Below are positions 1 to 36,034 of a stretch of 36,034 nt of DNA, in pieces. The DNA comes from Octopus bimaculoides (lineage: Eukaryota). Position 1 is the first letter of the stretch; every line of letters starts with the position of its first letter. The stretch spans positions 76,134,682-76,170,715 of the forward strand of contig NC_068991.1 of the NCBI RefSeq assembly GCF_001194135.2, written 5' to 3'. The notes beneath the pieces were generated by a model. It was not told the origin of the DNA and did no database searches. It saw only the letters and a program-made list of their open reading frames with translations. Both the position numbers and the translations under genes were made by a program.

Positions 1-246
1 TATATATGTATATATATATATATATATGTGTGTGTTTGTGTGTCTGTGTTTGTCCCCCCAACATCGCTTGACAACCGATGCTGGTGTGTTTATGTCCCCC
101 GTAACTTAGCGGTTCGGCAAAAGAGACTGTTAGAATAAGTACTAGGCTTCCAAAGAATAAGTCCTGGGGTCGATTTGCTCGACTAAAGGCGGTGCTCCAG
201 CATGGCCACAGTCAAAAGACTGAAACAAGTAAAAGAGTAAAAGAGT
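1..246 (+). mobile_element. tRNA-derived SINE, family A, 3' body and tail (head lies outside the window)
   Basis: Closely matches 31280-31468 (+) and 6297-6520 (-): gtttgtccccc..cgcttgacaaccgatg..gtaacttagcggttcggcaa..gaataagtactaggctt..gtcgatttgctcgactaaaggcggtgctccagcatggcc. Ends in an (A)AAAGAGT-repeat tail. Confidence 0.9.
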
Positions 247-721
247 ATATATATATATATATATATATATATAATGGATGACTGATTAGTAACAAGTAAA
301 ATCGATCCCAACAAATTTGGAATGTAGAGCAACAAATTCTAAATATTCTAAGCGATCTTTGTTAAAATATAATTGTTATTTCTTTGAGCTTCGCAATGCC
401 AATAAAGCTACATAATTACCCAAAGACATACTTATATCAAATGAATTCCCAACTGCGATTATGATCGAATGGAACTAATCGTCGTTCGCTTATGTACTGA
501 GATATACATTTCTTCTACTAAAAAAATGTTTATGACCCGTCTCTATCTACTTGTGAAAGAACTTAGTGTTTCAGTGTGTTCTTTTTTTTTTATTTCTCAT
601 ATATGAAATTACAGGCACAGCAGGGGAGACATGAATATAGCTTCTTAAAAGAGACATCATAAGGAAGGAGATCAATAGCGGCTCAATAAATAACAGGCTG
701 GATTAGAATCTTTGCAATACA

Positions 722-755
<34 letters not shown>

Positions 756-770
756 CATATATATATATAT

Positions 771-1321
771 NNNNNNNNNNNNNNNNNNNNNNNNNNNNNN
801 NNNNNNNNNNNNNNNNNNNNNNNNNNNNNNNNNNNNNNNNNNNNNNNNNNNNNNNNNNNNNNNNNNNNNNNNNNNNNNNNNNNNNNNNNNNNNNNNNNNN
901 NNNNNNNNNNNNNNNNNNNNNNNNNNNNNNNNNNNNNNNNNNNNNNNNNNNNNNNNNNNNNNNNNNNNNNNNNNNNNNNNNNNNNNNNNNNNNNNNNNNN
1001 NNNNNNNNNNNNNNNNNNNNNNNNNNNNNNNNNNNNNNNNNNNNNNNNNNNNNNNNNNNNNNNNNNNNNNNNNNNNNNNNNNNNNNNNNNNNNNNNNNNN
1101 NNNNNNNNNNNNNNNNNNNNNNNNNNNNNNNNNNNNNNNNNNNNNNNNNNNNNNNNNNNNNNNNNNNNNNNNNNNNNNNNNNNNNNNNNNNNNNNNNNNN
1201 NNNNNNNNNNNNNNNNNNNNNNNNNNNNNNNNNNNNNNNNNNNNNNNNNNNNNNNNNNNNNNNNNNNNNNNNNNNNNNNNNNNNNNNNNNNNNNNNNNNN
1301 NNNNNNNNNNNNNNNNNNNNN
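771..1321. other. Assembly gap (N-run) flanked by (TACA)n/(TA)n and (CT)n(CA)n microsatellites
   Basis: Seen directly. Other gaps: 6606-6751, 8134-8201, 9608-9749, 10668-10804, 13668-13677, 19052-19290, 22441-23278, 23902-24001, 29172-29397, 30288-30545, 30963-30972, 33252-33985. Confidence 0.99.
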
Positions 1322-1386
<65 letters not shown>

Positions 1387-3179
1387 TTACAGGAAGAAAT
1401 ATGGCATAATTGCATACAACTTATGCAATTATGGAAACAGGCAAATCGATTCCAGGTCAATTAAATATGATTTTGTTCCTATAACAAAAAAGTCACTTTT
1501 AACCGCAAAACTCAAACATGTATATCATGAAAACGTTTTCTATACAAATGGCTCGAAGTAACATGCGACTCCTTATTTTTCCTTGTTCCGTCCCATCTTT
1601 ATCATTTTTATTATATGTTTATATATATGATAGATGCTAAACGCACCTTAAAAATATGTATACCACTATAGTTTCAGTTGAAATGTGATATAAATCATTT
1701 ATTCTGTAAACGCGTCTCGTTCTAATCTTGTTTTCCATACATATAAACACAGAATAAAATTAGTCGGTGAAAAGAATATCGTCACAACAATTGCTGTAAA
1801 GCGTGAGAGTCAAAGCTGAGGCTGATAGCGATCGATGGCCAAAGCTTCGCTAGGGAAAACCTGCAATGATGCAAATATATCAATTGTCTATATCTACAGA
1901 ATATATTAAGTAAAAAACGTAACAATTTCAACGACCTTGCATCTAGCTTCCCAGTCTTAACCAGAAGTGAAGACATAGACAAAAATGAAGGCATAGACGA
2001 CCAGATTAGAATTTAGGAATTCAAACGCTGGAGATCGGGCTATATTGTATCACCAACAGAGAAGAGGTAGTTCAGTCATATACTACTATTCTCGCACGCT
2101 ATGAAAAAAGATCATATTTTGTGATATACAAATAGAGAGAGTAATCCGAATAATCAACTTTTCAAAGACAACCAGGAATAGAAGTACGGACTGATCAATC
2201 CAACAATCCCGAGAATTTATGCAAATTATTTGAAACATTTCCTCTAAATATTAAGATCCGGAAAAAAAGACGACTGGGAGTTAAAAATTGTAAACAGAAA
2301 CAAAAATCACTATACAAATAAATTGCTTGTAAATTGTCATAAACAATTCAGACACCGCGAGGTACTGCGCACATATTTGAAATTTCTTTCAATAGAATAG
2401 CGAAGTTAAAACCCAACCAAAACACTGCGCCTACCCAAACTGAACAGAGCTGTGATCACTTGTGCAGTTGAAGGATGCAATAGACGTAGGACTTCTGAAA
2501 AATAATTATAGTAACTAACGTTTTGCGTGATATATTTTGTAATGGATAAACTCTTGCCAGTTAGATCAAAACTTTTCAATGACTGGTTAATATATTATTA
2601 TAATAGAGAAACGTTTGCGTGTGATATAACTAAAGATTTTGCGTGATAACTCTTTCGTAAACTTCAACAAGATGATTAGAAATCAACGTAATTTCCTCCC
2701 TTCAAAACATTAACCTTTTATTATTTTCATTTTACTGATATTTCTTCGAAACATGATTTCTTACGAAACCGTCCATGGAACAACCTTGCTTTCTCTATGA
2801 ATACAGTATATCAAGTATTAATGGAATATGCAACATATTACGTTGAGTATTTCCAAGGCAATGGAAAACACTGCAAAAACGAAATGATGCATCGCATGTA
2901 CTCTAGTCGTTTTTTACAGTGAAAGGACAATACGATGTGAAAATAATACTATAAGCAAAATATTAATAACAATAACAATATCAATAATGATAACAATAAT
3001 AATAACTGTAAGAAGAAATAGGATAGGAAGAATAAGAAGAATCTGGCTAGGCTAAGTTAAGCATGCAACAATGTATTGCAGACGGGCCAAATAAGACGTA
3101 TATAGTGACATGCAATGCAGTGTTGGGGAAAAGACGTTTCAAATATACAGGGGAGGATAAGTAAATTAAATATAGCTTC

Positions 3180-3300
3180 TTTTCAGTCGTATTGCGTGAC
3201 ATCTTGAGCAAGTGTCTTCGAATCGACCAATGCTTTGTGAGTAGATCTTGTAACCGAAAATAAAAAGAAACAGATTGTGTATGTATATCTCTGTGTGTAT
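3180..3300 (+). mobile_element. Degraded family A SINE fragment (post-head region)
   Basis: tgcgtgacatcttgagcaagtgtcttc..cgaccaatgctttgtgagtagat..aaaaagaa aligns with tgcgtggcaccttgggtaagtgcc..caaccaaagtcttgtgagtggat..gaaagaag at 31139-31227. Confidence 0.65.
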
Positions 3301-3463
3301 ATTCATAAAAATACTACAGTTATCCGAACTTTGGTCAGAATTTACTTTTGGTTGGCTACACTGCCTTCAGCCCTTGCATGCTAAGGTACAGTACTCGAAT
3401 TGTATCGTAATCAAGGTTTGACCTTGATCGCTCCATTTTGCTTGCTTGTGCTACGGAGTAAAC

Positions 3464-4718
3464 ATGGCCGCTCCGCTGGCCATTTCTACGAAGGAAGAAC
3501 GGAAATTCGTGATCCGACTTCTCGGGTCTGAAGATGTGTCAGGGATCTAATTTATCACAAGCTTTCAGAACAATATCGGGACGGCACTCTACTGGAGAGA
3601 AATGTGTATGAGTGGATGGAGAAGTTTAAATGTAGCCGGACAAGTGTGAATCACGAAGAGGGAGTAGGACGCCATCGACATACATTATTGACGTCAAGAT
3701 GCATCAAGCTTGAAAGATGGTCCTGGCGAACCGACGAAAGACCATCGATAACGTGGCTTGTTGTCTGAAAATTAACCATTTTTCTTATTTCTTTATTGCC
3801 CACAAGAGGCTAAACATAGAGGGGACAAACAAAGTGATTAAGTCGATTACATCGACCCCAGTGCATATGTGGTACTCAATTTATCGACTCTGAAAGGATG
3901 AGAGGTTAAGTCGATCTCGGCGGAATTTGAACTCACAATATAAAGACAGACGAAATACTGCTAAGCATTTCACCCGGTGTGCTAACGTTTCTGCCATCTC
4001 GTCGCCGTCTGAAAATTAAGCATGTATCTGCGTACGAAATCATCCACGACAAGCTTTGGTTGTGTGTGCGAGATGTGTGCCAAAGTAACTTACCGGAGTT
4101 CATAGGCGCAATTGTGTGGAGAGTTGTCAACGCTACTCGACTGCTACGACAATGAAATCAAAGATTTTTGGAGAGAATAGTCACAAGAGGTGAGATCCGG
4201 GTCCCTCATTTTCATTCAGAATGCAAATGGCAGAATATGGAGAGGAGTCACCAACGAAAAAGAAATTCACCAATCAACAGTTTTTGGTGACGCAAAAGGG
4301 CCTATACTGGAAGATTACCTGAAAACGGGTTCTACAGTCACTAGTTTAGGCTGTAGTAAAATGCTGCTGACGAACTGGAACCTGCAATTTCCACAAAGTT
4401 TTGAGGTCTGTTGTTAGAGCAAGTGTTATTCTTACACGACAATGCACGCCTACGCACGGCTGCCCACACCGTTGAAACCATTGATAAATTGAGCTTCAAT
4501 TTACTGGAACACACTTCGTACACTCTAGATTTTATTCCTTCCGATAATCAATTATACATTATGAAGTCGTTGATTTTATACGGCAACGAATCGCAGGAAG
4601 CACTGCGTAAATGGCAGTGCGACCAGCCGTAAGCTTTCCTCGCCGATGCAATACGTAAGATTCCATCTGAAAAGAAACGTATCGCAAAACAAGAAGAGTA
4701 TGTCAAAAGGCGATGTAA
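3464..4718 (+). pseudogene. Mariner (DD34D-type) transposase pseudogene
   Basis: Translation across frameshifts and stops: MAAPLAISTKEERKFVIRLLGSEDVSG..IYHKLSEQYRDGTLLERNVYEWMEKFKCSRTSVNHEEGVGR..KMVLANRRKTIDNVACCLKI[SINE]HVSAYEIIHDKL..RFLERIVTRGE..TVFGDAKGPILEDYLKTGSTVTS..VLFLHDNARLRTAAHTVETIDKLSFNLLEHTSYTLDFIPSD..QEALRKW..EEYVK. HDNAR and the YSPDLAPSD-like motif are mariner hallmarks. Confidence 0.93.
3780..4006 (-). mobile_element. Full-length tRNA-derived SINE, family B, inserted in the mariner with a 17-bp TSD
   Basis: On the minus strand the head is ggcgacgagatggcagaaacgttagc, the B-box is gagttcaaattcc and the tail is A-rich (gggcaataaagaaataagaaaa). Flanks are gtctgaaaattaaccat (3763-3779) and gtctgaaaattaagcat (4007-4023). 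Confidence 0.93.
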
Positions 4719-6296
4719 CCGTTCAACTTCTGTTTTTACTTTTATAATTTATAGATAAAAAATGCGTATATACGCGTGTATGACTTTGCGCTTTTGACTA
4801 ACCTCACACCCCGTCCATCGCTTATCTGGCGTAGGTTAATTTAGGTCCGGCATCTTAGCGTTTCGGTAAAGTAAAACACTGGAACAAGCAACTGACTTTA
4901 TGAAAAAAAAAGAGCTGGTTTGGATTTCTTCGACCTAAAACCTTCAATGTTGTGATCCAAGCATGGCTGCTGTTCAATGAGTGAAACGAGTGAAATATAA
5001 AAGACTGATCGATAAAAAAAAAATAAGCAAACACAAAAGAAAGACGATTCATCATCGTTACTCACAGTTAGACGCTGCCACTGAGAATTGATCAGGTCAC
5101 CCATCAATCATTCCGCTCCGAATTACTCCAAAAATATGCTCTGAAAATGTTATCTCGTCACTGAGCAACTTTGTGGTCGAATGGGGGGATAAATATTACA
5201 ACGTGGCAGTGTGGGCTAGAGGCTTCATGGAAAGGAAAATGACGTTATTCGAAGGAAGGTTTGCATTTTCGAACTCAGAGATGAGAAACGTAAAGAGGAT
5301 ACTGGAGGCAGTCTAAAAAGCCAGCTTCAAAATATGGCTGAAGCGAGAAGACCAAAAATGTCTTAAAAGCCATAACATGCCGGCTGGGAAATAGCATCGC
5401 TTGGTGAGACTGGCTTCAGTATTCTTCCCGAGAAAGACACATGACGGACCTGCCGCAAGGGTGGAAGTCAATACATTCAAAAGACCCACTGACATTGCAC
5501 GGTTATATACATGTGTGTACGTGTTTGTCTGAGTCTGGGTGTCTCTCTATATAATATATATATATATATGTCTAGAAATATGTCTATATGGCTTTTGATT
5601 GAAAAGGCATGAGCTCTTTTGGTGAGGGGAGATGGAACAGTTTTGGCGACAATTAAATAGTGTCTATAATTCATGAACAGAAGAGAAAACTGTTAGATTT
5701 GCACTAAGTAACGTGAAAGTCTATTAGTTTAAGTGATTTGGTCAGTGACCGCGCAACAATGAAATAATTGAGTTAGATTTTTCCGCTTCCTAATCAGACA
5801 CATGATAACATTGTCATTAATTAATTACTTAGCACTTGTACAAGAAATACAATAATTCGTATTACGAAATTTATCAAAACAGTAATTGAACTACCTCGTT
5901 CTAAAAGTATTTATGCCAAACCAAAATGAATATAACGTTTATCTAATTGCTGTTTAATGAGATGTCCTTTCAATCTTTTAAACAATTTTCATAAAACTGA
6001 CATAATACAAGTTAATTAGTATACAAAGAATATCTAATATTTTACGAGAGTAGAAAGTTAACTTGAATACTTTAACACAATTTAAAACATACTTGAGGCA
6101 GGTTCTGCTCTTCATTGATCGGGTGTCAACAGAATAAATATCAGTAATGACCGGTCGTTTATTTAAACGTCTGAAGAAGTCAATTTAGGTTAATTACGTC
6201 ATGCTATACACACTACAGAAAATTAGGGGCTGCTTATGCCCTGACAGTCATATATTCTTTTATAGGAGTAGAATGGTGTATTAAGTGTCATTGCAG

Positions 6297-6555
6297 ATTA
6301 TTCTTTTATTCTTTTATTCTTTTATTCTGGAACGAGCTTAAGTCATTTGACTGCGGCCATGCTAGAGCAGTGCCTTCAAGGGTTTTAGTCGAAACAAATC
6401 GACGCCATGATTTGTTTTTAGCCTTGTACTTATTCTATCAGTTTCCTTTTGCCGAACCGCTAAGTTACGGGGACATAAACACATCAAAACCGGTTGTCAT
6501 GCGTTGATGCGGGGAACAAATACAGGCACAAAGACACTCACACATAGATAAACAC

Positions 6556-6592
<37 letters not shown>

Positions 6593-6927
6593 CACACACA
6601 CACACNNNNNNNNNNNNNNNNNNNNNNNNNNNNNNNNNNNNNNNNNNNNNNNNNNNNNNNNNNNNNNNNNNNNNNNNNNNNNNNNNNNNNNNNNNNNNNN
6701 NNNNNNNNNNNNNNNNNNNNNNNNNNNNNNNNNNNNNNNNNNNNNNNNNNNTACATACATACGACAGCCTTCTCACAGTTTCCGTTTACCAAATCCACTC
6801 ACAAGGCGTTGGTCGGCCTGAAGCTATAGTAGAAGACACTTGCCCAAGGTGCCGCACAGTGGAACTGAGCCTGGAACCATGTGGTTGAGAAGCAAGCTTC
6901 TTACCACACAGCCACGCCTGTGCCTAT
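6297..6927 (-). mobile_element. Full-length tRNA-derived SINE, family A, with internal (TG)n and a gap
   Basis: The minus-strand head aggcacaggcgtggctgtgtggtaagaagcttgcttctcaaccacatggttccaggctcagttcc has A/B-box-like motifs. The body matches 1-246 and 31071-31468, and the tail is (GAATAAAA)n. Confidence 0.93.
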
Positions 6928-7511
6928 CTTTGTATTTTGTTTGCTTGCTTCCGTTCGAAATACCATCCTACTCAACAGAGACAACTGTTGTGCATCGTAG
7001 ATCTCTCCATGCATGGAAGATTCTCCCGCGAGAACGAGGTATGAGCATCCATGTGTTCGGCCACCTGAACTACCGACTCTTTGAATTATTATGTAAATGG
7101 GTGAATATTCCACATATACGCGAACCTTTATTTTAATACTCAAGTACACTGAGTGCGAGTCAATATGAGAAGGATGGATATTTGAACTGCAGAAATATTC
7201 TCTCCCACGGGATTCCTGAAAGCTTATACTCACAAATTACACACATATATACACATACACACAGACGCACATGCACACAGACGCACATACACACATACGC
7301 ACATACACCCATATTCACAAATATCTTCATGTATCTACACATATATACTCGAGCAGAGATATACGTGCGTAGTCTCGTGTGTAAAATATATTGTAATATA
7401 CGTAAATAAAATCTTGTACATGAAAAATATAACGAATATGTACCCACGCTCACAAATTCACCTATACATACGCAGAAGGACAGAAATTTCGACGCAGGAG
7501 ATAAATCTATA

Positions 7512-7590
7512 CTCAGTCACTTGCGCGTTAATTTCACAAGCAGGCTACTCCTTTAATTGGATCAACTGGAACCCTCGTCGTCGTAACTGA
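7512..7590 (+). mobile_element. 3' fragment of SINE family C
   Basis: cacttgcgcgttaatttcacaagc..gatcaactggaaccctcgtcgtcgtaac aligns with the reverse complement of 34447-34485 (cacttgcacgttaatttcataaat). Confidence 0.7.
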
Positions 7591-8201
7591 AGTATATGTT
7601 CAGTGATATACTAAACGAGATCTATACTAGAAATCAACCACATCACACAGTGATGTATTCTACCACCTTCCGAAAACTTTCACTTGAAATAACTTATTAT
7701 ATAACATCTTACAATGAATAATGTCTATATGTAGTTTATTTCATGAAGGAAAAAAATTTGAAAATGAAGAAACATAAGAAAACTTATTAACGTTTGCAAT
7801 GCTCGTATTTACAGCTCTTCAATTCGCAAGAATTCCTTGGACGCTGTAATTACAATTTTTTTTTGTGTCTGGGAAACTTATATTGAGTAATAATTTTACC
7901 ATTCAGTGTATCTTTTGTGTAATACTTTCACGCAAACTTCTATTAATTTTCTTATAGTGTAAGAGGACTTACACATGCAATAGAAAGTTAGGATGTAATT
8001 CTTCGACAATTTTTTACTCGAAACTCTTTTACAACTCTCAAATTTTATTTATGGATATTTAAAGAAATTTGCGTTTCAAAATTATTCACAAAGTTTATGT
8101 CTACCTGTAAAGATGTGTGTGTGTGTATATATANNNNNNNNNNNNNNNNNNNNNNNNNNNNNNNNNNNNNNNNNNNNNNNNNNNNNNNNNNNNNNNNNNN
8201 N

Positions 8202-8228
<27 letters not shown>

Positions 8229-8267
<39 letters not shown>
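8229..8267. repeat. (GATA)n microsatellite following (TA)n
   Basis: Seen directly. Confidence 0.95.
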
Positions 8268-8964
8268 CTGATTAAAGTGTATCTAATAATACTTTAAGGT
8301 GTGAGACGGTGAAGAATATCTTCACAACGTTGCAGTCTAATTATTTACGATGAAAAATTAAAACCTTTTGATATATTTAAATAGAAGCGTAACGTAATTT
8401 ATTCCCCCATGTATTTTAAGAAATATCAATTTGCTGTTAATTAATGTAATTATGTTATATAATCACTGAAGCCATTTTTTCTAATTGGTAAATAAGAAAA
8501 CTTTGATTTAGAAAAATTAATTTTAATTTCGGTTTCTAATATTTTTTTAGCAGACTTTCTGAAATTCCTCATACAAAATAAAATATCTTGTTTTAATATC
8601 TGAATCGGATTTTTTTTTTCCTATAGTTAACACACTCTTGCCATTTGAGTGTGAATCTGCGCTTCATTTATTCTGCAGAAAAAAGTTTATTCCCTACTAC
8701 ACACTTTACTCAAAACGAAATTTAAATGGTAAAAATTGTACTCCATCCATCAGAGGCAACGCTATTCAGCCATCCATACTTTACAACATTAACATCAGCT
8801 TTTGTACTGGTCTTAAGTCAATACTGTTTGAATAAATTATGTTCAAAAGAACCTCTTGTACTATCGTGTATTAGGAGTCGTGTAGTTAAAGAATATCCTT
8901 TTATAATTGAAAACATTAAGGCTTGATTTAAAGAATACTTAATCTTTGATTCTTTCGTTCTGAA

Positions 8965-9490
8965 TTCAGCCAATGGATGAGAGCGTGCTGGAGCACTGTC
9001 TTGTATAATTTCGTCAATAAAATCTACCTTAGTATTTCTTTTGAGTTTGATGCTTATGCAAATAATATCTTGCTGCCGAACTGGTAAATTACGGGGGTGT
9101 AATTGAAACGATGGCGGTTCTGGAGTGAGACACTCTCACACCCGCTAACTCACACACGCACGCACACACACAAACACATGTATTCTGGTATTCTTGTACT
9201 AGTTTCAACTATTACACTGCGGTAATTCTAGTCATTGCTTTAGTGCATACAAACCGAGTGTAGTAATTATTTTCAGTTACAAACATATTCCATCCTTTTC
9301 TTTTGCTGAACTGCTAAGTAACAGAGGTATCTATAATCCAAAGCAGAAACAGATCAATCAGGACGAATACATAGACATATATAATATGTATCACTGTCCG
9401 CTTGCGCACACGACAATTGGTCAAAGTTCACCACACTAAAACTGAACCTCAAAGCACGTGAGTGCGAATCAAACTTCTTCGACGCACACC
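8965..9490 (-). mobile_element. Old, degraded family A SINE (body about 8965-9135, head about 9408-9490)
   Basis: gctggagcactgtcttg and gccgaactggtaaattacgggg match the family A body. actgaacctcaaagcacgtgagtgcgaatcaaacttctt matches the reverse head. The two pieces may be separate copies. Confidence 0.55.
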
Positions 9491-9575
9491 TATAGTATGC
9501 ACCAATATAAGTATGTATTTATGCATATATATGTAAACGTAAATGTATACAAATACATGTAAATATATGTATAAA

Positions 9576-9607
<32 letters not shown>

Positions 9608-10459
9608 NNNNNNNNNNNNNNNNNNNNNNNNNNNNNNNNNNNNNNNNNNNNNNNNNNNNNNNNNNNNNNNNNNNNNNNNNNNNNNNNNNNNNNNNNNNNN
9701 NNNNNNNNNNNNNNNNNNNNNNNNNNNNNNNNNNNNNNNNNNNNNNNNNTATATATATACATATATATAATATATATATATGTATACATATATGTATATA
9801 TGTACGGGTGTGCCCGTGCGTTTGTGTGTTTGTGTGTGTGTTTATGTGTGAGTGTTTGTGTATATTATCTTTCATTTCCTATCTGCAAATTCTGTTTTAA
9901 TTCGCATTTTATTTGGGATGTAATTATAAAACCCTCTACCACTGACGCCACAAAAATACTCTTGAGAATATGAAGTTGTATCTGGCAACGTTTGGCTGAC
10001 TTTTTTTTGATTTTTTTTTTTTAATTTTTAATCTTAGACTGAGAGCACAATATTATTTAGAAATAAAATTATCATTGGTGATTTCGTCTCTGCAGTATAA
10101 GAAAATTGGTGATTAATTTTAAAACATTGGTTTGTTTCTTAATCCGTATTTCTTTGTAATGTTAGAGACGGATTGACTCTGTTTCGATGCAGGAGCATTT
10201 CCTTCATATCACATTCTGCCATTGTAAATGAATGATACGGTGAGTAATGTGTTTATATGTAATGGAAAAAAGAGTTTCTTGTGGTTAGGGATGTCTTTTA
10301 GCATATGCCTTCTACCTCGTAGATGATCTGTCGTGAAGCACAAATAAGGCAACCCCAAAATACGTGAAAGGAAATGTGGGATTCAAGACGAAAGATTAAA
10401 CCGGTACAAAGTCCATCTACCACAACTTCTGCCACAGGCCGGAAAATTCCAGGTGAAGA

Positions 10460-10655
10460 GATATTATAATTGCATTCACTTCAATGCTCAGCTGATATCT
10501 TTTTTCGACCCCGAAAGAATGAAAGGCAGGGTAGATCTCTGTTAAACGTGAACTCAGGACGTAAAAACGGCTACAGTAGCAGACACTTGCCTAAGGTGCC
10601 ACGCAGTAGGACTGAACTCGAAACCATGTGGTCGGTAAGCAAGCTACTTACCACA
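10460..10655 (-). mobile_element. Chimeric SINE: family A head joined to family B B-box and body
   Basis: 10569-10654 matches the family A head (6826-6910). 10478-10568 matches family B (cgaccccgaaagaatgaaagg..gaactcaggacgtaaa vs 3885-3945). Confidence 0.8.
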
Positions 10656-11950
10656 AATACATATATTNNNNNNNNNNNNNNNNNNNNNNNNNNNNNNNNN
10701 NNNNNNNNNNNNNNNNNNNNNNNNNNNNNNNNNNNNNNNNNNNNNNNNNNNNNNNNNNNNNNNNNNNNNNNNNNNNNNNNNNNNNNNNNNNNNNNNNNNN
10801 NNNNTATATATATATATATATATATATGCATATATGTATATTACAGCACCATTGCCGTAACCTTCTGAAACAGTATTCTCTAGACCTTCGACACGACGAC
10901 CAACGTCATTATTATTTATATATAAGTGTGTGTACATGTGTGTGTGTGTATTTATATATACACAGGTATAGAGAGAGATGCATATATACTTATACATGTA
11001 CATATGTAAGTGTTCTAACTCCAAATACCGACTCTTCCATCTCTGAAGGATTGGTAATGTATTTTCGTGTCAATAACTGAGTTTGATTCAGCCACAGTAC
11101 TCTCTGGCATATTTAATTGTTTGTAATTGCATCAGTAACAATTATAATTAATATTGTTGTAGCAGTAAACTCTGAAACTTCTAATAACAGCACACTTGAG
11201 GGAATGTGTGTCACATTTGAAACTGAATTTCAAGTCGGACGCTTCCACTGCAATTTACATTCTAAACTGTCACGAAATGTCCACGTTTATTTCAACTTAT
11301 TTATTTAATAACATTAGAATTTACTTCGTAACAGAAGGTGGTTGTTATGAAAAAGAAATTCTACAACAGCTACGTGAATTGCTGTGATATTAATGATATT
11401 ACGATTTCAATTGCGAAAAACATGTGGTAAAATGAGTAATATTTTGTGAAATGGCAAGAGAGGACGCAAGCGAAAACAAATAACAGTAATTGAAAGTGAA
11501 GAGACCCCTTTGCATTTATAATGACCTGATAGATGCTGAAATTACATAGAATGAAAATCATTTGTTAGAATAGTTGAGTTGAAGAATGCAAAGAACAGTC
11601 CTGAACCTTACATTAATTTCGAGACATTGATCGAATTTGTATTAAAGATAGTACAATAAATACCATCATTATTTTGCTTCACTTTAACCTTCTTACATTC
11701 AATTTTAATTTTTTTAAAATTTCATTACATTTTTCCGTAACATTCTAGTGATTACGCAAATTGTTTCTAAATATTTTTTACTGCCAGTTAATTTTTATAT
11801 AGTTACCTCCCAGAAACACTGTATACTGCTAAATGTTTTCTACACTCTACTAATAGAACGTTCTTAATTTCCATTTTGGTGACCATTGCAATAATATTTT
11901 ATGTGGTCACCGAGAAACCCTCTACGTAGTCACTTGTCCAGTTGGAAATG

Positions 11951-12187
11951 CAGCAATCCCGCACCATATCGCCGTTCACCTATCACGGTTCTCCTATCGC
12001 GGTTTATTATTTAAGCTTACGTCGATTCATCCGTGGTGTGGTTTTGCTTTTATAATAAAATAAATACATACAAATTATAAAAATAATTTTAAAAAATATA
12101 CGATACAGTACTCATTCTACTTCGCGGATTTTCACCTATCGCGTGGGGTTTAAGAACGTAAAATCCGCGATAGTCGAAGGATTACTC
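11951..12187. mobile_element. Tigger/pogo-like MITE, about 237 bp
   Basis: Imperfect TIRs: cagcaatccc..tatcgc on the left and gcgatagtcgaaggattactc on the right. TA flanks the right end (12188-12189) and TG the left. The motif cacctatc(a/g)cg is repeated internally, and the core is AT-rich with no ORF. Confidence 0.7.
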
Positions 12188-13048
12188 TAGTCATTAAATT
12201 TCATTTAAATCTTCATCTATCATCTTACGAAGTAAGGCTATATTAGACATGTAGTCATAAATATAATAAAAAACATAACATTAATCATCGCGATCTAGCT
12301 GCCGCTGATTGTGACAGTTCACCAATGAAAAGTATGTTGAATTAGGAGTGGCCTGGGGTTAAACAACCTCCGTTGTAAATCTCTGGAATTCTACGAATGC
12401 CATATTTTCGTGTTTCTTTGCGTCTCAATACTCACATAATTTCAGTAATTGATAATGAAGTTGCGTTCTCAGCTTTTCGGTTTAAAAACCTTAAAGACAA
12501 TCTTACATGTTTTCTTTTCTACAAAATCGAATGTCGAATCATTCCATATTATAGAACATTCCATGCTGTCTAGATTAGATAGAGATAAATATTAAAAAAT
12601 TACATGTATGCATCATAGATTATTGATACAGTGAGTTGTCCACGAAAGATTACGATAAACAATGAGAATGAATAGAGCAGTGGAAAACTATGGTACGATT
12701 TCTTTGGAAAAATACTAGTCCGATGTGGTGGATTTAAAATTTTCCCAATGGAAGTTGGTACTTAGTCAAAAAGAAATCGATGCCATATGTCCAATTGAGC
12801 TGAGGCTGTCTTCCAAATGGCTGAATCCATAAACTGCTTTTAGCTGCCGGTTGTGGTTAAAGACTTTTGAGTAAATTGTTCATTGAAATTAAGGTCACAA
12901 ACCTCCTTATGTCAGGCTACACAATTCGCATGACAGATATTGACAATATCCACGAACGTGTATCACGCCTAGTGTGATACACATTCGCGGAAGACAACGC
13001 GCGAAAAGAGAGGCGATATATTATCAGCAAAATTGTTATGAACTCCTC

Positions 13049-13086
<38 letters not shown>

Positions 13087-14158
13087 TGCGTTATTAAAAC
13101 GATTTAACTTCTTAGTATAAGTGGAAAATAATGTTTGTTTTATTTTATGTGCTTATGTGTATGAAAAATATAACAAACATGTTTTCACAGAATAAGTGGT
13201 TTTGTACCGTAGTTCGACTAAAATGTTGTTCGCATACGTATACTTGAAGTGAGTTTAGTATATACAATTCATATAAACGTACACAATAAAGTAACAAGGA
13301 TGGAAGATGACAAGGAAAAATGAAGAGCCACATGTTGTCTCGTGTGTTTTGTTTAGAAAAATATTTTAGTATATAGATTTGTAAGTTTATCGGTTAAAAG
13401 GATGTTTTTATTTATTTTTTGCTTTTTTGTTGTATAGGACACAAGAGTAATATTTAACCGACCTGGATCTGGTTTCAATGTTTTCAATTCGAAACTTTTA
13501 CGTAATTTTTCCATATTTTTCCTAATTTAAAACCGTGTAAGGTTTAATGATCAAATAGCCATGTCACGTTCGTGAATAGCTATACGTATGACTGTATGTG
13601 TGTGTCTGGCTGTGAGTGTATTATATACTATTTGTAAATACGTCTATATATATATATATATATATATNNNNNNNNNNATATATATATATGCTTATATATA
13701 TGTATATATATATATACATATATATATGTATATATATATGCTTATATATATATGTATATATATACATATATATATATATACACATATATAAAGGCGTGCT
13801 CGTGTAAGAAAATATAATTTACATAAGAATGAATATAAACAAATGTATACAGTTATGCATATGAAGGTCACTATAAACATACCGACGTCATTATAATGAC
13901 AAACTGAATTAACTGCTGTTATAGAAGCTCAAAGCTGACATTTAACGCACCCAAACGCACCAGCAAACAAACGTCTAGCAGAAGAAATATTTACACCCCC
14001 ATATAAATATCTGAATACTTTTTGCTATAAAACGTGCTTCATACAATATTATATCAGATTGTAAAATATAATGAAGACCACTGAAAGAAAAAAAAATGAT
14101 TAAGTGCCAAAAAAAACAAGACCAAACTAAAGAAAATTAATCTTTGTTTTGGAATAAA

Positions 14159-14160
<2 letters not shown>

Positions 14161-14194
<34 letters not shown>

Positions 14195-14196
14195 AA
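14161..14196. repeat. (GAAA)n microsatellite
   Basis: About 9 units, seen directly. Confidence 0.97.
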
Positions 14197-15374
14197 AGGA
14201 AGATTACTGCTTCAGTGACATTTAATGGTAATGCTCTGCTTCAGAGACGGATGAATTTGAGAAATGGATATTTTATATTTTTCTTGCAAAGTTTGTCTGG
14301 AGAAAGATGAATGCTTTGCGTAGACATATATTTGCATTCAGCAGGAATAAGTTGAAAATTGAGCGTTGGTAAATATTCAATGGAGTTATCACGAAATGAA
14401 CGAGCAAAAGAAAGGACTTTAAAAGAAATTTTTCAAAAGATTGGTCGGTCAGTCCAGAGCAAATAGAGTCTATGGTAAATATGGACAAGTCTGGTAACAA
14501 CATCTCCGTTTGCATCAGTAGTTAGAAACACATCATTCAACGGAACCCAGTTTCCAAAATGAATTCCTTTGCAATAAATTAATAAATAAAACAAATTCAT
14601 CAGATAACTATATATTGAACGAAAATACATGAACTTACTGAGTGTTGGCAGTGACCTTAGAAATATATTTACAACTAATTACGACAGACTGACAAGAACA
14701 AATATGATTATTTAGTAGATGTAGAAGTGAAATACTGGATTAAATTAACAGTATTTAACTTTATGTTTGTATTCAAATCCCTGTGGAGGCATTGTTTTTT
14801 GCCGACACAGTAAACACCATGTTTCAGAGACAACTCCACAGATTCATTTACTCCTCGACATATACGTGAAATTGTTCGAAATTATTCGGAATGCTATCAC
14901 CATTGTTTTCCTTTTGTGGCTACATCTTTGAATTCAGTAGGCTAGTGGAGGGTTCATATTTTATTTAATTTTACTTTAAAGTATATGTATGGGGAAAATA
15001 TTGTAAAATATTGAATAGAGTATTGGGTTTCTGTGTAATGTGTCTACGATTACATGAAAAGTAAATACAGTAATATATTATGCTATAATATATTATGCTA
15101 TGCAATTTGATATAAACGACATTACAAAGAATAAAAGTGACTAATTTTGGACGTGATTTGGTAGAAGTGTTAGTGCGTCGAACAAAATAACTTACGTTAT
15201 CTATTGACGGACCCTTTACGTTCTGAGTACAAGTTCTAACGAAATAAACTTTATTTTACATATTTCCTGTGATGCTTAAATAAAGAAACAAGCATATATT
15301 GCTCAAAAACGACTAATCCCTCCGTACAAAGAGATTTGTTGAAAATTATTCTTCTCTCCACTTTTCGGTTGGGC

Positions 15375-15510
15375 AAAGTTATGCTGCAGCCGTGAGGTTA
15401 AGACGTTTGATATGCAACCACACAGCTCTGTATTCGAACTTTATGCGCGGTGGAGTGAGCAGCCATACTCTAATATGGAGGGCGGACAAAGGTTCGTGGC
15501 TGAAATTTTG
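15375..15510 (+). mobile_element. Degraded family A-like SINE head
   Basis: gcagccgtgaggttaagacgtttgatatgcaaccacacagctctgtattcgaac resembles the tRNA-like head at 31071-31140 but is highly diverged. Confidence 0.5.
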
Positions 15511-15628
15511 TAATGTTTAATTATGCATAAGTCTGTTAGATTATGTGTGCGCACATATGTATGTATGTATGAATGTATGCATGTATGTATATATGTATTT
15601 ATGTATGTATGTATGTATGTATGTATGT

Positions 15629-15870
15629 CATTGTTCAGTTTTATTTCAAGGGAAAGGACTGGTTTCTAACCAAGTTTCAAGTCTCCTTCATTGGAATTTC
15701 CACATCAGGAACAGGGTATGCTTGTATGTATGTATGTATGTATGTATGTATTATGTATGTGTGCGGTATGTTTTGGTTTATGTATGCATTCTCATGCATA
15801 TGGTTGCAGATGTAGATATCCTCATATATATTCAAATGATAAACTTCTAGAAAGTTTTATCGATTTTTAC
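15629..15870 (-). mobile_element. R4-like (RLE) non-LTR retrotransposon, 5'-truncated 3' end (copy 1)
   Basis: The reverse complement aligns with 26402-26640 (gtaaaaatc..aaaactttc.agaagtttatca..ataccctgtt..ttccaatgaaggag..ttagaaacc..cttgaaataaaactgaa). Both ends are embedded in (TATG)n. Confidence 0.85.
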
Positions 15871-16374
15871 GTATGTATGTATGTATTTATGTGTATGTTC
15901 GTCATATGAAAGTCAGTGATAGTTGTTCCGTTACATTTGGGGCTGTCATAGTAACAGGCCAAAATAAATAACTAAAATCAATTTTACAAGAAACAGAGAT
16001 AGAAAGAATCCAAACAGAATAAGACAGGCTTTAAGTTATCATGTGTGTACACTGGTGATCAACAGAAACAAAGACTTCAAATATATGGTATTTTGATAAG
16101 GGATTCGTCTATGCAGGGCACCAGATAATCACAAATGCGTCCGTTAATATCACACATTCTGTGTGGCTCAATTTATGGAAGCGGCGGTGTTTCATAGTCG
16201 CAAATGCCTGATTGTCTCATTACAGCAATGAATTATGCGATGTCTGTAGCTACAAGTTTAAGACATCGCTGGTCAATGGAGTGACATTGATTGAGTACGC
16301 AGCACTGCATCAAATGAGGCAAAAAAACACCATGGGAGTCCGTTTACGAAAATATCACGTGTACCTGTGTGTGT

Positions 16375-16530
16375 GCTTGCATATGTATGTAATGCATGTA
16401 ATGTATGTATGTATATATGCATTTACGTATGTATGTATGTATTATATGTATGCAATGTATGTACGTAGTGTATGTATGTTTGCATGTATGTATGCATGTG
16501 TGTATGTATTTATGTATGTGTGTATGTAGG
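16375..16530. repeat. Degenerate (TATG)n microsatellite
   Basis: Seen directly. Confidence 0.9.
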
Positions 16531-19349
16531 TATTTATGAGCTTCAAATAGCTAATACTGAACGAAAATACTTTATTTCGATACAATTCTTCGACAAAATT
16601 AAAGTTCGTAATTTCATTCTGATGCAAGAATTAGAATAACCAATATGAATAAATTTAGCACTGCTGATATAAAAAAAAAAATTAATAACAATAAAGATGA
16701 CTGTCCTACAATGAGGGTTATATATTATCTCTTGCTAAATGTGACTAAGTTGGACGTATACGATTAAATAAGAAGGCAATAATAAAGAACGAAAGGCTTG
16801 GAGTAGTAGAATCACTCCATAATTCGTTGAATTTGTCACTGTTGTTGTCTTCATTCCTTGTAGACAGAATAAATAGCTCCAAGCTAATCACTTGCTTTCA
16901 CATTTCGTTCAATATTTTATCAGGAGTGTTACTTCCGTAAAATGAATACCATGTTGAACAGAATTCCATATAAAATGTATATTTCATAAAATCATTTGAA
17001 TAAGCTGATTATTAGTAGATGAATTCATTCAAAATATAGCCTGAAGTTTTTTCTAAATGAGACGTCGTCTGCTGTGTTTATCATAAAACCGTTGATAGAG
17101 TGTAAAAGGATACAGTGTATCGTATAGGTGAATAAAATTAATGGAGATAAGAGGTGGAGAAGAGAATGTCTGAGTCAATTAAATGAGGTAGATGGATAAA
17201 TTGTGAAAGATGTATTGATATATGCTACTTAGTTTAAAAAATAAAACTTAAGTGTCTGGACAACATTTGACCGAATGCGTGAAGCATTTCGTCACGCAAT
17301 CCGTGAATTTTTCATGTTTATTTCTGTTACACCATCAAAAAGCAAGAATGCGATAGGTATAACACACAAAATATACCGCTCCGCAGAAAATGGTATTGCT
17401 TTACTTAAATCAATATGGAGTTAGGTTGCTGAACTACAACTTTAAAGATTATCTCTTGTTGTCTGCGTTGGGCTGTTTCCGTGACTAAGATTTTAAAGTT
17501 TTATATACTTGAAAAATCTATTTGTATAGTATGTCGCATAAATATATGCATCTAGGAGTGTATTTGATAAATGGTTTGATAGCATACGATCCCATGTTCA
17601 AATCAGCATCACTTATCGATATGTATAGACAGGATAGGCTTAAAGAGATTTTACAATTAAAACAAATCCGTCAGCAGACATTTCAGATAATGAAAGAAAT
17701 CAAATGATTAATTCTAATAACTTTTAATGGAAAGTAATTTAGAGTAGTTCAAGGATGGTGCTAGGGAGATTATTATAATTCTACAGATAAGTAATAAAGA
17801 AATAAACAAAAATAAGCTATGTCTACCGAAACTCAACTAATGGATTATTTTCAATTATACATAAACAGCGTTCAAAGGATAAACTAGAATCAGTACCATG
17901 CAGTGTATATTGTTGCTATTGTTGTTGCGGTGGTAGCAATTGTTTAGCCCCAGGCCAACCACAGTGATGAATTCTTATGACCAAAGATGTTCCAAAGCCA
18001 CTTTTCTATCCATTCATTGAATAATAGTATAGCATATCTAGAATTTTTTTTTTACAAGTTAGTAGAATAAGATTTCACGATGATATGAATACAACAATTT
18101 CTAGCAACCCATACCAGAACGCACGGACTCGCTTAGGGGTATCACTGATAGAAAAACGGGCTTCATGCTATGCTTTGATACACAGACAGGCACAGATACC
18201 TAAGAGGGACGATTGAAGAGATGGCACAACTTGTTAGACATAACAGCCTAAATTCTTTTGCACCAAAAGCTACCGTCATAATATAGTCGGACACGTTGGA
18301 AAATACAGGCTCACAGACATGCACAACAGACACGCACAGACAGACAGACACACACACACACACGCACACACGCACACACATACATGCACACAAAAATATA
18401 CTACATATTTTCGTGTTCGTTTTTATGGGAGGATGTATAGAAAAAAACAATTTAGGATCGCTTAATGCTTTCTAGATTACATATTTATTAAATTCTCACG
18501 ACAAGATATTGACAGTAATTTCGAAGTTTCTTTTAATGAACAAACATCAGTGTGCGCACAGTTACTAAACCGAAATTTCCAAATCACCTTTGATATTATT
18601 CTTGGAGAAAACTTAATACATACACACACAGACATGCGCGCGTGGGTTCTCTGGGTGTAAGTGTGTAGAAAATATGGACAATGTTTCTATATCTGTTAAT
18701 CACAGAACCCGTTCTACAGTAAGGATTCCTCTAAGATACTTGCACGGAATCCACAGAAGTGTCAAACACTTATTTCATGATACAGCAGATGTTGCGGTTA
18801 TAAAATGATAACCTCTTGTTTTTTTTTTTTCCACAAAATTTCTAAATATTTTAAGACAATCAGATGTGAAGAACCTACAGATTAGAGAAAAAAGAGATAG
18901 CGCAGATGGTAGAGTTACCATATAGTATAAAGCCGTAGGTAAGATATAGTTGGCTTCAAAATGAAATACAGAAGTTTATTAATCAACCACATATTTACCA
19001 TATATGTATAGGCGTGTGTGAGTCTGTATATATATATATATATATATATATNNNNNNNNNNNNNNNNNNNNNNNNNNNNNNNNNNNNNNNNNNNNNNNNN
19101 NNNNNNNNNNNNNNNNNNNNNNNNNNNNNNNNNNNNNNNNNNNNNNNNNNNNNNNNNNNNNNNNNNNNNNNNNNNNNNNNNNNNNNNNNNNNNNNNNNNN
19201 NNNNNNNNNNNNNNNNNNNNNNNNNNNNNNNNNNNNNNNNNNNNNNNNNNNNNNNNNNNNNNNNNNNNNNNNNNNNNNNNNNNNNNNNNNTATATATATA
19301 TATATATAATATATATGCGTGTGTGAGTGTGTATGAATATATTATATAT

Positions 19350-19618
19350 ATTGCAGGTATAAACCTGGATTTGTAATCTGGATAGAGTAACTGCACATTC
19401 CTCAATAGTTCAGCTTAGGCATTCTCTTTTATGTTAACATCTGTTTCTTTTCTCTATCCCAAATCATTATATCAGGTCTCTTGTGCTTACATTTTATTGA
19501 GGTTTTCACTGAGACATTTCACCAGTACTTCTTTTGTATTATGAGTGGCTATGGCTTCTACCATGCTGTGGGTTCCTATTTTTTGTCTTTGGGGTTATCC
19601 TTCCAACGGGTTTTCTGT
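19350..19618 (-). mobile_element. R4-like retrotransposon fragment encoding part of the restriction-like endonuclease (copy 2)
   Basis: Minus-strand translation with frameshifts: EAIATHNTKE..VKTSIKCKHKRPDIMIWDREKK..LRNVQLLYPDYKSRFIPAI. The RPD motif is the PD of the PD-(D/E)xK RLE domain. The end overlaps the start of copy 3 by about 25 nt (tacaaatccaggtttatacctgcaat vs cacaagttcaaatttatacttgtaat). Confidence 0.8.
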
Positions 19619-20472
19619 ACGTACGTATGTATGTATTATGTATGTGTGTATATACATATGTGCGTATATGTGTATGCATGTATGTAAGTATAAAGAGAGT
19701 GCTTATAACAGTGAAGAGAAATTGTTTAAGCAGTGACATAAAAATGATTATAAATGTTTATACGTAAAATCAACTCCGACATTGTCCTCAGAAATTTCCT
19801 TTAAAATTTCTACTAAATGATTCTGTTTTTAATAAAACAATATCTTTTTTTAACTAAATTTTCTATTTTCCCTTGGCAAGTAAGAAATCTAAAATTTACA
19901 AATGCAATTTCTTTTTTTGTCCATATACATAGTTTGTATATATAGATGCATATATGTACATTCAGTGAAAGCATTCTTTCACTTTCTGAAACTTAAAACT
20001 TTCATTATTTCACTTGAAGTTTCTTATTGTTATTATATGTGAAAACGAAAAAGCATCCGAGTAGAGGTTCTTGCACATGTGTAGGCACATACGAAAGTGG
20101 TGCGTTTATTTAGCTGCTGTAACACTAGAGAAACAACACCTTATTGCCATCAAGAATCACAGATAAATGTAATCCTATATCCACCCTAAAAATAGATTTC
20201 GTTGTCATTTGAAATGTGCATATCTTTAGATTTATTGAAAACAGTTTTACAATTTATGAAATTTTAGGCGTGCATCCTTCAGCTGACATCTGTCAGCTGA
20301 CTTCTTTCAACTGACATCTCTTAATGCTTTATGAGCGTAAAATATTATAAAATATTATAAACTTGAAATGAAGGGAAAAAAGTATTTCGGTCGAATGGAT
20401 ATCTGAGTAAAACATTTCTTCTTTTAAATAAAACAAAAATTCATTTCGCACATCCTCACTTTCTAAAGTGGG

Positions 20473-20651
<179 letters not shown>

Positions 20652-21169
20652 GAAAGTGAACGGATATTTATCATTTCAATACCAATTTTACAGTCAGCTG
20701 GAAAAATATTCTTGACTTAAAATAAGCAATTCCTTTTAGTTAAATATCAACTATTCAGTAGAATGCAGATTTGAAGTAGTTGCAGTTTGGTGCATATCAA
20801 TATACATCTCTTTCATATTGGGAATATTAAAAAGAAAATATTTGATAAGAAAATAAATCTTTTCTCTCCAAAAATGCTAAATGCATTTGTTTGTTGTTTC
20901 ATTTTCTTTAAGGGTGAAAAGTTTTCTTCGGATGCATACAAAATAGTTATAAACTTCGATTAATAAACAAAAAAATATATACTGCAGTTTTATCTCTCTC
21001 ATATATATTCAGTTCTGTATTGAATAAAGTAAAAATGTTTTGAAATTTTGCAAACTTTTTTTACACTTTCCCTAATATGTTCATAGAAAAATACATCGTT
21101 TATAATTCAACAGTGTCAAAATATAATTTATTCAATGGTTCACAATGGAATTATATCAAATCCAGAAAA

Positions 21170-21700
21170 GGGGCGTCGTTTCAAAGAACAGTGCCACCTC
21201 AGCTGTAACATACCCTCCACAGAGGAAAGATTACAAGAACCTCTTTACGAAAGAATAAAGCAGGCTTCCAGGAAGGAAAGATAAAATAAAGACAAATGGG
21301 CACAGAGAGGAGAAAGTGAGAGAATAAAACATTCTCACAAAGTCCTAAACCTGCTTCTAATACACTAAACCGAGCTTTTCAAGATATTTCCCATACGTCT
21401 AACAAATGACGGTTCTAAAGAGTATGGGACTGAAATAAAGTACGTGGGAAAATTAAATGAGAAATGTTTTAAATGTCGAGCATTTGTGTGGCTGAAAGGA
21501 AGACTTTCTCGGAATTCCCAGAGAGAATCTTCTCTCATTTTGTGTTGTGCCAACGACCAGGCGGTAATACCACGCACTCCCTATTTTTTTCCTTGAATAA
21601 CTGTTGACTTCAAATACTGTCCAATTTAGATGTAATACATCCAGTACAATTTCATTTGTGTTTCTGAAATACTGAGATAATACGAACTCTGAAGGACAGC
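21170..21700 (+). mobile_element. Helitron RepHel N-terminal relic
   Basis: The stop-free frame 21369-21596 reads ..YVGKLNEKCFKCRAFVWLKGRLSRNSQRESSLILCCANDQAVIP, matching the Helitron pattern GxMxxxCxxCxAxxWxxE..CCxxGKVxLP. After a shift at the T7 run it continues LLTSNTVQFRCN, similar to LLxxxxxxFRxNIRxYN. An E/R/K-rich stretch lies at 21170-21285. Confidence 0.78.
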
Positions 21701-23278
21701 AGAAGATATCAAACCATGTACCAATGAAAACAAAACACATTCCAAGAGGCTTTTTGTTTAACTCGCTAGTCTTACTATTCAGTCATTTATTTTCACATAT
21801 CTAACTGATGCTGGAGGGATAACAATATCAGTTTCCATGCAAATTTCGTAACCATATGTTCTCCGTTCTATCAAAATTCCTGACGATTTCATAGTTTCTT
21901 TCTCATTTCAACCAATCTAAAGATCGCTCTACTTCCTGAATCTATCCCATCACATGTGAAAAGTACAGACTACAGCCATCTATAAGAGAACAATAACTAA
22001 TATAAATTAGTTGGATACGCGCCATTATGGACAGTTTTGAGGGAGGAGTTATATGCAAAAGTTGTTATAGAATAAATATATTTCATTGATTTATCATCCA
22101 TTTTCACTTTCATTTTCCAAAATTATTTTGCATTTTTTTAATGTTAACCATCAACAACTTATATACAGAATTCAAACCATGACACATATTACTCATCAAT
22201 GACTTATGTAATCGGAAAGGATTACAGTGTCAAACACCAAAAATTTAGGTGGTTGGAATGTCTTGACTAGAGTCATGCCGGCCTTGATTATGCTATTTTT
22301 TCAGGTTACATCTGGAATTACATTATTCTATGAATCCTGAAAGTAACTGGGTGTGTTTATTTCTAACACGATCTTAAACCAAGTAGAAGCACCAGCTATC
22401 AAATGTATATAAAATTAAAATGGTATCAAAAGTATATAAANNNNNNNNNNNNNNNNNNNNNNNNNNNNNNNNNNNNNNNNNNNNNNNNNNNNNNNNNNNN
22501 NNNNNNNNNNNNNNNNNNNNNNNNNNNNNNNNNNNNNNNNNNNNNNNNNNNNNNNNNNNNNNNNNNNNNNNNNNNNNNNNNNNNNNNNNNNNNNNNNNNN
22601 NNNNNNNNNNNNNNNNNNNNNNNNNNNNNNNNNNNNNNNNNNNNNNNNNNNNNNNNNNNNNNNNNNNNNNNNNNNNNNNNNNNNNNNNNNNNNNNNNNNN
22701 NNNNNNNNNNNNNNNNNNNNNNNNNNNNNNNNNNNNNNNNNNNNNNNNNNNNNNNNNNNNNNNNNNNNNNNNNNNNNNNNNNNNNNNNNNNNNNNNNNNN
22801 NNNNNNNNNNNNNNNNNNNNNNNNNNNNNNNNNNNNNNNNNNNNNNNNNNNNNNNNNNNNNNNNNNNNNNNNNNNNNNNNNNNNNNNNNNNNNNNNNNNN
22901 NNNNNNNNNNNNNNNNNNNNNNNNNNNNNNNNNNNNNNNNNNNNNNNNNNNNNNNNNNNNNNNNNNNNNNNNNNNNNNNNNNNNNNNNNNNNNNNNNNNN
23001 NNNNNNNNNNNNNNNNNNNNNNNNNNNNNNNNNNNNNNNNNNNNNNNNNNNNNNNNNNNNNNNNNNNNNNNNNNNNNNNNNNNNNNNNNNNNNNNNNNNN
23101 NNNNNNNNNNNNNNNNNNNNNNNNNNNNNNNNNNNNNNNNNNNNNNNNNNNNNNNNNNNNNNNNNNNNNNNNNNNNNNNNNNNNNNNNNNNNNNNNNNNN
23201 NNNNNNNNNNNNNNNNNNNNNNNNNNNNNNNNNNNNNNNNNNNNNNNNNNNNNNNNNNNNNNNNNNNNNNNNNNNNNN

Positions 23279-23323
<45 letters not shown>

Positions 23324-23804
23324 TATGTATGTATACTTATCAGTGTTCGATTTAGTCAGTACCAGATTGCAAGAAGTACTTAATGGAATATATTCAACGA
23401 AATCCTTCACAAAGTTGCTTCTCGTGCGGATGCAATCCAATAACTGAAACCAATAAAAGAATATACTTAATTAACACTCGAATATATTACTTTATCAAAT
23501 CGAACCGTTACGAACAACTGCGTCTCCGATACTCCTTTGTGAGATTTGTTAATCATAGTTCTCCATGGAATAAAGGAAGACAAGATGTATTCTCTTTCTG
23601 AAAACAAACTTGATACGGGTCTCTTGGAATATGCAATTGACGTCATAAGAAATTCTGTTCATTAACAACAAAACTAACTTCCGTACATTCCTGTGCACAA
23701 TTGCAGATCACTGATATTTATGCGCATGTGTATTCACATATGAGCAGTGGTACGCTTGAAATTAGCTATGCATAAGCATGTGCAAGCACATGTACACATA
23801 TTGC

Positions 23805-23842
<38 letters not shown>

Positions 23843-24724
23843 ATTGTACTCTTAGCAATACCCGCTGGGTAGTGTTTATTACAACTCACAATAATATATA
23901 TNNNNNNNNNNNNNNNNNNNNNNNNNNNNNNNNNNNNNNNNNNNNNNNNNNNNNNNNNNNNNNNNNNNNNNNNNNNNNNNNNNNNNNNNNNNNNNNNNNN
24001 NCATTTATACATTCATTTACGTACGTATATTTACGTACATTAATACATACACAGATGATTCTGTGTAAGTTTATTTTTGCTGTGTGTGAAAATTCCGATT
24101 TACCACAATAAAATTAATATGCTGAGCATATTCAAAAATTTAATTTATTTAGGTTCCAAATTATATTATAAGACTATCTTGCTCTTAATGTTGCATCATT
24201 TGAAACTGTTTCTAATTTTTTATTTATTCGTAGCTACGAGATTGTATACGTTCTGATTGAGTGTTTCAGGTAGAATTCTAACATAAAATGATAATCATAT
24301 TTCCATAAAATGCTATGATATACAAATAGTTATCGTCGTTTACACTTTCTTTATAAAACTTTTCGTTACTCTAATATTTTCGAAATAATTTTACAATCTA
24401 TATTACATCTAAAAAATTAGATGTTATTTGATAAATTTGTGACGAGCGATCTTCAATAATCTGAAACAACAGTGATATTAACTAGATCGTAATTTAAAAT
24501 AGATCATTAATCAAACCGGTAGCAGAGTTAATTTGACATTCAGCTCTAACAGAGTAATTAGATTACCAACTCTAAATATCATTCTGTAATAGACAATAAA
24601 TTTCGAGATTCCAGTATTTTATGGGCACTTATAAAGTTAATTCCCATTTTGGAATGCCTAATTAATTTGATATTTTTTGAAATTACGTGTTCACGTAAAA
24701 TTCAAGGTAACTTGATTCCTTTTG

Positions 24725-25200
24725 TATCAGGTCATCCCATAAGTTCTGTCCGAATTTTGAATAAAGAAAATAAGTGATCAAATGTTATATTTCATTGAAA
24801 TTTAATCATCAATGTACTTTCCCTGATTATCTATGACTTCCTTCCATCTATTTACAAGCTTTCTAATCCCATCAATCTAAAACTCTTTTGGTTACAAAGC
24901 GAAGAACACTGAAATGTCAGTTTCAACTTCCTCCTGGCTTGCGAAAGTTATGTCTCCCAAATTATTCTGTAAACTACGAAACAAATGGTAGTTTGAAGGA
25001 ACAAGGTCGGGAGAATAAGGTGGATAAGGAATTTTTTCTCAACCAAGTTCTTCTATCTTCTGTGATGTGATCTTTGCAGTGAGGGGTCAGGCATTGTCCT
25101 GATTAAACACCACTCCTTTTCGATTAACTAAAGCGGGTCTTTTTTTCTTCAAAGAAATTATTTTCTTTATAAATAATGCCGACAAGATCGTCATGTCATA
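24725..25200 (-). mobile_element. Mariner 3' half with intact TIR and TA flank; transposase C-terminal pseudogene (stop 24802-24804)
   Basis: Minus-strand translation: KRPALVNRKGVVFNQDNA*PLTAKITSQKIEELG*EKIPYPPYSPDLVPSNYHLFRSLQNNLGDITFASQEEVETDISVFFAL*PKEF*IDGIRKLVNRWKEVIDNQGKYIDD*. The terminus is ta|tcaggtcatcccataagttctgtccg at 24725-24752. Confidence 0.95.
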
Positions 25201-25835
25201 TTCTAATATATGAACTCAATCAATTTGTAAAGCGAATATTTCAGGACCTTTCATTTGCTTCCCATCTCAAATTAGCGTTTTTCATGACCACGATATTTAT
25301 TTCTTCTTCAGCATTTAGTCTTCATTTGGGATACGTTAAATTTGGAAATCGTTAGAAGGGTAATAAAGGTTAAAATCAATGTTGGATGTCCCTTTAATGA
25401 TTCTAATTATGCTGCTTTCTTTTCAACCCTCATGAGTATAAAATATACATGCCACATGTGTCTTTCAAATATTCTGAGCATAATAATCCGAAAATGCTAT
25501 CATTGATCATTCCCGAGAGTTTTTAGTATTAAGATCTAAAAGCGAAATGGTGAAGACGATAAATATATTCACTAAATTACCCAGCGCAGAGTGGTAGAGA
25601 CTTAATATTTTAGCTTTGGCTCTAGACAGGAAATTACGAGAATATTTCAGTTAATAAATGTAACCTTCATTTAGATTTCTATTGTGAGACATTTACGATT
25701 TTAAGAGATAATTCAGCTGCATATATTTCTAAACGTAAATGGCCAAAATTAAAGATGTATATGTAATACAATATATATATGTATGTATATGTATCTACAT
25801 ATATAAATAGATGAATAATCAATATGAATAAAATA

Positions 25836-25864
25836 TGTGTGAGTGTGTGTGTGAATGTGTGTTT

Positions 25865-25961
<97 letters not shown>
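25836..25961. repeat. (TG)n microsatellite
   Basis: Seen directly. Confidence 0.98.
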
Positions 25962-25963
<2 letters not shown>

Positions 25964-26255
25964 TCTATGTGTGCATGCGTGAATCCATACTTTATGTACA
26001 ATGTATCGTTCGTTTCTTGATAGGATAAGCGAAAAATCACGGAAATGAGTGAGACAAAATATTCTTCAATGAATATGGACGTTTTACGTTAGCCACTTCA
26101 CCTATCATCTCGGAAAGATCTATACAGAGACGCGTTTGTATAAGGCCAACACTGTACAATACAGCAAGCGTTATAACACTAATTGGCTACGTCGTAAAAT
26201 AATACCAGTTAAAACAGCTTATGAATAATTCTTCACGTTCCATACATACATACAC

Positions 26256-26640
26256 ACAAGTTCAAATTTATACTTGTAATTATTGGGGTACTGGGATATG
26301 TAACGTACTGCCTAAATACAAATCTTGGGAAATTAGTATTCTGAAAACTAGAAAGGAGAAAGCTGATTCGAAAACTACAGATCCAATTCACCACTGAAAC
26401 TGTAAAAATCTGTAAAACTTTCCAAAAGTTTATCACTTAAGTAGATATGAGCATGTCTAGATATGCAAGTATATGCACGATAAGACATATATACAACACA
26501 ACATATAAATCTGCACGTATACATAAATACAAAAATACCCTGTTGTTGATCTTGAAATTTCAATGAAAGAGCCTTGAATCTGGATTAGAAACCGGCTCTT
26601 TCTCTATTGGCAAGAAATCTTGAAAAAAACTGAATAACGA
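26256..26640 (+). mobile_element. R4-like (RLE) retrotransposon 3' end: ORF C-terminus plus 3' UTR (copy 3)
   Basis: Translates as HKFKFILVIIGVLGYVTYCLNTNLGKLVF*KLERRKLIRKLQIQFTTETVKICKTFQKFIT* (stop 26438-26440). The PVIIGALG-like motif is typical of R4-clade C-termini. The 3' UTR matches 15629-15870 in reverse. Confidence 0.85.
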
Positions 26641-27104
26641 TATACATACAAACGTATATATTACACATATACGTATGCATGTGCCTACTGAAGGGATTCA
26701 CCCAGTTTTCTCTGGACGAAATACCGCAACCTACAAGCGTTAAAAGAAATGAACATCCACACATTACGAATGTGATATGTAAATTATGTTTACCCCGTTA
26801 GATTTGCTTCAGACTCAAATCTTAATTTTCTTTTCATTTACGTTACAATGTCGCACGTTAGCAAATACCTTTTATCCGTATATAGCTAAGACTAGCGATT
26901 TGAATTATTTTATGAAGTGACTCATCTATGTGGAATCAATGAGAGGAACTAATAGACAACTATCTATACCTATCGTTCTCGTGCATTTCTGTGGCAACTT
27001 GTTTCGCCTCGGTTGGCATTGTACTATCTTCTCTAGCATTCTACGTCTTCAAGGGATTTTTCCTAGACGAAATTATGCAGCTTATAAACATTTCATCAAA
27101 ACCA

Positions 27105-27478
27105 ATACATTAAGTACATTATTTACATTTGACGGATATTTGTCATCATCTTGTTTGTTGTTAACACGTTTCGTCTGATATACTCTCCAAACTTCTTCAG
27201 GTGTCCTGGAGAAATTTCGAGCCTGGGTTCTCATTTTTCAATGTTATTATTATTATGTTGTTGTTGTTGTTTTTTCTTCTTTCTTCAAATTTTCTTCCAT
27301 TTCTCGCCGAGTGTTTTCCGTATACCTAGGACAGAGAAGCTCATTATATGCATTCCAAGTTTACTCACGCAAATTCACAGGTAAAATATGTATTTAAAAA
27401 AAAAAATTATTATTCAGATCACTGCCCGGAATCGAACTTGGAATCTTGAGGTTAGTAGCACGCACTCTCAACCACTTT
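27105..27478 (-). mobile_element. tRNA-headed non-autonomous element with a Penelope-type hammerhead-like segment
   Basis: On the minus strand there is an A-box-like agtggttgagag (27465-27476) and a B-box agttcgattcc (27428-27438), followed by T11, a spacer, (AAC)n/(AAT)n and then the hammerhead-like motif at 27163-27205. Confidence 0.7.
27163..27205 (-). ncRNA. Minimal type-I hammerhead-ribozyme-like motif, probably inactive in this copy
   Basis: The minus strand reads GACAC CUGAAGA A GUUUG gagaguauau CAGAC GAAA CGU GUU: a CUGANGA core, a 5-bp stem II, GAAA and a palindromic ACGU. Position 17 is G and the stem I 3' arm is incomplete. Confidence 0.6.
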
Positions 27479-27479
27479 G

Positions 27480-28250
27480 TTCATGGACTTCTAGTCAGTC
27501 TTGTAGGCGTTCAGGTTGGCTAGCGCTTAGGATCCAGCAGTGTTGTATGATTCTTTACTTAGCTTTGGACCATATATTGACAGTTCTATCATGTTATGGT
27601 CTGAGTGAGTAGACGGTGATATGTTTATGTTGTGGATAAGTCCATATTGTTTGAGAAGCAGAGGTCTAGGATGTTTTTACTTCTGGTTGGGGAAAGTATG
27701 CTGCATGAACATCATTTTCGTGAGATCTACTAGAGATTCTGCCTGATTGCATTCTTTTCGTGTCAGTCCTGAGGTTATGACACCTTCAGGCCATCTAATG
27801 CTGGGGAAGTTGAAGTCACCCATCAGAAGTGCATTAAGGCATTAGTCTTGGTGTGTGAGTTCATCTTTTATCTTTGTAAGATATTCCTCAAACTTGCCAT
27901 CGTAGTTTGAGGCATTGGATGGGCAGTATAATGTGCATATTACCACGTCAATTTACTTAAGACGTACTATGAGTGTGTTGCAGACCGCATTCGAATGTGA
28001 CACCAGTGTCAGTGCTGTCACACCATGGCTGTACATTGCAACTCCACCGTGACTTCTCTTTTTTCTGTCTGTGCGGAACACAGTGTACATTGGTACGTGT
28101 ATCTCAGCGTCATGTATGTCTGCAGACAGATGAGTCTCTGTGAGTGCAATGCATACAGCTTGATTGCATGCAGAAAGTTCTCCCAAGCATGCTCTTGCTG
28201 TTGTTTTGCAAGAGGCCTCTAATATTCATCAGCAGAATTGGTGTCTTATT
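27480..28250 (-). pseudogene. APE-type endonuclease of a CR1-like LINE (5' part of ORF2); RT domain absent
   Basis: All APE motifs are present in order: LMNIRGL, ALTETHL, FRTDRKKRSHGGVAMY, TLYCP, LMGDFNFPSIRW (GDFN at 27809-27820), NILDLCFSNN (27646-27675) and SDHNMI (27587-27604). It has several stops and frameshifts. Confidence 0.95.
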
Positions 28251-28439
28251 TTATAGATTTGGCCTCACGAGTTCATAGGAGCGGCTGAGTTCTTTCTTTT
28301 TACGTTCTATCTGCGCCTTGGTGCTATTGAATCCATTGTTTTTCAGGGCTGCAGTAATCACATTATTGGGTGGGTCATTTTCGGTAGCAACCCAAGCCCG
28401 GAGGAGTTGGTCTATTTTTGTGTCCTTCCAGGTTGCCAT
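28251..28439 (-). CDS. Intact 62-aa Myb/SANT-like (trihelix/MADF-type) ORF in the ORF1 position of the LINE
   Basis: MATWKDTKIDQLLRAWVATENDPPNNVITAALKNNGFNSTKAQIERKKKELSRSYELVRPNL fits the W-x6-LL-x2-W..I-x3-L-x3-GF-x2-T-x2-QI-x2-K-x-K-x-L-x3-Y pattern. The start context is gagATGG. The domain call is by eye and expression is unknown. Confidence 0.65.
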   Translation of the reverse strand: MATWKDTKIDQLLRAWVATENDPPNNVITAALKNNGFNSTKAQIERKKKELSRSYELVRPNL

Positions 28440-28564
28440 CTCGACTGTGTTACAACTTCCTTTATGACGTGTGATTCATTGACGAGTGCAGAAAGAGGGA
28501 GAGAGGGGGTACGCGATAGAGATATCATGGGACATGGAGGAGTAGTTGATGGGAAAATGAGAAC

Positions 28565-28767
28565 AGAGTGGAGCAGAAGAGGGTGGGAGGGGTGTTAGAA
28601 GAGAAGATAGGAGTAGAGTCGAGCAGAAGAGTATAATAGGAGAGGGAGGGAGGTTAGGCGAGGAAAGCAAGGAGGACAAATTGACAGGAGAGAGGGGGTG
28701 CAGGGATTCTAGGCGAGGAAAGTGAGGAGAGCAAATTGATAGAAGAGAGGTGGGAACAGGGGTTCTA
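28565..28767. repeat. Purine-rich degenerate minisatellite (50-56 bp period), putative LINE 5' region
   Basis: taggcgaggaaag..ggag..caaattga..gagagg occurs at 28655 and 28710; gagcagaagag occurs at 28571 and 28621. Confidence 0.75.
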
Positions 28768-29065
28768 CAATCGCACGGAAAATTCATTCAAGAAAGTTTA
28801 GCTGATATAAACCTTTTTTTTGTTTTCAAATGTCCCACTGTATGGGACAAATTTACGTTAACAAGCTTCTAGCATCCAGTATCAATTGCTTAAAGGGTTT
28901 TCCCTTGTATTTATTATTTCTTTTCAAAAGCCGATTTGTGTATTTATATTTGTATATATGTGCTTCTCAATGTGAGTCTGTAAGAAAAATAAAGCTGAAA
29001 AGTTTTGAGTCGAGAATGTAAACAAAGCGATCGATTATCGGTATGTGGCGGTTTTTACTCTATAC

Positions 29066-29137
<72 letters not shown>

Positions 29138-30604
29138 ATATATGTGTGTGTCAGTGTGTGTTTATATATATNNNNNNNNNNNNNNNNNNNNNNNNNNNNN
29201 NNNNNNNNNNNNNNNNNNNNNNNNNNNNNNNNNNNNNNNNNNNNNNNNNNNNNNNNNNNNNNNNNNNNNNNNNNNNNNNNNNNNNNNNNNNNNNNNNNNN
29301 NNNNNNNNNNNNNNNNNNNNNNNNNNNNNNNNNNNNNNNNNNNNNNNNNNNNNNNNNNNNNNNNNNNNNNNNNNNNNNNNNNNNNNNNNNNNNNNNNTAT
29401 ATATAGATATGTATATATAATTTTACTTGCTCACTTATTTGTTTATTTCGTTTTCTCTCAAGGGTTTCACATCGAAAATGTAAAAAGGATTTACGCTTAC
29501 CTTCAGTATCCCACGTGGAATAAATTTCATTCAGCGACCACGATATCTTGCTGCTGTATTGTGTTTTATTCCAATATATTACCTAGTAATATATTGAATT
29601 ACACTCAATATGCAGCGGCTTTTGTTTGGGTTCTTCACAGATTTCGAACGGTTTCAACGGTTACCTTAAATATTTAACATGGAAGATATGCAATAAACTT
29701 TGTTTACCAGAAATAATTCAGGGAGTTTCTACAAATATGATAACTTTCCGATCTATTCTATTTTATTTCAATATAGTTTCTAGTAATATATTAAATGACC
29801 CTTAATATGCAGAGAATTCCGGTTGGATTAGTCTACTTGTTTCAAACCGTTTCAAGGTATCCGAGGAAGATTTTCTTACAGACTTTGCAGCAAATATTGG
29901 CACGTCTTCAGCATGCAGGAACCCATATCAAAAATAAAGGACTTACTCCATCTGATTACAGATATAAGCCAGAATATAGTAGCGAACACAAAAAAATATA
30001 TATATTAAAAATTAGAGATTTCCCTCCCCTTTACTACAAAATGAATGAGTGAACAATTATCTCCCCTATCAATATTTTTTTCCCTACCAAATTTATCTCT
30101 TTCACTCACAATTTGATTAACAATTTGAAACCTGTAGTTGCTTCAATTATGTTGAAAGAGCAACACCTTATTTTGTACAAAATTGTATATCTTTATTATC
30201 ATGGCTTTAATATACTTTTAAATCCTGAAAAACAAATCTTCTCTGCTTTTTCATCTTTTCTCTTTCTCTCTAGCTCTCACTCTCTAGNNNNNNNNNNNNN
30301 NNNNNNNNNNNNNNNNNNNNNNNNNNNNNNNNNNNNNNNNNNNNNNNNNNNNNNNNNNNNNNNNNNNNNNNNNNNNNNNNNNNNNNNNNNNNNNNNNNNN
30401 NNNNNNNNNNNNNNNNNNNNNNNNNNNNNNNNNNNNNNNNNNNNNNNNNNNNNNNNNNNNNNNNNNNNNNNNNNNNNNNNNNNNNNNNNNNNNNNNNNNN
30501 NNNNNNNNNNNNNNNNNNNNNNNNNNNNNNNNNNNNNNNNNNNNNTCTCTCTCTCTCTCTATCTCTCTCTCTCTCTCTCTCTCTTTCTCTGTATGCATAT
30601 ATCA

Positions 30605-30925
30605 ATATCGAAATTTTTCGGCCATCTTGAAGAAGGCTGAACCACTCGTTCAGTTGTGTGCGGCTCATACACTCCTCTTCATACACTTTCTGCATCTCTG
30701 CATAGGCCTCTGAACAGGTATCGCCATGACAAGTTTCTCTGTCATGGGAATGCAACGATCACACGCTACACACTTTCTTTCCAAGCACTGCTGTAAACAG
30801 CGGGAGTGAGCTAAAATGTTAAAACGTAGTGCGCATGCATAGCACTGTTCAAGGTCAATCTGTGCTAGACGGCTTCTCTCTACATGCCTCATCTTTGTTA
30901 CTATTGATACTTATTGATCAAGCCT

Positions 30926-30929
<4 letters not shown>
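30605..30929 (-). mobile_element. Mariner 5' end: TIR plus transposase N-terminus
   Basis: The terminus on the minus strand is ta|caaggcttgatcaataagtatc. It then translates as MTEKL..GDTCSEAYAEMQKVYEEECMSRTQLNEWFSLLQDGRK, the first HTH of a mariner transposase, and breaks off near the (CT)n/gap. Confidence 0.88.
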
Positions 30930-30962
<33 letters not shown>

Positions 30963-30993
30963 NNNNNNNNNNATATATATATATATATCTACA

Positions 30994-31030
<37 letters not shown>

Positions 31031-31070
31031 GCAGACACAAAAAAACACAAACAAACACACATATATGTAT

Positions 31071-31468
31071 AGGCGCAGGTGTGGCTGTTTGGTAAGTAGC
31101 TTGATTACCAACCACATGGTTCCGGTTTCAGTCCCTCTGCGTGGCACCTTGGGTAAGTGCCGTCTGCTATAGCCTCGGGCCAACCAAAGTCTTGTGAGTG
31201 GATTTGGATGTCGGAAACTGAAAGAAGCGCGTCGTATATACATGTATGTGTGTGTGTGTATGTATATGTTTGTGTCTGTGTTTGTCCCCCATCATCGCTT
31301 GACAACCGATGTTGGTGTGCTTACATCCCTGTAACTTAGCAGTTCAGCAATGGAGAACGATAGAATAAGTACTAGGCTTACAAATAAGAAGTCCTAGGGT
31401 CGATTTGGTCGACTAAAGGTGGTGCTCCACTATGGCCGCAGTCAAATCATGGAAGCAAATAAAAGAAT
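31071..31468 (+). mobile_element. Full-length tRNA-derived SINE, family A
   Basis: The head aggcgcaggtgtggctgtttggtaagtagcttgattaccaaccacatggttccggtttcagtccc is followed by internal (TG)n and a body and tail matching 1-246. Confidence 0.95.
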
Positions 31469-31554
31469 ATATATCCCTCCCTCTTACTCTCTTTCTTCCT
31501 CTCCCTCTCTCTCTCCCTCCCTCTCTCTAGGTTAATATTAGGTCCAATACTATC

Positions 31555-31640
31555 ATTGCAGATGGCGCTAACGGTGGCGAAATGGCTTCTGTCCGTTCTT
31601 CAAATACTGCTAAGGTAGACTTCGAAATTCATTCCTCTGC
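31555..31640 (+). mobile_element. Degraded family B SINE head
   Basis: gcagatggcgctaacggtggcgaaatgg..ttcaaatactgctaaggtagactt..ttcattcc resembles the minus-strand head of 3780-4006. Confidence 0.5.
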
Positions 31641-32219
31641 CAATTTAACCCCCTAACCAGCATCTCTAAATTTCAAGCTTTGTGTCAACTTCCGAAATAA
31701 TTATTAGTAACTAATTTTGTTTGAGCTAGAAACTTCGTAACATAAATTTTATAAGTGCATCAAGTTGTGTGAAATATTCGTTATCTGATTAAAATCAATT
31801 TGTTTAGGTGCGTATGTGTTATGCTGACTTTTGGAAATACGTAATTTTGTTTTCTTGTATACAAGTTCATAATGATAGCTTTGTTTTTGTTTTGCTCGCT
31901 GTAAATAAGATAATTCCAAATTAAGATGAACAACTTACTCTCCAAACTAATTTAATGCTATAGATTGAATTAAGCGGAATACATAACGACCTCTTACGAC
32001 CAATTAATTTGCAGCTGTAAAATATTTAGACCTCTGAACTAAGAGTCTATTTCATTAGTATGTTTGTTTTTTAACCCTAGGTACCAGCTAAGATTAAGTA
32101 AACTTATGACTAACACTTTTTAGCGATTATTATTATCATTATTGTTATTATTATTACGCGTTTTCCCAAGCCCTACAACATATTAGCCAATATCTTTGCT
32201 TTTTCGACAAGAGTTATTC

Positions 32220-32267
32220 ATCAGATCCAATATACATCGGATCCAATATACATCGGATCCAATATAT
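32220..32267. repeat. Tandem repeat, 16 bp x 3 (atcggatccaatatac)
   Basis: atcagatccaatatac / atcggatccaatatac / atcggatccaatatat, directly adjacent. Confidence 0.95.
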
Positions 32268-34099
32268 ACTAGCCTTCGCATTAAGTTTATCACATTAAAT
32301 GAAGTTCAGTTAAAATTTATATATTTTTATGTTTATCATAAATAAGATGTATGGAATTTCGGGACATATTTATGGTGGGTGAAAAATGCAGTGATATAAT
32401 TTCAGAAACATGAAATTCATTACTTTTCGCTAGATATAATAGACATTATAATTCGGCTGATCAGTTAATTATGGCTATTTTAATGTTTAGTGTGTAAAAC
32501 CAACATAAACCTAGATATTTAAATTTATGTAGAAATATTGTACTTTTATTTTAATCATTCATATTTGTTTCTTTAATTACTTTAGTCTAGCGTTATCCTT
32601 TTCTAGTTCCTGTTCTTTCGTTACTGATATGAAATCTAAATACGTCTTGGAAATGAATACATAATATTGGATTACTATTTATATCTGGATACGGTAACGT
32701 TGAGCTTAAAATACCGGGACTTTGGCTTTTATAAATATATTCATGCAAAGATTGTGCGGATCAATTTCTTGTGTATCGTTAGACAGTGATGAATTATCCA
32801 GGAGTGAATAATACATTCCATTGAATATAAAGAATGATTATGTTTCCTGTTGGTGTAAAAAAAACAAAAAATGCCGATCACGTCTTTATTCTTCTTGTAA
32901 CGGATTCAGAATGGAATATTTCAATACTCCAGGGAAAATATGTTTGTCGATTACATATATATTATTTTCTACTCTATTTATTTATTCATTCGGGTTTCCT
33001 AATGAAATAATATTTCACCTTCGGGACGGGATAAAAATAATCATGTACACTTCTAGGAATTTGCTCGAGATGCTTCGACGAAATCTATCATGTTAAGAGG
33101 GTACATTAGACTGTACATATCAAATTCATTGCCTGCTACAGCTAAGTTTTCTACTCAATACACCAACTATTTCAGACTTAGAAGTCATAATCATATACAT
33201 ACATACCTATATGCATATATATATAATATATGTATATATATATATATATATNNNNNNNNNNNNNNNNNNNNNNNNNNNNNNNNNNNNNNNNNNNNNNNNN
33301 NNNNNNNNNNNNNNNNNNNNNNNNNNNNNNNNNNNNNNNNNNNNNNNNNNNNNNNNNNNNNNNNNNNNNNNNNNNNNNNNNNNNNNNNNNNNNNNNNNNN
33401 NNNNNNNNNNNNNNNNNNNNNNNNNNNNNNNNNNNNNNNNNNNNNNNNNNNNNNNNNNNNNNNNNNNNNNNNNNNNNNNNNNNNNNNNNNNNNNNNNNNN
33501 NNNNNNNNNNNNNNNNNNNNNNNNNNNNNNNNNNNNNNNNNNNNNNNNNNNNNNNNNNNNNNNNNNNNNNNNNNNNNNNNNNNNNNNNNNNNNNNNNNNN
33601 NNNNNNNNNNNNNNNNNNNNNNNNNNNNNNNNNNNNNNNNNNNNNNNNNNNNNNNNNNNNNNNNNNNNNNNNNNNNNNNNNNNNNNNNNNNNNNNNNNNN
33701 NNNNNNNNNNNNNNNNNNNNNNNNNNNNNNNNNNNNNNNNNNNNNNNNNNNNNNNNNNNNNNNNNNNNNNNNNNNNNNNNNNNNNNNNNNNNNNNNNNNN
33801 NNNNNNNNNNNNNNNNNNNNNNNNNNNNNNNNNNNNNNNNNNNNNNNNNNNNNNNNNNNNNNNNNNNNNNNNNNNNNNNNNNNNNNNNNNNNNNNNNNNN
33901 NNNNNNNNNNNNNNNNNNNNNNNNNNNNNNNNNNNNNNNNNNNNNNNNNNNNNNNNNNNNNNNNNNNNNNNNNNNNNNNNNNNNNATATATATATGTACA
34001 TGCAGACAAATATTCATATTACATTCACACGTGTATACATAAATACACTTATTTAGTTACACACATATATATATATATACATATGTAAAAGAACTCTAC

Positions 34100-34378
34100 A
34101 CAAATTCAATGATTATTACATAATACACACATTTTCACGTGTATTTCTGAAAGCGTTCTTGGAAGTTGGCCTCCACTCTATCCAGGATTGCTCCGTCGAT
34201 TCCACGCGAATAGCTTCCTTGAAATCGTTCAATGTATGCGCATACACACGTACCTTGACGTTTCGCCACACGAAATAACTACACATCGACAAATGAGGGG
34301 ACTGAGGGGGCCAAGGAATGTCAGCAAACCTGAAAATAAGGCGGTCACCGAAAAGAGGGCGAAGAAGGTCCATTAATA
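34100..34378 (-). mobile_element. Tc1/mariner-superfamily (maT/Tc1-like) transposase C-terminal relic
   Basis: MDLLRPLFGDRLIFRFADIPWPPQSPHLSMCSYFVWRNVKVRVYAHTLNDFKEAIRVE matches the RLISRxGDIxWPPRSPDLxxCDFFLWGYLKxxVY motif. Confidence 0.88.
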
Positions 34379-34439
34379 CTCTGAAAAATGACATACATAT
34401 AAACGTATATACATGTGCACACACATATACACATATACT

Positions 34440-34725
34440 TGAGACGATCAACGGAACACACTATTTATGAAATTAACGTGCAAGTGCATAAGGAACCCAC
34501 TGGATAGCGAACCCTTAATGTAGTTCTCAGAAATATGCAATGCGACGCAGAATGGTTCAAGGTTCGTTCTTTAAATTACAGGTACAAGTCATTGAGTTGA
34601 ATGAGTGAACTAGAACAACGTGAAATAAATCGTCTTCGTCAGGTACACAACGCGCTATCCAGAACCGAACTCACGATCGGAAGCTTGTGAAGCGAATCCC
34701 CTATCCACTGAGCCATGCTCCTTCA
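34440..34725 (-). mobile_element. tRNA-derived SINE, family C
   Basis: The minus-strand head is tgaaggagcatggctcagtggatagg..cgtgagttcggttctgg, and the 3' part matches 7512-7590. Confidence 0.8.
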
Positions 34726-34802
34726 TCACACACATGCACACACACTTAATATATATATGTAAAGATATTTGTACAAAAATACACGGGCGCTCATATATAG
34801 AT

Positions 34803-34918
<116 letters not shown>

Positions 34919-35077
34919 ACATAGACACATGTATATGATCGACCAGACTGTAGGACACGTTTATACATCGCCAGCTTTTGCATCGTTTTAGATTTCGAAT
35001 AATGCCACTGCGCTAGTAGACAAGCAAACCAAAATTCCCCCTTGATCAGAACGAGAGTCTGTGACTGGTTTACGAGC

Positions 35078-35201
35078 GGACTAGTGTAATGTGATATGAA
35101 CTGTTTTGGTCAAGAACACTATGTGCCGCTTTGTCCAGGAATCGAATCCACGATATAGCAATCGTGATTGCAACACCCTAACCATCAGGCCACGTGCCTT
35201 C
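35078..35201 (-). mobile_element. tRNA-like SINE head, related to family C
   Basis: The minus strand reads gaaggcacgtggcctgatggttagggtgttgc..gtggattcgattcctgg..gtgttcttgaccaaaacagttcatatcac, with A- and B-box-like motifs. Confidence 0.7.
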
Positions 35202-35460
35202 TCACACACACACACACATACACATGCACATATACACACATACACACATATACACATACACACATATATAATTTATTCTTAGAGGTAAATTTCCTCTATA
35301 TAGAGAAGACACACCGAAGCGCTCAAGACATTTGAACCATAGCAAAAATAGGAAAAATAATGAGAAACAAAACCTGGGTTACAATAAAATATATTCCGTT
35401 CTGAAAATTGTATAGATTTATAAATATACCAAAAATACATTGAAAGTATATAAATATAAT

Positions 35461-35525
35461 CACTGGCGGTGCCCCAGCATGGCCACAGCCTAAAAGCTGA
35501 ATCATATAAGGGAATACAAGAATAA
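35461..35525 (+). mobile_element. SINE 3' tail fragment
   Basis: ggcggtgccccagcatggccacag..ctgaa matches ggcggtgctccagcatggccacag..ctgaa at 188-224. Confidence 0.7.
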
Positions 35526-35965
35526 AATAATATCCATACAAATACACTAAGAATATATTAAAATTATACAAATATATAGGTCTACCTAGAACTATACATT
35601 ATACAAATATATAGTTGTACTTAGAATGTGTTGGGTTTAAAATCAGAGTTGAATGCTATAAATCCATATGGAAGTTTACAGGTCCTTAAGATCCGATCGC
35701 CGTTCCTGTGGACATAATGATCCAGAGATATAATAGATTTTAAGGTCTATTAATTCATACCAAGGAATATGCTTACACTTGTTATGCTGATGTGATGGAA
35801 TTTTAATTTGACAGAATTTATTAAAAATCTACACTTAGGTGTTGCGGGGTGTTTCTTTTTAAGGGAAGTAGGTGGGGGAATATACTTATTACTAAAACAT
35901 AACTATTATATATATATATATCAAAGTTTTTTTTCTTCTCTCTCGCTGTTTATTTCCTCGTGTTC

Positions 35966-36001
35966 CTTTCTGTTGAAGAGCATAGGTTCGAAACGTAAAA
36001 G
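35966..36001 (+). ncRNA. Minimal type-I hammerhead-ribozyme-like motif in a probable Penelope-like terminal repeat cut by the window end
   Basis: Reads CUUU CUGUUGA A GAGC auag GUUC GAAA CGU A AAAG. Stem I is CUUU/AAAG, stem II is GAGC/GUUC, stem III is the palindrome ACGU and the cleavage triplet is GUA. The core has U in place of A6. Confidence 0.65.
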
Positions 36002-36034
36002 ACCTTCTCACCTTCCCGGGTGTTAAACTAATAC

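What the first reader, a model, noticed from the sequence alone, without database searches (positions are those of the whole stretch)
27480..28787. Myb/SANT-like DNA-binding ORF in frame with a CR1-like LINE endonuclease
Seen: an intact 62-aa ORF (28439-28251, minus) with trihelix/Myb-SANT-like spacing ends in TAA, and the same frame continues NKTPILLMNIRGLL, the start of a complete APE domain. Established: CR1/L2-group ORF1s usually carry PHD, RRM/zinc-knuckle or esterase modules, while Myb domains are known mainly from R2- and TRAS/SART-type elements and Harbinger accessory proteins. Inference: this is either an unusual ORF1 made of a single Myb domain, or a Myb-APE fusion (or readthrough arrangement) that could tether the endonuclease to a DNA motif. 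I do not know of this architecture in CR1-like elements.
Basis: partly seen in the sequence, partly recalled or inferred. Interest (0 to 1): 0.8.

Follow-up and report, generated by a model that had tools for sequence, protein, structure and literature searches.

The report
Dead, internally deleted octopus LINE copy
The small "Myb-like" reading frame that runs straight into a LINE endonuclease is a one-off internal deletion in a dead jumping-gene copy, not a fusion protein, though it exposes a LINE family whose first gene has a domain make-up not found in the literature searched here.

Summary
The 62-aa ORF (28439-28251, minus), its TAA and the in-frame NKTPILLMNIRGLL are all present. The APE behind it is a pseudogene with at least 3 frameshifts and 2 stops, and no RT follows. 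The two halves do belong to one LINE lineage. Loci L010, L005 and L007 show the order: CT-rich leader, ORF1 (N-terminal three-helix domain, linker, CCCH zinc finger, conserved tail), APE, RT. The window's copy lacks about 630 nt, namely the rest of ORF1 and the first ~10 ORF2 codons, and the break shares a ~7-nt microhomology. It is also cut off after the APE. The junction is unique. In three individuals only the locus's own contig spans it, while other copies diverge at 28242-28244 or 28254/5. The TAA and the shared frame are copy-specific. The Myb/SANT call is consistent but sub-threshold: Pfam gives 19.6 bits against a cut-off of 27, 8 of 18 relatives match weakly, and the model's best TM matches are SANT/Myb with non-significant E-values. 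The interesting part is at family level. The ORF1 architecture was not found in the searched literature, and the two intact copies have a −1-frame ORF2 overlap with a slippery heptamer.

The parts
28440..28940 (-). CT-rich 5' leader (5' UTR) of the LINE copy. It contains a spurious 103-aa ORF at 28787-28476.
   Evidence: Aligns to L007 43-499 at 73% and to L001 at 68%, with many gaps. Other genomic copies span 28887-28255. Similar CT-rich leaders precede ORF1 in L005 and L010. The 103-aa ORF has no Pfam hit.
28251..28439 (-). Remnant of ORF1: its first 62 codons (the N-terminal three-helix, Myb/SANT-like domain) plus a copy-specific TAA.
   Evidence: Homologues. Pfam Myb_DNA-bind_4 at 19.6 bits, below the cut-off of 27. 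AF2 model at pLDDT 83 with three helices. Foldseek top TM matches are SANT/Myb with non-significant E-values. dN/dS is 0.23-0.71 against other copies.
28238..28244 (-). Internal deletion junction with about 7 nt of microhomology, A(C/T)ACCAA. ORF1 codon ~67 is joined to ORF2 codon ~11, and about 630 nt are missing.
   Evidence: Junction alignment A2. L007 43-671 matches 28910-28268 and L007 1320-1482 matches 28240-28072. Only the locus's own contig spans 28248-28251.
27590..28244 (-). ORF2 N-terminus and APE endonuclease pseudogene.
   Evidence: Exo_endo_phos_2 at E=4.7e-11 on a read-through. 78% nt identity to L002 410-1189. 57% aa identity to the intact L011 ORF2. At least 3 frameshifts and 2 stops.
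27478..27589 (-). Remnant of the APE-RT linker, ending at the 3' break of the LINE copy. No RT follows.
   Evidence: Homology to L002 ends at 27475, whereas L002 continues into RT motifs. tblastn with RT queries finds nothing further in the window.
27300..27477 (-). Piece of a high-copy tRNA-like SINE-type repeat abutting the LINE break. Not part of the LINE.
   Evidence: The sequence contains ...AGTTCGATTCCGGGCAGTGA. Read depth jumps from about 40 to 550-1250 at ~0.7x sampling. No Rfam hit.
27071..27283 (.). A second, very high-copy repeat downstream. Not part of the LINE.
   Evidence: Depth is 1,400-8,100 at ~0.7x sampling. It partly matches L006 2709-2846.

Best explanation
The region is one dead, rearranged copy of an octopus non-LTR retrotransposon (LINE) on the minus strand. 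Intact relatives are built as follows: a CT-rich 5' leader; ORF1 of about 290-370 aa; then ORF2 (APE endonuclease plus reverse transcriptase) overlapping the ORF1 end in the −1 frame; then a 3' hairpin-like tail ending in a (TA)n-type microsatellite. ORF1 consists of an N-terminal three-helix Myb/SANT-like domain, a charged linker, one CCCH zinc finger and a conserved ...YADAV...AAEQxxFLxMAQRIV tail. The window's copy keeps the leader and ORF1 codons 1 to about 66. It then jumps, across a ~7-nt microhomology, to about codon 11 of ORF2, losing about 630 nt. It runs through a decayed APE and stops in the APE-RT linker, where a SINE-type repeat begins. The TAA and the common reading frame of the two halves come from copy-specific point changes and a 1-nt deletion. 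The locus therefore encodes nothing functional. Shown here: the homology, the deletion, the uniqueness of the junction, and the decay. Inferred: whether the deletion arose by microhomology-mediated repair after insertion or by template jumping of the reverse transcriptase during insertion; and that ORF1's domains bind nucleic acid in active elements.
For: The two halves are linked in other copies. L007 carries the ORF at 500-685 and the first APE motif at about 1400, and it aligns to both window halves. L010 (O. sinensis) and L005 (O. vulgaris) show N-terminal domain, CCCH/tail, APE and RT in that order. L011 and L012 have intact ORF1 followed by a −1-frame ORF2. Junction uniqueness: read depth dips to single copy at 28248-28262. 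Other APE copies continue upstream as ATGGCCACCATTGCCGCC...|ACACCAATT, and other ORF copies continue as ...DKLDIIFNF*. Microhomology. Decay and silence: at least 3 frameshifts and 2 stops, and no RNA reads in two transcriptome runs. Past function of the ORF domain: the ORF is 80-82% identical without gaps while the leader is 68-73% identical with gaps, and dN/dS is 0.23-0.71. Other internally deleted copies exist (L006, L009), so such deletions are common in this lineage.
Against: No undeleted copy of exactly the window's subfamily from the same genome could be read base by base. L007, L001 and L002 are Logan contigs from unnamed samples, only 69-78% identical at the nucleotide level. The one organism-A contig that touches both halves (joint 28220->28283) could not be inspected. 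It is probably an undeleted copy (loose end of at least 255 nt) but might be a second, further-deleted copy. The cause of the 3' break at about 27478 is unknown.
Confidence: 0.85

Rival explanations
1. A genuine Myb-APE fusion or stop-codon read-through architecture that is typical of this LINE family.
For: The ORF and the APE start share a frame across one TAA. In the intact relatives ORF2 has no ATG of its own before the APE, so some ORF1-ORF2 coupling is plausible.
Against: The junction is unique to this locus. Relatives have about 630-700 nt of ORF1 body between the two parts. The TAA is absent from other copies. The shared frame lasts about 20 codons before the first frameshift.
Confidence: 0.02
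2. Chance juxtaposition of two unrelated repeats, with the Myb-like ORF belonging to a different element or gene and the LINE fragment merely landing next to it. This was my own interim reading.
For: There is a copy-number step at about 28207-28244. L001 carries the ORF with no recognisable APE within 350 nt downstream. L002 carries the APE with no ORF upstream.
Against: L007, L010 and L005 carry both parts in one element in the expected order. L002 is simply 5'-truncated inside the ORF1 tail (one search compared). L001 holds a decayed CCCH region and ends before the APE.
Confidence: 0.03
3. The same dead LINE copy, but the internal deletion, and possibly the join to the SINE at the 3' side, arose during retrotransposition by reverse-transcriptase template jumping rather than by a later genomic deletion.
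For: There are ~7 nt of microhomology at the junction. Other copies in this lineage also carry internal deletions joining 5' ORF1 to distant 3' parts (L006, L009). The fragment abuts a 5'-truncated SINE-type repeat on its 3' side.
Against: Microhomology is equally expected from microhomology-mediated end joining after insertion. No target-site duplication or intact 3' end is available to define a single insertion event.
Confidence: 0.35
4. The N-terminal ORF1 domain is not a Myb/SANT homologue but an unrelated small three-helix bundle, for example a protein- or RNA-binding module.
For: All Pfam matches are below threshold. The family profile finds no Myb/SANT chain in PDB sequences. All Foldseek E-values are above 1. 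The third conserved aromatic residue of Myb repeats is replaced by K/R in the ...QIERKKxEF... helix.
Against: Myb_DNA-bind_4 is the only Pfam family that recurs, in 8 of 18 members. The matches cover the whole domain in register (profile positions 3-69). The highest TM scores (0.64-0.74) are all to SANT, MYB or trihelix domains.
Confidence: 0.4

Closest known systems
CR1/L2-type (Jockey-superfamily) LINEs with an ORF1 upstream of an APE-RT ORF2
   Same: It has a 5' leader, an ORF1, an ORF2 with Exo_endo_phos_2 and RVT_1, a C-terminal ...LYSLERRRERY..IYIWKILEG motif (the resemblance to CR1/L2 is from my memory), and a 3' end with a hairpin-like tail plus short tandem repeats instead of poly(A). 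A SINE in the same window shares the tail.
   Different: The ORF1 content differs. The survey of Jockey-superfamily ORF1s lists RRM, CCHC, PHD, esterase, coiled coil, CTD and zf/lz modules, and mentions no Myb, SANT or CCCH (PMC4120745). Pfam finds none of those modules in P0024 or P0017.
Myb domains of site-specific non-LTR elements (R2; TRAS/SART) and the Myb/SANT accessory protein of Harbinger transposons
   Same: Each is a small three-helix Myb/SANT-type module carried by a mobile element (from established knowledge). Here the fold model superposes best on SANT, MYB and trihelix structures.
   Different: In R2 and TRAS/SART the Myb module lies inside the RT-bearing protein. Here it is at the N-terminus of ORF1, next to a CCCH finger. 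No sequence-level membership in any Pfam Myb family is reached. No Harbinger-like transposase lies nearby.
Internally deleted or rearranged dead LINE copies
   Same: It is a truncated, frameshifted copy with a microhomology junction, and other deleted copies exist in the same lineage (L006, L009).
   Different: Nothing unusual. The deletion happens to bring two coding pieces into one frame.
Retroviral gag-pol style −1 programmed frameshifting
   Same: In the intact copies ORF2 overlaps ORF1 in the −1 frame by 178-277 nt and has no ATG before the APE. U_UUU_UUA or U_UUU_UUG sits in the ORF1 frame at a homologous conserved position.
   Different: No unusually stable downstream structure was predicted (z-scores 0.0 and −0.5). 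Only two intact copies are available, and there is no experimental evidence.

Membership tests
APE-type non-LTR retrotransposon (LINE) | An apurinic/apyrimidinic-like endonuclease followed by a reverse transcriptase in one ORF | tested here: met
   Window read-through: Exo_endo_phos_2 at E=4.7e-11. Relatives L005 and L010 have APE then RVT_1 at E=5.5e-30. Best PDB sequence matches are LINE-1 ORF2p and R2. The window copy itself lacks the RT.
CR1/L2 group of LINEs | 3' end without poly(A), ending in a conserved tail plus short tandem repeats | tested here: met
   L005a shares the conserved tail before an assembly gap. L005b, L010, L006 and L009 end ...GGTGCCCCAGCATGGCCrCAGC..GCTGAAAC followed by (TA)n or (TAYA)n. 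The window copy lacks its 3' end.
CR1/L2 group of LINEs | RT-domain phylogenetic placement among reference clades | not tested
The clade label rests on tail style and on a remembered C-terminal motif.
Known LINE ORF1 types (RRM/CCHC, L1-type coiled coil-RRM-CTD, PHD, esterase) | Presence of at least one of those modules in ORF1 | tested here: not met
   Pfam scans of P0024, P0017, P0008 and others show none of them. The only hits are a sub-threshold zf-CCCH_PARP12 (20.2 bits) and Myb_DNA-bind_4.
Myb/SANT-like DNA-binding domain (Pfam Myb_DNA-bind_4, PF13837) | Score at or above the family's gathering threshold (27 bits) | tested here: not met
   The window ORF scores 19.6 bits, E=1.2e-3. Eight of 18 family members match, best E=9e-4, all below threshold. 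No hit to MADF or other Myb_DNA-bind models appeared at E<=10.
Myb/SANT-like DNA-binding domain | Three-helix bundle superposable on solved Myb/SANT domains | tested here: inconclusive
   The AF2 model has pLDDT 83 with helices at 6-18, 25-34 and 41-61. The top TM scores are DMAP1 SANT 0.73-0.74, RAD MYB 0.70, PHR1 0.67 and GT-1 0.66, but all Foldseek E-values exceed 1.
Myb/SANT-like DNA-binding domain | Three regularly spaced conserved aromatic residues, one per helix | tested here: inconclusive
   W4 and W16 are conserved in most members. The third-helix position is K/R (..QIERKKxEFxRSY..), with only Y55 nearby.
Myb/SANT-like DNA-binding domain | Sequence-specific DNA binding | not testable with these tools
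   Needs an EMSA or similar assay with the recombinant domain.
Programmed −1 ribosomal frameshift (gag-pol type) | Overlapping −1 ORF, slippery X_XXY_YYZ in the zero frame, and a downstream stimulatory structure | tested here: inconclusive
   The overlap and the heptamer are met in L011 and L012. The downstream fold is not more stable than shuffles. Pseudoknots were not assessed.

The most novel reading that the evidence does not exclude
Active members of this octopus LINE lineage express ORF2 only as an ORF1-ORF2 fusion, by −1 frameshifting at the conserved U_UUU_UUR site. A Myb/SANT-like DNA-binding module and a CCCH finger would then sit on the same polypeptide as the endonuclease and reverse transcriptase and could steer where the element, and the abundant SINE that shares its tail, inserts.
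Probability: 0.15. Interest if true: 0.65.

Novelty: new variant of a known kind. Interest (0 to 1): 0.38.

Why it matters
At this locus nothing functional is encoded, so the specific claim of a Myb-endonuclease fusion should be dropped. Following it up showed that octopus genomes hold a CR1/L2-style LINE lineage with an unusual ORF1. That ORF1 combines a small three-helix, Myb/SANT-like domain with a CCCH zinc finger and a conserved tail. This combination is absent from the published ORF1 classifications I could search. The lineage also shows a possible −1 frameshift link to ORF2 and a 3' tail shared with a SINE in the same window. ORF1 proteins decide how LINE RNA is packaged and delivered. 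A new ORF1 type in a clade whose SINE partner has greatly expanded in cephalopods would therefore be useful to people annotating cephalopod repeats and studying LINE/SINE partnership. It is a modest, family-level point, not a discovery at this locus.

Tried and rejected
1. Interim hypothesis of two unrelated repeats. It rested on the copy-number step, on L001 lacking an APE and on L002 lacking the ORF. I rejected it after L005, L010 and L007 showed both parts in one element.
2. Looking for the rest of L001, or for the missing RT, elsewhere in the window found nothing.
4. PDB sequence searches with the ORF alone and with the 18-sequence profile found no Myb/SANT chain, only non-significant UgpB, UBE2L3 and ribosomal S8 matches.
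5. The AF2 model from 2 sequences was too weak (pLDDT 61). It was redone with 18 sequences.
6. The word-indexed homology search with the full ORF1 alignment added only two octopus proteins.
7. An Rfam scan of 26900-29100 found nothing.
8. Downstream RNA structure at the slippery sites is not better than shuffles.
9. Clade placement by Pfam or PDB is not possible.
10. The contig joining 28220 to 28283 could not be read directly.

Full report
OBSERVATION. On the minus strand an ATG at 28439 opens a 62-codon ORF (MATWKDTKIDQLLRAWVATENDPPNNVITAALKNNGFNSTKAQIERKKKELSRSYELVRPNL) that ends in TAA at 28253-28251. The same frame then reads NKTPILLMNIRGLL. The endonuclease behind it is not intact. The shared frame lasts about 20 codons. 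Reading the APE against intact relatives needs frameshifts near 28188, 27700 and 27640 and crosses stops at 27955 and 27844, although the LTETH, GDFN and SDHN motifs are recognisable. A read-through translation hits Pfam Exo_endo_phos_2 at E=4.7e-11. No reverse transcriptase follows. LINE homology ends at about 27478, where a tRNA-like SINE-type repeat begins. The 103-aa ORF at 28787-28476 is just a translation of a CT-rich leader.

FIRST IMPRESSION, LATER OVERTURNED. Raw genomic reads sampled at about 0.7x and Logan contigs showed a copy-number step. The APE part is repeated, with about 12-16 copies at 28185-28236 and a 45-bp motif at about 1000 copies. The ORF part has about 5-17 copies. Depth falls to single copy at 28248-28262. 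The only close protein relative of the ORF (P0001, 71% identity) lies on a 946-bp contig, L001. Its DNA matches the window from 28777 to 28238 and then continues without an APE. The closest APE relative (L002) matches only 28244-27475 and has no ORF upstream. This looked like two unrelated repeats joined by chance.

WHAT REVERSED IT. A full HMMER search with the two-sequence profile found 22 representatives, 8 of them at E<=1e-10. Most are uncharacterised proteins of Octopus vulgaris and O. sinensis. The longer ones share one architecture: the ~70-aa N-terminal domain, a charged linker, a CCCH finger (CKFFxxGxCxHGxxGxGCRFxHP) and a conserved ...YADAV...AAEQxxFLxMAQRIV tail. Genomic context settled the matter. 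In L005 (O. vulgaris) and L010 (O. sinensis) this ORF is preceded by a CT-rich leader and followed by APE and RT in one element of about 3.8 kb. L007 is the closest relative that has flanking sequence. Its positions 43-671 align to window 28910-28268 (75%) and its positions 1320-1482 align to window 28240-28072 (69%). Between them lie about 630 nt holding a decayed CCCH region and tail. L002 is simply 5'-truncated inside the ORF1 tail: its MDTNEIKPCRPTHKTTKTDRPRMATNAAESSV parallels L005's LDTSSSEPGALTTALKTTTIKGPRVATADTSPGA. Two other O. vulgaris copies (L006, L009) join the N-terminal domain directly to late RT sequence, so internal deletions are common in this lineage.

THE JUNCTION. Left-hand homology follows ORF1 (L001: CTGGATAAATTAGATACCAAC, reading LDKLDTN) down to about 28238. 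Right-hand homology (…GTC|ACACCAATTCTGCTG) starts at 28244. The two sides overlap in A(C/T)ACCAA, a microhomology of about 7 nt. Other ORF copies in the same genome leave the window at 28254/5 and read ...RPNL-DKLDIIFNF*. Other APE copies leave at 28242-28244 and read MATIAA(K/E)S.V|TPILLMNIRGL upstream. At 28248-28251 only the locus's own contig, with no differences and at single-copy depth, spans the junction in three individuals. The TAA and the shared frame result from substitutions plus a 1-nt deletion relative to L001. One contig touching both halves (28220->28283) has at least 255 nt of further ORF1-like sequence (...SYELVKPHL...). It is most simply an undeleted copy, but I could not read it. 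The junction is a one-off deletion, but the Myb-like segment is not from an unrelated element.

IS IT MYB/SANT? Pfam gives Myb_DNA-bind_4 at 19.6 bits against a cut-off of 27 for the window ORF, covering profile positions 3-69 of 89. Eight of 18 family members match the same model, all below threshold, and no other family recurs. A profile search of PDB sequences finds no Myb/SANT chain. An AlphaFold model built on the 18-sequence alignment has pLDDT 83 and three helices at 6-18, 25-34 and 41-61. Its highest TM scores are to DMAP1 SANT (0.73-0.74), RAD MYB (0.70), PHR1 MYB (0.67) and the GT-1 trihelix (0.66), yet every Foldseek E-value exceeds 1. W4 and W16 are conserved, but the third-helix aromatic is replaced by K/R. 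My judgement is that it is probably a divergent Myb/SANT-type three-helix domain (about 0.6), not established.

WAS THE DOMAIN EVER FUNCTIONAL? Between copies the ORF is 80-82% identical with no gaps, while the leader is 68-73% identical with many gaps. dN/dS is 0.23-0.71. ORF1 is intact at 371 and 289 aa in L011 and L012. This indicates a protein that was under selection in active elements. The window copy is dead, and two RNA-seq runs, of which about 6% each was read, put no reads on 27471-29000.

FAMILY-LEVEL EXTRAS. In both intact copies ORF2 is open in the −1 frame and overlaps ORF1 by 277 and 178 nt, with no ATG before the first APE motif. Both carry a canonical slippery heptamer in the ORF1 frame at the homologous ...AAEQxxF-L(D/E)MAQ position: U_UUU_UUG in L011 and U_UUU_UUA in L012. 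The decayed L010 and L005 switch from ORF1-frame to ORF2-frame peptide at or just after this point. Downstream folding is no better than shuffled sequence, so −1 frameshifting is a hypothesis only. All copies that reach the 3' end share GGTGCCCCAGCATGGCCrCAGC..GCTGAAAC; where sequence continues past it (L005a runs into a gap) it is followed by a (TA)n-type microsatellite and not poly(A). The same tail ends SINE copies at window 60-260 and 31300-31470, and a tail-only scrap lies at 35464-35501.

COMPARISON WITH WHAT IS KNOWN. ORF2 is a standard APE plus RVT_1 protein. The tail style and a C-terminal ...LYSLERRRERY..IYIWKILEG motif fit CR1/L2-type LINEs. The survey of Jockey-superfamily ORF1s (PMC4120745) lists RRM, CCHC, PHD, esterase, coiled coil, CTD and zf/lz modules and never mentions Myb, SANT or CCCH. 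Full-text searches combining ORF1 with Myb, CCCH and non-LTR or CR1 found nothing relevant. The main octopus LINE paper (PMC9115989) treats only RTE and Dong elements. Repbase and subscription journals could not be searched, so 'undescribed' means undescribed within the library available here.

VERDICT. The window feature itself is ordinary: a dead, internally deleted, 3'-truncated LINE copy. The only novelty is at family level, in an ORF1 domain combination that appears undescribed and a possible frameshift link to ORF2. Interest is 0.38.

Noticed in passing
window 60-260 (+), 31300-31470 (+), 35464-35501 (+): Two SINE-like copies end with the same ~50-70-nt tail as this LINE lineage (...GGCGGTGCTCCAGCATGGCCACAGTCAAAAGACTGAAAC...(TA)n). 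A ~40-nt tail-only fragment sits at 35464-35501. This suggests a LINE/SINE partnership through a shared 3' tail.
   Followed up: partly
L011 nt 998 and L012 nt 732 (related loci): A canonical −1 slippery heptamer (U_UUU_UUG or U_UUU_UUA) lies in the ORF1 frame at a homologous conserved peptide, inside the ORF1/ORF2 overlap. ORF2 has no ATG before the APE. No unusually stable downstream structure was found.
   Followed up: partly
L001 nt ~599, L007 nt ~707, and same-genome copies past window 28255: The window's closest relatives all share an early stop (TTT TAA) near ORF1 codon 70-72, while more distant relatives read through. The subfamily's source copy may already have carried a truncated ORF1.
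   Followed up: no
window 28133-28184: A ~45-bp stretch encoding the first APE motif (..AVCIALTETHL..) is present at about 1000 copies at >=80% identity, far more than the rest of the fragment. Most of those copies diverge immediately upstream into ...TCAGGAAAGAAATTTTGC.... This points to a much more abundant related LINE family sharing this motif.
   Followed up: no
window 27071-27283 and 27300-27477: Two different high-copy repeats abut the LINE's 3' break. Depth at ~0.7x sampling is 1,400-8,100 for the first and 550-1,250 for the second. The second starts with a tRNA-like T-arm (AGTTCGATTCC) but has no Rfam hit.
   Followed up: partly
L006 10001-10882 and L009 8001-9486 (O. vulgaris): Two annotated 'hypothetical proteins' (CAI9729350, CAI9735850) are internally deleted copies of the same LINE lineage, with the ORF1 N-terminus joined to late RT sequence. 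They have been mis-modelled as multi-exon genes.
   Followed up: partly
L011 (ENA metagenome scaffold, GC 55%) and L012 (Logan SRR22824287): The only intact ORF1-ORF2 copies come from samples of unknown organism, one of them a metagenome with much higher GC than the octopus loci. The lineage may therefore be active outside Octopus.
   Followed up: no
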